Below are positions 1 through 64,000 of a stretch of 64,000 bases of DNA, piece after piece. Where the stretch lies: NCBI RefSeq assembly GCF_001677475.2, contig NZ_CP015229.1; one strand, 5' to 3'. The notes beneath the pieces are model-generated. The model was not told the DNA's origin, made no database searches, and saw nothing but the letters and a program-made list of their open reading frames with translations. This stretch comes from Escherichia coli. GTDB lineage: Bacteria > Pseudomonadota > Gammaproteobacteria > Enterobacterales > Enterobacteriaceae. Made by a program: the position numbers and the translations under genes. How positions within the stretch are numbered: the first letter of the stretch is position 1; the number at the start of each line of letters is the position of its first letter.

Positions 1-262
1 CGCTCGGGTCTTATTGCAAAAAAGGCCGAGGGAAGGCTGGCTAACCACGGATGCATTTCTTTACTGGGCGCAGCAGGATTTCTCCGGCGTGAAGCCTCTG
101 GTTGCTCAGGTGAAAGGGCATCTCTTTCCCTATAGCCGCTATTTTACGCTGAGTACGGAAAGTATCAGCGACGAACAATCCCAAGGATGGCAAAGCCATA
201 TTTTCTTCAACCGTAAACAGCAGAGCGCCCAAATCTATCGGCGTACGCTGCAACTCTACTAA
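1..262 (+). CDS. gspK: Type II secretion minor pseudopilin GspK, C-terminal fragment (gene starts upstream of window)
   Basis: Frame open from window start to stop at 260-262; position immediately upstream of gspL-gspM-gspO. Confidence 0.6.
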   Translation, partial: ARVLLQKRPREGWLTTDAFLYWAQQDFSGVKPLVAQVKGHLFPYSRYFTLSTESISDEQSQGWQSHIFFNRKQQSAQIYRRTLQLY

Positions 263-273
263 TCATAAGGATC

Positions 274-1440
274 GTGATGCCTGAATCGTTGATGGTTATA
301 CGTTCTTCCTCGACGCTGCGTAAGCATTGGGAATGGATGACGTTCTCCGCAGATAGCGTATCTTCGGTACATACGCTCACAGACGATCTTCCGCTGGAGT
401 CGCTGGCCGATCAGCCCGGTGCCGGAAATGTTCATCTTTTGATCCCACCAGAGGGCCTTTTATATCGTTCCCTCACGCTGCCCAACGCCAAATACAAACT
501 CACCGCACAAACATTACAATGGCTGGCAGAGGAGACGTTACCCGACAACACCCAGGACTGGCACTGGACGGTTGTCGATAAACAAAACGAAAGTGTCGAG
601 GTGATAGGCATTCAGTCGGAGAAACTCAGTCGTTATCTTGAGCGTTTACATACTGCCGGACTCAACGTGACGCGGGTTTTGCCAGATGGCTGCTATCTTC
701 CCTGGGAAGTAAATAGCTGGACTCTGGTTAACCAGCAAACAAGCTGGCTCATTCGCAGTGCCGCACATGCCTTCAACGAACTGGATGAACACTGGTTAAA
801 GCATCTTGCTGCCCAGTTTCCGCCTGAGAATATGCTTTGTTATGGTGTAGCCCCTCACGGCGTTGCAGCGGCCAATCCACTTATCCAGCATCCTGAAATA
901 CAATCACTGAGTTTGTATTCTGCCGATATTGCATTCCAGCGCTATGACATGCTGCATGGTGTTTTTCGTAAACAGAAAACTGTAAGCAAATCGGGAAAAT
1001 GGCTCGCCCGCCTGGCAGTAAGCTGTCTCGTTCTCGCCATTCTTTCTTTTGTTGGCAGCCGGAGCATCGCGCTCTGGCATACGCTTAAGATTGAAGATCA
1101 ACTTCAGCAACAACAGCAAGAAACCTGGCAACGTTATTTCCCGCAGATCAAACGCACCCACAACTTTCGTTTTTACTTTAAGCAGCAACTCGATCAGCAA
1201 TATCCTGAAGCTGTGCCGTTGCTCTATCATTTACAAACACTTCTGCTGGAACACCCTGAACTGCAGTTAATGGAGGCTAACTATAGCCAGAAGCAAAAGT
1301 CGCTGACCTTAAAAATGAGTGCTAAGAGTGAAGCCAATATCGATCGTTTCTGTGAGTTAACACAGTCCTGGCTTCCGATGGAAAAAACAGAAAAAGATCC
1401 GGTCAGTGGTGTATGGACAGTAAGGAACTCAGGGAAATGA
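274..1440 (+). CDS. gspL: Type II secretion system protein GspL
   Basis: 388-aa ORF; length and position match GspL; single predicted TM segment mid-protein; followed by overlapping gspM. Confidence 0.8.
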   Translation: MMPESLMVIRSSSTLRKHWEWMTFSADSVSSVHTLTDDLPLESLADQPGAGNVHLLIPPEGLLYRSLTLPNAKYKLTAQTLQWLAEETLPDNTQDWHWTVVDKQNESVEVIGIQSEKLSRYLERLHTAGLNVTRVLPDGCYLPWEVNSWTLVNQQTSWLIRSAAHAFNELDEHWLKHLAAQFPPENMLCYGVAPHGVAAANPLIQHPEIQSLSLYSADIAFQRYDMLHGVFRKQKTVSKSGKWLARLAVSCLVLAILSFVGSRSIALWHTLKIEDQLQQQQQETWQRYFPQIKRTHNFRFYFKQQLDQQYPEAVPLLYHLQTLLLEHPELQLMEANYSQKQKSLTLKMSAKSEANIDRFCELTQSWLPMEKTEKDPVSGVWTVRNSGK

Positions 1441-1898
1441 TTAAATCATGGTGGGCAGAAAAATCCACATCGGAAAAACAGATCGTTGCGGCACTGGCGG
1501 TTCTCTCGCTCGGCGTTTTTTGTTGGCTTGGGGTGATAAAACCGATAGATACCTACATTGCAGAGCATCAGTCCCACGCGCAAAAAATTAAGAAGGACAT
1601 CAAATGGATGCAGGATCAAGCGAGCACCCATGGTTTACTTGGTCATCCTGCGCTTACGCAGCCCATCAAAAATATCCTTCTCGAGGAAGCAAAACGTGAG
1701 AATTTGACTATCACGCTGGAAAACGGTCCGGACAATACTCTGACAATTCATCCTGTCACAGCTCCCCTCGAAAACGTCTCCCGCTGGCTCACTACGGCAC
1801 AGATAATACACGGTATTGTTATTGAAGATCTTCAGTTTACTCTTGTCGGAAACGAAGAGATCACCCTCAAGCATTTGTCCTTCAGGGAGCAACAATAA
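1437..1898 (+). CDS. gspM: Type II secretion system protein GspM
   Basis: ORF 1413-1898; likely start MIKSWWAEK at 1437 overlapping gspL stop; N-terminal TM helix. Confidence 0.75.
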   Translation: MIKSWWAEKSTSEKQIVAALAVLSLGVFCWLGVIKPIDTYIAEHQSHAQKIKKDIKWMQDQASTHGLLGHPALTQPIKNILLEEAKRENLTITLENGPDNTLTIHPVTAPLENVSRWLTTAQIIHGIVIEDLQFTLVGNEEITLKHLSFREQQ

Positions 1899-2575
1899 TG
1901 GCAATGCTACTGCCGCTCTTCATTCTGGTTGGTTTTATTGCAGGTTATTTTGTTAATGCCATGGCCTATCACCTCTCGCCTTTGGAGGATAAAACGGCGT
2001 TAACGTTTCGCCAGGTATTGGTTCATTTCCGGCAAAAAAAATATGCCTGGAATGATACAGTGCCCCTGATACTTTGTGTTGCTGCTGCTATCGCCTGCGC
2101 CCTGGCACCTTTCACGCCCATCGTGACTGGCGCACTCTTTCTCTATTTCTGTTTCGTACTCACGCTCAGTGTTATTGATTTTCGCACTCAGCTCCTGCCC
2201 GACAAACTCACCTTACCGCTGCTCTGGCTTGGCTTGGTATTTAATGCGCAGTATGGATTAATTGATTTACATGATGCGGTTTACGGCGCGGTAGCGGGCT
2301 ATGGGGTGCTGTGGTGTGTTTACTGGGGCGTCTGGTTAGTTTGTCACAAAGAGGGATTGGGCTACGGTGATTTCAAGCTACTGGCCGCTGCAGGCGCATG
2401 GTGTGGCTGGCAAACGTTGCCAATGATACTGCTGATTGCCTCGCTGGGTGGCATTGGTTACGCCATCGTTTCACAACTTCTGCAACGCCGGACTATAACC
2501 ACTATCGCATTCGGCCCGTGGCTTGCGCTCGGCAGCATGATAAACCTGGGGTATCTGGCCTGGATCTCTTATTAA
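1898..2575 (+). CDS. gspO: Prepilin leader peptidase/N-methyltransferase (A24 family)
   Basis: 225-aa polytopic membrane ORF with GYGDFKLL motif typical of prepilin peptidases; start overlaps gspM stop. Confidence 0.85.
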   Translation: MAMLLPLFILVGFIAGYFVNAMAYHLSPLEDKTALTFRQVLVHFRQKKYAWNDTVPLILCVAAAIACALAPFTPIVTGALFLYFCFVLTLSVIDFRTQLLPDKLTLPLLWLGLVFNAQYGLIDLHDAVYGAVAGYGVLWCVYWGVWLVCHKEGLGYGDFKLLAAAGAWCGWQTLPMILLIASLGGIGYAIVSQLLQRRTITTIAFGPWLALGSMINLGYLAWISY

Positions 2576-2603
2576 CCGGGAGGGTTCTCCCTCCCGACAC
2601 GGC

Positions 2604-3080
2604 TCAACCTTCTTCGCGGATCTGTGCTTGCAGATAATTTTGCAGGCCCATCTTCTGAATCAGATCAAGTTCCGTTTCCAGCCAGTCGATATGGCCTTCT
2701 TCATCACGCAAAATTTCTATCATCATATCGCGGCTGACGTAATCATGAACGCTATCGGCATAACCAATTGCCTCACGCAAATTCTTCGCGCCATCCAGCT
2801 CAAGTGCCAGATCAGAACGCAGCATTTCCTCAACATCCTCACCAATGTTCAGTTTGCCCAGGTCCTGTAAATTTGGAAGACCTTCCAGAAAAAGAATGCG
2901 CTCAATATAACGATCGGCGTGTTTCATCTCATCAATGGATTCATGATACTCCACATCATTGAGACGTTTGAGACCCCAGTTTTTAAACATTCGGGCATGG
3001 AGAAAGTACTGATTGATTGCGACAAGCTCATTTCCCAACAGTTTGTTGAGATAATTTATAACCTTAGTATCACCTTTCAT
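2604..3080 (-). CDS. bfr: Bacterioferritin
   Basis: 158-aa ORF starting [36 protein letters not shown], recognised as Bfr. Confidence 0.95.
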
Positions 3081-3151
3081 TTTTTGACTCCTTCGCTTCC
3101 ACTCTTTGAAGCGTAGAACGGCTTACGAGTAAGTCAAAAAACACACTCCGT

Positions 3152-3346
3152 TTATGCGGACTCCTTAAACTCCGGCAACTGCATTAATTCATCCTCCATC
3201 ACTTCACGCGCGGCCCGGACACATTTACCGCACTGATTGCCGACCGGAATAAATTTTTTTAATTGCTGGAACGAGTGAGGAGAAAACTGGCGCACAGCCT
3301 GACGAATTTTTTTATCGCTGATACCATTACAAAGACAAACGTACAT
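3152..3346 (-). CDS. bfd: Bacterioferritin-associated ferredoxin
   Basis: 64-aa ORF MYVCLCNGISD...CGKC with Cys spacing of a 2Fe-2S BFD domain; immediately upstream of bfr. Confidence 0.9.
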   Translation of the reverse strand: MYVCLCNGISDKKIRQAVRQFSPHSFQQLKKFIPVGNQCGKCVRAAREVMEDELMQLPEFKESA

Positions 3347-3514
3347 AGAGACTCCCGTATACTTTCTTCAAAAATAAATGAAAATAGTTCTTATTTCAAT
3401 TACGGAAAGACTCTTTTTTAAGCAAAGAATAGAAATATGAATAAAAATAATGGGCTACCAAAAGTAGCCCATTGACAAAAAATGCGGCGATACCGGAAGG
3501 TATCGCCAACACAT

Positions 3515-6217
3515 TTATTGCTTAGTAAACGGCGCGAAGATTTCGCTAAATGCGTACTTCGGTGCCTGTTCTTTAGTCAGGCCGTGGAATTCCGGAGACA
3601 GGTTAGTGCCGCCTGGCAGGTCGCGCGCGATTGACCAGATACCAACCATACCGAGATTACGCTTCTGCGCATCCTGCATGACCAGACGAGCATCAGAGAG
3701 ATAGAACACCTCGCCCTGAACGTCGTTCACGCCAACCATCGGCGTGGTACCCATCATAGCGTCAATTTCTGCATCGCTCTTGTTGGGATGGAGGCCTTTC
3801 AATTGTGAATGCAGGTTGGCAATCGCAGACGTTGCACACTTACCGTGAATGTTCTGGCCTTCGGTATTTGCAGACTGACAAATCGCGTTACCGTAGTCCA
3901 TTGTCATCACGTTCACACCCGCCAGCTCAACACCTTTCGCTTTGGCATCGCTCAGGACATTCATCCCTTCCGGCGTCAGGCCAGTCGGCAGAATTGGCAA
4001 GGTGTACCAGATAGCAATATCTTTGCCTTCTGACTTCCATTTATCCTGCACTTTCTTCACAGCAAGGTTACGACGTTCAATAGATGCCTGATCCGCAACC
4101 CAGGTGCCTTCGATATCGAAGTCCAGGACTCTGAGGTTCAGGTTATCAACGATGTCATAATAATGCTGCATCAGATCGTCTACGTTCTTACAGGAAGCAG
4201 CCAGCGGAGCGTTGTTAGCACCACCGATAGACAGCATCACATCGCCGCCAGCCTCACGCAGGGCTTTGATTTTGCTGTACTGAGCGTAATTTTGCATACC
4301 ATAAGCGGTACCCCATGTCGGCAGACAGGTGTTCGCATCTTTACTCACCACAAACGCCAGCGTGAAGTGGTTGACGTTATGATTCTTAGCCAGCGCAGCC
4401 AGATCCGGGATCGTATTCAGCGTAAAGTCAACATACGGTGCATAAACGTGTTTCGGCCACGCTTTCTTCGGCGTACCTACACGTTCTTTGGTTCCGGTCC
4501 AGTCAACAAAAACACGCCACGGGTTGCTGTCAGAAGGAGAAACTTTCTGCACTTTACTCTGAGAAATGTAGTTCGCACCGTTAAAGCGAATCAGCGTATC
4601 GCTGGTATAAAGCGTTTCTGGATTAAACTGCGGCGCATTATTCAGCTCTTCGTTGCTATAGCTCTGAGCCTTACCTAACGGCTTCCACGGGCGGCTATTG
4701 CTACCGGTGGCGTTTTGGTTCGCAACCAGAGCAGGGTTGTCACTTTGCGTCCAGAACAGCGCTTCATAAGCCTGCCCATCAACAACAACGCGATCACCTT
4801 TCACGTACACAGTGGATGCGGACCATGCTTTCGCCGGTTCGTATTTCTTCCACGGGTTATCACCGCCTGGGACAAAGCCCCATGCGTCTTGATCGACAGA
4901 AGTTTTATAATGTGCATCGTTATAATCTACGATGCTGTCCGCGCTGTACGCTTTGCTGGCCTGGAAACCATCCGCAACAATGACGCCGCCGTTATCAATT
5001 TCACAGGTAGTCGGGTTACCGTACTGACTCAATTCCGCAGCGGTAGCTGTACGCACGAGACGCCATGGGTTATTGGAGTTTTCAGCGCTGGTACCCCGTG
5101 GGCAATCTTTAGACCCAACCCACCAGGCGTTCTTGTAAACATTACCATTGAAAATAACATGGTAAATTTCGCTACCTTCCTGGCCGCTCCACGCTTGCAA
5201 TGAGTAATCGTTACCGCTATCCGCTGGTGTTGATGGCTCGTTGTTATCCGGAGTTGGGGTAACCGGAGTTTCTGGTGTTTCCGGAGTTGGATCAACCGGA
5301 GTCACAGCACCGCCATTATTATCCGGCTTAACGGAACAGGAGCCAGGGTTACCATACTGACTGATTTCTGTTGCCGTTGCCGTGCGAACATAACGCCATG
5401 GGTTACTGGCATCGTTTTCTTTCGCATCGCCTGGGCAATTTGCCGCGCCTACCCACCAGGCGTTCTTATAAATGCCGCCGTTGTAGATAACGTACCATGT
5501 AGAAGAACCTTCCTGACCTTTCCAGGCTACGACAGCATAGTTGTCGTTTGACTTATCAGCTGGGGCTGGCTGAACATCAGGAGCCGGTTTAACGTCCGGT
5601 GCCGGTTTCACATCCGGTGCAGGCTGTGGTGCTGAAGTACAGGACTGTGGATTACTGGTTTGCGTGATTTCCGTTGCCGTAGCGGCACGAACATAACGCC
5701 ATGGGTTGCTGGCATCATTGCCTTTCGCATCACCCGGGCAGTTAGAAGAGGCTACCCACCAGGCATTTTTATATACCGCACCATTAAAGACGACATACCA
5801 GGTCTGACCGCCCTGCTGTTTATTCCAGGCAACTACAGAAGAATTAGACGGAACAGTGCCCTGTGCTGGTGTAGCCGAACCGCCATTAGCCGGCGTATTG
5901 GATGCAGGCGTATTTGAATTTGAAGAAGATGAGCTGCCGCTCTTTTCGCAGGAAAGTGTATTGCCATACTGACTAATTTCAGCAGCTGTCGCGGTACGCT
6001 TTAAACGCCACGGGTTAGTTGCATCATTTGCTTTCGCTTTTCCCGGGCAATTTGTAGAAGAAACCCACCAGGCATTTTCATAAATTTTGCCATCGAAAAT
6101 AACCTGATATTTATTACCACCTTGTTGGTTATTCCATGCTTCCATTGCCAATGCTGGCAGAGCGGAACACACCAGCCCCATACCAATCATAGATTTAGTA
6201 AATATATTTAATTTCAT
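3515..6217 (-). CDS. chiA: Periplasmic endochitinase with N-terminal signal peptide and tandem carbohydrate-binding modules
   Basis: 900-aa ORF; signal peptide; four ~65-aa tandem repeats (AWxxQQGG...NAWWV...NPWR...C) plus further chitin-binding-like modules; C-terminal catalytic domain with DFDIEG motif. Confidence 0.9.
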   Translation of the reverse strand: MKLNIFTKSMIGMGLVCSALPALAMEAWNNQQGGNKYQVIFDGKIYENAWWVSSTNCPGKAKANDATNPWRLKRTATAAEISQYGNTLSCEKSGSSSSSNSNTPASNTPANGGSATPAQGTVPSNSSVVAWNKQQGGQTWYVVFNGAVYKNAWWVASSNCPGDAKGNDASNPWRYVRAATATEITQTSNPQSCTSAPQPAPDVKPAPDVKPAPDVQPAPADKSNDNYAVVAWKGQEGSSTWYVIYNGGIYKNAWWVGAANCPGDAKENDASNPWRYVRTATATEISQYGNPGSCSVKPDNNGGAVTPVDPTPETPETPVTPTPDNNEPSTPADSGNDYSLQAWSGQEGSEIYHVIFNGNVYKNAWWVGSKDCPRGTSAENSNNPWRLVRTATAAELSQYGNPTTCEIDNGGVIVADGFQASKAYSADSIVDYNDAHYKTSVDQDAWGFVPGGDNPWKKYEPAKAWSASTVYVKGDRVVVDGQAYEALFWTQSDNPALVANQNATGSNSRPWKPLGKAQSYSNEELNNAPQFNPETLYTSDTLIRFNGANYISQSKVQKVSPSDSNPWRVFVDWTGTKERVGTPKKAWPKHVYAPYVDFTLNTIPDLAALAKNHNVNHFTLAFVVSKDANTCLPTWGTAYGMQNYAQYSKIKALREAGGDVMLSIGGANNAPLAASCKNVDDLMQHYYDIVDNLNLRVLDFDIEGTWVADQASIERRNLAVKKVQDKWKSEGKDIAIWYTLPILPTGLTPEGMNVLSDAKAKGVELAGVNVMTMDYGNAICQSANTEGQNIHGKCATSAIANLHSQLKGLHPNKSDAEIDAMMGTTPMVGVNDVQGEVFYLSDARLVMQDAQKRNLGMVGIWSIARDLPGGTNLSPEFHGLTKEQAPKYAFSEIFAPFTKQ

Positions 6218-6458
6218 TATAATCCCTTGTGACGTAAAAACTGCAAAACAGAAGTCCTACGCAGGAATTATTTACGTTTTACGAGAACCCTTCAATATGA
6301 ATTAAATTACGGCATTAAAAATAAGAAAAAAGCCTGACAAATGAAGCATTTTAAAAACAGAAACATTCACATTTAAAATATTAAATTGAATTGATATTTT
6401 AAATATGAATAATTTATTCGTTCTGACAGTACGAATAAATTATGCAGTCAACAAATGC

Positions 6459-6484
6459 AAAAAGGGCGCCGAAGCGCCCTTTTC
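6459..6484 (-). terminator. Rho-independent terminator downstream of tufA
   Basis: GC stem gggcgc/gcgccc with cgaa loop followed by T-run on minus strand, 25 bp past tufA stop. Confidence 0.75.
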
Positions 6485-6508
6485 AATTCAAAACTAATTA
6501 ACGTGTAA

Positions 6509-7750
<1,242 letters not shown>

Positions 7751-7763
7751 TTAACCCTGAGGC

Positions 7764-9890
<2,127 letters not shown>

Positions 9891-9974
9891 TTATCTTTTA
9901 GGCGTTCAATTTAAGTAGCCCAAAGCGGGCTGCTTACTGGAAGCGCCCGCCTGGTGACTAAAACTCCGAAGGGA

Positions 9975-10460
<486 letters not shown>

Positions 10461-10541
10461 TTAATTCAGGATTGTCCAAAACTCTACGAGTTTAGTTTGA
10501 CATTTAAGTTAAAACGTTTGGCCTTACTTAACGGAGAACCA

Positions 10542-11018
<477 letters not shown>

Positions 11019-11041
11019 AGAAATATACAACGATCCCGCCA

Positions 11042-11329
11042 TCACCAGGCCATCTGGCTGGAGTGCTTAACCGTAAGTCTGACGAAATCAGTATAGTCAA
11101 TGGGAATGATGTCGTTCGAAATTTGACCAGTCAAACCGCGGGCAATAAGGTCTTCGTTCAGGGCATAGACCTTAATGGGGGCATTACGCAGACTTTCAAG
11201 GTAGCGGTTACCGTCAACTGCGGCAGTTACGCCATCTTGCAATAATAGCAGTTCGTCGCCTTCACTGAACAGACGCAGCAGCGCAGCAAAATCCGTCAGC
11301 CAGGGTGAACGATGTAATGTGTGCAGCAT
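11042..11329 (-). CDS. tusB: Sulfurtransferase complex subunit TusB
   Basis: 95-aa ORF; position and size in tusBCD operon upstream of rpsL. Confidence 0.85.
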
Positions 11330-11335
11330 AACGCC

Positions 11336-11694
11336 TCAAAACCTCAAAATAACATCGTAGTTGGCGAGTTCGCGGCGTAAGGCATCTGCTTCGAGCGGAG
11401 TGGCTTCGACCACAAAGGGTGTCTGCGGATCTAACCCGCGTTCGCGCAGTGAAGCCGCACAAACCCAGCACTGTTCAATGTCGTACAGACCCAACAATTT
11501 AAAAGTGGCAATGTAATCACGCGCCAGCACTGCATCGGGCTTTTGTCCTTGCAGCAGCTGAAAAACGCCATCAGCAATAAAGAAGACGGCCAGATCGTCA
11601 GTTAATGCGGAAGTTGCCAGTAAAGCATCTAAACCTTCCCGACCAGCAGCTGTACCATGAGGTGCAGTAGAAAAAACAAACGCAATTCGTTTCA

Positions 11695-11695
<1 letters not shown>
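11336..11695 (-). CDS. tusC: Sulfurtransferase complex subunit TusC
   Basis: 119-aa DsrF-like ORF; operon position. Confidence 0.85.
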
Positions 11696-12803
<1,108 letters not shown>

Positions 12804-12930
12804 GAAAAAAAACACTCCTTTTCAGGAGCCTGTCGTTAACTTTTCAGGGCAGGCTCATTAATGATGCGGGTAACTAAATTAATACAGCGGAGGTTCCGCT
12901 TTCCAGCACTAATTATATCCGGCCTGTAAT

Positions 12931-12964
12931 AAAAAAACCGCCGCCTGGTCAGGCGGCGGTTCTT
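12931..12964 (-). terminator. Rho-independent terminator downstream of fkpA
   Basis: 10-bp perfect stem accgccgcct/aggcggcggt followed by T7 run on minus strand. Confidence 0.8.
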
Positions 12965-12969
12965 AATGC

Positions 12970-13782
12970 TTATTTTTTAGCAGAATCTGCGGCTTTCGCA
13001 TCAGCTTCCGGCTTTGCATCAGCCTTCGGCGCTGGTTTCACATCCAGCAGCTCTACGTCAAACACCAGGGTAGAATTCGGTGGGATCCCCGGAACACCCG
13101 CTTTGCCGTAAGCCAGTTCTGGTGGAATAACCAGTTTGATCTTACCGCCTTTCTTGATGTTCTTCAGACCTTCTGTCCAACCCGGAATAACACCGTCCAG
13201 ACGGAAAGAGAGCGGTTCACCACGAGTGTAAGAGTTGTCGAACTCTTTACCGTCGATCAGCGTACCTTTGTAGTTCACTACAACAGTATCGCTGTCTTTC
13301 GGTGCTTCGCCTTTACCGGCTTCTACTACCTGATAAACCAGACCAGTGGAAGAGGTTTTCACACCTTTCTCTTTGGCAAATTTCTCGCGGTACTCTTTAC
13401 CTTTCGCTTCGTTATCTGCCGCGTCTTTTTCCATCTTCGCCTGAGCAGAAGACTTCACGCGAGCTTCGAATGCTTGCAGAGTCTGTTCGATCTCTTGGTC
13501 GGAGAGTTTGCTCTTATCAGCAAATGCATCCTGAACACCCGCGATCAGCTGATCTTTATCCAGTTTGATGCCCAGTTTTTCTTGTTCTTTAAGAGAGTTT
13601 TCCATGTAACGACCCAGCGAAGCACCCAGTGCATAAGCTGATTTCTGATCGTCATTTTTGAACGCTGCTTTGCTGTCAGCAGTTGTAGCAGGTTTTGCAG
13701 CTTCAGCAGCAAAAGTGATCGGTGCATGCAGGGCAACGGCCATTGTAGTCGCCAGCAGCGTTACTTTAAACAGTGATTTCAT
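12970..13782 (-). CDS. fkpA: Periplasmic FKBP-type peptidyl-prolyl isomerase FkpA
   Basis: 270-aa ORF with signal peptide and FKBP domain (GKEFDNSY...LVFDVELL). Confidence 0.95.
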   Translation of the reverse strand: MKSLFKVTLLATTMAVALHAPITFAAEAAKPATTADSKAAFKNDDQKSAYALGASLGRYMENSLKEQEKLGIKLDKDQLIAGVQDAFADKSKLSDQEIEQTLQAFEARVKSSAQAKMEKDAADNEAKGKEYREKFAKEKGVKTSSTGLVYQVVEAGKGEAPKDSDTVVVNYKGTLIDGKEFDNSYTRGEPLSFRLDGVIPGWTEGLKNIKKGGKIKLVIPPELAYGKAGVPGIPPNSTLVFDVELLDVKPAPKADAKPEADAKAADSAKK

Positions 13783-14002
13783 CCATATCTCCAGGATCGG
13801 GGCATCTCACCCCAGGGTTAACTATTATCAGAAGGGTACTATAAAGCGTTGTCGAACAAATCTACATACAGACACGCCCTATTATCATCTATTTTCAGAC
13901 TCTTTTTGTTTAAATTAGTTTCGATGACCGCGAAATGAGTGCTGTCTCGGGCGGCAAAGTTAAGTAGAATCCGCGGCGACCATTCGACAAAAGAGGTGAA
14001 TC

Positions 14003-14221
14003 ATGCAGGATTTATCATTGGAAGCACGCCTGGCAGAGCTGGAGAGCCGACTGGCTTTTCAGGAAATCACCATTGAAGAACTGAACGTCACGGTGACCGC
14101 TCATGAAATGGAGATGGCGAAACTGCGCGATCATCTGCGTCTGCTGACCGAGAAGCTAAAAGCCAGCCAGCCGTCGAACATCGCGTCGCAGGCTGAAGAA
14201 ACGCCACCGCCACATTATTGA
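14003..14221 (+). CDS. slyX: Protein SlyX
   Basis: 72-aa coiled-coil [31 protein letters not shown]. Confidence 0.9.
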
Positions 14222-14225
14222 GGCG

Positions 14226-14256
14226 TAAAAAAAGCGGGGATTCCCCCGCTTTTTTG
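14226..14256. terminator. Bidirectional rho-independent terminator between convergent slyX and slyD
   Basis: gcgggg-attc-ccccgc hairpin flanked by A7 on one side and T6 on the other. Confidence 0.75.
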
Positions 14257-14270
14257 TCACTTTTTCGGTA

Positions 14271-14861
14271 TTAGTGGCAACCGCAACCGCCGTTACCTTT
14301 ACCGCCGCAGCAGCCTTCGCCGCCGTGTTCATGACCGTGATCGTGGCCATGACCACCGCAGCAACCGTCGTGGTCGTGATCGTGGTGATGATCGTGCGCA
14401 CCGTGAACGTGGCCATGAGCCAGTTCTTCTTCAGTCGCTTCGCGAATCGCCACAACTTCAACGTTGAATTTCAGGTTCTGACCGGCCAGCATGTGGTTAC
14501 CATCAACCACGACGTGATCGTCTTCAACCGCAGTGATTTCAACCGGTACCGGCCCCTGGTCAGTTTCAGCCAGGAAACGCATGCCTACCTGCAGTTCATC
14601 AACGCCCATAAATACGTCTTTAGGAACGCGTTGCACCAGGTTTTCGTCGTACTGACCGTAAGCGTCGTTCGCGCCAACAGCGACATCAAATTTGTCGCCA
14701 ACTTCGTGACCTTCCAGCGCCGTTTCCAGGCCAGAGATCAGGGAACCGTGACCATGCAGGTAGTCCAGCGGCGCACTCACCGGAGACTCATCAACCAACA
14801 CACCGTCTTCTGTACGTACCTGATAGGCCAGGCTGACCACCAGGTCTTTTGCTACTTTCAT
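14271..14861 (-). CDS. slyD: FKBP-type PPIase / metallochaperone SlyD with His/Cys-rich C-terminal tail
   Basis: 196-aa ORF MKVAKDLVVSLAYQVRTEDG...; C-terminus HGHVHGAHDHHHDHDHDGCCGGHGHDHGHEHGGEGCCGG. Confidence 0.95.
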   Translation of the reverse strand: MKVAKDLVVSLAYQVRTEDGVLVDESPVSAPLDYLHGHGSLISGLETALEGHEVGDKFDVAVGANDAYGQYDENLVQRVPKDVFMGVDELQVGMRFLAETDQGPVPVEITAVEDDHVVVDGNHMLAGQNLKFNVEVVAIREATEEELAHGHVHGAHDHHHDHDHDGCCGGHGHDHGHEHGGEGCCGGKGNGGCGCH

Positions 14862-14955
14862 GATATCTCCTGAGCATGGGAAGAATAGTGGCGCAGATTG
14901 TAGCGGAATTCTGCAGCCGTGTACTCACTAGCTTAAAAAAACTCGGCGCATATCG

Positions 14956-15156
14956 CTAGTCCGGATGAAAAATCCCGATCACTTGCTCATCTTTGCGAAC
15001 GTGATCGCGGGCTTCTTTGTCCGCTTCTCGCATCTGATGTCCGCACTTAACACATTCAACAATATCAATATTATTTTCGCGCCACATCGCCATTGAATCC
15101 TGCGCCTGACAGGCCGGGCATTTTGCGCCCGCAATAAAACGTTTTCGGATTGCCAT
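14956..15156 (-). CDS. yheV: Small zinc-ribbon protein YheV
   Basis: 66-aa ORF with CPAC...CVKCGH motif. Confidence 0.85.
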   Translation of the reverse strand: MAIRKRFIAGAKCPACQAQDSMAMWRENNIDIVECVKCGHQMREADKEARDHVRKDEQVIGIFHPD

Positions 15157-15165
15157 CTTTACCCT

Positions 15166-16971
15166 CTACTCAAATTCATCCCAGCCGTCCAGCTGGCGTC
15201 GTTCTTGTTGCATTTCACGCTGGAAAATCTCTTCCAGTTCGCGTCGGGCTTCCCTGGCGCGAGAAATTTGTACGGTATCGGCATGCATTGGGATGAGCTC
15301 ACGCAACATCCGCATATCCAGGCGACGAAAATGCAGCTGCGCCCGCTGTGCCTGATGCGGATGCATGCCAAGCGTGACCAGCGTCTTGCGCCCCAGCTCT
15401 AACGCACTGGAGAATGTCTCACGAGAAAACTGCGTCACCCCTGCCTGTAATAACTCATGCGCCTCCACACGTCCGCGCGCTCGCGCAAGAATATGTAAAT
15501 GCGGAAAGTGCTGCTGGCATATTTCCACCAGTTTCATGGTGTCTTCCGGCTCGTTACAGGTAATGACGATAGACTCAGCGGCCTCTGCACCCGCAGAACG
15601 TAAAAGATCTACCTGCGTGGCGTCGCCGTAATAAACTTTGTAGCCATATTTACGCATCAGGTTAACGGCGCTGATATCCCGCTCCAGCACGGTAATGCGC
15701 ATTTTATTTGCCATCAGCAAACGACCAATCACCTGACCAAAACGTCCAAAGCCCACGACAATGACCTGCGGTTTATCATCGTTGACCCACGGTTTTTCAT
15801 CCTCTTCTTCCGGTCCGTTAAACTGGCGAGATAGCCATTTATCTACCAGCTTCATCAGCAGCGGCGTGGTCATCATGGAAAGCGTCACCGTCACCAGTAA
15901 CAGCGCCATCTGGTCGCCATGGAATAAGCGTTGTGAAGAAGCGGTAGAAAAGAGCACAAAGGCAAACTCACCGCCCTGACTCAACACGCCAGCAAACTGC
16001 ATCCGCTCTGAGCTACGCACGCCATACAGTCGCGCCAGCAGATACAGCACGAGAATTTTCACCGCCACCAGCACAACCACAGCTATCACTACCCACAACA
16101 GATGGGTATAAAGCACCCCGAGGTTGAGCGACATGCCAACAGAGATAAAGAACAAACCGAGCAGCAAGCCTTTGAAGGGATCGATAGCCGTTTCCAGTTC
16201 GTGGCGATATTCGCTTTCTGCCAGCAACACGCCCGCAATAAACGTACCAAGCGCCATCGACAACCCCAGCGCATCCATAAATAACGCGGAACCCAACACC
16301 AGCAGCAGCGTCGCGGCGGTGAACACTTCCCGCACGCCAGAAGCTGCAATAAAACGGAATACCGGACGCAGTAAATAGCGCCCGCCAATCAGCATGCCGA
16401 CAAACGCCAGCACCTTCATGCCGATCTTCATCCAGTCGAAATGTTCGTCTGCCGACCCCGCCAACAACGGCACTAACGCCAGTGCCGGGATCACCGCCAG
16501 ATCCTGAAACAGCAGTACCGAGAAACCTAACTGGCCGGATTCGCTGCGATTCATCCCTTTCTCACGCATCAGTTGCAGTGCCATTGCGGTTGAGGACATC
16601 GCAAGGCCAATGCCACCGACCACCGCCGCCTGCCAGGCGAAATCCATCAGCATCAATAATCCCGCCAGTAACGCCGCGCTTAGCAGCACCTGTGCCGCGC
16701 CTACGCCAAAAATCGAACGCCGCAGTTGCCAAAGCTTGGAAGGATTCAACTCAAGGCCGATGATAAACATCAGGAACACCACGCCGAGTTCCGAAAAGTG
16801 GAGGATCTCATCGACGTCGCTAATAAAACCCAGCCCCCACGGGCCAATTGCAATCCCTGCCAGCAAATATCCCAACACAGCGCCAATACCCAGCCGCGAT
16901 GCCAGCGGCACCGCAGCCACCGCCGCGAAGAGAAACAACACTCCTGCGAGTAAAAAATCGGAACCTTCCAT
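15166..16971 (-). CDS. kefB: Glutathione-regulated K+ efflux system protein KefB
   Basis: 601-aa ORF; polytopic N-terminal CPA2 antiporter domain plus C-terminal RCK/KTN domain ([11 protein letters not shown]). Confidence 0.95.
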
Positions 16972-17525
16972 CAGCGGCCTCCTGGAGACAGCGGATTTGC
17001 CAGCCAGTCACCGTAGGCTCTGGCGTGACTCGCCAGCTCCTGTGCGCTTTGCCGTCTCGCCCAGTAAATAATGATGGGACTTAACCAATGCATCCGGCAC
17101 ATGCCCGCCGCCAGTTCAAAGGGACGCAGAACATCGCTCATCGGGTAGCGATTCAATGCGTCATAACGGTAAGCACTTTCCGGCTCGCCGGTGGTAATCA
17201 CGCTACGCCAGTACTTTCCCGCCAGTTGGTTTCCTCCCGGCCCGCTGGCAAAACCACGGCTTAATACCCGGTCCAGCCACTCTTTCAGTAGTGCCGGGCA
17301 GCTATAGGTATAAAGAGGATGCTGAAAGACAATCACCTCGTGCTCGCGCAGTAATGCCTGCTCACGGGGGATATCAATAAAAAAGTCGGGATAGTGCGCG
17401 TAAAGGTCGTGCACGGTAACATTGCTGAGCTGCGTGGCCGGTTTAAGCAGTACCCGGTTTGCCACCGAGTCCTGAGATTCCGGATGGGCATACAGCAGCA
17501 AAACTTTCGCTGGCTGAGACATCAT
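16971..17525 (-). CDS. kefG: KefB ancillary protein KefG (flavodoxin-like quinone oxidoreductase fold)
   Basis: 184-aa [23 protein letters not shown]; stop overlaps kefB start. Confidence 0.9.
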
Positions 17526-17652
17526 CCCCCTCCCGGTATGGTTTTTGTGTATAGTCGCTGTTTTGGGCTACCATTGCGCCCGGTGCGGCAGCTCGCCCAT
17601 ACATTACATTATCATAATGATAAGTTAACATAGTCTGAACATACGGCACCTT

Positions 17653-19566
17653 ATGATTGTTTTCTCCTCGTTACAAATTCGTCGCGGCGTGCGCGTCCTG
17701 CTGGATAATGCCACCGCCACCATCAACCCCGGGCAGAAAGTCGGCCTGGTGGGTAAAAACGGCTGTGGTAAATCTACCCTGCTGGCATTGCTGAAAAATG
17801 AAATCAGCGCCGACGGCGGCAGCTACACCTTTCCGGGAAGCTGGCAACTGGCGTGGGTGAATCAGGAAACGCCGGCGTTACCGCAAGCGGCGCTGGAATA
17901 TGTCATTGACGGCGACCGTGAATATCGTCAACTGGAAGCGCAGCTGCACGACGCCAACGAACGTAACGACGGGCACGCCATTGCGACCATTCATGGCAAG
18001 CTGGATGCTATTGACGCATGGAGTATTCGCTCCCGTGCCGCCAGCCTGCTGCACGGCCTCGGTTTCAGCAATGAACAACTGGAGCGCCCGGTAAGTGATT
18101 TCTCCGGTGGCTGGCGTATGCGTCTTAACCTTGCCCAGGCGCTAATTTGCCGTTCAGACTTGCTGCTGCTCGACGAACCGACTAACCACCTCGATCTCGA
18201 TGCCGTTATCTGGCTGGAAAAATGGCTGAAGAGCTATCAGGGCACGCTGATCCTGATCTCTCACGACCGCGACTTCCTCGATCCGATCGTCGATAAAATT
18301 ATTCATATCGAACAACAAAGCATGTTCGAGTACACCGGCAACTACAGTTCGTTTGAAGTACAGCGCGCCACCCGTCTGGCGCAGCAACAAGCGATGTATG
18401 AAAGCCAGCAGGAACGCGTGGCACATCTGCAAAGTTATATCGATCGTTTCCGTGCCAAAGCCACCAAAGCGAAGCAGGCCCAGAGCCGCATTAAGATGCT
18501 GGAGCGTATGGAGCTGATTGCCCCCGCGCACGTCGACAATCCGTTCCGCTTTAGCTTCCGCGCGCCGGAAAGCCTGCCAAATCCGTTACTGAAGATGGAA
18601 AAGGTCAGCGCAGGCTATGGCGATCGCATTATTCTCGACTCGATTAAACTAAATCTGGTCCCCGGCTCGCGCATTGGTCTGCTAGGCCGCAACGGTGCGG
18701 GTAAATCGACATTAATCAAACTGTTAGCCGGTGAACTTGCGCCAGTCAGCGGTGAAATTGGTCTGGCGAAAGGGATCAAGCTCGGCTACTTCGCCCAGCA
18801 TCAACTGGAATACCTGCGCGCCGACGAATCGCCTATTCAACATCTGGCACGTTTAGCGCCGCAGGAGCTGGAGCAAAAACTGCGTGATTACCTCGGCGGC
18901 TTTGGTTTCCAGGGCGATAAAGTAACCGAAGAAACGCGCCGCTTTTCCGGTGGGGAAAAAGCCCGCCTGGTGCTGGCATTAATTGTCTGGCAGCGTCCGA
19001 ATCTGCTGCTGCTCGACGAACCGACTAACCACCTTGACCTCGACATGCGTCAGGCACTCACCGAAGCATTAATCGAGTTCGAAGGCGCGCTGGTTGTCGT
19101 CTCGCACGACCGTCATTTGCTGCGTTCCACCACTGACGATCTCTACCTGGTTCACGATCGTAAAGTCGAACCGTTCGACGGCGATCTGGAAGATTATCAA
19201 CAGTGGTTGAGCGACGTACAAAAGCAGGAAAACCAGACCGACGAAGCGCCAAAAGAGAACGCAAACAGCGCCCAGGCACGTAAAGATCAGAAGCGTCGGG
19301 AAGCGGAGCTGCGTGCGCAAACCCAACCGCTGCGTAAAGAGATCGCCCGTCTGGAAAAAGAGATGGAAAAGCTGAACGCACAGCTGGCGCAGGCGGAAGA
19401 GAAACTCGGCGACAGCGAACTGTATGACCAGAGCCGTAAAGCGGAGTTGACCGCCTGCCTGCAACAGCAAGCCAGCGCCAAATCCGGCCTGGAAGAGTGC
19501 GAAATGGCATGGCTGGAAGCCCAGGAGCAGCTTGAGCAGATGCTGCTGGAAGGCCAAAGCAACTGA
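17653..19566 (+). CDS. yheS: ABC-F family ATPase (translation-associated), two ABC cassettes
   Basis: 637-aa ORF with two Walker A motifs (GKNGCGKST, GRNGAGKST), two LSGG signatures and charged C-terminal coiled coil. Confidence 0.93.
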   Translation: MIVFSSLQIRRGVRVLLDNATATINPGQKVGLVGKNGCGKSTLLALLKNEISADGGSYTFPGSWQLAWVNQETPALPQAALEYVIDGDREYRQLEAQLHDANERNDGHAIATIHGKLDAIDAWSIRSRAASLLHGLGFSNEQLERPVSDFSGGWRMRLNLAQALICRSDLLLLDEPTNHLDLDAVIWLEKWLKSYQGTLILISHDRDFLDPIVDKIIHIEQQSMFEYTGNYSSFEVQRATRLAQQQAMYESQQERVAHLQSYIDRFRAKATKAKQAQSRIKMLERMELIAPAHVDNPFRFSFRAPESLPNPLLKMEKVSAGYGDRIILDSIKLNLVPGSRIGLLGRNGAGKSTLIKLLAGELAPVSGEIGLAKGIKLGYFAQHQLEYLRADESPIQHLARLAPQELEQKLRDYLGGFGFQGDKVTEETRRFSGGEKARLVLALIVWQRPNLLLLDEPTNHLDLDMRQALTEALIEFEGALVVVSHDRHLLRSTTDDLYLVHDRKVEPFDGDLEDYQQWLSDVQKQENQTDEAPKENANSAQARKDQKRREAELRAQTQPLRKEIARLEKEMEKLNAQLAQAEEKLGDSELYDQSRKAELTACLQQQASAKSGLEECEMAWLEAQEQLEQMLLEGQSN

Positions 19567-20588
19567 TGGCGCAGATAACGACGACCGAGGCCAATGAATT
19601 CAGCAGCAGCGCTGAATTCACCCCTATGCGCGGCTTTAGCAATTGTCATCTCCAAACCATGCTGCCGCGTCTGTTTCGTCGTCAGGTGAAATTCACCCCG
19701 TACTGGCAGCGACTGGAGTTGCCCGACGGCGATTTTGTCGATCTCGCGTGGAGTGAAGACCCTGCACAGGCGCGGCATAAACCGCGTTTAGTGGTGTTTC
19801 ACGGGCTGGAAGGCAGTCTCAATAGCCCTTACGCCCACGGTCTGGTTGAGGCGGCGCAAAAGCGCGGCTGGCTGGGCGTGGTGATGCATTTTCGCGGATG
19901 CAGCGGTGAACCAAACCGTATGCACCGCATTTACCATTCGGGCGAAACCGAAGACGCCAGCTGGTTTTTACGCTGGCTGCAACGCGAATTTGGTCATGCG
20001 CCAACGGCTGCCGTCGGCTATTCGCTCGGCGGTAATATGCTGGCCTGTTTGCTGGCAAAAGAAGGCAATGATCTCCCGGTTGATGCGGCGGTGATTGTCT
20101 CTGCGCCGTTTATGCTGGAAGCCTGTAGCTATCATATGGAAAAGGGCTTTTCCCGCGTTTATCAGCGTTACTTGCTGAACCTGTTAAAAGCCAATGCCGC
20201 GCGCAAGCTGGCAGCCTACCCCGGAACACTGCCGATTAATCTCGCGCAGTTAAAATCAGTACGTCGCATCCGTGAATTTGACGATCTAATCACCGCCAGA
20301 ATTCACGGCTACGCCGACGCTATCGACTATTATCGTCAGTGTAGCGCCATGCCGATGCTGAACCGGATCGCCAAACCGACGCTGATTATTCACGCCAAAG
20401 ACGATCCGTTTATGGATCATCAGGTGATCCCGAAACCGGAAAGTCTCCCCCCGCAGGTGGAGTATCAACTGACTGAACATGGCGGTCATGTTGGCTTTAT
20501 TGGCGGTACATTACTTCATCCGCAAATGTGGCTGGAGTCACGCATTCCTGACTGGTTAACAACGTATCTGGAGGCGAAATCATGTTGA
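19566..20588 (+). CDS. yheT: Predicted alpha/beta-fold hydrolase YheT
   Basis: 340-aa ORF; start overlaps yheS stop (ATGA); GYSLGG nucleophile-elbow motif. Confidence 0.85.
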
Positions 20589-20800
20589 TTCCGTGGCAAG
20601 ACCTCTCCCCCGAAACGCTGGAAAATTTAATTGAAAGCTTTGTGTTACGTGAAGGCACCGATTATGGTGAACATGAGCGTACACTTGAACAGAAAGTCGC
20701 CGACGTCAAACGCCAGCTACAGTGCGGAGAAGCGGTGCTGGTATGGTCGGAGCTGCACGAAACGGTCAATATTATGCCGCGCAGTCAGTTTCGCGAATAG
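20582..20800 (+). CDS. yheU: UPF0270 small protein YheU
   Basis: 72-aa ORF overlapping yheT stop by 7 nt. Confidence 0.8.
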
Positions 20801-20853
20801 CCTGCAACCGTCGGCGGACGAGATAATAATGATAGCTAAGTCATGGAGTTACT

Positions 20854-21723
20854 ATGTCTGCCAAACATCCGGTCATTGCGGTAACAGGATCCAGCGGCGC
20901 GGGGACCACCACCACCAGCCTCGCGTTTCGTAAAATATTCGCGCAGTTAAATCTGCATGCAGCTGAGGTGGAAGGCGACAGTTTTCACCGTTACACCCGC
21001 CCGGAAATGGACATGGCGATCCGCAAAGCGCGCGACGCCGGGCGGCATATCAGCTACTTCGGCCCCGAAGCGAACGACTTCGGCCTGCTGGAACAAACCT
21101 TCATTGAATACGGTCAGAGCGGCAAAGGGAAATCTCGCAAATATCTGCATACCTACGATGAAGCCGTACCGTGGAATCAGGTACCGGGGACATTCACCCC
21201 CTGGCAATCTTTACCGGAACCCACTGATGTACTGTTTTATGAAGGTTTACACGGCGGCGTAGTCACGCCACAGCATAACGTTGCGCAGCATGTGGACTTA
21301 CTGGTCGGCGTGGTGCCTATCGTTAACCTTGAGTGGATTCAAAAACTGATCCGCGACACCAGCGAGCGCGGGCACTCACGAGAAGCAGTGATGGACTCGG
21401 TAGTGCGTTCAATGGAAGACTATATCAACTACATCACGCCGCAGTTTTCCCGCACCCATCTTAACTTCCAGCGCGTTCCCACCGTCGACACCTCAAACCC
21501 GTTCGCGGCAAAAGGTATCCCGTCGCTGGATGAAAGCTTTGTGGTGATCCATTTTCGTAATCTGGAAGGGATCGATTTCCCCTGGCTGCTGGCGATGTTG
21601 CAAGGCTCATTCATTTCCCACATCAATACGTTAGTGGTGCCCGGCGGCAAAATGGGTCTGGCAATGGAATTAATTATGCTGCCGCTGGTGCAACGATTGA
21701 TGGAAGGAAAGAAAATCGAGTAA
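20854..21723 (+). CDS. prkB: Phosphoribulokinase homologue
   Basis: 289-aa ORF with N-terminal P-loop VIAVTGSSGAGTTT characteristic of PRK/uridine kinase family. Confidence 0.9.
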   Translation: MSAKHPVIAVTGSSGAGTTTTSLAFRKIFAQLNLHAAEVEGDSFHRYTRPEMDMAIRKARDAGRHISYFGPEANDFGLLEQTFIEYGQSGKGKSRKYLHTYDEAVPWNQVPGTFTPWQSLPEPTDVLFYEGLHGGVVTPQHNVAQHVDLLVGVVPIVNLEWIQKLIRDTSERGHSREAVMDSVVRSMEDYINYITPQFSRTHLNFQRVPTVDTSNPFAAKGIPSLDESFVVIHFRNLEGIDFPWLLAMLQGSFISHINTLVVPGGKMGLAMELIMLPLVQRLMEGKKIE

Positions 21724-21735
21724 CTCTGCTATTAC

Positions 21736-21757
21736 GCCGGATAAAATACTATCCGGC
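21736..21757. repeat. Perfect 8-bp inverted repeat (gccggata...tatccggc), REP-like hairpin between prkB and yhfA
   Basis: Read directly; sits between convergent gene ends. Confidence 0.5.
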
Positions 21758-21777
21758 TTCACAACGGGATAGTTAAA

Positions 21778-22182
21778 TCACGCGGCAACCACTTCATACG
21801 AGTGAGTAATATTCACCGCTTTTTCCAGCATCAACGCCACTGAACAATATTTCTCAGCAGAGAGATCAACCGCACGCGCAACCGCTGCGTCTTTCAGGTC
21901 GCGACCGGTGACGATAAAATGCAGATTAATGTGCGTAAACAGGCGTGGTGCATCTTCGCGGCGTTCAGAGGTCAATTTTACTTCACAATCGACCACATCC
22001 TGACGCCCTTTTTGCAAGATCGAAACCACATCGATGGCACTGCAACCACCCGCCGCCATCAACACCATTTCCATCGGACTTGGTGCTTTATCGCCTGAGT
22101 TGCCGTCCATTAAAATCTGGTGACCAGAGGCGGATTCGCCCAGAAAAGTTAACCCTTCGACCCACTTCACTCGCGCTTGCAT
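21778..22182 (-). CDS. yhfA: OsmC-family protein YhfA
   Basis: 134-aa ORF; OsmC/Ohr-like size and conserved Cys. Confidence 0.85.
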   Translation of the reverse strand: MQARVKWVEGLTFLGESASGHQILMDGNSGDKAPSPMEMVLMAAGGCSAIDVVSILQKGRQDVVDCEVKLTSERREDAPRLFTHINLHFIVTGRDLKDAAVARAVDLSAEKYCSVALMLEKAVNITHSYEVVAA

Positions 22183-22350
22183 TTTTGCTACTCCACTGCG
22201 TCAATTTTCCTGACAGAGTACGCGTACTAACCAAATCGCGCAACGGAAGGCGACCTGGGTCATGCTGAAGCGAGACACCAGGAGACACAAAGCGAAAGCT
22301 ATGCTAAAACAGTCAGGATGCTACAGTAATACATTGATGTACTGCATGTA

Positions 22351-22366
22351 TGCAAAGGACGTCACA
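22351..22366 (+). promoter_or_regulatory. Candidate CRP half-site-bearing operator in crp leader (TGCAA-N6-TCACA)
   Basis: Sequence tgcaaaggacgtcaca ~125 bp upstream of crp ATG; crp is known to be autoregulated via sites in this region. Confidence 0.45.
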
Positions 22367-22483
22367 TTACCGTGCAGTACAGTTGATAGCCCCTTCCCAG
22401 GTAGCGGGAAGCATATTTCGGCAATCCAGAGACAGCGGCGTTATCTGGCTCTGGAGAAAGCTTATAACAGAGGATAACCGCGC

Positions 22484-23116
22484 ATGGTGCTTGGCAAACC
22501 GCAAACAGACCCGACTCTCGAATGGTTCTTGTCTCATTGCCACATTCATAAGTACCCATCCAAGAGCACGCTTATTCACCAGGGTGAAAAAGCGGAAACG
22601 CTGTACTACATCGTTAAAGGCTCTGTGGCAGTGCTGATCAAAGACGAAGAGGGTAAAGAAATGATCCTCTCCTATCTGAATCAGGGTGATTTTATTGGCG
22701 AACTGGGCCTGTTTGAAGAGGGCCAGGAACGTAGCGCATGGGTACGTGCGAAAACCGCCTGTGAAGTGGCTGAAATTTCGTACAAAAAATTTCGCCAATT
22801 GATTCAGGTAAACCCGGACATTCTGATGCGTCTGTCTGCACAGATGGCGCGTCGTCTGCAAGTCACTTCAGAGAAAGTGGGCAACCTGGCGTTCCTCGAC
22901 GTGACGGGCCGCATTGCACAGACTCTGCTGAACCTGGCAAAACAACCAGATGCTATGACTCACCCGGACGGTATGCAAATCAAAATTACCCGTCAGGAAA
23001 TTGGTCAGATTGTCGGCTGTTCTCGTGAAACCGTGGGACGCATTCTGAAGATGCTGGAAGATCAGAACCTGATCTCTGCACACGGTAAAACCATCGTCGT
23101 TTACGGCACTCGTTAA
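22484..23116 (+). CDS. crp: cAMP receptor protein (catabolite activator protein)
   Basis: 210-aa [51 protein letters not shown]...[30 protein letters not shown]. Confidence 0.98.
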
Positions 23117-23154
23117 TCCCGTCGGAGTGGCGCGTTACCTGGTAGCGCGCCATT

Positions 23155-25257
23155 TTGTTTCCCCCGATGTGGCGCAGACTGATTTATCACCCCGATATCA
23201 ACTATGCACTGCGACAAACGCTGGTGCTATGTTTGCCCGTGGCCGTTGGGTTAATGCTTGGCGAATTGCGATTCGGTCTGCTCTTCTCCCTCGTTCCTGC
23301 CTGTTGCAATATTGCGGGCCTTGATACGCCTCATAAACGTTTTTTCAAACGCTTAATCATTGGTGCGTCGCTGTTTGCCACCTGTAGCTTACTGACACAG
23401 CTGCTACTGGCAAAAGATGTTCCCCTGCCCTTTTTGCTGACCGGATTAACGCTGGTACTTGGCGTCACTGCTGAGCTGGGGCCATTGCACGCAAAATTGC
23501 TTCCCGCATCCCTGCTCGCCGCCATTTTTACCCTCAGTCTGGCGGGATACATGCCGGTCTGGGAACCGTTGCTCATCTATGCGTTGGGCACTCTCTGGTA
23601 CGGATTGTTTAACTGGTTTTGGTTCTGGATCTGGCGCGAACAACCGCTGCGCGAGTCACTTAGCCTGCTGTACCGTGAACTGGCAGATTATTGTGAAGCC
23701 AAATACAGCCTGCTTACCCAGCACACCGACCCTGAAAAAGCGCTGCCGCCACTGCTGGTGCGCCAGCAAAAAGCGGTCGATCTAATTACCCAGTGCTATC
23801 AGCAAATGCATATGCTTTCCGCGCAAAATAATACTGACTACAAGCGGATGCTGCGTATTTTCCAGGAGGCGCTGGATTTACAGGAACATATTTCGGTCAG
23901 TTTGCATCAGCCGGAAGAGGTGCAAAAGCTGGTCGAGCGTAGCCATGCGGAAGAAGTTATCCGCTGGAATGCGCAAACCGTCGCCGCTCGCCTGCGCGTG
24001 CTGGCTGATGACATTCTTTACCATCGCCTGCCAACGCGTTTTACGATGGAAAAGCAAATTGGCGCGCTGGAAAAAATCGCCCGCCAGCATCCGGATAATC
24101 CGGTTGGGCAATTCTGCTACTGGCATTTCAGCCGCATCGCCCGCGTGCTGCGCACCCAAAAACCGCTCTATGCCCGTGACTTACTGGCCGATAAACAGCG
24201 GCGAATGCCATTACTTCCGGCGCTGAAAAGTTATCTGTCACTAAAGTCTCCGGCGCTACGCAATGCCGGACGACTCAGTGTGATGTTAAGCGTTGCCAGC
24301 CTGATGGGCACCGCGCTGCATCTGCCGAAGTCGTACTGGATCCTGATGACGGTATTGCTGGTGACGCAAAATGGCTATGGCGCAACCCGTCTGAGGATTG
24401 TGAATCGCTCCGTGGGAACCGTGGTCGGGTTAATCATTGCGGGCGTTGCCCTGCACTTTAAAATTCCCGAAGGTTACACCCTGACCTTGATGCTGATTAC
24501 CACCCTCGCCAGCTACCTGATATTGCGCAAAAACTACGGCTGGGCGACGGTCGGCTTTACCATTACCGCAGTGTATACCCTGCAACTGTTGTGGCTGAAC
24601 GGTGAGCAGTACATCCTTCCGCGTCTTATCGATACCATTATTGGCTGTTTAATTGCTTTCGGCGGTACCGTCTGGCTGTGGCCACAGTGGCAGAGCGGGT
24701 TATTGCGTAAAAACGCCCATGATGCTTTAGAAGCCTATCAGGAAGCGATTCGCTTGATTCTGAGCGAGGACCCGCAACCAACGCCACTGGCCTGGCAGAG
24801 AATGCGGGTAAATCAGGCGCATAACACTCTGTATAACTCATTGAATCAGGCGATGCAGGAACCGGCATTCAACAGCCATTATCTGGCAGATATGAAACTG
24901 TGGGTAACGCACAGTCAGTTTATTGTTGAACATATTAATGCCATGACCACGCTGGCACGGGAACACCGGGCATTGCCACCTGAACTGGCACAAGAGTATT
25001 TACAGTCTTGTGAAATCGCCATTCAGCGTTGTCAGCAGCGACTGGAGTATGACGAACCGGGGAGTTCTGGCGATGCCAATATCATGGATGCGCCGGAGAT
25101 GCAGCCGCACGAAGGCGCGGCAGGTACGCTGGAGCAGCATTTACAACGGGTTATTGGTCATCTGAACACCATGCACACCATTTCGTCGATGGCATGGCGG
25201 CAGCGACCGCATCACGGGATTTGGCTGAGTCGCAAGTTGCGGGATTCGAAGGCGTAA
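23155..25257 (+). CDS. yhfK: Large inner-membrane protein of unknown function (FUSC-like)
   Basis: 700-aa ORF with two hydrophobic multi-helix blocks separated by soluble domain. Confidence 0.85.
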   Translation: MFPPMWRRLIYHPDINYALRQTLVLCLPVAVGLMLGELRFGLLFSLVPACCNIAGLDTPHKRFFKRLIIGASLFATCSLLTQLLLAKDVPLPFLLTGLTLVLGVTAELGPLHAKLLPASLLAAIFTLSLAGYMPVWEPLLIYALGTLWYGLFNWFWFWIWREQPLRESLSLLYRELADYCEAKYSLLTQHTDPEKALPPLLVRQQKAVDLITQCYQQMHMLSAQNNTDYKRMLRIFQEALDLQEHISVSLHQPEEVQKLVERSHAEEVIRWNAQTVAARLRVLADDILYHRLPTRFTMEKQIGALEKIARQHPDNPVGQFCYWHFSRIARVLRTQKPLYARDLLADKQRRMPLLPALKSYLSLKSPALRNAGRLSVMLSVASLMGTALHLPKSYWILMTVLLVTQNGYGATRLRIVNRSVGTVVGLIIAGVALHFKIPEGYTLTLMLITTLASYLILRKNYGWATVGFTITAVYTLQLLWLNGEQYILPRLIDTIIGCLIAFGGTVWLWPQWQSGLLRKNAHDALEAYQEAIRLILSEDPQPTPLAWQRMRVNQAHNTLYNSLNQAMQEPAFNSHYLADMKLWVTHSQFIVEHINAMTTLAREHRALPPELAQEYLQSCEIAIQRCQQRLEYDEPGSSGDANIMDAPEMQPHEGAAGTLEQHLQRVIGHLNTMHTISSMAWRQRPHHGIWLSRKLRDSKA

Positions 25258-25323
25258 TACAGGCTAAACCATCGGATGAGGTGTTCACGCCGCATCCGAC
25301 ATCTTTTGCCTGATGCGTCTTAT

Positions 25324-26559
<1,236 letters not shown>

Positions 26560-26574
26560 TTACGCATAAACCAA

Positions 26575-26615
26575 TATGAAATTATAATCACAAAATATGC
26601 ATAAAAAATCACTGA
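26575..26615 (-). promoter_or_regulatory. Possible ArgR operator (ARG box-like AT-rich imperfect palindromes) in argD promoter
   Basis: Minus-strand tgattataatttcata and attcagtgattttttatgcat resemble TGAAT-N4-ATTCA arrangement; weak. Confidence 0.3.
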
Positions 26616-26629
26616 ATGGCAATCAGAAA

Positions 26630-27193
26630 TCAGCGATGCAGGAAATTAGCCAGCAGTTGATGTCCTTGTTCGCTAAGAATACTTTCTGGATGGAACTGCA
26701 CGCCTTCAAGATCCCACTGGCGATGGCGAATCCCCATAATCTCGCGGGTTTCGCTCCAGGCCGTCACTTCAAAGCACGCTGGTAATGAGTCAGGTTCCAC
26801 CACCAGCGAATGGTAGCGTGTCACGGTAAGTGGATTTGCCAGCCCCCGAAATACGCCCTCACCGCTATGTGTAATCGGTGAGGTTTTGCCGTGCATGACC
26901 TTTGCGGCGCGCACAACTTTGCCGCCAAATGCCTGCGCCATTGCCTGATGACCGAGGCAGACGCCAAGAAGCGGCAAGCGTCCGGCATAGTGACGAATAG
27001 TCTCAAGGGAGATCCCGGCTTCATTGGGCGTACAGGGGCCAGGTGAGATGACAATTTTCTGCGGTTTAAGGGCGTCGATATCCGCCAGCGTCAACGCATC
27101 GTTGCGCTTAACCAGCACATCCGCCCCCAGTTCACAAAAGTACTGGTAGAGGTTCCAGGTGAAAGAATCGTAGTTATCAATAAGCAGGATCAT
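26630..27193 (-). CDS. pabA: Aminodeoxychorismate synthase glutamine amidotransferase component
   Basis: 187-aa class-I GATase [29 protein letters not shown]...GVCLGHQ. Confidence 0.95.
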
Positions 27194-27224
27194 GGCGGCT
27201 CCGGTACGAAAGAACCGCGCTATT

Positions 27225-27827
27225 TTACTCAGATTCCCCGGCTTCGCTTACCACTTTGCTAAATATCGTCTGCAGCGCGGTGAGATCCCCCATTGCCCCA
27301 CTCTGATTTGCCTGATTCCAGGCCTCTTTTTCGATACCCTGCCAGCTCAGTTGGTAGCCCGCATGAATCGCCAGCTGCTCGAAGAAGATCCGCTGTGCCA
27401 GACCACTTCCCACCCGGAAGGGATGCAGCACGTTGATTTCACAATAGTAATGTGCCAGCCGCTCGACGAACTTCCCTTTCTCCAGGCCAACCAGATAACC
27501 TTCTTCCTCCAGATCCTGCATCAGGGCATTGCCCTCTTTTTCGATATAAGCAAAGTGGCAGAACGGCGTATCGCCCTGATAAATATCAACTTCACGCAGT
27601 TGCCCTGCCCAGTCGAAAATATCCTGATACAGCTGGCGATGGATAGTGCGCAAATGCGGTAAACCGCGCACCAGCGGACCAAGCTCAATGGTCGCAGCAC
27701 GCAGCGCCGTCATTTCGTAAGCGGCCTGTTCCAGCCGCTGTTGCTGGCGGATGTTCAGCCGGTTACGCATGATATCAAGGCCAGGATAAAGATACGGATC
27801 GCGCCCTTCGCCGAATTTATCGCTCAT
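27225..27827 (-). CDS. fic: Fic-family protein with non-canonical active-site motif (cell filamentation protein Fic)
   Basis: 200-aa ORF; motif [12 protein letters not shown] in place of canonical HxFx(D/E)GNGRxxR. Confidence 0.92.
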
Positions 27828-27984
27828 AGTGCCTCCTCAGCTCTTCAAGGCGCGCTAAAGCCTCTGCGGCAGTAAGAGTGACTAAAGGCATCTCGACGCC
27901 TTCAAGACGGCGACTGGCCTGGAAATTACGATTACGCTGAAGCTCCCAGAGACGGGACTTTTGCTTATCGGTGAGTTTCTTCAC
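27817..27984 (-). CDS. yhfG: Small Fic-associated protein YhfG (55 aa, GTG start) carrying SxxxEG inhibitory-helix-like motif
   Basis: Hand-translated: [55 protein letters not shown]; stop overlaps fic start by 11 nt; not in ORF track because under 60 aa. Confidence 0.8.
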
Positions 27985-28088
27985 TTGATGCCTCCCTGAA
28001 CGTGTCCATTTGCCACAAGTATAAGCGGCAAATCCGGGTTACGCCGGGAGAGCAGAAGCGCGGGCAAGATTGCCCGCGCGAGAAATCA

Positions 28089-28670
<582 letters not shown>

Positions 28671-28931
28671 TTAACAAACAGAGCAGAAAAAAAGCAAGTG
28701 AAGAGATTCTAAATAGCCTTCAAGAACAAGGCCATCCCTTTACCTAATTTTACGTATCTGAAATATATGTAACCTGACGATCACTTTTTATTCCGTGATC
28801 AAAATCACCTCTTAAAATGCAATTTAGCAACCGATTGCAATAAAACATTTAAACAGATCACAAAATCACCTAAAATCGCCCGCTCGCGGCATATCCCGCT
28901 ATGCCATTTTATTTTTGAACGCAGGCCAATC

Positions 28932-30113
28932 ATGACTAACAGCAATCGCATCAAGCTCACATGGATTAGCTTTCTCTCCTACGCACTGACCGGTGCGTTG
29001 GTTATTGTCACCGGGATGGTGATGGGAAATATCGCCGATTATTTCAATCTGCCTGTTTCCAGTATGAGTAACACCTTCACCTTCCTCAACGCCGGCATTT
29101 TAATCTCTATCTTCCTCAACGCCTGGCTGATGGAAATCGTCCCGTTGAAAACGCAGTTACGTTTTGGCTTTCTCCTGATGGTGCTGGCGGTTGCCGGTTT
29201 GATGTTCAGCCACAGCCTGGCGCTGTTCTCGGCGGCGATGTTCATTCTCGGGGTGGTCAGCGGCATCACCATGTCGATTGGTACATTCCTGATAACACAA
29301 ATGTATGAAGGGCGTCAGCGCGGTTCCCGCCTGTTATTTACCGACTCCTTCTTCAGTATGGCTGGGATGATTTTCCCAATGATCGCCGCGTTTCTACTGG
29401 CGCGCAGCATTGAGTGGTACTGGGTTTATGCCTGCATCGGGTTGGTGTATGTCGCTATTTTTATTCTGACCTTCGGCTGTGAGTTCCCGGCGCTGGGCAA
29501 ACATGCGCCAAAAACGGATGCTCCGGTAGAGAAAGAAAAGTGGGGGATCGGCGTACTGTTTCTCTCTATTGCGGCGCTGTGCTACATCCTCGGTCAGTTA
29601 GGTTTTATCTCCTGGGTGCCTGAGTATGCCAAAGGCCTGGGCATGAGCCTAAACGACGCGGGCACGCTGGTAAGTAACTTCTGGATGTCATACATGGTCG
29701 GTATGTGGGCGTTCAGCTTTATTCTTCGCTTCTTTGATTTGCAACGTATTCTGACCGTACTGGCTGGTCTGGCTGCGATTCTGATGTACGTCTTTAACAC
29801 CGGAACACCAGCACATATGGCGTGGTCAATTCTCGCTCTGGGCTTCTTCTCCAGCGCGATCTATACCACCATCATCACCCTGGGTTCACAGCAGACCAAA
29901 GTACCGTCGCCAAAACTGGTTAACTTTGTCCTGACCTGCGGGACCATCGGTACTATGTTGACCTTTGTGGTTACCGGCCCGATTGTTGAACATAGCGGTC
30001 CGCAGGCGGCACTGCTTACAGCAAACGGTCTGTACGCTGTCGTCTTTGTGATGTGCTTCCTGTTAGGTTTCGTCAGCCGTCACCGTCAGCATAACACCCT
30101 GACCTCTCATTAA
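28932..30113 (+). CDS. tsgA: MFS-type membrane transporter TsgA
   Basis: 393-aa 12-TM-like [24 protein letters not shown]. Confidence 0.9.
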
Positions 30114-30273
30114 TTGTTCATGCCGGGCGGCACTATCGTCGTCCGGCCTTTTCCTCTCTTACCCTGCTACGTACATCTATTTCTATAAATCCGTTCAATT
30201 TGTCTGTTTTTTGCACAAACATGAAATGTCAGACAATTCCGTGACTTAAGAAAATTTATACAAATCAGCAATA

Positions 30274-30289
30274 TACCCCTTAAGGAGTA
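30274..30289 (+). promoter_or_regulatory. NarL/NarP 7-2-7 inverted heptamer site of nirB promoter (TACCCCT-TA-AGGAGTA)
   Basis: Read directly; centred ~27 bp upstream of FNR site as in the described pnir architecture. Confidence 0.75.
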
Positions 30290-30302
30290 TATAAAGGTGA
30301 AT

Positions 30303-30316
30303 TTGATTTACATCAA
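30303..30316 (+). promoter_or_regulatory. FNR binding site (TTGAT-TTAC-ATCAA) of nirB promoter
   Basis: Perfect FNR consensus; -10 hexamer TAAGGT at 30338-30343 places site near -41.5. Confidence 0.9.
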
Positions 30317-30374
30317 TAAGCGGGGTTGCTGAATCGTTAAGGTAGGCGGTAATAGAAAAGAAATCGAGGCAAAA

Positions 30375-32918
30375 ATGAGCAAAGTCAGACTCGCAATTAT
30401 CGGTAACGGTATGGTCGGCCATCGCTTTATCGAAGATCTTCTTGATAAATCTGATGCGGCCAACTTTGATATTACCGTTTTCTGTGAAGAACCGCGCATC
30501 GCTTATGACCGCGTACACCTCTCGTCTTACTTCTCTCACCACACCGCCGAAGAGCTGTCGCTGGTGCGCGAAGGCTTCTACGAGAAACACGGCATCAAAG
30601 TTCTGGTCGGCGAACGCGCTATCACCATCAACCGTCAGGAGAAGGTGATTCACTCCAGCGCCGGGCGCACCGTTTTTTATGACAAGCTGATCATGGCGAC
30701 CGGTTCCTACCCGTGGATCCCGCCAATCAAAGGTTCTGATACTCAGGACTGCTTTGTCTATCGCACCATTGAAGACCTCAACGCCATTGAATCCTGTGCC
30801 CGTCGCAGCAAACGCGGTGCCGTTGTTGGTGGCGGCCTGTTAGGTCTGGAAGCCGCTGGCGCGCTGAAAAACTTAGGCATTGAAACCCACGTTATCGAAT
30901 TTGCCCCTATGCTGATGGCGGAACAGCTTGATCAGATGGGCGGCGAGCAGCTACGTCGCAAAATCGAAAGTATGGGTGTGCGCGTTCACACCAGCAAAAA
31001 CACCCTTGAGATTGTGCAGGAAGGTGTCGAAGCGCGTAAAACCATGCGTTTTGCCGACGGCAGCGAGCTGGAAGTTGACTTTATCGTCTTCTCTACCGGT
31101 ATCCGTCCGCGCGATAAGCTGGCAACCCAGTGTGGTCTGGACGTTGCTCCGCGTGGGGGTATTGTCATTAATGATTCCTGCCAGACTTCCGATCCGGATA
31201 TCTACGCCATCGGTGAATGCGCAAGCTGGAACAACCGTGTATTTGGTCTGGTAGCACCAGGCTACAAAATGGCGCAGGTCGCCGTTGACCACATTCTCGG
31301 TAGCGAAAACGCCTTTGAAGGTGCTGACCTTAGCGCCAAGCTGAAACTGCTGGGCGTAGACGTAGGTGGTATTGGTGATGCGCATGGTCGCACGCCTGGC
31401 GCACGTAGCTACGTTTACCTCGACGAAAGCAAAGAGATCTACAAACGCCTGATTGTCAGCGAAGACAACAAAACCCTGCTCGGTGCGGTACTGGTGGGCG
31501 ATACCAGCGACTACGGCAACCTGCTGCAACTGGTGCTGAACGCTATCGAGCTGCCGGAAAACCCGGATTCTCTGATTCTGCCGGCGCACTCTGGTAGCGG
31601 TAAGCCGTCTATCGGTGTTGATAAACTGCCGGACAGCGCGCAAATCTGCTCCTGCTTCGACGTCACCAAAGGTGATCTGATTGCTGCCATCAACAAAGGC
31701 TGCCACACCGTTGCGGCGCTGAAAGCCGAAACCAAAGCGGGTACTGGCTGCGGTGGCTGTATCCCGCTGGTCACTCAGGTACTGAACGCGGAACTGGCGA
31801 AACAGGGCATCGAAGTTAACAACAACCTGTGCGAACACTTTGCTTATTCGCGTCAGGAACTGTTCCATTTAATCCGCGTTGAAGGCATTAAAACCTTCGA
31901 AGAACTGCTGGCGAAACACGGCAAAGGCTACGGTTGTGAAGTTTGTAAACCGACCGTCGGTTCGCTGCTGGCCTCCTGCTGGAACGAATACATTCTGAAA
32001 CCGGAACATACTCCGCTGCAGGATTCTAACGATAACTTCCTCGCTAACATCCAGAAAGACGGCACCTACTCGGTGATCCCGCGTTCTCCGGGCGGTGAAA
32101 TCACCCCGGAAGGGCTGATGGCGGTAGGTCGTATCGCGCGTGAATTTAATCTCTACACCAAAATCACCGGCTCCCAGCGCCTGGCGATGTTTGGCGCACA
32201 GAAAGACGATCTGCCGGAGATCTGGCGTCAGCTGATTGAAGCCGGCTTCGAAACCGGTCATGCCTATGCGAAAGCACTGCGTATGGCGAAAACCTGCGTG
32301 GGTAGCACCTGGTGCCGCTACGGCGTTGGCGACAGCGTCGGCCTCGGCGTGGAACTGGAAAACCGCTACAAAGGCATCCGTACGCCGCACAAAATGAAGT
32401 TCGGTGTCTCCGGCTGTACCCGTGAATGTTCAGAAGCTCAGGGTAAAGACGTAGGTATTATCGCCACCGAAAAAGGCTGGAACCTGTACGTTTGCGGTAA
32501 CGGCGGCATGAAACCGCGTCATGCAGATCTGCTTGCAGCGGATATCGATCGCGAAACGCTGATCAAATATCTCGACCGCTTCATGATGTTCTACATCCGT
32601 ACCGCCGACAAACTGACGCGTACCGCGCCGTGGTTAGAAAACCTTGAAGGCGGCATCGATTACCTGAAAGCGGTGATCATTGACGACAAACTGGGGCTGA
32701 ACGCACATCTGGAAGAAGAGATGGCGCGCCTGCGTGAAGCGGTAGTATGTGAGTGGACTGAAACGGTCAATACACCGTCCGCGCAGACTCGCTTCAAACA
32801 CTTCATCAACAGCGACAAGCGTGACCCGAACGTGCAGATGGTGCCAGAGCGCGAACAGCACCGTCCGGCAACGCCGTATGAACGTATCCCGGTAACTCTG
32901 GTGGAGGACAACGCATGA
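30375..32918 (+). CDS. nirB: NADH-dependent nitrite reductase large subunit
   Basis: 847-aa ORF MSKVRLAIIGNGMVGHRFIEDLL; FAD/NAD Rossmann motifs, BFD-like 2Fe-2S Cys cluster, sirohaem/4Fe-4S domain. Confidence 0.97.
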   Translation: MSKVRLAIIGNGMVGHRFIEDLLDKSDAANFDITVFCEEPRIAYDRVHLSSYFSHHTAEELSLVREGFYEKHGIKVLVGERAITINRQEKVIHSSAGRTVFYDKLIMATGSYPWIPPIKGSDTQDCFVYRTIEDLNAIESCARRSKRGAVVGGGLLGLEAAGALKNLGIETHVIEFAPMLMAEQLDQMGGEQLRRKIESMGVRVHTSKNTLEIVQEGVEARKTMRFADGSELEVDFIVFSTGIRPRDKLATQCGLDVAPRGGIVINDSCQTSDPDIYAIGECASWNNRVFGLVAPGYKMAQVAVDHILGSENAFEGADLSAKLKLLGVDVGGIGDAHGRTPGARSYVYLDESKEIYKRLIVSEDNKTLLGAVLVGDTSDYGNLLQLVLNAIELPENPDSLILPAHSGSGKPSIGVDKLPDSAQICSCFDVTKGDLIAAINKGCHTVAALKAETKAGTGCGGCIPLVTQVLNAELAKQGIEVNNNLCEHFAYSRQELFHLIRVEGIKTFEELLAKHGKGYGCEVCKPTVGSLLASCWNEYILKPEHTPLQDSNDNFLANIQKDGTYSVIPRSPGGEITPEGLMAVGRIAREFNLYTKITGSQRLAMFGAQKDDLPEIWRQLIEAGFETGHAYAKALRMAKTCVGSTWCRYGVGDSVGLGVELENRYKGIRTPHKMKFGVSGCTRECSEAQGKDVGIIATEKGWNLYVCGNGGMKPRHADLLAADIDRETLIKYLDRFMMFYIRTADKLTRTAPWLENLEGGIDYLKAVIIDDKLGLNAHLEEEMARLREAVVCEWTETVNTPSAQTRFKHFINSDKRDPNVQMVPEREQHRPATPYERIPVTLVEDNA

Positions 32919-33241
32919 GCCAGTGGAAAGACATCTGCAAAATCGATGACATCCTGCCTGAAACCGGCGTCTGCGCGCTGTTAGGTGACGAGCAGGTAGC
33001 AATTTTCCGCCCGTATCACAGCGACCAGGTGTTTGCGATCAGCAACATCGACCCGTTCTTCGAGTCCAGTGTGCTGTCACGCGGGCTGATTGCTGAACAC
33101 CAGGGCGAGCTGTGGGTCGCCAGCCCGCTGAAAAAACAGCGTTTTCGCTTAAGTGATGGCTTGTGCATGGAAGACGAACAGTTTTCCGTAAAGCATTACG
33201 AAGCACGAGTGAAAGACGGCGTGGTACAGCTACGCGGTTAA
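32915..33241 (+). CDS. nirD: Nitrite reductase small subunit (Rieske-like)
   Basis: 108-aa ORF; start overlaps nirB stop. Confidence 0.93.
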   Translation: MSQWKDICKIDDILPETGVCALLGDEQVAIFRPYHSDQVFAISNIDPFFESSVLSRGLIAEHQGELWVASPLKKQRFRLSDGLCMEDEQFSVKHYEARVKDGVVQLRG

Positions 33242-33366
33242 TGTTTTAACGGGAGGCGCAATGCCTCCCCTTTTTGCATGGTCCTGTAATAACCTTCGGT
33301 ATATTGCAGGACATTTTTTAAACTTTTTGTTTTATTTTTTGTTTTTATTTTTTAAAGGATAATCAA

Positions 33367-34173
33367 ATGTTTACAGACACTATTAATAAGTGTGCGGCTA
33401 ACGCTGCGCGCATTGCACGCCTGTCGGCAAATAACCCGCTCGGCTTCTGGGTCAGCTCCGCAATGGCGGGCGCGTATGTGGGTCTTGGGATCATCCTGAT
33501 TTTCACGCTCGGTAATTTGCTCGATCCGTCCATACGTCCTCTGGTGATGGGCGCGACCTTTGGTATCGCCTTAACGCTGGTGATTATCGCCGGTTCTGAA
33601 CTGTTCACCGGACACACCATGTTCCTCACCTTTGGAGTGAAAGCGGGCACTATCAGCCACGGGCAAATGTGGGCAATCCTGCCGCAAACCTGGCTGGGTA
33701 ACCTGGTCGGTTCCGTCTTCGTTGCCATGCTCTATAGCTGGGGTGGCGGTAGCCTGCTGCCGGTAGATACCAGCATCGTTCACTCCGTCGCGCTGGCAAA
33801 AACCACTGCACCGGCAATGGTACTGTTCTTCAAAGGTGCATTGTGTAACTGGCTGGTTTGCCTGGCAATCTGGATGGCGCTGCGCACTGAAGGGGCGGCG
33901 AAATTTATCGCTATCTGGTGGTGTCTGCTGGCATTTATCGCGTCCGGCTACGAGCACTCCATCGCTAACATGACGCTGTTCGCCCTCTCCTGGTTCGGCA
34001 ACCACAGCGAAGCCTACACGCTGGCGGGTATTGGTCATAACCTGCTGTGGGTGACGCTGGGTAATACTTTATCGGGTGCCGTATTCATGGGATTGGGTTA
34101 TTGGTATGCTACGCCGAAAGCGAATCGTCCGGTTGCGGACAAATTTAATCAAACTGAAACAGCTGCCGGTTAA
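33367..34173 (+). CDS. nirC: Nitrite transporter (formate/nitrite transporter family)
   Basis: 268-aa polytopic ORF in nir operon. Confidence 0.93.
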   Translation: MFTDTINKCAANAARIARLSANNPLGFWVSSAMAGAYVGLGIILIFTLGNLLDPSIRPLVMGATFGIALTLVIIAGSELFTGHTMFLTFGVKAGTISHGQMWAILPQTWLGNLVGSVFVAMLYSWGGGSLLPVDTSIVHSVALAKTTAPAMVLFFKGALCNWLVCLAIWMALRTEGAAKFIAIWWCLLAFIASGYEHSIANMTLFALSWFGNHSEAYTLAGIGHNLLWVTLGNTLSGAVFMGLGYWYATPKANRPVADKFNQTETAAG

Positions 34174-34191
34174 TTACTAAGGGGTTTTTAC

Positions 34192-35565
34192 GTGGATCAT
34201 TTGCCTATATTTTGCCAATTACGCGATCGCGACTGTCTGATTGTCGGCGGTGGTGATGTCGCGGAACGCAAAGCAAGGTTGCTGTTAGACGCGGGTGCTC
34301 GCTTAACGGTGAATGCATTAGCGTTTATTCCACAGTTCACCGCATGGGCAGATGCAGGCATGTTAACCCTCGTCGAAGGGCCATTTGATGAAAGCCTTCT
34401 CGACTCCTGCTGGCTGGCGATTGCTGCGACGGATGATGACGCGCTTAACCAGCGCGTCAGTGAAACCGCTGAAGCTCGTCGCATCTTCTGTAACGTGGTC
34501 GATGCGCCGAAAGCCGCCAGCTTTATTATGCCGTCAATTATTGACCGCTCACCGCTCATGGTAGCGGTCTCCTCTGGCGGCACCTCTCCGGTTCTGGCGC
34601 GCCTGTTGCGTGAAAAACTTGAATCACTGCTGCCGCTGCATCTGGGTCAGGTGGCGAAATATGCCGGGCAGTTACGTGGTCGGGTAAAACAGCAGTTCGC
34701 TACAATGGGTGAACGTCGCCGTTTCTGGGAAAAACTGTTCGTTAATGACCGCCTGGCGCAGTCGCTGGCAAACAACGATCAGAAAGCCATTACTGAAACG
34801 ACCGAACAGTTAATCAACGAACCGCTCGACCATCGCGGTGAAGTGGTGCTGGTTGGCGCAGGTCCGGGCGATGCCGGGCTGCTGACACTGAAGGGTCTGC
34901 AACAAATTCAGCAGGCAGATGTGGTGGTCTACGACCGTCTGGTTTCTGACGATATTATGAATCTGGTACGCCGCGATGCTGATCGCGTTTTCGTCGGCAA
35001 ACGCGCGGGATACCACTGCGTACCGCAGGAAGAGATTAACCAGATCCTGCTGCGGGAAGCGCAAAAAGGCAAACGCGTGGTGCGGCTGAAAGGCGGCGAT
35101 CCGTTTATTTTTGGCCGTGGTGGCGAAGAGCTGGAAACACTGTGCAACGCGGGTATTCCGTTCTCGGTGGTTCCGGGTATTACCGCAGCTTCTGGTTGCT
35201 CTGCCTATTCGGGTATTCCGCTCACGCATCGCGATTATGCTCAGAGCGTGCGCTTAATTACCGGACACTTAAAAACTGGTGGCGAGCTGGACTGGGAAAA
35301 CCTGGCGGCAGAAAAACAAACGCTGGTGTTCTATATGGGACTGAATCAGGCTGCGACTATTCAGCAAAAGCTGATTGAACACGGTATGCCTGGCGAAATG
35401 CCGGTGGCAATTGTCGAAAACGGAACAGCAGTCACGCAGCGCGTGATTGACGGTACGCTCACACAGCTGGGCGAACTGGCGCAGCAAATGAACAGTCCAT
35501 CGCTAATTATTATTGGTCGGGTTGTTGGCCTGCGCGATAAACTGAACTGGTTCTCCAACCATTAA
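34192..35565 (+). CDS. cysG: Sirohaem synthase (multifunctional uroporphyrinogen-III methyltransferase/dehydrogenase/ferrochelatase)
   Basis: 457-aa ORF; N-terminal NAD-binding [11 protein letters not shown]-terminal SAM methyltransferase [10 protein letters not shown]. Confidence 0.96.
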
Positions 35566-35573
35566 TTTAACCA

Positions 35574-35597
35574 GGGCCAGAGAATTCTGGCCTTTTT
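35574..35597 (+). terminator. Rho-independent terminator after cysG
   Basis: ggccagag-aatt-ctggcc hairpin followed by TTTTT. Confidence 0.7.
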
Positions 35598-35819
35598 CGT
35601 TTACAACTCTCTTTATATATTCAGCAGATAAAAATATAACTCATTAACAAAAATCATTTGTTTTTGTCCCGTTATATTCACCGTTACAGCGAATTACAAA
35701 ATTAAGTCATTCGCTCACTGACGCCAATTAAATATTCCTGTATCGTTCTAAATGAGCAGTCTGCTTATATTCATATAATCAATGAATATTAATTAATATA
35801 TAATACATAGGGAATGTAA

Positions 35820-35987
35820 ATGAACAAATTTATTAAAGTTGCACTGGTAGGTGCAGTACTGGCTACGTTAACTGCATGTACTGGTCATATTGAAAACCGT
35901 GATAAGAACTGCTCTTACGACTACCTGCTGCACCCGGCAATTTCTATTTCTAAAATCATTGGCGGTTGCGGTCCTACTGCACAGTAA
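35820..35987 (+). CDS. yhfL: Small lipoprotein YhfL (55 aa)
   Basis: Hand-translated MNKFIKVALVGAVLATLTACTGHIENRDKNCSYDYLLHPAISISKIIGGCGPTAQ; lipobox LTAC; not in ORF track (<60 aa). Confidence 0.8.
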   Translation: MNKFIKVALVGAVLATLTACTGHIENRDKNCSYDYLLHPAISISKIIGGCGPTAQ

Positions 35988-36231
35988 GTCTCTGACTGAA
36001 AGCGGCTAACACCGGTTTAATTGCCCGACGCCCTCTGGATTTTCCGAGGGCGTATTTGTTTCTACGTCCTTCTTGCTCCCCGCCCGTAAAAATATTTTCA
36101 CTTTAATTTCAATTGGATAACTACATCCATTAGCCACAGCGCGATCCTGTGCGAAATTTTGTGATCTTCCTCCACATTACATAACATCATATGTTGTTAT
36201 ATTCATCATGCATTGTCATGTTACCTTTTAA

Positions 36232-37620
<1,389 letters not shown>

Positions 37621-37640
37621 TGTTATCTGGAGAAAATAAA

Positions 37641-38663
37641 ATGTTGGATATTGATAAAAGCACCGTGGACTTTCTGGTCACCGAAAATATGGTTCAGGAA
37701 GTGGAAAAAGTTCTCAGCCATGACGTTCCGCTGGTGCACACCATCGTGGAAGAGATGGTGAAGCGCAACATTGATCGTATTTATTTCGTTGCCTGCGGAT
37801 CGCCACTCAACGCGGCGCAAACGGCGAAACATCTGGCGGATCGCTTTTCCGATCTTCAGGTCTACGCCATTTCCGGCTGGGAGTTCTGCGATAACACCCC
37901 GTATCGCCTCGACGATCGTTGCGCAGTAATTGGCGTTTCTGACTACGGTAAAACAGAAGAGGTAATCAAAGCGCTGGAGCTGGGGCGGGCCTGCGGCGCG
38001 CTCACTGCGGCATTCACCAAACGCGCGGATAGCCCGATTACCTCGGCGGCGGAATTTAGCATTGATTATCAGGCCGACTGTATTTGGGAAATTCATCTGC
38101 TGCTCTGCTACAGCGTGGTGCTGGAGATGATCACCCGCCTCGCGCCGAACGCGGAAATCGGCAAGATCAAAAACGATCTCAAGCTGTTGCCGAATGCGCT
38201 CGGTCATCTGGTACGCACCTGGGAAGAAAAAGGCCGCCAGCTTGGTGAACTGGCCAGCCAGTGGCCGATGATTTATACCGTTGCTGCGGGTCCGCTGCGT
38301 CCGCTGGGTTACAAAGAAGGCATTGTAACGCTAATGGAATTTACCTGGACGCACGGCTGCGTGCTCGAAAGCGGAGAGTTCCGCCACGGCCCACTGGAAA
38401 TTGTCGAGCCGGGCATTCCGTTCCTATTCCTGCTCGGCAATGACGAAAGTCGCCACACCACCGAACGCGCCATTAACTTTGTAAAACAGCGTACTGACAA
38501 CGTGATCGTCATTGATTACGCCGAAATTTCGCAAGGGCTGCACCCGTGGCTGGCACCGTTCCTGATGTTCGTGCCAATGGAGTGGCTCTGCTACTACCTG
38601 TCTATTTACAAAGATCACAACCCGGATGAACGCCGCTATTACGGTGGTCTGGTGGAATATTAA
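37641..38663 (+). CDS. frlB: Fructoselysine-6-phosphate deglycase (SIS domains)
   Basis: Probable start [12 protein letters not shown] at 37641 (340 aa). Confidence 0.9.
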
Positions 38664-38712
38664 TCCCTCTCCCGGCCCGGCAACGGGCCGGATTTACGCA
38701 AGGAGTTACCCG

Positions 38713-39543
38713 ATGAAAACAGGTATGTTTACCTGCGGCCACCAGCGGCTGCCTATTGAACACGCATTCCGTGATGCAAGCGAGCTGGGTTACGACGGCA
38801 TCGAAATTTGGGGCGGTCGCCCGCACGCGTTCGCGCCGGACTTAAAAGCGGGCGGCATCAAACAGATCAAGGCGCTGGCGCAGACGTATCAGATGCCGAT
38901 TATCGGTTATACGCCAGAAACCAACGGCTATCCGTATAACATGATGCTGGGCGATGAACATATGCGTCGCGAAAGCCTGGACATGATCAAGCTGGCGATG
39001 GATATGGCAAAAGAGATGAACGCCGGTTATACGCTGATTTCTGCGGCCCACGCGGGCTATCTCACGCCACCTAATGTTATCTGGGGACGGCTGGCAGAGA
39101 ACCTAAGCGAACTGTGTGAGTACGCGGAAAACATCGGCATGGATCTAATCCTCGAACCGTTAACACCGTATGAATCGAACGTCGTGTGTAATGCTAATGA
39201 TGTGCTTCATGCGCTGGCGCTGGTGCCTTCGCCGCGCCTGTTCAGCATGGTCGACATTTGCGCGCCGTATGTCCAGTCGGAACCGGTGATGAGTTATTTC
39301 GACAAACTGAGCGATAAATTGCGTCATTTGCATATTGTCGACAGCGACGGGGCCAGCGACACGCATTACATTCCCGGCGAAGGCAAGATGCCGCTGCGGG
39401 AGTTGATGCGCGATATTATTGATCGGGGCTACGACGGTTACTGCACGGTGGAACTGGTAACGATGTATATGAACGAACCCAGACTCTACGCTCGCCAGGC
39501 GCTGGAACGCTTTCGCGCGCTGCTGCCGGAGGATGCGAGATGA
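38713..39543 (+). CDS. frlC: Fructoselysine 3-epimerase (xylose-isomerase-like TIM barrel)
   Basis: Probable start [19 protein letters not shown] at 38713 (276 aa). Confidence 0.88.
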
Positions 39544-40325
39544 AAAACCTGGCGACAATCGGCGATAACTGCGTCGATATCTACCCGCAACTGAATAAAG
39601 CGTTTTCTGGCGGTAATGCGGTGAACGTGGCGGTGTACTGCACTCGCTACGGCATACAACCCGGATGCATTACCTGGGTGGGTGACGATGACTACGGCAC
39701 AAAGCTGAAGCAGGATCTTGCCCGCATGGGCGTCGATATCAGCCATGTCCATACGAAACACGGCGTTACCGCACAAACTCAGGTGGAACTGCACGACAAC
39801 GATCGCGTTTTTGGCGACTACACCGAAGGCGTGATGGCCGACTTTGCCCTGAGCGAAGAGGATTACGCCTGGCTGGCGCAGTATGACATTGTGCACGCGG
39901 CAATCTGGGGACATGCGGAGGACGCATTCCCGCACCTGCACGCAGCGGGCAAACTTACCGCTTTCGACTTCTCCGACAAGTGGGACAGCCCGCTCTGGCA
40001 GACACTGGTGCCGCATCTCGATTTTGCCTTTGCCTCCGCGCCGCAAGAAGACGAAGCGTTACGTCTGAAGATGAAGGCGATTGTTGCCCGTGGCGCAGGC
40101 GTGGTGATTGTCACGCTGGGCGAAAACAGCAGCATTGCCTGGGATGGCGCGCAGTTCTGGCGTCAGGCTCCTGAACCGGTGACGGTTATCGACACCATGG
40201 GTGCCGGAGATTCGTTCATTGCCGGATTCCTTTGCGGCTGGTCTGCGGGGATGACATTACCGCAGGCGATGGCGCAGGGAACGGCGTGCGCGGCACAAAC
40301 TATTCAGTACCACGGTGCCTGGTAG
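39540..40325 (+). CDS. frlD: Fructoselysine 6-kinase (PfkB family)
   Basis: 261-aa ORF with PfkB motifs (DTMGAGDSF); start overlaps frlC stop. Confidence 0.9.
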
Positions 40326-40424
40326 GCATAACGTTGGCGTGAGCATCTTCACGCCAACGTGCTGTTACTTGCCGGAAAACGACCCTATAATCCGTGTAAT
40401 TCATTCTTTATTTCAGGGTCGATT

Positions 40425-41156
40425 ATGTCAGCTACGGACCGCTACTCTCATCAACTCCTCTACGCTACCGTCCGCCAGCGGCTGCTGGATGATATCGCGC
40501 AGGGGGTTTACCAGGCCGGGCAACAGATCCCTACCGAAAACGAGCTTTGTACGCAATATAACGTCAGCCGCATTACCATTCGCAAAGCCATCAGCGACTT
40601 AGTGGCAGACGGCGTACTGATCCGCTGGCAGGGCAAAGGCACCTTTGTACAAAGCCAGAAAGTTGAAAACGCCCTGCTTACTGTCAGTGGTTTTACCGAT
40701 TTTGGCGTCTCACAAGGCAAGGCGACGAAAGAGAAAGTGATCGAGCAGGAACGGGTCAGCGCCGCGCCGTTTTGCGAAAAGCTGAACATCCCCGGAAACA
40801 GCGAAGTGTTCCATCTCTGCCGGGTGATGTATCTCGATAAAGAGCCGCTGTTTATTGATAGTTCATGGATCCCGCTGTCGCGTTATCCTGACTTTGATGA
40901 GATTTACGCCGAAGGAAGCTCCACCTATCAGTTATTTCAGGAGCGTTTTGACACGCGAGTGGTCAGCGATAAAAAGACCATCGATATTTTTGCCGCCACC
41001 CGCCCGCAGGCAAAATGGCTGAAATGCGAACTGGGCGAACCGCTGTTTCGCATCAGCAAAATCGCCTTTGATCAGAATGACAAACCGGTGCACGTCTCCG
41101 AACTCTTCTGCCGCGCCAATCGCATCACCTTAACGATTGATAATAAAAGACATTAA
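40425..41156 (+). CDS. frlR: GntR-family (HTH + UTRA) transcriptional regulator of frl operon
   Basis: Probable start MSATDRYSHQLLYATVRQRLLDDI at 40425 (243 aa). Confidence 0.88.
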   Translation: MSATDRYSHQLLYATVRQRLLDDIAQGVYQAGQQIPTENELCTQYNVSRITIRKAISDLVADGVLIRWQGKGTFVQSQKVENALLTVSGFTDFGVSQGKATKEKVIEQERVSAAPFCEKLNIPGNSEVFHLCRVMYLDKEPLFIDSSWIPLSRYPDFDEIYAEGSSTYQLFQERFDTRVVSDKKTIDIFAATRPQAKWLKCELGEPLFRISKIAFDQNDKPVHVSELFCRANRITLTIDNKRH

Positions 41157-41159
41157 CCG

Positions 41160-41212
41160 TAGGCCGGATAAGATGCGCCAGCATCGCATCCGGCGATGCT
41201 GGCGCGTTGAGG
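41160..41212. repeat. REP (repetitive extragenic palindromic) element
   Basis: gccggataagatgcgccagcatcgcatccggc-type imperfect palindrome between convergent frlR and yhfS. Confidence 0.7.
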
Positions 41213-41263
41213 GGACCGTCCGGCGCTGAATTTAGCTTGATTGCCGAACGGGGCTATCCAGCA

Positions 41264-42349
41264 TTAAATACTGGCAATACTCTCACGCAAAATCCGCAGC
41301 ACCGTCTCTTCACCGCTGCGATTTGGGTTAATACGAATCGCGTAATGTTCGAGTTGCGGATTCGCCTGGCGAAACGTTCCGGAAAGGCGATAAAAAAGCG
41401 GCGGGATCTCATATTTCGACTCTGCACCAACCGGGTAAGGCAAGGCACCGCGCTTTTGCGCCTCTTCCAGTACTCTGGCGGCAATCGGCTGATGAAACTC
41501 CACAATCAACACCTTCGACTGTGCATTGGCAATCACCGCGCTTTTCACGTCCGCCACTGCGCCACCGTTAAGTAAAGCCAGCAACCGTTCAGATACCCCC
41601 GCCTGCACCGCGTGCATCACTGGCGCAAACACCAGCCCACGCAAGACTTCCAACGCCTGCGCGCCCTGAATCTGGCTGCCGCCGGAGTAAAGCGTGGCGC
41701 GAATACGGTTGATAACATCAGCATCGCCTACCACCGCGCCAACACCCTCTGGCCCAAATAGCTTGAAGCAGGAAAAAGTCGAGACATTCGCCCCGCATTC
41801 GCAGCCGATTCGCGCTACCTTCATCACCGCATAGTTGTCATCGGTTAAGGCTGGAACACTTGCCGCGCGCAACGTTGCCAGCACATCTGCCAGCACATAG
41901 CTATCCTGCGGCTGCTGGCGCGTATGCTGCACCAGCGCGGCATCTGGTTGTTGCTCGTCGACAACCTGCTTCAGTGCCGACAGGTCATTGAAATCAGCAG
42001 TGATAAGCGTCAGCCCCATCTGCTCAATAATGACCTGAGTCGTCGGGTAAACCGGCGCGTCATGCACCAGAAGACGCTGCCCCGGTTTGAGCAAAACCGC
42101 CAACGCCGCACGAATCGCTCCAGTACCCGCGCCCTGCACCAGCGCCGCAGCCTGTGCGTGAAATGCATCAGCCAGCACCTGTTCCACACGCTGGGTAATG
42201 CGCGGTTGATTCAGTCCCGGCGTTAAGCCTAAATCACCGCCAGCAAGAAACTCGCTGCCGGGAAAATGGCGGCAAATCGTGTCCACCAGCGCAAACTGCT
42301 TTTGCTGCGCCTCAATAAGCGTCAGGCTTTGCAGAGGAAACGTCTTCAT
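41264..42349 (-). CDS. yhfS: Predicted PLP-dependent enzyme YhfS (fold-type I-like)
   Basis: 361-aa ORF; candidate PLP-lysine in STFSCFKLFGPEG; last gene of yhf cluster. Confidence 0.8.
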   Translation of the reverse strand: MKTFPLQSLTLIEAQQKQFALVDTICRHFPGSEFLAGGDLGLTPGLNQPRITQRVEQVLADAFHAQAAALVQGAGTGAIRAALAVLLKPGQRLLVHDAPVYPTTQVIIEQMGLTLITADFNDLSALKQVVDEQQPDAALVQHTRQQPQDSYVLADVLATLRAASVPALTDDNYAVMKVARIGCECGANVSTFSCFKLFGPEGVGAVVGDADVINRIRATLYSGGSQIQGAQALEVLRGLVFAPVMHAVQAGVSERLLALLNGGAVADVKSAVIANAQSKVLIVEFHQPIAARVLEEAQKRGALPYPVGAESKYEIPPLFYRLSGTFRQANPQLEHYAIRINPNRSGEETVLRILRESIASI

Positions 42350-42360
42350 AGGTGCCTTCC

Positions 42361-43665
42361 TTAAGCTGGAACAAACAGACCAAGCCAGTAAAGAACATTC
42401 AGCAGAATACCGGTGATCATTACTGCCACGACCGGTGCCGCCATTTTCTGTACCGGACGGCCCAGGGATTCGTTGAAGAAGTAAATGGCAACCGCGATAG
42501 AGAATCCGGTATAATCCGCCATTTTAATTGCTGCGAAAATCGAACCGACCAGCAGCGCCACTTCCATCAGCATATTCATGGCGTTACGGATGTTATCCGA
42601 CGCATTACGCACCGACGGATAGCGCCCCAGCCATTTGCCAATCGAACGAAGCAGTAAGACTTCCGCCGAAATAACCACTGCGCCTAATACCGCTGCAACC
42701 ATCGGATTCGGCGAGAGATAGCCCACCGCATAAACAAAGGTAAAGCCCGCAACTGCATACACGCCAGTGGCTAACGCCGTGGTGGCAATCAACGGCACAA
42801 ACCCCAGTCCGCGCATAAATTCTGCCAGAGCCGCCTGATTAATCAGCGTTTGCGATTGTTCCGGCGTTACGCCTGCGGAATATGCTTTCTCCAGTGTGAA
42901 GATCGAAACTTCGCTACCAGCAAAAATCTTCATGCTGGCAACGGCGGCAATCAATGCTCCCACGATGGCGATATACGGTAAGTTTTTGATAATCCGCGAC
43001 GTGCGTTCTTCAAACACCGAAAGCCCGCTGGCATCAATGTCATTTTCATCACGATGACGCAAGTCGTGAGTTATCGCGATCCCCAGCAGCATCACCATGC
43101 CAATAAAGATTTCGATGGATTCAGGGTTAAGATGTGGGAAATAGCGCACGACGACCACACGGGTCATCAGTACCACCACGGCGGCGATCAGACTTTGCTT
43201 CCAGCCAAACTGGTAGAAAATCGCCACCAGCGGGAACAGTGCAAAAGCTGAAACCACCGGCGAGCTTAATTCCCCCAGGCTACCTAATACATCCACCGGT
43301 AGCGCGGTCAGCAGCTGGTTTACCGGCAACAGGCAAGTAAGGATCTACACGCCCCAGATAGCGCCAAGACCAAACGCCATCAGGCTGTTTATCGCCAGTA
43401 CGCCGAGGATATCGGTAGGAAGAAAGAGTAACCATGCGTTGAGCAGCCCGGTTTTCAGGGTAAACGAGATCCCCACCGAGGCCACAAAACCAATGCTCAG
43501 ACCAAAAGCGATACTCCCCGCCTCGCGACGGTTCATATAGCCTTCAATCAGTTGCGGCAGGATCGGGCGGATACCGTCATGAAAAACGGCCGCCGAGCGA
43601 TGCGCCAGAAGCGATGTCATACCCGTCAGGCACGCCACCACGATAATCTGAATATACAGATCCAT
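42361..43665 (-). pseudogene. yhfT: yhfT membrane transporter-like gene interrupted by in-frame TAG at 43345-43347 (106-aa N-terminal ORF + 322-aa remainder in same frame)
   Basis: ORFs 43345-43665 and 42361-43329 share one reading frame, separated only by TAG plus 5 sense codons; 106+1+5+322 = 434 codons, the length I recall for intact YhfT. Confidence 0.75.
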
Positions 43666-43676
43666 AGTCGTGCCTT

Positions 43677-44030
43677 TTATTTCAGATGGTTAATCAGCAT
43701 CGGAATCGCGTGTTCGACATGCTCAACGGAAAGCCCAAACGCCACTTTCCCTTCGGCGATCATTTTGGCGATATGTTCGTCTTTCGCTTTAATGCCTGGT
43801 TTGGCAATGGTGCAACTTTTGTTATAGCCAATCACCGCGATGGCAATCGACAATGCCGCGCCCGCACCGGTATTACACGCGCCGATGTAGTAATCCAGTT
43901 GCCCGGATTTCACTTTCATTGCCGCTTCCATGTCGTTGTGAATGAAAACTTCAAAACGGCCAGGAGCCGTCGCTTCAATGGTTTTTTTAATCTGCTCACG
44001 CTGTAAGCCTGCAACACCAATCTTTTTCAT
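43677..44030 (-). CDS. yhfU: Uncharacterised protein YhfU (DUF family)
   Basis: ORF 43677-44069; probable start MKKIGVAGLQ at 44030 (117 aa). Confidence 0.8.
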   Translation of the reverse strand: MKKIGVAGLQREQIKKTIEATAPGRFEVFIHNDMEAAMKVKSGQLDYYIGACNTGAGAALSIAIAVIGYNKSCTIAKPGIKAKDEHIAKMIAEGKVAFGLSVEHVEHAIPMLINHLK

Positions 44031-44040
44031 GAGTCTGTCC

Positions 44041-44919
44041 TTATTGGAAAAATTGAGAGGGAGTTTCACGTAACATCACATCCACATCGGCCTGACTGAA
44101 TCCTGACTGGCGCAATTGCGGAATAAAGGTGGTCAATAAATAGTCATAGCCATAACCACCGTTGGCTTTTAAATGGGAGCGGCGCGTAATATCCATCGAC
44201 AGCATGACGCGGTTCAGCAACCCACGGTCGCGTAGCGCATGAAGCATCGCAATACGCATTTCGTCCGGGTAGTAACTGTTCTTACCAATGGTGTCGAACT
44301 GCACATACGCGCCGAGATCGATCATCTTCAAAATGTTGTCGAGGTTGTCTTTCAGATCGCAGTGACCAACGGTGACGCGCGAAAGATCAACTCCGTGGGC
44401 TTGCAGTAGCGCCAGTTGTTCCAGACCCATGGTGCTAAAAGAGGTATGCGTGGAGATCGGACGTCCGGTCTGGTTATGTGCCAGCGCGGCGGCAATAAAC
44501 ACCTTCTCTTCCAGCGGCGTAATCTTCCCTTCGCTGGAGCCGATCTCCGCGATGATCCCGGCTTTCAGCTCCGTGCCATCGATACCCTGTTCAATTTCAT
44601 CGACCATCTCCTGCGCCAGTTCCTGCACGCTGCGGGTCGCCACATGTTGCGGGAAAAACGCGTCCTGGTAATAACCGGTACAGGCCACCACGTTGATCCC
44701 GGTTTCGCGCATTACATCGAGCATAAATTGCGCATTGCGCCCCATATAACGGTTGGTCATCTCAATCACATTACGCACGCCCTGGGCCATCAGGTCGTTC
44801 ATCTCCTGGCAAATGAACGCATACTGATCAAGGCGGCAGTCCACGTTGTTTTTAAAGCCTGAGAGATCAATATGCAGATGCTCATGGGCGAGGGTGTAAC
44901 CCGTCGGATCAAAACTCAT
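44041..44919 (-). CDS. php: Phosphotriesterase-homology protein (amidohydrolase superfamily, binuclear metal centre)
   Basis: Probable start [20 protein letters not shown] (292 aa); HxH metal-ligand motif. Confidence 0.9.
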
Positions 44920-46142
44920 AGGGTGTCTCCTGCAAACCGGAGGGAGGAAAGAAAAGAGCAACCATTTTGTGGCGGTGGCGCACGGAAAAATTCACACACG
45001 GTAGCCCCCACATCAGAAAGCGTGGTGCGCACACCGAGTTGCGTGTGGACCAGCCCTTGCTGATAAACCAGCACCGGCACCATTTCGCGGGTATGGTGGC
45101 TGTGACCGATTGTCGGATCGTTACCATGATCCGCCATCACGACCAGGCAATCATCTGGCTGCATCACCTCAACAAGCCGGGCAAGGTTTCGGTCAACGAC
45201 CTGCAAACGTTCGGCATAACGTGCGACGTCTTCTGCGTGACCAGCGAGGTCGGTTTCCTGGATATTGGTGCAAATAAACGCCGTCGGATGCGTGTTAAAT
45301 TCGTCGAGGGTGATATCCATAATCCGCTGGCTATCCACCAGGTTTTGCCAGCTCACGCCATAAGGATTGCTGGCAATATCCGCCACTTTCCCCACCAGCA
45401 CGGTTGGTACGCCCACTTCATACAGTTTTTGTGGCACCTGCACTTTATCATCGACACCGTAGCCCATATGCACGACCTGGAAGCCGTTGTCATAAGCGCC
45501 TGAACGCGGCGCATTGATACCAATAAAGCGCCCTTCTTTGCTTTCTGCGGCATCGAGAATGCGTTGACTGTCGGGTAACAGGCCGCCAAATGTAATGACC
45601 CGACCGACCTGTACCTGCTCACGCACAATACGACCAATTTTGATTGCGTCGTCAAAAGAGATCACAGAGAGATTGGCGGTGATGTTATAGACCTGGCCTA
45701 AATCCGCCTCGAGATTATCGCCAATCGCAACCGCCTGATTGACCCACAGAAATTGCAGATCATCGCCACGGCGCTCCACCTGCCAGCCTGCGGAAACTAA
45801 TGCCTGCTCAACACGGTCAATCACATCGCGAAAGGGCATCCGCAGCGGCGGTAACGGGCGCGTGCCTAAAATTTCCTGATGCCCCATAAAGGTATCGCCA
45901 CCTTCATGTTGCAGCTCTGCCACGCCCCAGGTTGCGGAGTCTGACGGCTGCATATCTCCAGGCGCATAACCTAATGCGTTGATTAGCCCCATTTTCTCCA
46001 GCATTGGTAGCTGCAAATGCGGCAACTGGCTCAGGATGTGACCACAGGTATTTGCCCCGGCATCCTGCGGACGCACCAACGTGACATCTTTCATTGCCCC
46101 TACGCCAAAGCTATCAATCACTAACACCACAAATCGCGCCAT
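44916..46142 (-). CDS. yhfW: Phosphopentomutase-like protein (alkaline-phosphatase superfamily)
   Basis: 408-aa [22 protein letters not shown] resembling DeoB N-terminus; stop overlaps php start. Confidence 0.85.
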
Positions 46143-47305
46143 TACGCCTCCAGAGGGTTGCCGAGGCTGTCATAACGACCCACAATCTCTGCCGCGCCAC
46201 GCTGAATACCAGACACCAGCACCACATCGCTACGGGTGACAAAAATCTGCGTGCGAAAACAGAGCACCACTGCACTGCTTACCGGATGCTCACCTGCCAG
46301 CGGCAGGGTGTAGTCGATACCGCTGTCATCCACGGCTTTGAGATATGTTTCAGTCACGCTTTGATTCTCTGGCGTAAACACCAACGCATGTTGCGCATGA
46401 CCACGACGGTAATAACCGCCGCCGTAGCAGTAGCTGTCACCACGGAAGTGATGGGAAATTTCGCTCAGCCAAAGCATCGCGATACGTTCAGGCTGGTCTC
46501 CCTGCTGGTTTACCGGAATCGTCCCCGTCAGTGCATGACCGGGTTCGGCATGAGTCACACCGTATTCCGCCAGTAATGGCAGCGAAGTGCAGCTGGTCGC
46601 TGAAGGCGCGTTCAGTTGCTCAATCGCAATACCAGATTTCGCCAGTTGATCCCGTACCTGTATCAGCGTGTGAAGATTCGGTGTCGGCAAAACTTTCCCG
46701 GCAGCCTCATCCCAAAGCAGGCAAGGGAAATGGGTTAGTCCGGCTAAATGCAGCCCCGGCAGTTTCTTAATTTCAGCAACCACCTCGTGCAGCGAATGCT
46801 GTACAAAACCGCTCTCCTGCCCCGGATAAAGAAAATCATCGTCGCTATAAACTTTGAGCAGCACAGACTGGATTCGCCCGGCCTTCACCGCCGCCGCAGA
46901 AACTTCCCGCGCTTTGTCGAGAGTAAACACGGTGATGACGTCGGTGCCCTGTTCAACGGCGTCAGCAACCTGATGACAAGGGATTTGTACCAGATGCCCC
47001 TGATGCGCCACCGGCAAACCAGCGCGGCGCATGACTCGCGCCTCTTTGTAATCCACCGCCACAATGCCGCTGTAGCCCAATGCCAGCAGTTTTTCCGCCA
47101 GCCACGGATTACGACCGAATTGTTTGGTCATCAGATACAGTTCAATGCCGTAAAGCCGTGCCGTCTCAATCAGCCGCTTACCGTTTTCCAGTATCTGATC
47201 CACGTCGATCACCCAGCTGTCCGGGGCGATCTTGCCCTGCTGCCACAGGCTTAGTGCGGCGGAAATCAGCGCCGGGTTCTGGCGTTTCAATGCTTCTACA
47301 AACAT
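46142..47305 (-). CDS. yhfX: Alanine-racemase-fold (fold-type III PLP) protein YhfX
   Basis: 387-aa ORF; overlaps yhfW start. Confidence 0.8.
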
Positions 47306-47388
47306 CTTGTTGCCTCGTTTCTGTTCCTTGAGTTAAATATTCATTTTTTTGAATATTTAGGTTGTGCGACGTGGATTTGTCGGGAGCT

Positions 47389-47751
47389 TCAAACCTCTTC
47401 GTTAGCAGCCATCCATAATCCATAAAGGTTGGCCAGCAAATAGCCTTCTTCACACGGGTTAACTTCCAATGCGAATTCCTTCAACAACACCTGATGCAAT
47501 TGCACAACGGCTTGCCAGTGGCTGGATTGCGCCAGCTCTGCCAGCAACTCGTTATCCAGTGGCTCAATTTCTTCACCACGGCGACTGCGCATAAGTGCAC
47601 TCGCCATATGTGTCATCGCCATCGTTCCTTGCTCACTGCGCACCGGCAGATGGCACTCTTTTTCCAGTACGTTGACGACCTGCATCATGCCTTTGCAGAT
47701 GTCCTTATCGATGACCCCTGCATCGCAAAGCAGGTTGAGTCTGGTTTCCAT
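47389..47751 (-). CDS. yhfY: Small uncharacterised protein YhfY
   Basis: ORF 47389-47871; probable start METRLNLLCDAGVIDKDI at 47751 (120 aa). Confidence 0.7.
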   Translation of the reverse strand: METRLNLLCDAGVIDKDICKGMMQVVNVLEKECHLPVRSEQGTMAMTHMASALMRSRRGEEIEPLDNELLAELAQSSHWQAVVQLHQVLLKEFALEVNPCEEGYLLANLYGLWMAANEEV

Positions 47752-47767
47752 TTCAGATGCCTTTGGT

Positions 47768-48673
47768 TTAATAACTGGGTTCCTGTTCCCCACTGACCAC
47801 TCGTTGTTGATGGGCAAGCAGGGCCTGTTTATCAACAACTGCACGCAGCAATTGTTGCATTGGGTAATCATCGACTCGCGTCAGGACCACGGCTTCGGTG
47901 GCCTGTAAAAATCGCGGATCGTCTGTGAGCGGCGTCGCTTCTAATCCCAGCATGGTCAGTTCGTTTTCCGCCACCACGTTCCAGATCACCGCATCAACAT
48001 CGCCTTTAACAATGCGTTGTAAACTCTCGTGATAAGAGAGATCGACACGTTCCACATCACTATCGCCAAAAAAGACATCGGTCATGATTTTCTGATCCGC
48101 CGAACGGTTATCCAGCCCCACGCGCTTCACGTTTGCGGACTCGCCTTTACGGCATATCAACTGGTGTTCGCCAACGTAGGTGTGCGGCCCCAATTCCAGC
48201 GCGAGGCATAACCCTTTTTGCGTGAGATAACTTTCCGCCGCCAGTCGGGAAACCACCGCCATGTCATACACGCCGTTAAGTAAACACTCCACGCGAATAT
48301 CCGCGCCGCGCATATGCGCATAGTAAAAAGGAATGCCATCAAACTGGGCTTTCAATCCGCTCGCTAAACCTTCGTACAAGCGGGTATAGGGCAAAGGCAT
48401 CGCACATACCACGTTGTTGATATCCACATGGCTCAGCAATGCTTTGTTATCCATCTCGACCAGATAACTGCCATTGCGCCCACGGCGTTCAATCCGTATC
48501 GCTCCGCTTGATTCCAGTGTTTTCAACGCTGCCTGCGTCAGGCCAACGGATGAACGGCATTCAGTTGCCAGCTCATCTATGGTTTTCAACCTATTACCGC
48601 ATTTTTCACCCAACAAATAACGGGCCAGCGTCGTGATAACGACGCCTTCTTTTTTGATAAACGTTCGACGCAT
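47768..48673 (-). CDS. yhfZ: Putative transcriptional regulator YhfZ (N-terminal HTH-like, C-terminal ligand-binding-like)
   Basis: 301-aa ORF, first gene of the yhfZ-yhfS co-directional cluster. Confidence 0.8.
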   Translation of the reverse strand: MRRTFIKKEGVVITTLARYLLGEKCGNRLKTIDELATECRSSVGLTQAALKTLESSGAIRIERRGRNGSYLVEMDNKALLSHVDINNVVCAMPLPYTRLYEGLASGLKAQFDGIPFYYAHMRGADIRVECLLNGVYDMAVVSRLAAESYLTQKGLCLALELGPHTYVGEHQLICRKGESANVKRVGLDNRSADQKIMTDVFFGDSDVERVDLSYHESLQRIVKGDVDAVIWNVVAENELTMLGLEATPLTDDPRFLQATEAVVLTRVDDYPMQQLLRAVVDKQALLAHQQRVVSGEQEPSY

Positions 48674-48791
48674 AATATATTTTCAATAAAATGAATGTTT
48701 ATATCTTCATTAAAATGAAGATAAGTGGCAACTGTGAGATGTGGAAACGGCGAGGCGCTTCACATTTTTTCGGATTATTGCAAATGAGGAT

Positions 48792-48818
48792 AAAAAAACC
48801 GGGTTTCCCCGGTTTTTG
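48792..48818 (-). terminator. Rho-independent terminator downstream of trpS
   Basis: accggg-tttc-cccggt hairpin with T7 run on minus strand (A7 on plus strand). Confidence 0.8.
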
Positions 48819-48832
48819 GCATTAATGTTAAA

Positions 48833-49837
48833 TTACGGCTTCGCCACAAAACCAATCGCTTCGTACACCGCTTTTAGCGTACGGGAAGCGTGTGCGCTGG
48901 CTTTTTCCGCGCCATCTTTCATCACCTGTTGCAGGAAGGCTTCGTCATTGCGGAAACGGTGATAGCGTTCCTGCAATTCAGTCAGCATACCGGAAACGGC
49001 ATCAGCCACTTCGCCTTTCAGATGACCATACATCTTGCCTTCGAACTGTTTTTCCAGTTCCGGGATGCTCTGGCCCGTTACCGCAGAAAGGATATCCAGC
49101 AGGTTGGAAACGCCCGCTTTGTTCTGCACATCGTAGCGAACTACCGGCGGCTCGTCGGAGTCAGTGACCGCGCGTTTGATTTTCTTCACTACCGATTTCG
49201 GATCTTCCAGCAGGCCGATAACGTTATTGCGGTTATCGTCAGACTTGGACATCTTCTTGGTCGGCTCCAGCAGCGACATTACGCGCGCGCCAGATTTCGG
49301 AATAAACGGCTCCGGCACCTTAAAGATCTCACCATACAGCGCGTTGAAACGCTGAGCGATATCGCGGCTCAGTTCCAGGTGCTGTTTCTGGTCTTCACCC
49401 ACAGGTACCAGATTAGTTTGATACAGCAGGATGTCCGCAGCCATCAGCACCGGATAGTCAAACAGACCAGCGTTGATGTTCTCGGCATAACGCGCAGATT
49501 TATCTTTAAACTGCGTCATGCGGCTCAGTTCGCCGAAGTAGGTATAGCAGTTCAGTGCCCAGCCTAACTGCGCATGTTCCGGTACGTGGGACTGAACAAA
49601 AATGGTGCTTTTCTCAGGATCGATACCACAAGCCAGATACAAGGCCAGCGTATCCAGCGTCGCTTTACGCAGCTTCTGTGCATCCTGGCGCACGGTGATC
49701 GCGTGTTGGTCAACGATACAGTAAATGCAATGGTAGTCATCCTGCATGTTTACCCACTGACGCAGCGCACCCATGTAGTTACCAATGGTCAATTCACCTG
49801 AGGGCTGTGCGCCACTAAAAACGATGGGCTTAGTCAT
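48833..49837 (-). CDS. trpS: Tryptophan--tRNA ligase
   Basis: 334-aa class-I aa[30 protein letters not shown] with KMSKS motif. Confidence 0.97.
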
Positions 49838-50588
49838 TTTTCGATTCCTGATTTTCGCTATGCGGAAGCCCTAATGCGGGCAGAAGGTCATTTATAGACT
49901 GATAAATTACATCAGGCTGGCTGAGATCGATAGCCTCGCCGTAGTTATATCCGTAGGTTAAGCCAACGGATGGGCAACCTGCCGCTTTTGCCGCCTGAAT
50001 ATCATTGCGTGAGTCGCCGACAAACAGCATCTGTTGTGGGGCAATTCCCATCCGCTCAGCCACCAGTAACAGCGGGTCCGGATGCGGTTTTTTGTTTTGC
50101 ACATCATCACCGCCGATAACCACACTGAAGTATTTGGCGATATCTAAGGCTTCGAGCAGCGGCGCGACGAACGGCGTCGGTTTGTTGGTGACCAGGCCTA
50201 GCGGCAGGCCTTTAGCCTGCAACGCGCCCAACGTATCGGCAACGTGTGGGAACAAAAACGTCCCCTCTTCGGCAACCTCGCCATAGTAGCGATCGAACAG
50301 TTTACGCAGAATACGTATCTGTTCTTCTGCCGGAATGTCGTCATCAACGGGCGGTTTACCCATTGTTTTACGCTGAGTCGCACGTTCCTGACGCGCCCAG
50401 GTCAATGCGCGCTCCATCAGAACATCTGCGCCGTTACCAATCCAGGTAATAACGCGTTCTTCACCTGCGACGGGCAACTCCAGCGCATACAGCGCCATAT
50501 CTACCGCAGCAGCAAGACCAGGAGCACTGTCGACCAGCGTACCATCAAGATCAAAAGCGACGCCGCGAATATCTTCAAACTTATTCAT
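49830..50588 (-). CDS. gph: Phosphoglycolate phosphatase (HAD family)
   Basis: 252-aa ORF with HAD motif [10 protein letters not shown]. Confidence 0.93.
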
Positions 50589-51258
50589 GACTTACCTTTG
50601 CCAGTTCACTGCGCATTTCATCAATGACTTTTTTGTAGTCTGGCTGGTCGAAGATTGCCGAACCGGCGACGAACATATCCGCGCCCGCCGCAGCGATTTC
50701 GCCAATGTTGTTCACCTTCACACCACCGTCCACTTCCAGACGAATGTCAAAGCCAGACTCGTCGATACGACGACGTACTTCGCGCAGTTTATCCAGTGTT
50801 TGAGGAATGAAAGACTGACCGCCGAAACCAGGATTGACGGACATCAGCAGGATCACATCCAGCTTATCCATCACGTAATCCAGATAGCTCAGCGGTGTCG
50901 CCGGGTTAAATACCAGACCCGCTTTACAGCCATTTTCTTTAATCAGTTGCAGCGTGCGGTCAACATGCTCGGAGGCTTCTGGATGAAAGGTAATGATGCT
51001 GGCACCAGCGGCAGCGAAATCAGGCACAATGCGATCGACGGGTTTCACCATCAGATGTACGTCGATAGGGGCGGTAATGCCGTAGTTACGCAAGGATTTC
51101 AGCACCATTGGCCCAATCGTCAGATTGGGAACATAGTGGTTATCCATGACGTCAAAATGCACGACATCAGCGCCAGCTGCCAGGGCTTTTGCGGTATCTT
51201 CACCCAGGCGGGCAAAATCAGCCGACAGAATTGAGGGGGCAATCAAATACTGTTTCAT
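50581..51258 (-). CDS. rpe: Ribulose-phosphate 3-epimerase
   Basis: 225-aa [25 protein letters not shown]. Confidence 0.96.
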
Positions 51259-51275
51259 CCGCTTCTCCTTGAGAA

Positions 51276-52112
51276 TTATTTTTTCGCGGGTGAAACGACT
51301 CCTGGTTTGTACAAAGCCAGCAGTTCGTCCACCTTTTTACGTGTGCCGCCGTTGCTGCTTATACTGCGTCGAACTTTGACGACATGCAATTTTGCGCGCT
51401 GATACCACTCACGCGTTAACATCGTATCGTGATTGGAGATCAGCACAGGAATATGGCGATCAACCAGACCTTCGGCGATCTCCGCCAGATGCGCTTGTTG
51501 TTCAAGCGTAAAACTGTTTGTGTGATACGCCGTAAAGTTGGCGGTCGCAGACAGCGGTGCATAAGGCGGATCGCAATAGACGACGGATGCATCATCTGCG
51601 CGCGCCATGCTATCGGCGTAAGACTCACAATAGAAAAAGGCATTCTGCGCTTTTTCAGCGAAGTGATACAACTCTGCTTCCGGGAAATAGGGTTTTTTGT
51701 AGCGGCCAAACGGCACGTTAAACTCACCGCGCAGATTGTAACGACACAGGCCGTTGTAACCGTAGCGGTTCAAATATAAAAACAGTACCGCCCGACGGAA
51801 CGGATCCTGGCTTTTGTTGAACTCTTCGCGGAACTGATAGTAAACCTCGGCGCAATTTGTTTCGGGAACAAACAGCTCGCGTGCGGCCTGTACGTACTCA
51901 TCAGTACGCATTTTCACAATGTTATAGAGACTGATCAGGTCGCTATTGATATCGGCAAGGATATAACGAGAAAAGTCGGTGTTGAGAAACACCGACCCGG
52001 CACCTACAAAAGGCTCAACCAGACATTCGCCCTTGGGCAAATGCCGTTTAATATCATCAAGCAGGGGATACTTGCCCCCTGCCCACTTCAAAAAAGCGCG
52101 ATTTTTCTTCAT
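51276..52112 (-). CDS. dam: DNA adenine methyltransferase (GATC)
   Basis: 278-aa [20 protein letters not shown] with DPPY catalytic motif. Confidence 0.97.
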
Positions 52113-52218
52113 GCTGACTAACTAATTACACCTTCTCCGGCTGTGGAGAAAGCTCCGACAGCATCCAGCGCTTCAGGCAGCTCCCGCAACGATAACCCAT
52201 TGCGGGAGATAACCTTGA

Positions 52219-53505
52219 TTACTTCAGATCGGCCTGTACCTGACGCAGCGGTTTCGCCCACGGGTTTTTGGCCTGGACATCTGCTGGCAATGTAGATACC
52301 GCTTTTTTCGCCTCTTCTTTCGAAGCGTACACGCCAGAAACCAGGACATACCACGGCTGACCATTACGCGTCGTTTCATAGACAACGTAGTTTTTCAGAT
52401 TCTCTTTCTTCGCCCAACCGTTCAGGTTGTCGTAGTTAGAGGAACTGCTCAGCTGCAGAGTGTAATGGCTGGACGGTGCCGATTTCAACGAACCAACATT
52501 ACCTGCGGTCTTCGCCCCAGCAGCGGGTGTTGCTGTGGTTTGCGCCGGGGATGCCGTCTGTACTGGAGCCGTAGTCGCCGTCTCTTTTGGTGCTGGCGTA
52601 GAAGTCGCAGCCGGTGCCTTCGTGCTCGCCACAGGGGCAGCTGGTTCAGTACGCTTCGGCGTCTGTGCTACCGGCTTCGGCTCCGTTTTCACGGTTGCTT
52701 GCGGTTTTTTCGGTTCAATCACCGCCTGCTGACGAGCTGGGCGCGTAGTGGCCGGACGTTCAGCGGTTTGCGTTTTCGCCGTGTCACGCGATGCATTGCC
52801 ATTGCGAACAGGCGCGACAGTCGCGGGTTCAGTCGGCAACGTGGAATTGACCGCCACATTGTTCAGCTGTTGCTGATTTTGTGGCTGGGTCAGCGCATTG
52901 TTCAGGTCACCCTGCACTTCAACACGTTGTTGACCATCCGTTGCCGCCGGGGTTTGCCCTTGAGTCGGCGTAGAAGAGATCGGTGGCAGAGAAACATCCT
53001 GCTGAGTATTTTCCGCAGACGTGGTTCCCGGCGCTGGCTGCACGCCATTCGCCTGATCGGTCGCATTGCCAGCAAGATCAATACTCTTCTCGCCAGACGC
53101 GGTTTGATCGCTGGAAGAGGTCGAGGGGGCTTTTAGCGCAGAACCGATACCGATGATCAACAGCAGTAGAACCAGAATGCCGACGCCCATCATCATATAC
53201 TGACGAGAAGCGGGTTTACTGGCTGCTTTTTTGCGCTTACGCGGACGACGCTCTACGCGCTCTTCATCCACGGTTTCATCTTCGGATTCGTCAATTTCTT
53301 CTTCGATTTCCGGTTCCTCATTGCGCTCTTTTTGCGCACGAGTCGGACGGCGATCGTCAGTGTCATCAAGTTCAATATCATCAAAATTGATCTGCGGTTC
53401 GCCACGTTCAGTACGCTCAGAACGTTCAGAAGATTGACGAGAACGACCAGTACGACGATCGCTGGGATCGGGTTTCAGCTCGTCTTCTGGTTTGAATTCA
53501 TCCAT
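52219..53505 (-). CDS. damX: Cell-division protein DamX (low-complexity linker, C-terminal SPOR domain)
   Basis: 428-aa ORF with acidic N-terminus, TM segment, Pro/Thr/Ala/Gln-rich linker and C-terminal SPOR-like domain. Confidence 0.93.
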
Positions 53506-53596
53506 TTAACACCCCACTAAAAGGTTAATGCTTACCACGTTGCAATTAACCTGAAGCTAATAGACCGCTTGATAAGCGGCCTGACCTTTCTTGTTG

Positions 53597-54685
53597 TTAC
53601 GCTGATTGACAATCGGCAATGGCGTTAAGAACAAGCTCGTGCGAAACGCCGCTGCGAACTTCACTCTTACCAATTGCCAACGGAAGAATTAAGCGTATCT
53701 CTCCCGCAAGGACTTTCTTGTCACGCAGCATATGCGGTAAATACGCCTGCGCGGACATTTCGCGCGGCCCATTGACCGGTAACCCAGCCCGCTTGAGCAG
53801 GGTTATAATACGCTGCGTTTCGGCAGAACTAAACTGCCCGAGACGTTCCGACGTCCGCGCCGCCATCACCATACCCGCAGCGACCGCTTCACCATGTAAC
53901 CAATTGCCATACCCCATTTCAGCTTCAATGGCATGACCAAAGGTGTGTCCCAGATTCAGTAAAGCACGTAACCCGGTTTCGCGCTCGTCGGCGGCGACAA
54001 CTTCTGCTTTCAGCTCACAACAACGGCGGATACAGTACGCCATTGCCGGACCGTCCAGACGCAACAACGCATCCAGATTCTCTTCCAGCCAGTTGAAAAA
54101 CGCACCGTCAAGAATAATGCCGTATTTGATGACTTCTGCCAGCCCCGACGCTAACTCACGCGGGGGAAGCGTTTTCAGACAGTCGAGATCCACCACCACT
54201 GAAGCAGGCTGGTAGAACGCGCCAATCATGTTTTTACCGAGGGGATGGTTGACCGCAGTTTTGCCGCCAACGGAGGAATCGACCTGCGACAGTAACGTCG
54301 TCGGGACTTGAATGAAACGTACGCCGCGCTGATAACTCGCCGCCGCGAAGCCGGTCAGATCGCCCACTACGCCGCCGCCAAGCGCCACCAACGTAGTATC
54401 GCGACCATGCGGCTTTTGTAACAACGCCGTAAAGACGGTATCGAGTACAGCCAGGCTTTTATACTGCTCGCCGTCAGGGAGGATAACGCTATCGACGTTA
54501 ACACCCGCCTGTTCAAGTACGCCGCGGACCTTATCGAGATACAGAGGAGCCAGGGTTTCGTTGGTGACCAACATGACCTGCTCGCCCGATTTCAGCGGTA
54601 AGAATGAAGCTGGTTCATTAAACAAACCAGATGCGATGGTAATTGGGTAACTACGTTCCCCGAGAGTAACGACAATCCTCTCCAT
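53597..54685 (-). CDS. aroB: 3-dehydroquinate synthase
   Basis: 362-aa [25 protein letters not shown]. Confidence 0.96.
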
Positions 54686-54741
54686 AACGCGACATCCACC
54701 TTAATTACTGTACCCGCAGACGAGTGTATATAAAGCCAGAA

Positions 54742-55263
54742 TTAGTTGCTTTCCAGCATGTGAATAATCTGGTTAGCGACCACTTTAGCGCTTTGATCAT
54801 CAGTACGAATGGTCACGTCGGCAATCTCTTCATACAGCGGATTGCGTTCATTGGCCAACGCTTCCAGAACTTCACGCGGCGGTGTTTCAACGTGCAGCAA
54901 CGGGCGTTTTTTATCACGCTGCGTGCGTGCAAGTTGCTTTTCGATGGTCGTTTCAAGATAAACGACAACGCCACGAGCGGAAAGACGGTTACGCGTTTCA
55001 CGGGATTTCACAGAGCCGCCGCCAGTAGCCAGCACAATACCCTGTTTCTCGGTCAACTCATTGATGACCTTTTCTTCGCGATCGCGGAAGCCTTCTTCGC
55101 CTTCTAAATCGAAAACCCAGCCCACATCAGCTCCGGTTCGTTTCTCAATCTCTTGATCGGAATCGTAAAATTCCATATTGAGTTGTTGAGCTAACTGGCG
55201 CCCAATAGTGCTTTTTCCGGCACCCATAGGCCCAACCAGAAAGATATTGCGTTTCTCTGCCAT
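54742..55263 (-). CDS. aroK: Shikimate kinase I
   Basis: ORF track starts far upstream; probable start [26 protein letters not shown] at 55261-55263 (173 aa). Confidence 0.95.
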
Positions 55264-55663
55264 TTTTTCGGTACTACTAAGACTATTCGTTAATGATAAA
55301 CCCGCTTCGCTCAGAGAGCGCCGCAGGACATGAACTGAAACCTCATAAGATATTGCGAGAGTCAGACTGAAAATTATCTCAATACTCCAGCGGGTTTGGC
55401 AACTGAATAAATCACCCATCCCTCTGCATATCTGGTCGCTGCAAGCGCGCTGCCTTGCTACCACCGCTCTGGCGATAAATCACCGGGTAAGATTAGCGTA
55501 AAAAAGACAGCAAAATGCCGCCTGAATGATAAATCATCATCATGGAACGCAGGCAGCGAAGAGCACCAACTCTCAAATCGGTACTCCTTGTATGCTAAAT
55601 ACCTGCGCGCGTCAAATAGATGAAACACGTTCAGCGTAAAAACATTACCGCTTTTACGGCTGT

Positions 55664-56902
55664 TTACTCACTGGAAACCAGTCGTGGCGTGATAAACACC
55701 ACTAACTCGCGTCGTTCATCTTCTTTTCCGTCATGACGAAATAATTGCCCGAACCAGGGAATGTCGCCAAGCAACGGTACGCTATCCTGACCCGATTTAT
55801 TTTTACGGGTAAAAATGCCGCCCAGCGCCAACGTTTCTCCGCTTTTGACCTCGACCTGCGTTTCGATCTCCTGCTTATCAATCGCCAGCACTTCCCCATC
55901 AGCCTGCTGTAGCACCTGCCCCGGAACGTTCTGGCTGATGTGTAATTTCAGCCGGATGCGACCTTTATGTAACACCGTGGGCGTGACCTCCATCCCCAGG
56001 ACGGCCTCTTTAAATTCCACCGACGTCGCGCCACTTTCCCCGCTGGAAACCTGATATGGAATTTCGCTCCCCTGTTTAATGCTGGCAGGCTGAAGATGTG
56101 AGGCCAGCAGACGCGGACTGGCGATAATATCCAGCTGCTGTTTTTGTTCGAGCGCGGAAAGCTCAAGATCCAGCAAACGTCCGTTGATGCGTCCAATGTT
56201 AAAACCGACATGCGTTGTCGCCGTCGCTACGGAGAGGTCACTGCCAAGCGTGGTGACTTGCCCAACGCCACCAGCGTGTTGCGCATCAGCCAACGTCCAT
56301 TTCACGCCTAACTCACGCAAACTTTTTTCATTAATGGTGACAATATGCGCCGACAGCTCAACCTGCCCGACCGGCAGATCCATTTGCGCTACCCACTGTT
56401 CAAGCGCGCTTAACGCCGTTTTGTTATCTCGCAGCAAAAGGCGATTGGTGCGTTTATCGACGGTCATACTCCCTTTGGCACTCAGTAGCTTCTCCCCCGC
56501 TTTCGCCAGTTCTCCCGCGTCGGCGTATTGCAGGGTTATACTGCGATTTTCCAGCGGCAGATTTGCCTGCGCCCGCGCCTGCTCCGCCTCCTGACGGGCG
56601 ATATTGTCATTCTGCCAGGCAACGGAATGCACCGAGAGAATGTTGCCCTCCTGACGCGTTATCAGTCCGGCGCTTTTCACTACAGTTTGTAGTGCTTGCT
56701 TCCAGGGAACATCTGTTAGATGTAACGACACCGTACCGCTGACGTCTGGCGATACGACCAGGTTCAACTTCTCCTGTTCAGCCAGCGCCTGCAACACCTG
56801 AGCTACCGGAACGTCATCCACCATCAGCGTCACTTTTTGCGGCTTTGCCGCCTGTACGCCGGGTATCAGCATCAACAGTAGTGCGGCTATCCATTGCTTC
56901 AT
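55664..56902 (-). CDS. hofQ: Secretin-family outer-membrane channel (DNA-uptake / type IV pilus-like)
   Basis: 412-aa ORF with signal peptide and C-terminal secretin domain. Confidence 0.9.
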   Translation of the reverse strand: MKQWIAALLLMLIPGVQAAKPQKVTLMVDDVPVAQVLQALAEQEKLNLVVSPDVSGTVSLHLTDVPWKQALQTVVKSAGLITRQEGNILSVHSVAWQNDNIARQEAEQARAQANLPLENRSITLQYADAGELAKAGEKLLSAKGSMTVDKRTNRLLLRDNKTALSALEQWVAQMDLPVGQVELSAHIVTINEKSLRELGVKWTLADAQHAGGVGQVTTLGSDLSVATATTHVGFNIGRINGRLLDLELSALEQKQQLDIIASPRLLASHLQPASIKQGSEIPYQVSSGESGATSVEFKEAVLGMEVTPTVLHKGRIRLKLHISQNVPGQVLQQADGEVLAIDKQEIETQVEVKSGETLALGGIFTRKNKSGQDSVPLLGDIPWFGQLFRHDGKEDERRELVVFITPRLVSSE

Positions 56903-57218
56903 TTGTATCTCCTTGCCGTTGCCACAACCAGTGTGGCGGTTCGCAGTTTGTCCCGGTTCCCAGCGTTAGTGCGTCTGGCGTCAGCTGTAAGATCGTCCAG
57001 CCGTTTTCCAGCACATCGTTTTGCTGCACCCGTCGCCATTTTTTTTGCCCATCTTTTATTACACCGATGATGCGCTCGCCTCGCCCTACCATCCCCTGAT
57101 AGCGCCACTGGCTAAGTTCGCTAATCCGGCATAGATCTTCCGGCGGTTTAAAAGGGTCACGCATACCGGTTAAAAGGCACAATGCAATACCTGCCAACAA
57201 CCAGCGTTTAACCCTCAT
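56814..57218 (-). CDS. hofP: HofP (pilus-assembly-like lipoprotein)
   Basis: ORF 56814-57257; probable start MRVKRWLLAGIALC (134 aa); 3' end overlaps hofQ 5' end by ~89 nt. Confidence 0.75.
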   Translation of the reverse strand: MRVKRWLLAGIALCLLTGMRDPFKPPEDLCRISELSQWRYQGMVGRGERIIGVIKDGQKKWRRVQQNDVLENGWTILQLTPDALTLGTGTNCEPPHWLWQRQGDTNEAMDSRTTVDADTRRTGGKAAKSDADGG

Positions 57219-57648
57219 GCGGCGTCTCCAGTTGTAGCGTGAACAAAAGGTCATCACCTTCCACGCTTAACGAAAAACGGCTCACTCTGACGTTGCGCTC
57301 TGCCAGCCGTGTAAATGCCAACGGCACTGCTTCCCACAGCGTTTTCAACGCCAACTCGCCTCCCTGCGCGGATGGATGCCAGTAAACCAGTTGTGCGTCG
57401 GGCAACTGAAAATCCAGTGGCGAAAAGAGCAGCGTTTTTTCCTCGCTGAAGGGGGTGGAGTCAACCAGGCGATACAGTGCGGCCCACTGCTGGTGATGAC
57501 TTGCCCGTAGTCGAATTAATGCGTCGCTCTCTTCCTGGTGTGTCGATGACAGAAAAATGAGCGTAACTAACATCAGCAACCAGACTGCCCAGCAAAGCTG
57601 GCGGAGGCGGGGTGATGTGGCGAACCACCAGTCAAAGAGCATGTCCAT
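57208..57648 (-). CDS. hofO: HofO (PilO-like)
   Basis: 146-aa ORF with N-terminal TM helix. Confidence 0.75.
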   Translation of the reverse strand: MDMLFDWWFATSPRLRQLCWAVWLLMLVTLIFLSSTHQEESDALIRLRASHHQQWAALYRLVDSTPFSEEKTLLFSPLDFQLPDAQLVYWHPSAQGGELALKTLWEAVPLAFTRLAERNVRVSRFSLSVEGDDLLFTLQLETPHEG

Positions 57649-58171
57649 CGCTAACCTTCCTTGTTAACTGATACTCAAATTGCCAGCGTCCCTGCGCATC
57701 CTGCTGCGTGGCTCCCCTCTGATTGAGATGAAAAGATGCATCCTGGCGGAGTGACGTTTCTAGTGCGTTTAACGCGGTAATGCTTGTTGTCAGCCCCTTG
57801 ATCTCCAGCGTTCCCTGCTGCCAGCTTATCGTTGTCAGCCAGGCATGTTCGGGTAAAAGCGCCGCCAGTGCTTCCAGCGCAGATTGCCAGTCGCGGGTAA
57901 ATTCTCGCTGGCGCTGCCGTTGCAAACGCTGTTCGCGTAACTGCTGTTGCTCCAGCAAACGTGGTTTCGTTATCTGTAAGCTGTGGGCGAGTTGTTGTTC
58001 CGCCTGAAGCAAAACGGTGTTTACGCGTGCTTCGGCGTTGCTTGTCAGACGCAGTATTAGCGTTATCCCGACGGCCAGCAGCAGAGGTGCAACGAACATC
58101 AGCAACCAGAAACGAAGAAAAGCGGTCCGGCGTTGCTGTCGCCAGGGCAAAAAATTAATTGGCGGGTTCAT
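57632..58171 (-). CDS. hofN: HofN (PilN-like)
   Basis: 179-aa ORF with N-terminal TM and coiled coil. Confidence 0.75.
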   Translation of the reverse strand: MNPPINFLPWRQQRRTAFLRFWLLMFVAPLLLAVGITLILRLTSNAEARVNTVLLQAEQQLAHSLQITKPRLLEQQQLREQRLQRQRQREFTRDWQSALEALAALLPEHAWLTTISWQQGTLEIKGLTTSITALNALETSLRQDASFHLNQRGATQQDAQGRWQFEYQLTRKVSDGHAL

Positions 58172-58950
58172 CAGTACGCCTTCCCAAGCGCCAGCCCCAG
58201 CGCGATGGCAAAGTCTCCACCTGGCGGCGGTAGCGGCGGCTGACGAACAGAAACGGCCTCCCAGGGGTCAAATCCGCCTTCGCCACATATCGCGACGCTT
58301 TCGGGATCAACGGATAACGCTGCCGCCAGCTCCTTCGCGCTAGTCATCCCCACCGCCAGTTTGCGCCCCCAGCGATAGCGCGTCGCCCACAGCCACTGTT
58401 CGTTATCACGCCAGGCCAGACATTGCTGATGAGAAGGCAAAAAAGGCAGGAATCGCTGTAATGCACTGGCATCCGGGGTGATCGCGCTAACATGAACGCG
58501 CAACCTTTCTGCCAGAGTAAGCAGCATTGCCAGCTCTTTGCTTTGCGCGGCAGTCACGTTATAAGCGGGGCTGAGTGAGTCTTCGCTGTAATCGAAGCGC
58601 AGGGAGTCCGGATCCATATCCAGCTCGCGGGCCATCGTCCCGGACAGCCAGGCCGTTTGCTCCCTCTCACCAAGGGACAACGACGGGCGCGGAAATGACC
58701 GCTGTAATGTGCGACTGGCGGGAAACGCCAACATAATATGATGACGCTGCGGCAGTTCGCGACTCCACGGTAACAACGTGTTAGCCAGCCGCTGCACATC
58801 GACAATCCGCCCATCTTTGATAATGTCGTTCTCCAGTGGCAACCGCCACCAGCGTTGCAATAAGCATTCTTTTGCGCCCCGCACGATAGCAACCGCTACC
58901 GCTTCTTGCTGTTGTAAATGCAAACCAATTTGCCAGATCTTAAATGCCAT
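58171..58950 (-). CDS. hofM: HofM (PilM-like, actin-fold)
   Basis: ORF 58171-58977; probable start MAFKIWQIGLHLQQ (259 aa). Confidence 0.75.
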   Translation of the reverse strand: MAFKIWQIGLHLQQQEAVAVAIVRGAKECLLQRWWRLPLENDIIKDGRIVDVQRLANTLLPWSRELPQRHHIMLAFPASRTLQRSFPRPSLSLGEREQTAWLSGTMARELDMDPDSLRFDYSEDSLSPAYNVTAAQSKELAMLLTLAERLRVHVSAITPDASALQRFLPFLPSHQQCLAWRDNEQWLWATRYRWGRKLAVGMTSAKELAAALSVDPESVAICGEGGFDPWEAVSVRQPPLPPPGGDFAIALGLALGKAY

Positions 58951-59069
58951 TGTGATGATCTCCTTATCACCCGTCACTCTGACGGGTATATCAATGCGTC
59001 TGGCTTGCCTTTATACTACCGCGCGTTTGTTTATAAACTGCCCAAATGAAACTAAATGGGAAATTTCCA

Positions 59070-61622
59070 GTGAAGTTCGTAAAGTATTTTTTGATCCTTG
59101 CAGTCTGTTGCATTCTGCTGGGAGCAGGCTCGATTTATGGCCTATACCGCTACATCGAGCCACAACTGCCGGATGTGGCGACATTAAAAGATGTTCGCCT
59201 GCAAATTCCGATGCAGATTTACAGCGCCGATGGCGAGCTGATTGCTCAATACGGTGAGAAACGTCGTATTCCGGTTACGTTGGATCAAATCCCACCGGAG
59301 ATGGTGAAAGCCTTTATCGCGACGGAAGACAGCCGCTTCTACGAGCATCACGGCGTTGACCCGGTGGGGATCTTCCGTGCAGCAAGCGTGGCGCTGTTCT
59401 CCGGCCATGCGTCACAAGGGGCGAGTACCATTACCCAGCAGCTGGCGAGAAACTTCTTCCTCAGTCCAGAACGCACACTGATGCGTAAGATTAAGGAAGT
59501 CTTCCTCGCGATTCGCATTGAACAGTTGCTGACGAAAGACGAGATCCTCGAGCTTTATCTGAACAAGATTTACCTCGGTTACCGCGCCTATGGTGTTGGT
59601 GCTGCGGCACAAGTCTATTTCGGTAAAACGGTCGACCAACTGACGCTGAACGAAATGGCGGTGATAGCCGGGCTGCCGAAAGCGCCTTCCACCTTCAACC
59701 CGCTCTACTCGATGGATCGTGCCGTCGCGCGGCGTAACGTCGTGCTGTCGCGGATGCTGGATGAAGGGTATATCACCCAACAACAGTTCGATCAGACACG
59801 CACTGAGGCGATTAACGCTAACTATCACGCGCCGGAGATTGCTTTCTCTGCGCCGTACCTGAGCGAAATGGTGCGCCAGGAGATGTATAACCGTTATGGC
59901 GAAAGTGCCTATGAAGACGGTTATCGCATTTACACCACCATCACCCGCAAAGTGCAGCAGGCCGCACAGCAGGCGGTACGTAATAACGTGCTGGACTACG
60001 ACATGCGCCACGGCTATCGCGGCCCGGCAAATGTGCTGTGGAAAGTGGGCGAGTCGGCGTGGGATAACAACAAGATTACCGATACGCTGAAGGCGCTGCC
60101 GACTTATGGTCCGCTGCTGCCTGCCGCAGTCACCAGCGCCAATCCTCAGCAAGCGACGGCGATGCTGGCGGACGGGTCGACCGTCGCATTGAGCATGGAA
60201 GGCGTTCGCTGGGCGCGTCCTTACCGTTCGGATACTCAGCAGGGACCGACACCGCGTAAAGTGACCGATGTTCTGCAAACGGGTCAGCAAATCTGGGTTC
60301 GTCAGGTTGGCGATACATGGTGGCTGGCACAAGTGCCGGAAGTGAACTCGGCGCTGGTGTCGATCAATCCGCAAAATGGTGCCGTTATGGCGCTGGTCGG
60401 TGGCTTTGATTTCAATCAGAGCAAGTTTAACCGCGCCACCCAGGCACTGCGTCAGGTGGGTTCCAACATCAAACCGTTCCTCTATACCGCGGCGATGGAT
60501 AAAGGTCTGACGCTGGCAAGTATGTTGAACGATGTGCCAATTTCCCGCTGGGATGCAGGTGCCGGTTCTGACTGGCAGCCGAAAAACTCGCCGCCACAAT
60601 ATGCTGGTCCAATTCGCTTACGTCAGGGGCTAGGTCAGTCGAAAAACGTGGTGATGGTACGCGCAATGCGGGCGATGGGCGTCGACTACGCTGCAGAATA
60701 TCTGCAACGCTTCGGCTTCCCGGCACAAAACATTGTCCACACCGAATCGCTGGCGCTGGGTTCAGCGTCCTTCACTCCAATGCAGGTGGCGCGCGGCTAC
60801 GCGGTCATGGCGAACGGCGGCTTCCTGGTGGACCCGTGGTTTATCAGCAAAATTGAAAACGATCAGGGCGGCGTGATTTTCGAAGCGAAACCGAAAGTAG
60901 CCTGCCCGGAATGCGATATTCCGGTGATTTACGGTGATACGCAGAAATCGAACGTGCTGGAAAATAACGATGTTGAAGATGTCGCTATCTCCCGCGAGCA
61001 GCAGAATGTTTCTGTACCAATGCCGCAGCTGGAGCAGGCAAATCAGGCGTTAGTGGCGAAGACTGGCGCGCAGGAGTACGCACCGCACGTCATCAACACT
61101 CCGCTGGCATTCCTGATTAAGAGTGCTTTGAACACCAATATCTTTGGTGAGCCAGGCTGGCAGGGTACCGGCTGGCGTGCAGGTCGTGATTTGCAGCGTC
61201 GCGATATCGGCGGGAAAACCGGTACCACTAACAGTTCGAAAGATGCGTGGTTCTCGGGTTACGGTCCGGGCGTTGTGACCTCGGTCTGGATTGGCTTTGA
61301 TGATCACCGTCGTAATCTCGGTCATACAACGGCTTCCGGAGCAATTAAAGATCAGATCTCAGGTTACGAAGGCGGTGCCAAGAGTGCCCAGCCTGCATGG
61401 GACGCTTATATGAAAGCCGTTCTTGAAGGTGTGCCGGAGCAGCCGTTGACGCCGCCACCGGGTATTGTGACGGTGAATATCGATCGCAGCACCGGGCAGT
61501 TAGCTAATGGTGGCAACAGCCGCGAAGAGTATTTCATCGAAGGTACGCAGCCGACACAACAGGCGGTGCACGAGGTGGGAACGACCATTATCGATAATGG
61601 CGAGGCACAGGAATTGTTCTGA
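59070..61622 (+). CDS. mrcA: Penicillin-binding protein 1A (bifunctional glycosyltransferase/transpeptidase)
   Basis: ORF track starts 59046; probable GTG start at 59070 (850 aa, MKFVKYFLILAVCC); GT51 motifs and SxxK transpeptidase motif. Confidence 0.95.
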   Translation: MKFVKYFLILAVCCILLGAGSIYGLYRYIEPQLPDVATLKDVRLQIPMQIYSADGELIAQYGEKRRIPVTLDQIPPEMVKAFIATEDSRFYEHHGVDPVGIFRAASVALFSGHASQGASTITQQLARNFFLSPERTLMRKIKEVFLAIRIEQLLTKDEILELYLNKIYLGYRAYGVGAAAQVYFGKTVDQLTLNEMAVIAGLPKAPSTFNPLYSMDRAVARRNVVLSRMLDEGYITQQQFDQTRTEAINANYHAPEIAFSAPYLSEMVRQEMYNRYGESAYEDGYRIYTTITRKVQQAAQQAVRNNVLDYDMRHGYRGPANVLWKVGESAWDNNKITDTLKALPTYGPLLPAAVTSANPQQATAMLADGSTVALSMEGVRWARPYRSDTQQGPTPRKVTDVLQTGQQIWVRQVGDTWWLAQVPEVNSALVSINPQNGAVMALVGGFDFNQSKFNRATQALRQVGSNIKPFLYTAAMDKGLTLASMLNDVPISRWDAGAGSDWQPKNSPPQYAGPIRLRQGLGQSKNVVMVRAMRAMGVDYAAEYLQRFGFPAQNIVHTESLALGSASFTPMQVARGYAVMANGGFLVDPWFISKIENDQGGVIFEAKPKVACPECDIPVIYGDTQKSNVLENNDVEDVAISREQQNVSVPMPQLEQANQALVAKTGAQEYAPHVINTPLAFLIKSALNTNIFGEPGWQGTGWRAGRDLQRRDIGGKTGTTNSSKDAWFSGYGPGVVTSVWIGFDDHRRNLGHTTASGAIKDQISGYEGGAKSAQPAWDAYMKAVLEGVPEQPLTPPPGIVTVNIDRSTGQLANGGNSREEYFIEGTQPTQQAVHEVGTTIIDNGEAQELF

Positions 61623-61625
61623 TTA

Positions 61626-61648
61626 AAAAGGCGCTTCGGCGCCTTTTC
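61626..61648 (+). terminator. Rho-independent terminator after mrcA
   Basis: aggcgc-ttcg-gcgcct hairpin followed by TTT. Confidence 0.75.
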
Positions 61649-61671
61649 AGTTTACTGACAAAGCGCACTTG

Positions 61672-61786
61672 TTTATGCCGGATACGGGTGAACGCGTTAT
61701 CCGGCTAACAAAATCGTGAAAATTCAATATATTGCAGGAACCCCATAAGCCTGATAAGCGTTGTGCATCAGGCAAACTTCACGCAT
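61672..61786. repeat. REP-type palindromic units between mrcA and nudE
   Basis: tgccggatacgggtgaacgcgttatccggc and gcctgataagcgttgtgcatcaggc-type imperfect palindromes. Confidence 0.65.
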
Positions 61787-62347
61787 TTACACTCGCCCCT
61801 GCCCTTTCAACCATTCGCGCACGAGGAAAAGCGCACTGACATTGCGCGCTTCATTGAAATCAGGGTCTTCCAGCAAATCCATCATATGAGCCAGCGGCCA
61901 GCGCACCTGTGGTAGCGGCTCTGGCTCATCGCCTTCCAGCGATTCCGGGTAGAGATCTTGCGCTACCACGATATTCATTTTGCTGGAAAAGTAAGACGGT
62001 GCCATGCTGAGCTTCTTCAAAAAAGTCAGATCGTTCGCACCAAATCCAACCTCTTCTTTTAGCTCGCGGTTAGCGGCTTCGTAGACGCTTTCACCCGGAT
62101 CAATTAATCCTTTCGAAAAACCTAATTCGTAGGATTCAGTTCCCACTGCGTATTCGCGGATCAGGATCAGGTGATCGTCCACAATCGGTACAATCATCAC
62201 TGCTTCCCGGTTGGTTGGACGCATTCGTTCATAAACACGCCGCACGCCATTGCTGAACTCCAGATCCACACTTTCGACGGTAAATAGTCGGGAACGGGCT
62301 ACAGTTTCAACATTCAGAATGGTGGGTTTTTGTAATGATTTGCTCAT
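61787..62347 (-). CDS. nudE: Nudix hydrolase (ADP-sugar diphosphatase type)
   Basis: 186-aa ORF with Nudix box GLIDPGESVYEAANRELKEEVGF. Confidence 0.93.
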   Translation of the reverse strand: MSKSLQKPTILNVETVARSRLFTVESVDLEFSNGVRRVYERMRPTNREAVMIVPIVDDHLILIREYAVGTESYELGFSKGLIDPGESVYEAANRELKEEVGFGANDLTFLKKLSMAPSYFSSKMNIVVAQDLYPESLEGDEPEPLPQVRWPLAHMMDLLEDPDFNEARNVSALFLVREWLKGQGRV

Positions 62348-62666
62348 CGTGGGATCTATGCTGTGAAATCAGCGGTTATTGTGCGATATCGGACACGCTT
62401 TCGGCAATGTGAATTGCATGTTATTTACATTTATGTAACTTAATAAATAATCGTCCTCAAATCAAATTAAAAGTCAATAGGTTGAAATAACTCCAGGAAT
62501 TTGCTGATATTCCGCCTTCAGAGGGTTTGCTATGATCAGCGGTTACTGTGATGTGCTTAATGATGCTCAAGTTAAACTCCACGCTTGCCGATAGCCAACC
62601 GCAGAATCATGTATTGTGTCCGGTGCGACTGACCACGCCTGACAGACTAAGTAAGATGGGGAAAGC

Positions 62667-64000
62667 ATGAGCACCATTGTAATTTTTTTAGCTGCTTTGC
62701 TGGCCTGCTCACTACTTGCGGGATGGCTGATAAAAGTGCGATCCAGACGGCGTCAGCTGCCCTGGACCAACGCCTTCGCGGATGCGCAAACGCGTAAACT
62801 CACACCTGAAGAACGTAGCGCCGTTGAAAATTATCTTGAGAGCCTGACGCAGGTATTACAGGTGCCTGGCCCAACGGGAGCCAGCGCGGCACCGATCTCT
62901 CTGGCGCTGAATGCCGAAAGCAACAACGTCATGATGCTGACACACGCTATCACGCGTTACGGCATCTCTACCGACGATCCGAATAAATGGCGTTACTACC
63001 TCGATTCGGTAGAAGTCCACCTGCCCCCTTTCTGGGAGCAGTACATCAACGATGAGAATACTGTTGAACTGATTCATACCGATTCGCTGCCGCTGGTTAT
63101 TTCACTCAACGGTCATACGCTGCAGGAGTACATGCAGGAAACGCGCGGCTATGCCTTGCAACCTGTTCCGTCAACGCAGGCGTCGATTCACGGGGAAGAG
63201 AGTGAGCAAATCGAGCTACTCAATATTCGCAAAGAAACGCACGAAGAGTATGCGCTGAGTCGTCCGCGCGGGCTGCGTGAAGCATTGCTGATCGTCGCCT
63301 CCTTCCTGATGTTCTTTTTCTGCCTGATTACCCCGGATGTCTTTGTTCCGTGGCTGGCAGGCGGCGCATTACTGCTGCTGGGCGCAGGTCTGTGGGGGCT
63401 ATTCGCGCCACCGGCAAAATCCTCCCTGCGGGAAATTCATTGTCTGCGCGGTACACCCCGTCGTTGGGGATTGTTTGGCGAAAACGATCAGGAACAGATC
63501 AACAATATTTCACTCGGTATTATCGACCTGGTCTATCCCGCACACTGGCAGCCATACATTGCTCAGGATCTCGGTCAACAAACCGATATTGATATCTATC
63601 TCGACCGCCACGTAGTGCGTCAGGGGCGATATCTTTCGCTGCATGATGAAGTAAAAAACTTTCCGTTACAGCACTGGCTGCGCAGTACGATTATCGCTGC
63701 GGGCTCGCTGCTGGTGCTGTTTATGCTGTTATTCTGGATCCCGCTGGATATGCCGCTGAAATTCACCCTCTCGTGGATGAAAGGCGCGCAGACCATTGAA
63801 GCCACCAGCGTAAAACAACTGGCTGACGCTGGCGTGCGGGTAGGCGATACATTGCGTATTAGCGGTACGGGAATGTGCAATATTCGCACTTCCGGAACCT
63901 GGAGCGCGAAAACCAATTCACCTTTTTTACCGTTTGACTGCTCGCAGATCATCTGGAATGACGCCCGCTCATTGCCATTACCAGAATCTGAGCTGGTCAA
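62667..64000 (+). CDS. igaA: Inner-membrane Rcs-system attenuator IgaA (YrfF), 5' portion; continues past window end
   Basis: Open frame from ATG 62667 (MSTIVIFLAALLACSLLAGWLIKVRSRRRQLPWTNAFADAQTRKLT) with no stop before 64000; not in ORF track because unterminated. Confidence 0.85.
   Translation, partial: MSTIVIFLAALLACSLLAGWLIKVRSRRRQLPWTNAFADAQTRKLTPEERSAVENYLESLTQVLQVPGPTGASAAPISLALNAESNNVMMLTHAITRYGISTDDPNKWRYYLDSVEVHLPPFWEQYINDENTVELIHTDSLPLVISLNGHTLQEYMQETRGYALQPVPSTQASIHGEESEQIELLNIRKETHEEYALSRPRGLREALLIVASFLMFFFCLITPDVFVPWLAGGALLLLGAGLWGLFAPPAKSSLREIHCLRGTPRRWGLFGENDQEQINNISLGIIDLVYPAHWQPYIAQDLGQQTDIDIYLDRHVVRQGRYLSLHDEVKNFPLQHWLRSTIIAAGSLLVLFMLLFWIPLDMPLKFTLSWMKGAQTIEATSVKQLADAGVRVGDTLRISGTGMCNIRTSGTWSAKTNSPFLPFDCSQIIWNDARSLPLPESELV

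Follow-up and report, generated by a model that had tools for sequence, protein, structure and literature searches.

Fic of Escherichia coli is the founding member of the Fic family. Its K-12 form was described together with the product of the small gene yhfG by Stanger, Harms, Dehio and Schirmer (PLoS One 2016; PMC5033356; PDB: 5JFF, 5JFZ), who renamed the two genes ecficT and ecficA. In these structures the SRRLEG sequence of EcFicA, a canonical [S/T]xxxE[G/N] inhibition motif, protrudes into the Fic active site; YhfG wraps around Fic, its S24 and E28 both contact R146 of the partner, in the case of Glu28 by a salt bridge, and a further bond joins R25 to T40. Stable 1:1 complexes were obtained with the wild-type and with every mutant pair, and the interface measures 1641 Å2. 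The wild-type complex melted at a Tm of 63 °C, and the E28G exchange lowered the melting temperature by 10 °C. Neither auto- nor target-adenylylation by EcFicT was detected, even when the inhibition motif was mutated. The authors regarded ATP binding as unlikely with a leucine in place of R1 and a hydrophobic residue in place of the acid, described clade-specific residues that line an extended pocket beside the signature loop for 'a yet unidentified substrate', and judged a new substrate to be likely. The fic knock-out was viable like the wild type, and E. albertii TW07627 was found to carry a stop codon in yhfG and to have kept fic. Close homologues were found only in Enterobacteriaceae, between ppiA and pabA, and this position and confinement point to vertical descent (PMC5033356). 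A paper of June 2026 (PMC13327609) states that the mechanism of EcFicT 'remains elusive'.

The closest characterised enzyme is Fic-1 of Pseudomonas bijieensis 2P24 with its partner AntF (PDB: 8WT0; PMC13327609). As in E. coli, the partner is small, is encoded upstream and locks R146 with S24 and E28. Fic-1 differs in having the canonical HPFREGNGRAQR motif; it AMPylates GyrB at Tyr111, and its complex with AntF is a deAMPylase. The prototype of the class I FicTA systems is VbhT/VbhA of Bartonella schoenbuchensis (PDB: 3SHG, 3ZC7, 3ZCB), which shows the same Glu-to-R2 inhibition geometry. The fold of VbhT is that of EcFicT, with a reported rmsd of 1.36 Å over 187 C-alpha atoms, whereas the antitoxins differ: VbhA has three helices, and YhfG has two, with an 8-residue deletion relative to VbhA (PMC5033356). 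Altered Fic motifs are also known from Doc, an EF-Tu kinase, and AnkX, a phosphocholine transferase, which use another donor or chemistry and have kept the catalytic His (PMC5033356). Their motif changes differ from those of E. coli Fic, and both retain basic residues that bind the donor phosphate; the likeness is a functional analogy and not one of family membership.

The window analysed here, meaning the whole stretch of DNA of 64,000 nucleotides, contains a yhfG-fic pair with the following features:

26630-27193, minus strand: pabA, glutamine amidotransferase subunit of aminodeoxychorismate synthase, located downstream in the same cluster (open reading frame list and annotation; PF00117 in orthologous loci)
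27194-27224, minus strand: spacer of 31 nt between fic and pabA, with GGAG ahead of the pabA ATG and no terminator-like site (sequence)
27225-27827, minus strand: fic (ecficT), ATG start, 200 aa, class I Fic-domain protein (open reading frame list and sequence)
27390-27425, minus strand: codons of the Fic signature loop, H135 to R146, derived and non-canonical (motif check)
27817-27984, minus strand: yhfG (ecficA), GTG start, 55 aa, class I Fic antitoxin homologue (open reading frame list and sequence)
27832-27838, minus strand: Shine-Dalgarno sequence of fic, GAGGAGG, within the 3' end of yhfG and 4 nt 5' of the ATG (sequence)
27898-27915, minus strand: codons S24-R25-R26-L27-E28-G29, the [S/T]xxxE[G/N] inhibitory-helix motif of YhfG (motif check)
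27991-27996, minus strand: Shine-Dalgarno sequence of yhfG, GGGAGG, 6 nt 5' of the GTG, invariant in four genera (sequence)
28010-28031, minus strand: promoter core of yhfG-fic(-pabA) with a -10-like TATACT at 28018-28023 and an inferred start near 28012 (four-genus conservation)
28058-28079, minus strand: GC-rich 9-bp hairpin directly 3' of the ppiA stop, terminator-like with a weak U tail (RNA fold)

It is virtually certain that this locus represents the yhfG-fic (ecficA-ecficT) module which E. coli, or an organism very closely related to it, carries on its chromosome. The fic product matched the Fic family (Pfam: PF02661) over residues 58-152 with 51.1 bits (cut-off 24), and the yhfG product matched the YhfG family (Pfam: PF10832) with 85.9 bits (cut-off 22.6; E 1.6e-24). 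Searches against NCBIfam equivalogs gave 427.6 bits for Fic with NF007672, 'putative adenosine monophosphate-protein transferase Fic', covering positions 1-200 of 200 (cut-off 181), and 128.4 bits for YhfG with NF007573 (cut-off 77). The PDB sequences matched were 5JFZ_A and 5JFF_A for Fic (E about 1e-132) and 5JFF_B and 5JFZ_B for YhfG (about 1e-30), from entries entitled 'Probable adenosine monophosphate-protein transferase fic' and 'Uncharacterized protein YhfG'. By its equivalog score and its position between ppiA and pabA, Fic falls into the EcFicT orthologous group. Individual comparison with E. coli K-12 revealed the natural differences R27H, G118A and T187M in Fic and R51S (R51 versus S51) in YhfG, none of them in the motif or pocket; the window and EcFicT/EcFicA represent the same system with allelic differences only. 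Both have the same signature loop, the same SRRLEG, all of the published clade-specific residues of pocket and flap, the same overlap and the same position between ppiA and pabA. Codon 55 of fic reads GGT (27663-27665) and encodes the wild-type Gly55, not the G55R exchange of the fic-1 allele; the crystallised EcFicT/EcFicA constructs carry G55R or E28G, whereas the window has G55 and E28.

The two genes overlap by 11 nt (27817-27827), with the yhfG stop at 27817-27819 and the fic ATG at 27827-27825. A 55-aa upstream gene with a GTG start and an 11-nt overlap had already been described in the initial annotation, with which our coordinates agree. The GTG start is backed by the GGGAGG sequence and by a GTG or ATG at the equal position in three other genera, and the RefSeq annotation of E. 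coli contains the same 168-nt yhfG coding sequence. The location of the fic Shine-Dalgarno sequence inside yhfG, together with the overlap, suggests that translation of the two genes may be coupled.

An open reading frame of 156 aa opposite fic (27192-27662, plus strand) was considered as a further gene. It was rejected because the frame is not conserved across Salmonella, Klebsiella and the window; it is a codon-aligned shadow frame, in which the antisense stops correspond to sense TTA, CTA and TCA codons, and its interruption lies at a different place in each of them (codon 154 in Salmonella, 42 in Klebsiella and 56 in the window). A scan of positions 24000-31000 on both strands with Rfam at gathering thresholds revealed no RNA family.

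Upstream of yhfG, the hairpin behind ppiA folded with -26.3 kcal/mol (z = -4.6), and none of 200 shuffled sequences folded equally well. Its GCGGG/CCCGC stem is kept in Salmonella, Klebsiella and Leclercia with a variable loop. The hairpin separates ppiA from the yhfG-fic promoter, the core of which is a block of 22 nt, TTGC(C/T)GCTTATACTTGTGGCAA, that is invariant bar one site across four genera in an alignment of five sequences. A scan with the sigma-70 consensus did not flag this promoter, which was found instead by its conservation across genera and by published primers. In the literature the fic promoter serves as a strictly Esigma38-dependent promoter (PMC3089606). The primers of that study map to 27914-27932 and 28173-28190 and its BanI site to 28165-28170, which gives a fragment of 256 bp (27914-28169), numbered -157 to +99, with +1 at about 28012; the paper prints '-99', which we took as +99, the sole value that fits 256 bp. 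This sigma-38 'fic promoter' maps upstream of yhfG. We infer a transcription start at about 28012, which would place TATACT at -11 to -6 and leave a leader of 28 nt ahead of the yhfG GTG. On the coding (minus) strand no terminator-like site was found between fic and pabA, and yhfG, fic and pabA could be read as one stationary-phase transcript; our statements on the operon and on coupling draw on the sequence layout and on a promoter fragment described in a single study. Older work (Tran et al. 1990; Utsumi et al. 1993; Komano et al. 1991) reportedly described this operon, its RpoS control and a link to pABA and folate. A search of the literature for the folate link of fic returned only a second-hand InterPro statement, and searches from 2016 onward on fic-pabA, on pabA with yhfG and on G55R Fic returned nothing on function beyond the 2016 paper.

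Alignment of the Fic loop with the canonical signature of AMPylating Fic proteins, HxFx[D/E]GNGRxxR, showed V139 in place of the acid, S141 in place of Asn and L143 in place of the first Arg, the three positions at which the initial annotation had called the motif degenerate. The remaining signature residues, namely the His, the Phe, the two Gly and the final Arg (R146), are kept, so that the loop HxFxxGxGxxxR of the Fic/DOC family, which lies between helices alpha4 and alpha5, is present. In the canonical signature the acid serves Mg2+ binding, and Asn and R1 bind the ATP phosphates. The 120 closest homologues (>=80% identity) all read H-P-F-R-[LIVF]-G-[SN]-G-[LMI]-x-Q-R, apart from a single sequence with R138C. 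A search of 1.84 billion cluster representatives gave a different picture at greater distance: among the matches listed, 121 representatives of 50% clusters had a recognisable loop, and 112 of these carried the canonical HPFR[E/D]GNGRxxR, all at <=48% identity to the query. The non-canonical loops among the listed representatives belonged almost all to fragments of the E. coli clade. Motif intermediates were sought among the representatives, and the range of 50-80% identity gave only fragments and error-ridden sequences, the enterobacterial clade forming about one 50% cluster. Since the 120 near homologues have the derived loop and the distant representatives the canonical one, the derived Fic motif is, on the evidence of these alignments, a clade character that arose from a canonical background.

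Further positions follow the same division. H135, G140, G142, R146, T40, G55, Y67, F71, E79, Y83, A178 and M179 were invariant in 114 of 114 full-length clade members and A36 was present in 111 of 114; R138 is included in the count of 113-114 of 114 obtained for H135, the anion-nest glycines, R138 and R146. The same columns in 112 relatives chosen for their canonical motif contain mostly E36, F67 and Y71. These clade invariants agree with the specificity positions published for EcFicT (PMC5033356). The losses at L143, V139 and S141, with the linked A36, Y67 and F71, argue that Fic is probably not an ATP-dependent AMPylase, a conclusion that draws on the published negative assays as well as on the sequence. 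The initial annotation had doubted that the altered motif supports AMPylation, and this doubt equals the published view, as no adenylylation was detected (PMC5033356).

The module belongs to the core genome of the species. All complete E. coli genomes but one (5425 of 5426) contained a match to its 2.1-kb region, in most cases with 95-99% identity, and the locus is chromosomal in all but one place; the RefSeq positions of pabA, fic, yhfG and ppiA coincide with those found here. The gene order tsgA-ppiA-yhfG-fic-pabA-argD is common to the window and four further loci. Salmonella, Klebsiella and Leclercia share the arrangement tsgA-ppiA-yhfG (55 aa)-fic (200 aa)-pabA-argD-yhfK and the identical 11-nt overlap, and the spacer between fic and pabA, 31-32 nt long, is largely conserved in four genera. 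Comparing the window with Salmonella, Klebsiella and Leclercia by the Nei-Gojobori method gave dN/dS ratios of 0.043-0.089 for fic and 0.046-0.092 for yhfG, next to 0.053-0.079 for pabA, 0.040-0.068 for argD and 0.024-0.039 for ppiA; dS, at 1.1-2.5, is saturated or nearly so, which makes these ratios rough estimates. Non-synonymous differences were far fewer than synonymous ones (pN 0.085-0.13 versus pS 0.6-0.72). By these measures neither fic nor yhfG is decaying, and both are under strong purifying selection like the neighbouring housekeeping genes.

The description of the pair as toxin-antitoxin-like in the initial annotation was borne out in its architecture. A small upstream gene, yhfG, encodes a [S/T]xxxE[G/N] helix and overlaps fic, which makes Fic a class I protein, and the layout is that of a type II toxin-antitoxin system, a two-gene operon with the antitoxin first and with direct binding according to the literature on near-identical proteins. 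The mobile and patchy distribution that is typical of toxin-antitoxin modules, though not strictly defining, was not observed for yhfG-fic, which is core-genome, syntenic and under purifying selection. In this respect the module, chromosomal and vertically inherited, differs from VbhT, which is a canonical plasmid-borne gyrase/topo IV AMPylase. A classical FicTA system, with free Fic AMPylating GyrB/ParE to arrest growth and YhfG neutralising it, is hard to reconcile with a module that is syntenic across genera, under housekeeping-like selection and not mobile, and we consider it highly improbable. The homology to VbhT and Fic-1 and the order of the overlapping genes, antitoxin first, would fit such a system, and two reviews, citing Harms 2015, credit EcFicT with AMPylation of gyrase/topo IV or with inhibition of growth. 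These listings conflict with the statement of the primary authors themselves that adenylylation by EcFicT could not be shown (PMC5033356). No member of the clade has the R1 that binds ATP or the acid that binds the metal, and Fic stayed below the NCBIfam cut-offs of the adenylyltransferase equivalogs VbhT (137.9 versus 800 bits) and NmFic (64.8 versus 230 bits). The retention of fic beside a broken yhfG in E. albertii TW07627 argues against strong toxicity.

In YhfG, S24-RRL-E28-G29 is the sole match to [ST]xxxE[GN]. The match by itself is weak evidence, because this pattern arises in 3.2% of shuffles of the YhfG composition. S24, L27, E28 and G29 were invariant in all four full-length orthologues compared, and SxxxEG is conserved in four genera. 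The inhibitory Glu and its R2 contact, YhfG E28 and Fic R146, are both present here, the contact being taken from the K-12 structures. The SxxxEG motif, noted as inhibitory-type in the initial annotation, occupies the active site in the crystallised complex (PMC5033356), and we are confident that YhfG plugs the active site of Fic. Most of the experiments suggested at the outset are already published: co-purification of YhfG with Fic gave stable 1:1 complexes, and assays for AMPylation detected none, whether the inhibition motif was intact or mutated (PMC5033356). The observation made from the sequence is correct but already published; the structures, the odd motif and the lack of AMPylation were all reported in 2016.

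A plugged active site could itself be the working form of the enzyme. The Fic-YhfG complex would then act like a deAMPylase, with Glu28 of YhfG as a catalytic residue, by analogy with Fic-1-AntF, which deAMPylates GyrB and requires AntF E28. Fic-1 aligned gap-free with Fic over 196 residues with 39% identity (E 1.1e-48), H135, R146 and the S24/E28 numbering of the partner are common to both, and Fic-1-AntF superposes on 5JFF with an RMSD of 0.9 Å; the E. coli complex is moreover very stable (Tm 63 °C) and its E28 is conserved. YhfG and AntF themselves gave no sequence match at E <= 1. We downgraded the deAMPylase reading because the acidic cleft has been replaced. Whereas H135 and YhfG E28 are present, E139, N141 and R143 of Fic-1 correspond to V, S and L in E. 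coli Fic and E29 and E36 to Q and A; the cleft, formed in Pseudomonas by Fic-1 E29, E36 and E139 with AntF E28, here consists of Q29, A36 and V139, and only the YhfG glutamate is left. With the metal-binding acid gone, no matching writer enzyme known at the locus and fic kept in E. albertii TW07627 without an intact yhfG (PMC5033356), an eraser function of the complex appears quite improbable.

The replacement of three motif positions that bind nucleotide or metal could also mean that Fic no longer catalyses any reaction. It would then be a binding or scaffold protein acting through its flap and surface patches, and YhfG would stabilise or occlude it and not inhibit any chemistry. No activity of Fic has been detected and no growth phenotype has been reported for the knock-out, both in keeping with a pseudoenzyme. 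Other Fic domains with altered motifs reportedly act non-catalytically, for example Bartonella BepC, which counts in the same direction. However, 113-114 of 114 clade members agree in His135, both anion-nest glycines, R138 and R146, the E28-R146 lock is conserved, which would be hard to explain for a lock on a dead site, and the clade-specific invariant residues line the extended pocket by the signature loop. We therefore regard a pseudoenzyme as rather unlikely. To our knowledge, a Fic variant with restored motif has not been reported.

A Fic that is still catalytic, gated by YhfG and using a donor other than ATP, is the most economical reading and the one towards which we lean, if only slightly, because strong purifying selection has left the catalytic His unchanged, along with the anion nest, R138, R146, the pocket and the lock.

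Some observations go against a Fic that is still catalytic. About 40 years have passed without any catalytic activity being shown, the knock-out is reportedly as viable as the wild type, and the conservation of His135 and of the pocket would equally fit a ligand-binding, non-catalytic role.

For the YhfG-gated enzyme with a donor other than ATP we propose the following course. Transcription would start at a promoter of the sigma-38 type, immediately behind the ppiA hairpin, and run through yhfG, then the overlapping fic and then pabA. YhfG binds Fic 1:1 and places the end of its S24xxxE28G29 helix in the active site, with Glu28 on Arg146, as the K-12 structures show. Fic itself descends from canonical AMP-transferring FicT toxins; L143 has taken the place of the arginine that binds ATP, V139 that of the acid that binds metal and S141 that of the Asn. 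It has kept His135 for catalysis, the anion nest of glycines, Arg138, Arg146 and the clade-invariant pocket and flap. Under the control of YhfG it may transfer a phosphate-containing group from a non-ATP donor onto some target. The module would on this proposal serve a vertically inherited housekeeping or regulatory function of the stationary phase and not act as a mobile toxin-antitoxin system.

A more novel reading is improbable but can be named. The pair would not be a toxin-antitoxin system at all but a two-subunit housekeeping enzyme under sigma-S control, with a Fic chemistry not described before, in which either a non-ATP donor is used or the Fic-YhfG complex is the active form. Its target would be tied to the co-transcribed pabA, to folate metabolism or to cell division. 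[quoted passage not shown]

As it stands, our finding restates a published puzzle from the sequence and gives no new handle on it, and its value as a discovery is low. The puzzle itself concerns the protein that gave its name to a family found across all life, human FICD included: the own activity of E. coli Fic is still a puzzle. To find the donor and the target of this protein would extend the Fic fold to a new chemistry and account for the filamentation phenotype first described.

Compared with the K-12 crystal constructs, the yhfG-fic pair of the window (27225-27984) shows allelic differences in both proteins: Fic carries three such residues, R27 (H in K-12), G118 (A) and T187 (M), and YhfG carries one, R51 (S). 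The window YhfG has the same sequence as that of elppa4, the E. coli strain that matched best and served as the source of annotation. Across the whole locus the highest identity among the complete E. coli genomes listed was 98.6%, and thus the window lineage is not identical to those listed. The nearby tsgA is intact in the window (28932-30113, + strand; 393 aa) and is annotated as a frameshifted pseudogene in elppa4 (L001:3833-5021).

The literature on the activity of E. coli Fic (EcFicT) is in conflict. In two reviews (PMC8097203, table 1; PMC10886550, section 4.2), which cite Harms 2015 as the source, EcFicT is credited with AMPylation of gyrase/topo IV or with strong inhibition of growth, whereas the authors of that work reported in 2016 that adenylylation by EcFicT could not be demonstrated (PMC5033356). 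The entries in the reviews are probably a generalisation from VbhT and YeFicT.

Single proteins comprising both YhfG and Fic were found among the gene calls of Logan E. coli assemblies (P0001, 252 aa; P0006, 233 aa), and each contains both the Pfam YhfG and the Pfam Fic domain. These fusions probably reflect indels or deletions at or close to the 11-nt overlap of the two genes, or sequencing errors. A lone ORF of 200 aa (P0122, L005:1011-1613) occupies the slot between ppiA and pabA in one divergent enterobacterial contig of 2717 nt (Logan ERR4228981). In this ORF the N-terminal ~27 residues of YhfG ('...FQASSRLD') run in frame into a Fic sequence that begins near residue 35, and the position equivalent to YhfG Glu28 is Asp. 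Its Fic motif, HPFFVGSGRAQR, retains the first Arg and has lost the acidic residue and the Asn. P0122 could represent a genuine deletion by which a class I pair became one class II-like chain; alternatively, the fusion could be an assembly artefact.

Coordinates of features in and next to fic:

27192-27662, + strand: ORF of 156 aa antisense to fic, a codon-aligned shadow frame of fic
27225-27284: last ~20 codons of fic, with raised third-position invariance across the four genera
27194-27224: fic-pabA spacer, taken together with the fic 3' end for the suggested nucleotide constraint

TTA, CTA and TCA codons are unusually scarce in fic (1, 1, 1 and 0 in the four genera, compared with 2-5 in neighbouring genes). 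The codons that break the antisense ORF sit at different positions in each genus, and the ORF is therefore not conserved. Over the last 15-20 codons of fic the third position is invariant in 47-60% of codons across the four genera, against ~7-30% in the bulk of the gene, yet amino acid invariance in the same codons is only ~53%. This pattern, seen in four sequences only, suggests constraint at the nucleotide level in the fic 3' end, which adjoins the start of pabA. A promoter or translation signal of pabA within fic would be one example of such a constraint.

Follow-up and report, generated by a model that had tools for sequence, protein, structure and literature searches.

The nirB promoter of an Escherichia coli-type chromosome: FNR and NarL/NarP sites in the published geometry, with a left heptamer that departs from K-12

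Upstream of an 847-aa open reading frame in a 64,000-nucleotide stretch of Escherichia coli DNA (hereafter the window), a sequence-only reading had picked out, by eye, a perfect FNR site, a NarL/NarP 7-2-7 site and a -10 hexamer, had named the whole a textbook nirB promoter with the expected spacing, and had offered it as an internal control for regulatory reading in this window. The question that the locus raises is whether these motifs are there as described, whether they belong to pnir, and how far the short description captures what is known of this promoter. pnir drives the cytoplasmic nitrite reductase operon and is on without oxygen, in the presence of nitrate or nitrite. We are practically certain that the feature is pnir (or pnirB), the nirBDC-cysG promoter of an Escherichia coli-type chromosome, and nothing contradicting this identity was found in the present analysis. 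The evidence obtained here consists of motif presence, an intact operon, near-identity with K-12, and a composite conserved together with its spacing; the binding and regulatory steps come from the K-12 literature, and we infer them for the lineage of the window.

Motifs, geometry and operon

The FNR site agrees with TTGAT-N4-ATCAA at 10 of 10 positions, and is thus a perfect consensus, and the 7-2-7 site agrees with TACYYMTNNAKRRGTA at all 14 specified positions (Table 1). The two heptamers of the latter are inverted and 2 bp apart, TACCCCT on the plus strand and TACTCCT on the minus strand, and both conform to TACYYMT. When chance expectations are taken from dinucleotide-preserving shuffles of the window, the perfect FNR consensus TTGATNNNNATCAA is found once in the 64 kb against 0.07 expected matches, being the sole perfect site, and the 7-2-7 consensus TACYYMTNNAKRRGTA is found once against 0.01. 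The composite of a NarL/NarP and an FNR site separated by 11-15 bp likewise occurs once in the window, with an expectation of 0.00 and no occurrence in any of 100 shuffles.

Table 1. Coordinates of the features in and around the tsgA-nirB intergenic region (window numbering; negative positions are relative to the inferred transcription start)
Feature	Coordinates	Strand	Remarks
tsgA ORF	28932-30113		393 aa
tsgA intrinsic terminator, hairpin then T-run	30122-30147	+	terminator scan; upstream limit of the regulatory region
Fis-like site GTCTGTTTTTTGCAC	30202-30216	.	centre -142.0; GNNYAWWWWWTRNNC scan, 1 mismatch
Conserved upstream block TTCCGnnACTTAnAAAA	30237-30254	.	-114 to -97
IHF-like core AATCAGCAATATA	30263-30275	+	1 mismatch to WATCARNNNNTTR
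NarL/NarP 7-2-7 site TACCCCT-TA-AGGAGTA	30274-30289	.	TACCCCTTAAGGAGTA; centre 30281.5 = -69.5
FNR site TTGAT-TTAC-ATCAA	30303-30316	.	TTGATTTACATCAA; centre 30309.5 = -41.5, class II position
Cra (FruR)-like box GCTGAATCGTTAAG	30328-30341	+	centre -16.5, overlaps -10; 1 mismatch to RSTGAAWCSNTHHW
-10 hexamer TAAGGT	30338-30343	+	-13 to -8
Transcription start +1, A (inferred)	30351	+	FNR centre at -41.5 and identity with K-12
Shine-Dalgarno GAGG	30366-30369	+	5 nt before ATG; conserved across genera
nirB, NADH-nitrite reductase large subunit, intact	30375-32918	+	847 aa
nirD	32915-33241	+	108 aa (ORF list)
nirC	33367-34173	+	268 aa (ORF list)
cysG	34192-35565	+	457 aa (ORF list)

The centres of the two sites lie 28 bp apart, as confirmed by script, and this is the difference between the positions published for them at pnir, where the FNR site of nirBDC-cysG is centred at -41.5 and coincides with a ChIP peak (Myers, 2013; PMC3688515) and NarL is placed at -69.5 (PMC10853779). 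Setting the FNR centre at the published -41.5 puts +1 at 30351 and brings the 7-2-7 site to the published -69.5 of NarL. The FNR site (30303-30316) and the 7-2-7 site (30274-30289) were read back exactly where the sequence-only reading had put them, each unique in the 64 kb; the sequence of its -10 TAAGGT (30338-30343) was confirmed, with a hexamer position that is conserved across genera; and what it had called the expected spacing reproduces the published -41.5/-69.5 geometry, so that the comparison with published pnir that it had proposed as a check ends in agreement at both positions. The start at 30351 is transferred from K-12, to which the window is identical from -71 to +50, and would give a predicted leader of 24 nt. 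We propose no leader RNA element for this 5' UTR, since no Rfam family reached its gathering threshold anywhere in the whole window (1-64000).

The core promoter itself is weak, having, by the sigma-70 scan and comparison of the hexamer, no good -35 and an imperfect -10. TAAGGT, which starts 22 bp past the end of the FNR site, agrees with TATAAT at three of six positions, and a simple sigma-70 consensus scan of 30050-30450 found no promoter. We read the failed scan as a sign of activator dependence and not of an absent promoter, which is the expected, and normal, outcome for class II.

The motifs sit in the 261-bp gap between the 393-aa and 847-aa open reading frames, downstream of tsgA and directly 5' of an intact nirB-nirD-nirC-cysG operon, which is where pnir belongs. 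The NirB of the window carries the Pfam domains Pyr_redox_2, Fer2_BFD, NIR_SIR_ferr and NIR_SIR and is identical to the K-12 protein at 846 of 847 residues, and nirD, nirC and cysG have the lengths and order that they have in K-12 and strain E9. The gene order ppiA, tsgA, nirB, nirD, nirC, cysG is found in the annotation of FDAARGOS_536, K-12 MG1655 and E9. By megablast, the intergenic region matches 5425 of the 5426 complete E. coli genomes, each time directly before the gene annotated as nirB. A decayed operon was also considered as an explanation and is ruled out by the intact nirB.

Parts of the region were also met on plasmids. The 86-kb plasmid NZ_AP027533.1 of E. coli LR-45 carries, at 19755-19805, an exact 51-nt copy of window 30350-30400, annotated as nirB and covering the pnir leader and the nirB 5' end, and one further plasmid-typed record carries the full 90-nt promoter core; these copies could be pieces of chromosome captured by a plasmid, or artefacts of assembly.

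As for the chromosome at large, the window is collinear with that of E. coli from bfr to aroK (6457-54891), and none of the 5426 complete E. coli genomes comes closer to it than about 98.0-98.3% identity over 25-48 kb; relative to the nearest genome, nirB has 35 differences, all at third codon positions. On the strength of this identity and of the 35 out of 35 differences at third positions, the lineage looks like a natural Escherichia/Shigella type that is not closely represented among these 5426 genomes. Within the collinear part, the yhfS-yhfZ segment (41248-48815) is 96.1% identical to strain E9, against 98.3% and 99.0% in its flanks, which suggests a recombined or faster-evolving segment.

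Alleles and neighbouring elements

K-12 pnir and the window have in common the tsgA-nirB intergenic locus, the operon, the FNR site, the -10, the leader and the -41.5/-69.5 geometry. From -122 to +24 they are identical at 145 of 146 positions, and an ungapped alignment with K-12 MG1655 over 30229-30400 has a sole difference at 30279, with C here and A in K-12: the left heptamer reads TACCCCT in the window and TACCCAT, the textbook form, in K-12 (base -72). Upstream of 30229, that is from -123 to the tsgA stop, about ten substitutions separate the two, including one at -123 (G in the window, A in K-12). The 90-nt core from the NarL site to +1 (30262-30351) occurs exactly in 3762 of 5425 complete E. 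coli genomes (69%), and its K-12 version in 1196 (22%); the core with TACCCCT is the majority E. coli allele, and the K-12 TACCCAT a minority one. A third left heptamer, TACCTCT, was found in one representative contig. All three alleles satisfy TACYYMT, with the polymorphism confined to its degenerate positions, and the C at -72, the commonest allele in E. coli, still fits the NarL consensus. An engineered high-affinity NarL site that was used for EMSA also contains TACCCCT as its heptamer (PMC4549865).

Further candidate elements surround the two sites. At the Fis-like site, K-12 has the perfect consensus GTCTATTTTTTGCAC; in the window and in some other lineages the A at 30206 (-145) is replaced by G, and a further natural polymorphism, T/C, is found at 30205. 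The centre of this site, -142, is the position at which Browning et al. (2000/2008) reportedly placed the repressing Fis I site of pnir.

Nearer to the promoter, an alignment of 58 Enterobacteriaceae nirB loci contains two near-invariant upstream blocks, AAATCA (30262-30267) and TTCCGnnACTTAnAAAA. The latter hardly varies across about 15 genera of the Enterobacteriaceae, although it does not match the IHF consensus strongly. Presumably its region is that of a second, activating IHF site (IHF II), at about -115, and the block may be this site or that of another factor. The AAATCA block, at -89 to -84, forms the centre of the IHF-like match and agrees with the position published for IHF I, -88; the match shares 2 bp with the left NarL heptamer. 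Allowing one mismatch, the IHF consensus is found 94 times in the window against 81.5 expected, which is not above chance, so that the match at the promoter weighs only through its position and conservation. IHF and Fis motifs are in any case too degenerate to prove binding, and we do not treat them as evidence alone.

Over the -10 lies a Cra (FruR)-like box. In Enterobacteriaceae the sequence GCTGAATCGTTAAGGTAGGC (30328-30347) shows no variation, while the 8 bp that separate it from the FNR site change freely; its GCTGAATCG part, constant throughout Enterobacteriaceae, is replaced in Erwiniaceae. The strict Cra pattern TGAAWCGNTHHW has no match at the promoter. Cra was reportedly placed at this position of pnir, -16.5, by Tyson et al. 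(1997), and we regard it as a lead joined to a conserved box and not as a finding, because the consensus fits only with one mismatch.

The window thus differs from K-12 at -72, in the left NarL/NarP heptamer, as well as at -123 and -145, and these polymorphisms could give its pnir a basal anaerobic expression, or a nitrate/nitrite induction ratio, tuned to the lineage. This would refine the identification as pnir and does not exclude it. We consider such tuning possible but on the doubtful side, and we give the same tentative standing to the more specific proposal that the C/A/T heptamer alleles (-72/-73) and G versus A at -145 would set lineage-specific nitrite reductase levels or induction ratios. 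At the Fis-like site the change has a direction, in that K-12 GTCTATTTTTTGCAC fits GNNYAWWWWWTRNNC perfectly and the window spoils one consensus position, and according to Browning et al. (2008), as reported, nir expression levels in enteric bacteria are set by differences in the upstream IHF and Fis sites. Against this, every heptamer allele fits the degenerate consensus, the allele of the window is the majority one, and the Fis consensus is very degenerate.

Role of NarL/NarP and related promoters

The mechanism worked out in K-12 is taken to operate likewise in the lineage of the window. Under anaerobiosis, an FNR dimer would bind TTGAT-N4-ATCAA at -41.5 and act as a class II activator of RNA polymerase at a promoter whose -10 is weak and which has no usable -35; IHF (-88) and Fis, bound upstream, would form a nucleoprotein complex that holds this activation down; and with nitrate or nitrite, phosphorylated NarL or NarP would occupy the 7-2-7 site (-69.5), displacing IHF and relieving the repression. 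FNR-dependent anaerobic induction is known for the K-12 nir promoter (PMC3688515), as is the suppression of FNR activation by IHF and Fis upstream (PMC10853779; PMC3688515), and phospho-NarL bound at -69.5, which collides with IHF at -88, drives IHF off and thereby lifts the repression (PMC10853779). That NarL and NarP use the same heptamers at both nitrite reductase promoters is stated in the title of Tyson (1994). The description 'textbook FNR plus NarL/NarP' holds as a list of parts, all of which are present, and is incomplete in two respects: it omits three conserved elements, namely the IHF-like core, the Fis-like site at -142 and the Cra-like box at -16.5, and it understates the logic, the published role of NarL being displacement of IHF and relief of repression by Fis. 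In the published model, nir logic is one of anti-repression within a nucleoprotein complex rather than of simple synergy.

Simple synergy, the literal sense of that description, would mean that NarL or NarP at -69.5 is a conventional co-activator, contacting RNA polymerase (alpha-CTD) jointly with FNR, which we think improbable at this promoter. The 28-bp centre spacing, strictly kept in 83 nirB loci (see below), is compatible with a face-of-helix requirement of this kind, and NarL alone activates from -43.5, -44.5/-77.5 and even -67.5 elsewhere, through alpha-CTD contacts (PMC10853779). These points have to be set against the published pnir model, in which NarL displaces IHF and relieves Fis repression, and against the IHF-like core, which is conserved and shares 2 bp with the left heptamer. 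At K-12 pnir, moreover, fragments truncated or mutated upstream of -60, or ihf fis mutants, have been reported to give full activation by FNR without any need for NarL, which also counts against a co-activator.

Like pnir, the E. coli promoter pnrf, whose operon encodes the periplasmic cytochrome c nitrite reductase, combines FNR in the class II position, -41.5, with a single upstream NarL/NarP 7-2-7 site, and there, too, NarL/NarP binding displaces IHF, and Fis represses (PMC5434802; PMC3688515). Its NarL/NarP site lies at -74.5, as opposed to -69.5 at pnir, and its response to high nitrate differs from that of pnir according to the title of Wang and Gunsalus (2000). The narG promoter resembles pnir in combining FNR at -41.5 with NarL and IHF (PMC3688515; PMC4549865). 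Unlike at pnir, however, IHF is a co-activator at narG, NarL does not displace it, and the NarL heptamers lie far upstream. These are found at about -200, together with a heptamer at -89. The NarL-only promoters yeaR and ogt share the 7-2-7 recognition sequence with pnir without its FNR requirement; NarL, at -43.5 in yeaR and at -44.5 and -77.5 in ogt, recruits RNA polymerase directly (PMC10853779).

Conservation across Enterobacterales and significance

We scanned about 100,000 species genomes (298 Gb, both strands) for the composite with a gap of 11-15 bp and obtained 117 loci, where by our own estimate roughly one would be expected by chance. At 85 of these the gap is 13 bp, and 83 of the 85 have a nirB orthologue on the 3' side. 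Although 11-15 bp were allowed, every nirB-linked match has the 13-bp gap; the orthologues (66-97% protein identity) start 101-110 nt past the first base of the NarL site, compared with 102 nt in the window. The genera represented include Citrobacter, Enterobacter, Kluyvera, Cedecea, Buttiauxella, Atlantibacter, Franconibacter, Kosakonia, Raoultella, Phytobacter, Pantoea, Erwinia, Mixta and Pectobacterium, and also Salmonella enterica subsp. arizonae. As the loci were retrieved by the composite itself, the conservation of its two sites is given by construction, and only the gap length, the linkage to nirB with its ATG register and the unconstrained columns are independent. Among such columns, conservation in the nirB-linked loci extends to the TAA that follows the FNR site and the GAGG that precedes the ATG, and at the offset of the -10, 77 distinct nirB promoters have one of the hexamers TAAGGT, TATTGT and TATCGT, in which T, A, G and T never vary, which supports the assignment of this hexamer.

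The 117 hits include no E. coli, Klebsiella or S. enterica subsp. enterica, even though the pattern matches K-12; their representative genomes may deviate from the consensus at some position, or else the scan was not exhaustive. With E. coli itself not returned, absence from the scan is no argument that a species is without the architecture.

The notion of a chance co-occurrence of the motifs, or of relics without a regulatory role in this lineage, deserves next to no credence and is ruled out by statistics and conservation, the composite being expected 0.00 times in the window, identical in its promoter core in thousands of E. coli genomes, kept in register before nirB across about 20 genera and followed by an intact operon.

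The scan also returned composites away from nirB. A second family, with a 14-bp gap, comes from Rheinheimera, Arsukibacterium, Alishewanella, Alkalimonas and related MAGs (scan loci L007, L009, L011, L014, L015, L022, L025, L027, L044, L050, L053, L060, L061, L064, L074, L076, L079, L083, L097, L100, L103, L105, L106 and L109) and lies about 100-115 nt upstream not of nirB but of a gene for a DGC-domain protein (PF08859) of ~125 aa. In the example of L011, the composite is at 5401-5444 and the gene at 5514-5903, and the surroundings are those of nitrosative stress, with nnrS, a ThiF-family gene and genes for a NorR-like sigma-54 activator and a ScdA/YtfE-type di-iron protein nearby. Isolated hits are those at L010:903-946, L071:1374-1417, L031:6223-6265 and in L096. 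In two gammaproteobacterial MAGs the composite is found about 245 nt upstream of a gene for a ferredoxin-like protein with a twin-arginine leader, and in two Shewanella species a composite with a 13-bp gap is found upstream of one for a signal-peptide protein. The composites from a Clostridia MAG and a Tatlockia MAG, both with a gap of 15 bp, seem to be chance matches.

The nirB promoter is long studied, already known and ordinary, and it was read correctly. As the left heptamer departs from the K-12 textbook TACCCAT, the reader reported real letters and not remembered ones, and the locus serves as the valid positive control that it was meant to be: its value lies in showing that by-eye motif reading of this window was accurate to the base, including the departure from K-12. 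Three minor by-products come with it, namely that the K-12 NarL half-site is a minority E. coli allele, that the Cra-like box over the -10 is specific to Enterobacteriaceae, and that the FNR-NarL spacing and the FNR-ATG distance are invariant before nirB in about 20 genera of Enterobacterales; they leave the understanding of the nir system unchanged. Should the alleles indeed tune expression, K-12, the source of all footprinting, would carry a minority regulatory haplotype (22% versus 69%).

Follow-up and report, generated by a model that had tools for sequence, protein, structure and literature searches.

The yhf cluster of Escherichia coli has a conserved seven-gene core and may be a PTS-linked catabolic cassette

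Seven genes of the yhf cluster (yhfZ, yhfY, yhfX, yhfW, php, yhfU, and yhfT) recur together in Enterobacterales, Vibrio, Bacillota, Actinomycetota, and a spirochaete; they are its conserved core, and yhfS is accessory. Tentatively, and with a confidence a little short of even, we read the cluster as a horizontally spread, substrate-inducible, PTS-linked, and YhfZ-repressed catabolic cassette for a phosphorylated, amine-bearing compound of the ester type. The cluster itself is already known and catalogued in E. coli. The initial annotation of the window (the whole 64-kb stretch of DNA analyzed here) called it an undescribed system, which is an overstatement because its genes, Pfam families, and crystal structures have long been known. 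New here are the seven-gene core, the placement of YhfY and YhfU, the palindromes, and the added genes of relatives.

The locus

Eight co-directional ORFs had been proposed, and all are present in the window, on the minus strand and at the proposed coordinates (Table 1). The tight spacing also stands, with overlaps of 4 bp (php/yhfW) and 1 bp (yhfW/yhfX) and gaps of 11, 11, 10, 83, and 16 bp. All eight are genuine genes rather than chance ORFs. RefSeq annotates the identical eight genes with identical spacing in the orthologous region of E. coli 1190, and NCBIfam equivalog models are matched far above their cut-offs by Php (PRK09875, 648 against 486 bits), YhfW (PRK12383, 728 against 254 bits), and YhfZ (YhfZ_full, 374 against 260 bits). 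Four of the proteins have been solved: YhfS (PDB 4J8L, titled "uncharacterized protein YhfS"), YhfX (4KBX, "uncharacterized protein YhfX"), Php (1BF6 and 4LEF), and the YhfZ C-domain (2OZZ, "hypothetical protein"). With the Pfam families YhfT, DUF2620, YhfX-like_C, YhfS-like_C, and YhfZ_C, these entries are the known yhf records. Compared with another E. coli, dN/dS is 0.01-0.14 for every gene, yhfT outside its stop included, and the cluster genes are under purifying selection.

The region is bounded upstream by the trpS terminator and downstream by a REP-like element; BIMEs near genes of the yhfZ region are mentioned in PMC2965389. The described adjacency to frl is there, as frlR ends at 41156 and is convergent with yhfS, but this neighbourhood is Escherichia-specific, and other genera keep trpS-gph beside the cluster and not frl.

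Table 1. Features of the yhf region, in window coordinates
Feature	Position	Strand	Description
yhfZ	47768..48673	-	transcription regulator: HTH_41 DNA-binding domain and solute-binding-protein-type YhfZ_C sensor
yhfY	47389..47751	-	stand-alone PRD (PTS regulation domain) protein, 120 aa
yhfX	46142..47305	-	fold-type III PLP enzyme: alanine-racemase-like N-domain and YhfX-like C-domain
yhfW	44916..46142	-	phosphopentomutase-like metalloenzyme, alkaline-phosphatase superfamily phosphomutase
php	44041..44919	-	phosphotriesterase-homology protein, binuclear-metal amidohydrolase-superfamily hydrolase
yhfU (DUF2620)	43677..44030	-	117 aa, RpiB/LacAB fold, Cys52 invariant, Ser/Thr at 54
yhfT	42361..43665	-	polytopic membrane protein (PF10797), pseudogene here
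yhfS	41264..42349	-	fold-type I PLP enzyme, accessory cassette member
Candidate operators, two TTCA-W6-TGAA	48682-48695 and 48706-48719 (span 48682..48719)		just 5' of the yhfZ start
Third TTCA-W6-TGAA	47340..47353		in the 83-bp yhfY-yhfX gap; candidate operator, internal promoter
trpS intrinsic terminator	48793..48822	-	GC-rich hairpin CCGGGGAAACCCGG, then T-run, directly after the trpS stop
REP-like palindromic element	41157..41200		between the convergent yhfS and frlR stops; read from sequence

Distribution and gene content in relatives

Presence was counted over 37 divergent loci. Genes yhfY and php occur in 36 of them each, yhfX and yhfW in 35 each, and yhfZ in 30, compared with just 22 for yhfS, which is missing from Yersinia and Vibrio; Yersinia species have lost yhfW as well. 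The order of the yhfZ-yhfY pair relative to the enzymes is reshuffled in other phyla. The hosts are heterotrophic gut and soil bacteria.

Some relatives carry additional genes for an amidase-like protein, HPr and Enzyme I, NagB, or a HAD phosphatase. The amidase-signature-like gene is found in 15 loci and is restricted to those with yhfS. Genes for HPr/Enzyme I, NagB (4/37), HAD phosphatase (6/37), and Lac/Cel-family PTS proteins occur in four to six of the 37 loci each and could be chance neighbours. HPr and Enzyme I genes lie directly after yhfW in Paenibacillus and Alicyclobacillus, a second Alicyclobacillus and a Clostridiales genome have just Enzyme I in that place, and in Olsenella an HPr gene adjoins yhfZ. 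Neither a kinase family nor a glycerophosphodiesterase recurs among the 37 loci.

Enzymes

The folds initially assigned to YhfX, YhfS, YhfW, and Php are borne out by Pfam, NCBIfam, and the nearest solved structures. YhfX matches Ala_racemase_N (1.1e-21) and YhfX-like_C (3.5e-36), and its Lys61 is at least 95% conserved. YhfS matches YhfS-like_C (1.3e-44), Aminotran_1_2 (7e-9), and Cys_Met_Meta_PP (1.3e-6), with Lys196 and Asp170 conserved. The nearest solved structure to YhfW is a phosphopentomutase (1.7e-30); Asp10, Asp83, Asp298, His302, Asp338, His339, and His350 are conserved, and the nucleophile position 84 is invariably Thr or Ser. The DeoB model TIGR01696 is matched at only 142 bits, short of its cut-off of 341.

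In Php, His12, His14, Glu125, His158, His186, and Asp243 are at least 95% conserved (36 sequences). Nemmara et al. (Biochemistry 2018) reportedly found Php to be a weak esterase on phosphorylated glyceryl acetates with no lactonase activity. Kim et al. 2010 (PMC3010111) term Php a protein of unknown function, and its overexpression feeds a route to 2-oxo-3-hydroxy-4-phosphobutanoate. Throughout the cluster, metal ligands, PLP lysines, the Thr/Ser nucleophile, the PRD histidine, and the YhfU cysteine are all at least 95% conserved, and the predicted catalytic residues are all conserved across phyla.

Regulators and palindromes

YhfZ matches HTH_41 (1.4e-18) and YhfZ_C (1.6e-84); PF14503 is among the solute-binding-protein profiles listed in PMC9602780. 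YhfY and YhfU had been left as two small proteins without an assigned function, but both can be placed, YhfY as a PRD domain and YhfU in the RpiB/LacAB fold. The PRD match of YhfY (3.9e-4) covers model positions 2-84 of 90, its homologues carry prior PF00874 annotation, and His48, Ala52, and Arg55 are at least 95% conserved (36 sequences).

The palindrome TTCA-W6-TGAA was observed three times in 64 kb against 0.02 expected, twice 5' of yhfZ and once in the yhfY-yhfX gap; the rest of the window has none. The distance of the pair from yhfZ (about -23 and -47) is maintained in Escherichia, Citrobacter, Cedecea, Buttiauxella, Trabulsiella, and others, and the third copy, 35-48 nt upstream of the yhfX start, is also kept in Escherichia, Citrobacter, Trabulsiella, Pluralibacter, and Vibrio mediterranei. 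The three copies mark two candidate control regions, 5' of yhfZ and 5' of yhfX. Their confinement to these upstream regions favours two regulated promoters over one operon. In a consensus promoter scan, the yhfZ palindromes overlap the sole promoter-like hexamers detected on the minus strand. Between yhfY and yhfX the same scan detected no sigma-70-like hexamers, so the case for an internal yhfX promoter consists of the candidate operator there and a published operon table (PMC4448311), which begins an operon at yhfX and groups php, yhfS, yhfT, yhfU, yhfW, and yhfX without yhfY and yhfZ. One transcription unit headed by yhfZ, as initially annotated, was inferred and not observed; palindromes and table lean against it, and the eight genes probably do not form a single operon under yhfZ.

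YhfU, YhfT, and the yhfT nonsense allele

YhfU has an invariant Cys-x-Ser/Thr pair where RpiB has catalytic residues. It has no significant sequence match to RpiB (E 0.14-0.8) and lacks about 30-40 of the C-terminal RpiB residues. A IIB-type cysteine following strand 1 is absent, as is a IIA gene, and the cluster has no recognisable IIA, IIB, or IIC family. YhfU and YhfT are paired even at loci without other cluster genes. YhfT has no solved structural relative; it weakly echoes the structures of both IIC proteins and DASS/INDY elevator carriers, among others.

YhfT had been described as a polytopic transporter-like protein; the gene is not intact here and its stop had been overlooked. Codon 107 is an in-frame TAG (window 43344-43346, minus strand) which leaves two yhfT ORFs, 106 and 322 aa long. 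In the closest complete E. coli genome this codon reads TTG, the sole difference in a comparison of 111 bases. The change from TTG to TAG is a lineage allele; it is present in at least 24 public contigs and is therefore no read error. It was found in none of the 5,426 complete E. coli genomes sampled, of which 5,059-5,062 contain the yhf region and about 7% do not. Because of the nonsense codon the cassette is probably inactive in this strain, and the yhf pathway is most likely non-functional there.

Proposed function and alternatives

The gene set does look like an uptake-and-breakdown cassette, as initially suggested, and the statement that it has no assigned substrate also holds: searches of the full-text literature yielded none, PDB titles read "uncharacterized", and RefSeq/NCBIfam names of 2026 are generic. 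In the reading that we favour, YhfZ, with its HTH and sensor domains, would repress both promoters through the palindromes until an effector is bound, and YhfY, consisting of a PRD only, would couple control to the PTS through phosphorylation of the conserved His48 by HPr. The PTS link is proposed because YhfY is a PRD and some clusters contain HPr/Enzyme I genes. YhfT and its obligate RpiB-fold partner YhfU would import the compound; since no kinase is recurrent among the versions of the cassette, it would either be a phosphorylated compound already or receive its phosphate from PEP while being taken up. A phosphorylated substrate is further suggested by the phosphomutase homologue YhfW and the phosphobutanoate route fed by Php, and an amine by the two PLP enzymes, NagB (4 loci), and the amidase-like gene (15 loci). 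Php might then cleave an ester or lactone bond near the phosphate, YhfW shift the phosphate within the molecule, and YhfX, with YhfS where present, act on a primary amine by PLP-dependent racemisation, elimination, or transamination. The products would enter central metabolism, with NagB or a HAD phosphatase added in some relatives. The substrate class that we propose is a phosphorylated, amine-bearing sugar or polyol ester.

It is rather doubtful that YhfT is instead an ion-coupled elevator-type permease for a ready phosphoester, with YhfU a true sugar-phosphate isomerase and YhfY/HPr serving catabolite control only. Such secondary transport would suit the fold of YhfU with Cys-x-Ser/Thr at the RpiB catalytic position, the absence of a IIA gene and of a IIB-type cysteine, the DASS/INDY echoes of YhfT besides those of IIC, and the HAD phosphatase (6 loci), which could act on an imported phosphoester. 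However, pairing with YhfT at loci without other cluster genes is odd for an unrelated isomerase, YhfU is truncated and unmatched relative to RpiB, and a purely regulatory role sits poorly with clusters that contain dedicated HPr and Enzyme I genes of their own. The initial annotation had one eight-gene operon expressed from the yhfZ promoter for a phosphorylated or lactam/lactone-type amino compound, possibly linked to frl, which we consider unlikely. The enzyme mix is as it described, and overlaps of 4 and 1 bp, gaps of 10-16 bp, possible read-through from yhfZY into yhfX, and a minus strand on which no terminator-like site stands out against shuffled controls argue for one operon. On the other side, Php reportedly lacks lactonase activity, the frl adjacency is confined to Escherichia, the yhfZ-yhfY pair is reordered in other phyla, and the sole large gap (83 bp) has a conserved copy of the yhfZ-promoter palindrome, and the operon table of PMC4448311 lists yhfXW-php-yhfUTS apart from yhfZY.

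We give little credence to salvage of aminoacyl (e.g., D-alanyl) glycerol phosphate esters from teichoic acids or aminoacyl-phosphatidylglycerol, in which Php would remove the aminoacyl ester, YhfX racemise the amino acid, YhfS transaminate it, and YhfW convert the glycerol phosphate isomer. YhfX is alanine-racemase-like, YhfW is a phosphomutase, a kinase would not be needed, Php is said to hydrolyse acyl esters of glycerol-3-phosphate, and gut and soil heterotrophs meet Gram-positive wall debris, but this is purely a fit of parts. The NagB, amidase-like, and Lac/Cel PTS neighbours favour amino sugars or glycosides, and a glycerophosphodiesterase is not recurrent. It seems hardly credible that in Escherichia the cluster no longer has a function and is a decaying relic whose cryptic genes are being lost. 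The yhfT nonsense codon, the roughly 7% of complete E. coli genomes missing the region, the Yersinia losses of yhfW and yhfS, and the absence of a phenotype in published literature point that way, yet low dN/dS throughout, intact catalytic residues, operators conserved across genera, and the absence of the nonsense allele from the complete genomes sampled speak against it.

Comparison with known systems

In the annotated K-12-type cluster of E. coli (RefSeq/PGAP), the eight genes, their order, their spacing, and the flanking frlR and trpS are as in the window. The DNA is 96.3% identical and the proteins show few differences; the window allele is ordinary except for TAG at yhfT codon 107.

The EF_0829/AHA_3910 neighbourhood (TIGR03577-TIGR03583) pairs a stand-alone PRD with uncharacterised small proteins and membrane proteins, a PLP enzyme, and an enzyme of the amidohydrolase superfamily, a combination that yhf shares; to our knowledge it has no known function either. 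The sole NCBIfam match of YhfY is TIGR03582, whose membership is ruled out at 28.7 bits against a cut-off of 69.35, YhfU and YhfT match none of TIGR03577-TIGR03583, and the enzymes are from different families. Phospho-sugar lactonases of the phosphotriesterase family (cog1735) are homologous to Php (3.6e-28), have the same binuclear metal site, and act on phosphate-bearing substrates. Php is not a "phospho-furanose lactonase" by NF045706 (98.6 bits against a cut-off of 630), a group that includes Lmo2620/Bh0225, and unlike phospho-sugar lactonases, E. coli Php is reportedly inactive on the lactones with which it was assayed.

Canonical PTS permeases with PRD regulators (BglG/LicT, MtlR, LevR) likewise have a PRD with a conserved histidine and a dedicated permease in the cluster, and some yhf versions have HPr and Enzyme I genes embedded. 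In contrast, the yhf PRD is a separate 120-aa protein and not fused to a regulator, the yhf regulator combines HTH_41 with a solute-binding-protein-like domain, and IIA, IIB, and IIC families are not recognisable. Compared with RpiB/LacAB isomerases, YhfU is shorter (117 against about 150 aa) and always coupled to the membrane protein YhfT.

In Salmonella dga (D-glucosaminate) and E. coli frl (fructoselysine), uptake yields a phosphorylated amino-sugar derivative that is acted on by a dedicated deaminating or deglycating enzyme. No protein families are shared with yhf except the general PLP fold in DgaE, and the adjacency of frl is not conserved outside Escherichia. The logic is nevertheless the same as that of the proposed yhf pathway, and frl is its physical neighbour here.

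Gene content and strain variation of the yhf cluster

Eight co-directional ORFs were found, as the initial annotation had described; they lie on the minus strand, and the RefSeq layout of E. coli 1190 agrees. The orthologous region of that strain carries yhfS, yhfT, yhfU, php, yhfW, yhfX, yhfY, and yhfZ, flanked by a convergent frlR and, at the opposite end, by trpS-gph-rpe-dam; the same eight genes in the order S-T-U-php-W-X-Y-Z, running from frlR to trpS, identify the region of the window as an ortholog of the E. coli yhf cluster. The boundaries first described were also recovered, with php and yhfW overlapping by 4 bp and yhfW and yhfX by 1 bp, and the remaining intergenic gaps are 11, 11, 10, 83, and 16 bp. 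The yhf genes are real genes: their proteins match curated NCBIfam equivalogs far over the cut-offs, all of them have dN/dS values of 0.01-0.14 relative to strain 1190, and crystal structures exist for YhfS (4J8L), YhfX (4KBX), Php (1BF6, 4LEF), and the C-domain of YhfZ (2OZZ).

A megablast with an 8-kb query spanning the cluster gave 100% coverage with a best identity of 96.3%, and 5,059 of 5,426 complete E. coli genomes (~93%) carry at least 80% of the region. Divergence between strains was higher in the cluster than in the trpS-dam flank, where the best E. coli match reached 99.0%, and 934 genomes lie at 90-95% for the cluster. Most of these differences are synonymous, a pattern suggestive of cluster alleles that are old and recombine.

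Positions of features in the window and in loci of related clusters
Feature	Sequence	Position	Strand	Remarks
yhf cluster, eight genes	window	41264-48673	minus	
Cluster span compared between strains	window	41000-49000		
trpS-dam flank compared between strains	window	48833-53000		
REP-like palindromic element	window	~41157-41200		GCCGGATGCG...CGCATCTTATCCGGCCTAC; between the convergent yhfS and frlR stops
In-frame TAG, yhfT codon 107	window	43344-43346	minus	
trpS intrinsic terminator	window	48793-48822	minus	hairpin CCGGGGAAACCCGG and T-run, directly 3' of trpS
HPr gene in or beside cluster	L070	15170-17194		Enzyme I 3'
HPr gene in or beside cluster	L072	15106-		Enzyme I 3'
HPr gene in or beside cluster	L075	16470-		Enzyme I 3'
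HPr gene in or beside cluster	L079	8268-8531		
Lac/Cel-family PTS adjoining yhfZ	L057	3504-7579		Vibrio
yhfL and cysG beside yhfS, genome with the yhfT nonsense allele	L092	5402-6321		GCA_035825615.1; yhfL and cysG directly 3' of yhfS

A nonsense allele of yhfT

Not all of the eight reading frames are intact; overlooked in the initial annotation was the interruption of yhfT by an in-frame TAG at codon 107, which stops translation past residue 106 and divides the gene into ORFs of 106 and 322 aa. The closest complete genomes have TTG (Leu) at this codon, the sole difference across the surrounding 111 bases. All 5,426 complete E. coli genomes lack the nonsense allele; at least 24 public draft contigs have the 106-aa and 322-aa gene pair annotated, and a contig of GCA_018683435.1 carrying the allele is identical to the window across 6,321 bp. 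Sequencing error and recoding were both rejected as explanations of the TAG, since the allele occurs on at least 24 independent public contigs and the codon is an ordinary leucine (TTG) elsewhere. The allele is a lineage marker.

Outside the stop, yhfT differs from strain 1190 by 53 synonymous and only 3 non-synonymous changes, and the knockout is therefore recent. The missing N-terminal part holds the near-invariant family residues D30, R33, D85, and G88, so loss of YhfT function is expected, and because of this truncation the pathway is probably inactive in the window's genome. In one other genome with the same allele (L092), yhfL and cysG adjoin yhfS, from which it follows that frlABCDR has been entirely deleted there; the operon is present in the window.

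Distribution and conserved core

Relatives of the cluster were sought with a motif scan for DUF2620, the family of YhfU, in 100,044 species genomes and were found in 225 species. These include Enterobacterales (Escherichia, Citrobacter, Cedecea, Buttiauxella, Trabulsiella, and Yersinia) and Bacillota (Paenibacillus, Alicyclobacillus, Clostridium, and Enterococcus) as well as Vibrio, Fusobacteriales, Olsenella (Actinomycetota), the spirochaete Entomospira, and Coprothermobacter. ORFs were called in 90 loci and searched with the eight yhf proteins, and the counts refer to 37 divergent loci. YhfU occurs in all 37, the PTS regulation domain (PRD) protein YhfY, YhfT, and Php in 36 each, YhfX and YhfW in 35 each, YhfZ in 30, and YhfS in 22. 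The conserved core of the cassette consists of seven genes, and the catalytic residues of its enzymes are intact. The commonest order in the divergent loci is Z-Y-U-T-Php-(amidase-like)-(S)-X-W, and YhfU and YhfT are also found as an isolated pair.

An amidase-signature-like protein of ~350 aa (motifs GVKD, TGSSSG, and GTDGGGS) was present in 15 loci, only where YhfS is present. Other recurrent neighbors were a Cof-type HAD phosphatase (6 loci), a Lac/Cel-family PTS IIC (5 loci), NagB (4 loci), and Enzyme I (5 loci, with an HPr gene immediately before it in three); one Olsenella has HPr beside yhfZ. The HPr genes, recognized by GIHARPA or GLHARPA, belong to Paenibacillus, Alicyclobacillus, and Olsenella. 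No kinase family recurred among the loci examined.

A naturally reduced cassette is seen in Yersinia (L045-L054): yhfS is absent from every version and yhfW from most, and Z, Y, X, php, U, and T are retained. Directly beside yhfZ, Vibrio halioticoli, V. ezurae, and Vibrio sp. ES.051 (L057, L058, and L061) carry a complete Lac/Cel-family PTS (IIB, IIC, IIA) and a DUF7916 protein (PF25509, 2e-102), with a porin at the same place in L057 and L058. DUF7916 is also found 3' of yhfW in the Alicyclobacillus locus L075.

Regulation and transcription units

In YhfZ, an HTH_41 domain is joined to a sensor domain of the solute-binding-protein type. The 64-kb window contains exactly three copies of the candidate operator palindrome TTCA-W6-TGAA (0.02 expected), two of them within 50 bp upstream of yhfZ and the third in the yhfY-yhfX gap. 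Within 20-kb loci of other Enterobacterales, the yhf sites are essentially the sole matches, and their positions are kept.

These sites bear on whether the cluster is one transcription unit headed by yhfZ, as initially proposed from the tight packing of the genes. This is probably not the case, given the conserved palindrome in the yhfY-yhfX gap and an operon table (reproduced in PMC4448311) that places php, yhfS, yhfT, yhfU, yhfW, and yhfX in one operon and excludes yhfY and yhfZ, although no promoter hexamers turned up there in a consensus scan. The arrangement we infer has two promoter regions under YhfZ control, serving yhfZY and yhfXW-php-yhfUTS, respectively. The promoter/terminator scan showed no enrichment over shuffled controls, and a search of the whole window against Rfam at gathering thresholds gave no matches, with no known riboswitch, RAT-like element, or small RNA. 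The trpS terminator shields the yhfZ promoter region from trpS read-through.

Of the two small proteins initially left without a function, YhfY can be placed as a PRD protein and YhfU as a protein of RpiB-like fold. The PF00874 match of YhfY (3.9e-4) covers 83 of 90 model positions, and one YhfY histidine, His48, is conserved among 36 sequences and is a candidate phosphorylation site. Its score for TIGR03582, the EF_0829/AHA_3910 PRD family, was below the cut-off (28.7 vs. 69.35 bits).

Enzymes of the cassette

The initial assignments of enzyme folds were borne out. Php is a binuclear-metal amidohydrolase of the phosphotriesterase family (PRK09875, 648 bits vs. a cut-off of 486) and keeps all six ligands, His12, His14, Glu125, His158, His186, and Asp243, each at least 95% conserved. 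It scored below the equivalog cut-offs for phospho-furanose lactonase (98.6 vs. 630) and OPH (100.6 vs. 500), and a role in organophosphate detoxification was discarded because the latter score is far under the cut-off and the gene context is catabolic. Biochemical work from 2018 reportedly found Php to be a weak esterase on phosphorylated glyceryl acetates with no lactonase activity. Kim et al. (2010; PMC3010111) gave Php as a protein of unknown function, and its overexpression rescues a pdxB deletion by a route leading to 2-oxo-3-hydroxy-4-phosphobutanoate (PMC3010111).

YhfW has the features of an alkaline-phosphatase-superfamily phosphomutase, namely metal ligands and a Thr/Ser acceptor, and is phosphopentomutase-like as proposed. 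Asp10, Asp298, His302, Asp338, His339, and His350 are conserved, and of 35 sequences 21 have Thr at position 84 and the other 14 have Ser. The DeoB equivalog cut-offs were not reached (TIGR01696, 142 vs. 341; PRK05362, 178.5 vs. 256), and PRK12383, the source of the name "phosphopentomutase" for YhfW, models the YhfW group alone, for which reason this activity is putative.

For the two PLP enzymes, YhfX belongs to the alanine-racemase-like fold type III (Ala_racemase_N, 1.1e-21) with Lys61 conserved, and YhfS to fold type I (Pfam matches of 7e-9 and 1.3e-6) with Lys196 and Asp170 conserved. YhfX fell short of a specific racemase (Orr, 32 vs. 480), and YhfS reached no equivalog, the best being methionine gamma-lyase (39 vs. 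666).

Proposed pathway and its significance

The reading of the cluster as a catabolic pathway stands insofar as it is a catabolic cassette; the single operon (probably), the link to frl, and the undescribed status do not. In the window, frlR is indeed adjacent to and convergent with yhfS, but this adjacency is confined to Escherichia, whereas the trpS-gph flank is found in many Enterobacteriaceae, and a functional link between yhf and frl was rejected because the adjacency is not conserved. The cassette is already known, though orphan, so that its novelty as a finding is low. As initially stated, no substrate has been assigned: a full-text search of about 8 million papers found none giving a substrate or pathway for the yhf cluster, the PDB titles of the yhf structures read "uncharacterized" or "hypothetical", and RefSeq/NCBIfam names were generic in 2026.

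We favor a phosphorylated, amine-bearing sugar or polyol ester as the substrate class, with aminoacyl-glycerol-phosphate as one concrete candidate. YhfZ would repress via the palindromes until its effector is bound, and YhfY would tie this control to HPr. Following uptake by YhfT and YhfU, Php would cut an ester or lactone near the phosphate, YhfW would move the phosphate, and the primary amine would be processed by YhfX, together with YhfS and the amidase where present. Since no kinase family recurs, the phosphate should not be supplied by a dedicated kinase and should arrive either with the substrate or from PEP through a PTS, two routes that we regard as about evenly matched.

The yhf cluster is among the larger E. 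coli gene blocks still lacking a function and occurs in gut and soil bacteria of several phyla. Were its role established, a nutrient or salvage pathway would be added to those of the best-studied bacterium, and function would follow for five name-only Pfam families (YhfT, DUF2620, YhfX-like_C, YhfS-like_C, and YhfZ_C). The seven-gene core, the candidate YhfZ operator, and the PTS link via a PRD protein and embedded HPr/Enzyme I genes are gained here, and they make an old question about the cluster more testable.

YhfT, YhfU, and comparison with PTS and RpiB/LacAB proteins

The YhfT family is rare (305 clusters at 50% identity among 1.84 billion proteins) and has no solved structural relative. 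Homology searches gave apparent YhfU-YhfT and Php-YhfT fusions; as the 11-bp gaps are out of frame, these are probably artefacts of assembly or frameshifting. A 768-aa protein of Clostridium citroniae (AFDB G5HJH7) has a YhfT-like membrane domain and an amidase-like domain, the latter encoded separately in 15 other loci; either a Rosetta-stone fusion or read-through in the annotation may account for it.

A bolder proposal, which we hold to be improbable, is that YhfT, YhfU, and YhfY perform PEP-dependent uptake of the PTS type, in which YhfY would relay HPr phosphate, the cysteine of YhfU would stand in for IIB, and YhfT would be an IIC-like translocator supplying Php, YhfW, and YhfX with a phosphorylated amino-ester. 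If true, the three would form a new PTS family in at least 225 species. Membership of YhfU in the PTS IIB family itself was rejected on two grounds, the ranking of its fold matches and the placement of its cysteine. YhfU, the partner of the transporter, has an RpiB-like fold and a catalytic-type cysteine: it shares the RpiB/LacAB fold, with the catalytic-type Cys and a Thr/Ser in the C-x-T-G loop. By sequence it has no NCBIfam match and no significant RpiB/LacAB membership (best PDB E-values 0.14-0.8), and with 117 aa it is shorter than the matches, which have 148-212 aa.

Follow-up and report, generated by a model that had tools for sequence, protein, structure and literature searches.

A yhfT pseudogene with an internal amber codon in Escherichia coli and the probable recent origin of its stop

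The window, by which we mean the whole 64-kb stretch of DNA analysed here, is a fully syntenic segment of the E. coli chromosome. Its gene order starts with gspK-gspO, bfr, bfd, chiA, tufA, fusA, rpsG, rpsL, tusBCD, fkpA, slyX, kefGB and yheSTU, continues with prkB, crp, yhfK, argD, pabA, fic, ppiA, tsgA, nirBDC, cysG, yhfL and frlABCDR, and ends with yhfS through yhfZ, trpS, gph, rpe, dam, damX, aroBK, hofQ through hofM, mrcA and nudE. Sixty-four genes were mapped onto the window from strain 1190, and an internal stop was found in yhfT alone, the other 63 genes being intact; neither IS elements nor frameshifts were detected in the mapped genes of the 64 kb in this comparison. Gene-by-gene mapping with strains 1190 and EC96 placed yhfT between yhfU and yhfS in the cluster yhfZYXW-php-yhfUTS, which is the position of the YhfT family. 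The start of yhfS lies 11 nt past the stop codon of yhfT and has a Shine-Dalgarno (SD) sequence of its own (AAGGAAGG). The features of the locus are listed in Table 1.

Table 1. Features of the yhfT locus and its cluster, with positions in the window
Feature	Position	Strand	Basis or description
yhfS, PLP-dependent aminotransferase, 361 aa, intact	41264..42349	-	ORF list, strain 1190 comparison
yhfT pseudogene	42361..43665	-	434 sense-codon positions plus terminal TAA, one amber codon within
C-terminal remnant ORF, 322 aa, TTG start called mechanically	42361..43329	-	ORF list
Premature TAG, codon 107	43345..43347	-	Sole internal stop of yhfT
N-terminal remnant ORF, 106 aa, ATG start	43345..43665	-	ORF list
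yhfZ, yhfY, yhfX, yhfW, php and yhfU, all intact	43677..48673	-	Strain 1190 comparison: internal stops 0, gaps 0

Translation of yhfT from 43665 to 42361 gave 435 codons, with a single internal stop at codon 107 in addition to the terminal stop. On the minus strand the TAG reads at 43347..43345 in the context ...ATC TGG GGC GTG TAG ATC CTT ACT TGC CTG TTG CCG GTA.... The mutated base is window position 43346, or nucleotide 320 of the gene, with T replaced by A on the gene strand; on the plus strand, positions 43345..43347 are CTA in the window versus CAA in intact alleles. The 106-aa and 322-aa ORFs have their reading frame in common. An earlier note, made from this sequence alone, had described them as same-frame ORFs split by a TAG and five codons, and translation confirmed its sum of 106 + 1 + 5 + 322 = 434 codons, which is the length of YhfT as annotated in E. 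coli. A Dam site (GATC, window 43341-43344, minus strand) starts on the last base of codon 107 and is kept in both alleles (TTGATC to TAGATC), with no known link to the mutation.

When codon 107 was restored to leucine, the product matched the Pfam family PF10797 (YhfT) end to end (residues 6-431, model positions 1-430 of 430, E = 1.3e-179), which rules out the chance juxtaposition of two ORFs. Both remnant fragments also carry the PF10797 tag individually in public gene calls, and a YhfT family model was not found in NCBIfam. The yhfT sequence of the window is 95.6-97.9% identical to annotated yhfT in the E. coli genomes compared, and the matches listed from complete E. coli genomes all carry it as a single annotated gene, 'YhfT family protein'.

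Codon 107 was found to be TTG in EC96, in N3, in two close relatives of the window described below, and in the yhfT remnant of strain KFu022. In the alignments with EC96 and N3, the TAG stands where these strains have TTG (Leu), a T to A transversion being the sole difference there, and over gene nucleotides 1-512 N3 differs from the window at nucleotide 320 only. Leu107 is invariant in an alignment of six proteins that includes strain 1190 and E. albertii, the YhfT of the latter having 434 aa, 91% identity and Leu107. The normal sense codon, which the earlier note had proposed to identify by alignment with other E. coli, is thus TTG, and its reading of one nonsense substitution in place of two genes is borne out, since the relatives have TTG and the repaired protein is a single YhfT domain. 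A locus that is normally two genes is at odds with these comparisons: yhfT is one gene among the matches listed and Leu107 is invariant. Neither a conserved stop nor a conserved two-gene layout, as in recoding or a natural split, was seen among the homologues compared. Intact yhfT (WP_000366862.1 of EC96; EHS3286108.1) has TTG at codon 107, whereas the TAG of the window closes the frame after 106 residues; save for this codon, the window protein is the same as EHS3286108.1. A functional YhfT member has a single open frame of about 434 codons, and in the window this frame is interrupted by the TAG. Therefore, we conclude that the window holds a pseudogene of the YhfT family and not a functional member.

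The ancestral state could be read directly from close relatives. The contig L013 (GCA_019140535.1) has 5 differences from the window in 17,305 positions and L014 (GCA_019138615.1) has 3 in 10,470, in each case including T for A at 43346. These two sisters are 99.97% identical to the window, and their protein is exactly the repaired YhfT of the window; the exact repaired protein of 434 aa (P0031, e.g. EHS3286108.1) was found on 24 contigs from E. coli isolates. The stop is therefore the derived state, with TTG as the ancestral codon in L013, L014, EC96 and N3. The presence of TTG and of an identical repaired protein in sisters this close means that the mutation is very recent, and from these comparisons the TAG appears to have arisen very recently within a single E. 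coli clone, with no other decay in yhfT since. Between the window and EC96, yhfT shows 24 synonymous, 2 missense and 1 nonsense differences, and the ratio of 24 synonymous to 2 missense changes indicates that purifying selection acted on yhfT up to the appearance of the stop.

We consider it very probable that a spontaneous T to A transversion changed Leu107 (TTG) to amber (TAG) in one E. coli clone, within a sub-branch of recent date, and made yhfT a young pseudogene. The yhfT product would be a polytopic membrane protein, the presumed transporter of the yhfZYXW-php-yhfUTS cluster; its translation would end after 106 residues, within a membrane-spanning segment, and the outcome would be a non-functional fragment, with the 3' three-quarters of yhfT left untranslated. 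The loss would be neutral or nearly neutral and yhfT a dispensable accessory gene. Events of this kind are known: a dispensable gene has undergone ordinary decay, and no new biological feature is involved. Like classical amber (UAG) mutations and the lineage-specific pseudogenes of enterobacteria, the yhfT lesion is a one-base stop within a non-essential gene; it is young, limited to a single clone and has intact flanks. It differs from them in nothing substantial and is a textbook case.

The 1,305-nt yhfT sequence was used as a query against 5,426 complete E. coli genomes, with presence defined as at least 80% query coverage. Full-length yhfT DNA was found in 5,064 of the 5,426, and a yhfT match was absent from 357. 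A 65-mer centred on the TAG had an exact match in none of the 3,913 complete E. coli genomes that matched the surrounding 65-mer. An exact 41-mer of the TAG allele was also searched for in 100,044 GTDB species-representative genomes and had no match, a result that is uninformative since the lineage belongs to E. coli and is not the one chosen to represent the species. By exact-sequence look-up, the 106-aa product was found on 34 contigs in 58 blocks, and from the look-up we counted L003, L004 and L005 as TAG alleles, together with the duplicates listed for them, and no others.

L004 (GCA_018683435.1) and L005 (Logan ERR10435018) carry the TAG and share 99.98-99.99% identity with the window across 16.3 and 10.5 kb. 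Each has two differences from the window, of which one is shared by L004 and L005 and the other is its own; because of this pattern, the window, L004 and L005 are three distinct sequences. The look-up groups L004 with 4 further similar places and L005 with 8, the grouping being that of the look-up only. The allele is thus present in independent isolates, namely the window, L003, L004 and L005, with distinct flanking SNPs. Several other candidates were rejected as TAG alleles. The contigs of L006, L008-L010 and L012 end at ...GTGTT, i.e. with the normal TT, that of L007 stops one codon earlier, and L011 proved to be a Mu-end junction. P0003, a 106-aa product found on 240 contigs, one of which is a 5.3-Mb chromosome, was rejected as a widespread TAG allele: it results from a frameshift near codon 97-98, has the C-terminus ...ALVLALSGAC, and its equal length is a coincidence.

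The same TAG also lies in a diverged background. In L003 (GCA_035825615.1), the yhfT gene with the TAG (L003:8001-9305, equivalent to window 43665-42361) is found in a sequence that shares 96.5% identity with the window across 10.4 kb (3.5% diverged) and from which the frl operon is missing. Around the stop, 293 bp are identical to the window (43555..43261), and only 5 differences occur over 44221..42997, versus 3.5% overall. Simple clonal descent does not explain the TAG of L003 at this divergence. The 5' yhfT haplotype is widespread, being present in N3 and, at 99% identity or more over 301 bp, in 172 complete genomes; two origins are therefore possible: the stop may have been transferred in a short patch of recombination, whichever way it went, or the same transversion may have recurred independently.

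Other broken alleles of yhfT were met in other lineages. Strain O145 RM12275-C1 (L017:1336-2639, DXE55_RS21035) has a frameshift near codon 76 and is labelled 'frameshifted' in RefSeq. In KFu022 (NZ_CP091677.1, L018:2336-3417, L6L66_RS19925), yhfT has a TAA at codon 43 and IS1A at nucleotide 329, nine bases downstream of the TAG site of the window; yhfS, frlRDCBA and yhfL are deleted, and IS1 adjoins cysG. Both strains resemble the window in that yhfT was inactivated independently while the upstream genes of the cluster stayed intact; they differ in lesion and lineage, the window having one substitution and no other damage. In the genome-reduced laboratory strain DGF-298, yhfY through yhfL are all missing, so that the cluster is lost (PMC10652928). 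Thus yhfT is dispensable and repeatedly broken. Sporadic pseudogenes are common across strains in this region: tsgA (window 28932-30113, plus strand, 1,182 nt) is intact here and frameshifted in strain 1190, the best-matching complete genome, and yhfS is frameshifted in EC96 and intact in the window.

The rejected contig L011 (Logan ERR5260610) is broken within yhfT at nucleotides 319/320 (L011 positions 3384-3409), corresponding to window 43347/43346 and hence to the same codon. The inserted sequence (TGAAGCGGCGCACGAAAAACG...) is the exact terminal 21 nt of phages Mu and SfMu (Mu positions 36697-36717), which points to the insertion of a Mu-type prophage or a mini-Mu transposon. On this contig, php is split as well.

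The number of such lesions raises the question of whether loss of yhfT is adaptive and recurrent, with selection acting against a membrane protein that lets in a harmful compound or a toxin or that a phage uses as receptor. At least five independent kinds of disruption (TAG107, TAA43, two frameshifts, and IS1 and Mu insertions) would fit such selection, as would the same TAG in two backgrounds 3.5% apart and the location of lesions of other strains (frameshifts, IS1, Mu) within a few dozen bases of the TAG site. However, decay in this region is general, as the pseudogenes yhfS of EC96 and tsgA of strain 1190 attest, and a few independent hits are expected in any non-essential gene of 1.3 kb given hundreds of thousands of assemblies. 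About 93% of the complete genomes, moreover, keep yhfT, with a strongly synonymous substitution pattern. We therefore regard selected loss as unlikely and prefer to explain the loss of this dispensable gene as neutral or nearly so.

The probable consequence of the stop was considered from the repaired protein. A 19-residue hydropathy scan of repaired YhfT showed many hydrophobic segments, as expected of a polytopic membrane protein, the strongest peak being at residues 95-113, so that the stop at codon 107 falls inside a predicted membrane span. The 106-aa remnant would comprise approximately the first three hydrophobic segments and end within the next (residues 95-113). The earlier note had suggested that the downstream piece could be expressed from the internal TTG at 43327-43329. 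We find this unlikely: the computed energy of the duplex with the anti-SD sequence was +0.4 kcal/mol for the TTG at 43329, compared with -3.2 at the start of yhfT itself and -8.3 at that of yhfS, so that SD complementarity is absent, and the start would lie inside a hydrophobic segment. The 322-aa ORF is probably not translated as such. With the stop in the most hydrophobic segment and an internal TTG without SD sequence, loss of YhfT function is likely. Untranslated mRNA ahead of a gene may lower its transcription through Rho-dependent polarity, and transcription of yhfS, with 984 nt of untranslated mRNA ahead of it, may be reduced in this way despite the strong SD sequence of its own.

Two routes by which YhfT activity could persist were weighed, and each has a very small probability. 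One is that the TAG is read through, by an amber suppressor tRNA or by natural UAG readthrough, and full-length YhfT is made. The lack of further damage in yhfT would agree with this, though it is equally expected of a very young pseudogene. No tRNA genes were found within the 64-kb window, and amber suppressors are rare among natural E. coli isolates. The plain TTG in the sisters gives no hint of a recoding signal, and the sequence 3' of the stop is ordinary conserved coding sequence; these points argue against readthrough.

The other, which we judge just as improbable, is that two polypeptides of 106 aa and about 322 aa, the second reinitiated at the TTG at 43329, 15 nt past the stop, form a split membrane protein. 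Terminating ribosomes can sometimes reinitiate at such a short distance, and a restart codon five codons past the stop would allow this occasionally; gene callers, too, report both pieces. Yet SD complementarity is lacking before this TTG, as described above, and TTG is a weak start codon. Moreover, the break lies within a hydrophobic segment and not in a loop, residues 107-112 would be lost, and a two-gene organisation occurs in no intact homologue compared. A non-functional fragment from a young pseudogene is the better account of the locus.

The suggestion, also made in the earlier note, that the TAG stems from faulty sequencing or assembly of a gene that is really intact is the least probable of all and is rejected: the single-base difference from otherwise near-identical sister isolates is what such an error would look like, but the TAG is common to the window, L004 and L005 despite separate flanking SNPs and occurs in L003 in another genomic background, and an identical substitution error in independent projects is very unlikely.

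For annotation, the two remnant ORFs of Table 1 should be merged into a single yhfT pseudogene that has an internal stop, and not be recorded as two genes. The TAG allele is a clean marker for the sub-branch of the clone and may be used in strain typing; beyond annotation and typing its value is little. Our literature searches yielded no publication on a function for E. coli yhfT or for its cluster; most matches to 'yhfT' were to an unrelated acyl-CoA ligase of Bacillus and Staphylococcus. Phenotypes tied to the yhf cluster may be missing from this strain, and if the function of yhfZ-yhfS is worked out, the natural TAG and TTG sisters would make a ready near-isogenic pair.

The closest of the 5,426 complete E. 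coli genomes is 97.5% identical to the window over 24 kb (30000-54000). By this comparison the lineage of the window appears to be missing from the complete genomes, and its close relatives exist as draft genomes. An origin from Shigella or a cryptic clade, as the best identity of 97.5% might suggest, was rejected because of the full synteny, the freedom from IS elements, the intact genes and the deposition of the relatives as E. coli. The most divergent part of the window is the yhf cluster, with 94.5-97.6% identity per gene to strain 1190 except for yhfU (99.7%). In the same comparison, yhfY, yhfX, yhfT and yhfS are 94.5-95.6% identical, and rpsL and yhfL 100%. This uneven divergence suggests that the yhf cluster is mosaic and has undergone recombination.

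Follow-up and report, generated by a model that had tools for sequence, protein, structure and literature searches.

The closest known systems to the hofMNOPQ locus of Escherichia coli are the PilMNOPQ subcomplex of type IVa pili with its secretin, found in Pseudomonas, Neisseria and Myxococcus, and comABCDE, the orthologous competence operon of Haemophilus influenzae. Compared with PilMNOPQ, HofP is short (134 aa), belongs to a Pfam family of its own (PF10748) rather than to PilP, and carries a tail encoded inside hofQ, while the E. coli HofM has no PilM_2 match. HofQ differs from PilQ in that it has no long N-terminal AMIN region and aligns only from residue 158 of the 6w6m chain. The complex of GspC HR with GspD N0-N1 (PDB 3oss) stems from a different secretion system (type II), shares 16% sequence identity and has no overlapped tail.

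Overprinted dual-coding regions, the second point of comparison, are well known in phages and viruses. Like hofP/hofQ, they combine two translated frames in one stretch of DNA, with the second frame constraining the synonymous sites of the first. In contrast, the hofP piece is no new gene but a disordered extension at the C-terminus of a protein that already existed, the constraint on it concerns composition (no Cys or aromatics) instead of a specific sequence, and its length appears to be a passive outcome of where the host frame allows a stop. Among bacteria, the long overlapping genes of Pseudomonas aeruginosa are one of the few claimed dual-coding cases (PMC8850804). A published survey of long overlaps proposed co-directional overlaps of more than 60 bp as a flag for misannotation. 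The functional same-strand overlaps of that survey resemble hofP/hofQ in being conserved across enterobacterial genera with a genus-specific length; however, hofP/hofQ is longer (mode 89, up to 140 nt), exceeds the 60-bp limit and adds a codon-level signature of two-frame reading. The pair was not found in the survey's supplementary lists, and literature searches on hofP/hofQ, hofMNOPQ and yrfA-D turned up no mention of the overlap.

Here, we analyzed this locus in a 64,000-nt stretch of E. coli DNA (the window). Judging from sequence comparisons, the junction is probably a real two-frame overlap of passive length, with a HofP tail constrained against Cys and Tyr and independent initiation of hofQ.

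Organization and gene content of the operon

The five co-directional genes that the first-pass annotation had placed divergent from mrcA were found as described, all on the minus strand (Table 1). The mrcA gene lies on the plus strand, with an open reading frame from 59046 and a GTG start, equivalent to that of K-12, near 59070. The operon region is present in 5,425 of 5,426 complete E. coli genomes at 95-99% identity; the operon and the coordinates of the overlap are already in every E. coli annotation, and gene content is unchanged by this analysis. The hofM/hofN, hofN/hofO, hofO/hofP and hofP/hofQ junctions overlap by 1, 17, 11 and 89 nt, respectively, and that of hofM/hofN (TGATG) is the only one in the operon with classic termination-reinitiation geometry. 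The hairpin downstream of hofQ is a probable candidate for the operon end.

Most of the products correspond to the parts of a pilus assembly platform with a PilQ-type secretin as the last gene. HofQ matched the Pfam models Secretin, Secretin_N and STN, was covered over residues 1-412 of 412 by the NCBIfam model NF007851 HofQ (854 bits), and scored 448.5 bits against TIGR02515 IV_pilus_PilQ (cutoff 284). PilQ chains in the PDB also matched it (E = 6e-75), with Vibrio cholerae PilQ (6w6m) aligned from HofQ residue 23. HofN, through PF05137, and HofO, through the family name of PF25319, represent the bitopic inner-membrane proteins of PilN/PilO type. HofP is the PilP-like periplasmic component, has the beta-sandwich of the HR/PilP fold and is a putative binder of the secretin N0 domain. 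HofM of the window gave no Pfam or NCBIfam match (E <= 0.01 and 0.001, respectively), whereas its orthologues at the equivalent operon position in two distant loci (L082 and L085) matched PF11104 PilM_2.

Table 1. Features of the hofMNOPQ locus; positions are those of the window.
Feature	Position	Strand	Remarks
hofM	58171-58950	minus	259 aa; first gene of the operon; putative divergent PilM-like protein; from ORF and start, RefSeq name
hofN	57632-58171	minus	179 aa; PilN-like; Pfam PF05137 PilN, E = 4.8e-10
hofO	57208-57648	minus	146 aa; Pfam PF25319 HofO (EspM-like domain), E = 6.4e-24
hofP	56814-57218	minus	134 aa; signal peptide, core and C-terminal tail
hofQ Shine-Dalgarno	56909-56914	minus	AAGGAG; 6 nt before ATG
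hofQ	55664-56902	minus	412 aa; outer-membrane secretin, PilQ family
Dual-coding overlap	56814-56902	minus	last 28 residues of the HofP tail and stop; HofQ residues 1-30 in the other frame
HofQ signal-peptide coding region	56849-56902	minus	MKQWIAALLLMLIPGVQA, read from the translation
HofQ V28-D29-D30 codons	56813-56821	minus	GTG GAT GAC; hofP stop TGA at 56814-56816
Terminator-like hairpin	55647-55660	minus	directly 3' of the hofQ stop; from a consensus scan only

The hofP/hofQ overlap and its conservation

An overlap of about 89 nt had been noted between hofP and hofQ, and this figure is exact (56902 - 56814 + 1 = 89). The K-12 RefSeq annotation has the same 89-nt overlap (hofQ 3519465-3520703, hofP 3520615-3521019), and it is also annotated in another complete genome. 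The hofQ ATG begins at position 2 of a hofP codon, i.e., hofQ is read in the +1 frame relative to hofP, and the HofQ residues within the overlap comprise the signal peptide and the first N0 strand.

An alignment of 66 HofP sequences (A3) contained no conserved stretch of 7-10 columns, and the locus scan used a closer alignment (A4), with genomes sampled from the Enterobacteriaceae. There, the frame relation was kept at 75 of 78 species loci, with overlaps of 35-140 nt and a mode of 89 nt; these species are phylogenetically related and the counts are not independent, coarse clustering being the sole correction. The same relation was kept in all six distant lineages with usable junctions, from eight contigs examined. 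Across all species sampled the overlap ranged from 4 to 140 nt, with ATGA at the junction in two lineages (L059 and L076). In Escherichia, Salmonella and Citrobacter, HofP measures 130-137 aa and its tail can be aligned; gene lengths are orthologue-like and the overlap stays in one frame across genera, as in a genuine overlap.

These observations confirm that the hofP/hofQ overlap is real and conserved across enteric bacteria. It is a conserved exception to the published view that overlaps of more than 60 bp between co-directional genes are always misannotations, and pipelines that trim overlaps automatically would damage a correct annotation here.

The hofQ start site

The first-pass annotation had suggested that the true hofQ start may be a downstream codon, which would make the overlap an annotation artefact. 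Such starts are the commonest cause of long same-strand overlaps, and hofQ does offer in-frame alternatives at TTG10, ATG11, ATG27 and GTG28. However, the ATG at 56902 is preceded at 6 nt by AAGGAG and followed by the only signal peptide of a secretin, a protein that needs export, and the full-length HofQ model aligned from residue 1. The arrangement of ATG, Shine-Dalgarno sequence and signal peptide is kept in 75 of the 78 species, whereas M11 and M27 are not kept. Further, the codon-choice signature described below covers the entire stretch from this ATG to the hofP stop, as expected for two coding frames. The evidence favours ATG 56902, and we regard a downstream start as extremely improbable.

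Nearly all loci had a Shine-Dalgarno-like core 5' of the hofQ start that was chosen, and in every species the hofQ Shine-Dalgarno sequence lies inside the hofP coding sequence, where it occupies the last codons of hofP that are conserved. Its GGA doubles as the codon for HofP G103, which is conserved throughout the family and invariant in alignment A4, and 60 unique junctions share the codon layout xAA GGA xxx xxx xAT G. The n-, h- and c-regions of the signal peptide were equivalent in all 75 intact HofQ orthologues; cleavage is predicted after VQA on the basis of the AxA rule.

Why the overlap is 89 nt

A stop in the hofP frame requires a hofQ codon ending in T followed by one beginning with AA, AG or GA (Lys, Asn, Ser, Arg, Asp or Glu), and the hydrophobic signal peptide of HofQ contains almost no such dicodons. 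As a consequence, hofP usually ends at VDD, the first conserved acidic motif of HofQ, which forms part of the first aligned strand of PilQ N0. A D-D, D-E or V-D dicodon of this motif provides the stop in 58 of the 75 species. In the window, TGA consists of the third base of the D29 codon and the first two of the D30 codon. There is no hofP stop upstream of the hofQ ATG and the hofP frame enters hofQ; we propose that the ribosome traverses the whole signal-peptide stretch, its usual stop being at VDD (GAT GAC -> TGA).

When the HofQ protein was kept fixed and its codons were resampled, 64% of the recodings had overlaps of 89 nt or more; 89 nt was the commonest outcome (42%), and the shortest possible overlap was 59 nt. 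Length by itself thus does not exceed chance, and the earlier interpretation as a whole is partly supported. Chance does not account for the conservation of a single frame in 75 species or for the signature of codon choice within the overlap. Avoidance of stop codons in the hofP frame was also considered and rejected (75 observed vs. 81.6 +/- 6.6 expected). Since stops occur at the rate that codon usage predicts, the overlap length is probably a passive, unselected by-product.

The same reasoning would apply wherever an upstream gene reads into a signal-peptide region whose ATG begins at codon position 2, its stop being delayed to the first permitting dicodon. Long overlaps at genes for exported proteins are thus expected by-products.

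Codon choice inside the overlap

Cys was not encoded once by the hofP frame inside the overlap, compared to 103 expected from hofQ codon choice, and Tyr was found 7 times instead of 56, with the expected counts built on pooled hofQ codon usage. Trp was almost never encoded. The frame also differed from expectation in Lys (119 vs. 50), Asn (69 vs. 40) and Glu (40 vs. 87). The Cys/Tyr signature switched off sharply at the hofP stop, and controls of three kinds were normal, the non-overlapped signal-peptide control being small (162 codons). Such depletion is a signature of selection on the second frame. Third-position entropy at conserved four-fold hofQ columns was 1.11 bits in the overlap vs. 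1.50 bits, a comparison that is underpowered with its five overlap columns. The alternative frame was also depleted in Pro and Ser; this was discarded as evidence for HofP, being a generic codon-context bias that the controls share (Pro 219 vs. 336).

Because an exclusion of Cys and Tyr that ends at the stop cannot arise without translation, these statistics show, at the level of sequence, that the overlapped HofP tail is translated and constrained in composition, which is a new result. A tail of about 30 residues would thus be made in vivo, and synonymous choice in hofQ would be bent so that the hofP frame is devoid of Cys and almost devoid of Tyr and Trp. An extra flexible Cys or sticky aromatics in a disordered tail might harm HofP. 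The same exclusion would explain the rare codons ATA, CTA and GTA in the hofQ signal peptide.

An alternative is that the 3' extension of hofP is untranslated, or reflects a recent stop loss of no evolutionary consequence (category iii in the published scheme of misannotations). We consider this highly unlikely, given the translation that the exclusion of Cys and Tyr up to the stop requires, the alignable tail of the three genera named above, and a long overlap in one frame that persists in 75 species and also in distant lineages. The Cys/Tyr exclusion also provides indirect evidence that HofP is made and exported in nature often enough for selection to act, and bears on the old question of whether the 'silent' competence genes of E. 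coli are used.

HofP and its C-terminal tail

The HofP core, at approximately residues 36-103, is a PilP/GspC-HR-like beta-sandwich. C30 and C92 are invariant and probably form a disulfide in the periplasmic protein. A lipobox is disfavoured since the N-terminal Cys is not conserved in alignments A1-A3. The core is followed by a tail of 31 residues, predicted to be disordered, that ends in ...TGGKAAKSDADGG. Tail length varies from approximately 10 to 45 residues across lineages, and the tail is absent from the two ATGA lineages, from L084 and from about 14% of representatives. No conserved tail motif was found beyond the residues forced by the hofQ start (NEAMDS = A-ATG-AAG-CAA-TGG-ATA-GC).

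The tail itself would probably be dispensable, harmless baggage. A functional tail, for instance a tether to HofQ N0, to HofO or to peptidoglycan, with the overlap kept by selection, would account for its retention in most lineages although a single mutation would turn many upstream codons into stops, and for a bias in Lys, Asn and Glu that exceeds Cys/Tyr avoidance; moreover, the PilP and GspC-HR domains, which are homologous, bind N0 of the secretin, as in the 3oss complex. Against this stand the variable length and the lineages without a tail, hofP-frame stops that are not avoided, and the lack of both a predicted structure and a motif of its own. On balance, we find a functional tail unlikely.

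The spacer codon before the hofQ ATG is one mutation from a stop in 39 of the 60 unique junctions, and none of the Enterobacteriaceae species has a stop there, compared to a neutral expectation of only about 1.6-3 events, a rough figure that was not computed. This could mean weak selection for the tail or for read-through, in contradiction to the tail being dispensable. A broader version, in which the junction is maintained as a dual-coding module whose tail or translation tunes the amount of secretin per HofP, or tethers HofP to the N0 ring, is likewise doubtful; if true, it would be a functional same-strand overlap far past the 60-bp bacterial limit and widespread in Enterobacterales.

Translation of hofQ

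The hofP/hofQ junction does not have the ATGA or TGATG geometry of coupled genes, as the hofP stop ends 89 nt past the hofQ start. The overlap might nevertheless serve translational control, with ribosomes on hofP occluding or opening the hofQ start and thereby setting the HofP:HofQ ratio. Overlaps at all four junctions of the operon suggest coupled translation, and the location of the hofQ Shine-Dalgarno sequence within hofP in every species is consistent with it. However, no stable RNA structure masking the hofQ ribosome-binding site was found (z = -0.54), so that unmasking would not be needed, and overlap length varies between species (down to 4 nt) without evidence of selection on it. In addition, a stop located 86 nt 3' of a start is a poor geometry for reinitiation. 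Control of this kind thus seems improbable, and termination-reinitiation at hofQ is unlikely because of the distance to the hofP stop. Most likely, hofQ would initiate independently at its strong, unstructured Shine-Dalgarno sequence.

The +1 relation of hofQ to hofP would also accommodate a programmed frameshift yielding a HofP-HofQ fusion, and two database entries (P0003 and P0087) do have the HofP tail fused into the HofQ frame. Both entries occur in single contigs and resemble errors of sequencing or assembly. Inspection by eye revealed neither a conserved slippery site nor a prfB-like one, with GGA TGA C unable to re-pair in +1, and a fusion would bury the HofQ signal peptide. The chance of such a frameshift is negligible and we dropped it.

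Expression and regulation

The operon is hardly expressed in laboratory culture, while yrfD (= hofM) is induced 16-fold by Sxy (PMC1635313). Searchable literature yielded no Ribo-seq or mass spectrometry of both overlap products under Sxy induction. Two CRP-S sites have been predicted, and weak CRP band shifts were reported (PMC1635313). A simple pattern search for CRP-S sites (TGCGA-N6-TCGCA type) between hofM and mrcA (58951-59300) gave no site with <=2 mismatches. The published EMSA fragment (PMC1635313) maps to 59101-59226, within mrcA.

hofP and hofQ overlap by exactly 89 nt

Five minus-strand ORFs, all in the same direction, were found at 55664-58950 and are annotated hofMNOPQ, as the first-pass annotation had it, with overlaps of 1, 17, 11 and 89 nt at hofM/N, N/O, O/P and P/Q, respectively. 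The hofP/hofQ overlap, put there at about 89 nt, proved exact; it was identical in the K-12 RefSeq record and in one further complete genome, and the hofP bases inside it equalled those of K-12 at every position. The observation is correct, and standard annotation carries it already. Of 5,426 complete E. coli genomes, 5,425 matched the region with 95-99% identity, and the same gene names are annotated there.

Features of the hof region
Feature	Coordinates	Strand	Remark
hofM	58171-58950	-	ORF; product 259 aa
hofN	57632-58171	-	ORF
hofO	57208-57648	-	ORF
hofP	56814-57218	-	ORF
hofQ	55664-56902	-	ORF
hofQ signal peptide	56849-56902	-	
Terminator-like hairpin and T-rich tail	55647-55660	-	directly after the hofQ stop codon, before aroK
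Perfect 8-bp inverted repeat	58969-58987		hofM leader; ACCCGTCA-CTC-TGACGGGT
CRP-S band-shift fragment	59101-59226		inside the mrcA coding sequence

Across 55600-59050, the top match among the 5,426 genomes reached just 98.0%, with every genome within 95-99%, and hofP-hofM identity to K-12 was 97.2%; this much polymorphism seems rather high for a core operon of the chromosome. The longest mrcA ORF (plus strand) opens at ATG 59046 (858 aa), while the K-12 annotation matches a GTG near 59070 (850 aa).

The annotated hofQ start is conserved

A misplaced hofQ start, with the true codon downstream, had been offered to account for the overlap. AAGGAG stands upstream of the ATG at 56902, separated from it by a 6-nt spacer, and the ATG begins a textbook signal peptide, MKQWIAALLLMLIPGVQA/AK. 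In a genome scan of 78 Enterobacteriaceae species, ATG (GTG in one) occupied the equivalent position in 75 intact loci, accompanied by a Shine-Dalgarno (SD)-like core and a signal peptide. The downstream in-frame candidates, M11 and M27/V28, were unconserved and would leave the secretin without an export signal. Since an SD-like core and the signal peptide are kept across species and the downstream candidates have neither conservation nor an export signal, the start at 56902 is right and a downstream one is unsupported. RNA around the start showed no unusual structure (z = -0.54), with the SD unpaired in the MFE fold.

Overlaps measured 89 nt in 30 species, 92 nt in nine, 86 nt in nine, 98 nt in six, 80-83 nt in six, 35-38 nt in seven (Kosakonia, Phytobacter), 59 nt in three (Pseudocitrobacter), 119-140 nt in five and, in a different frame, 4 nt (ATGA) in two; hofQ was apparently disrupted in two more. 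In Citrobacter koseri NCTC10786 and Enterobacter sp. EA-1, the hofQ ORFs are short and align to E. coli HofQ only in fragments, which suggests that the secretin gene is decaying in particular lineages.

Only 134 HofP relatives turned up among 1.8 billion representatives in a profile search, most of them 120-138 aa long, with tails rich in Ala, Gly, Arg, Asp and Ser. In the layout 'xAA GGA xxx xxx xAT G', the hofQ SD also codes a conserved HofP glycine. The frame relation held in six distant loci with the synteny mrcA / hofMNOPQ-aroK-aroB, where the overlap measured 59-92 nt or the spacer contained a stop. This argues that the layout is ancient within the HofP family.

Overlap length is a passive by-product of the HofQ sequence

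The A of the hofQ ATG occupies codon position 2 of the hofP frame, and a hofP-frame stop here consists of a hofQ third-position T plus the AA, AG or GA opening the next codon. Therefore, only Lys, Asn, Ser(AGY), Arg(AGR), Asp or Glu codons following a T-ending codon can end hofP. Within the first 30 E. coli HofQ codons, the sole possible sites are A19-K20 (59 nt), V28-D29 (86 nt) and D29-D30 (89 nt). When synonymous codons were resampled 100,000 times with the HofQ protein fixed, P(overlap >= 89) was 0.64 and 89 nt was the commonest outcome (42%). The stop fell within the conserved VDD/VDE motif, the start of the mature HofQ region alignable to PilQ, in 58 of 75 species. Over 319 dicodons permitting a stop, 75 stops were seen vs. 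81.6 +/- 6.6 predicted by codon usage; being neither avoided nor favoured, they make the length a passive by-product, an ordinary mechanism for what had been called unusually long.

Codon choice in the overlap indicates a translated HofP tail

With the HofQ protein fixed, the hofP-frame residues that the overlap encodes (the HofP tail) were set against the expectation from codon usage in other parts of hofQ. Cys and Tyr were depleted specifically in the overlap.

Alternative-frame residues, observed/expected
Region	Cys	Tyr
hofQ overlap	0/103	7/56
hofQ codons 46-75 (control)	128/124	41/45
Hydrophobic 5' segments of hofN, hofO, hofP, same loci (control)	172/192	130/134
Non-overlapped signal peptide, short-overlap lineages (control)	10/8	0/3

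Trp was also low (1 vs. 8 expected) and Ser(TCN) mildly lowered (42 vs. 77). Third-position T within the overlap numbered 142 vs. 361 expected, and third-position A was in excess across species (457 vs. 297). With the 71 unique junctions merged into 14-44 clusters, the probability of zero Cys was still 2e-8 to 3e-28. Cys was absent from all bins upstream of the hofP stop, and the five codons directly past it held 44 (29.5 expected); third-position T went from 2 vs. 52.6 (bin -10..-6) to 98 vs. 57.4 across the stop. Because it is specific to one frame and to certain residues and breaks off at the stop, this signature is hard to explain unless the hofP frame in the overlap is translated and under selection.

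Two HofP cysteines were invariant in 66/66 family representatives. If, as this invariance suggests, they form a periplasmic disulfide, an extra cysteine in the floppy tail would be harmful. The signal peptide contains several E. coli-rare codons (ATA twice, CTA, GTA), which fits a need to shun T-ending codons giving Cys or Tyr in the tail.

The tail itself is probably dispensable. Its length varied from about 10 to 45 residues, and the two ATGA lineages lacked it, as did one distant lineage (L084, TAG within the SD-ATG spacer) and about 9/66 representatives. It is predicted to be disordered and showed no conservation beyond residues imposed by the hofQ start region, where NEAMDS overlies ATG-AAG-CAA-TGG-ATA-GC. 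Immediately before the hofQ ATG, a single mutation would turn most codons into a stop, and none was a stop in Enterobacteriaceae; against a rough neutral expectation of only 1.6-3 events, this absence may or may not reflect selection to retain the tail.

A survey of 338 genomes judged all co-directional overlaps > 60 bp misannotations, the longest real same-strand case named being holD-rimI (32-56 bp), and hofP/hofQ is absent from its supplementary lists (PMC2478687). By its criteria of orthologue-consistent lengths and conservation, hofP/hofQ counts as real, and has a codon-level signature besides. Our literature search, of incomplete coverage, found no paper discussing the overlap. What is new is that the overprinted tail is demonstrably, at the codon level, under compositional purifying selection, which would make hofP/hofQ a genuine case of long dual coding on one strand. 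Such selection is indirect evidence for HofP expression in nature. The significance is modest, and greater only if the tail or read-through is functional.

hofM, its leader and HofP variants

E. coli HofM had no Pfam or NCBIfam match, and no NCBIfam model matched HofN, HofO or HofP; distant orthologues at the hofM position (loci L082 and L085) matched PF11104 (PilM_2). On the mRNA strand, the leader repeat would form a hairpin ending right before GATAAGGAG-N7-ATG of hofM, and it may stabilise the leader, serve as an attenuator or be a palindrome to which a protein binds. Judged by its primers, the fragment used in the published band shift of yrfD (hofM) (PMC1635313) lies upstream of the hofM ATG, at a distance of 150-275 nt. 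A simple pattern search for TGCGA-N6-TCGCA with <=2 mismatches found none from hofM to this fragment, so any CRP-S sites must be degenerate. Of the HofP variants in the database, P0001, an E. coli allele, carries an internal duplication of ~27 residues, and in P0003 and P0087 the tail runs on into the HofQ frame as apparent frameshift fusions, which are probably sequencing or assembly errors.
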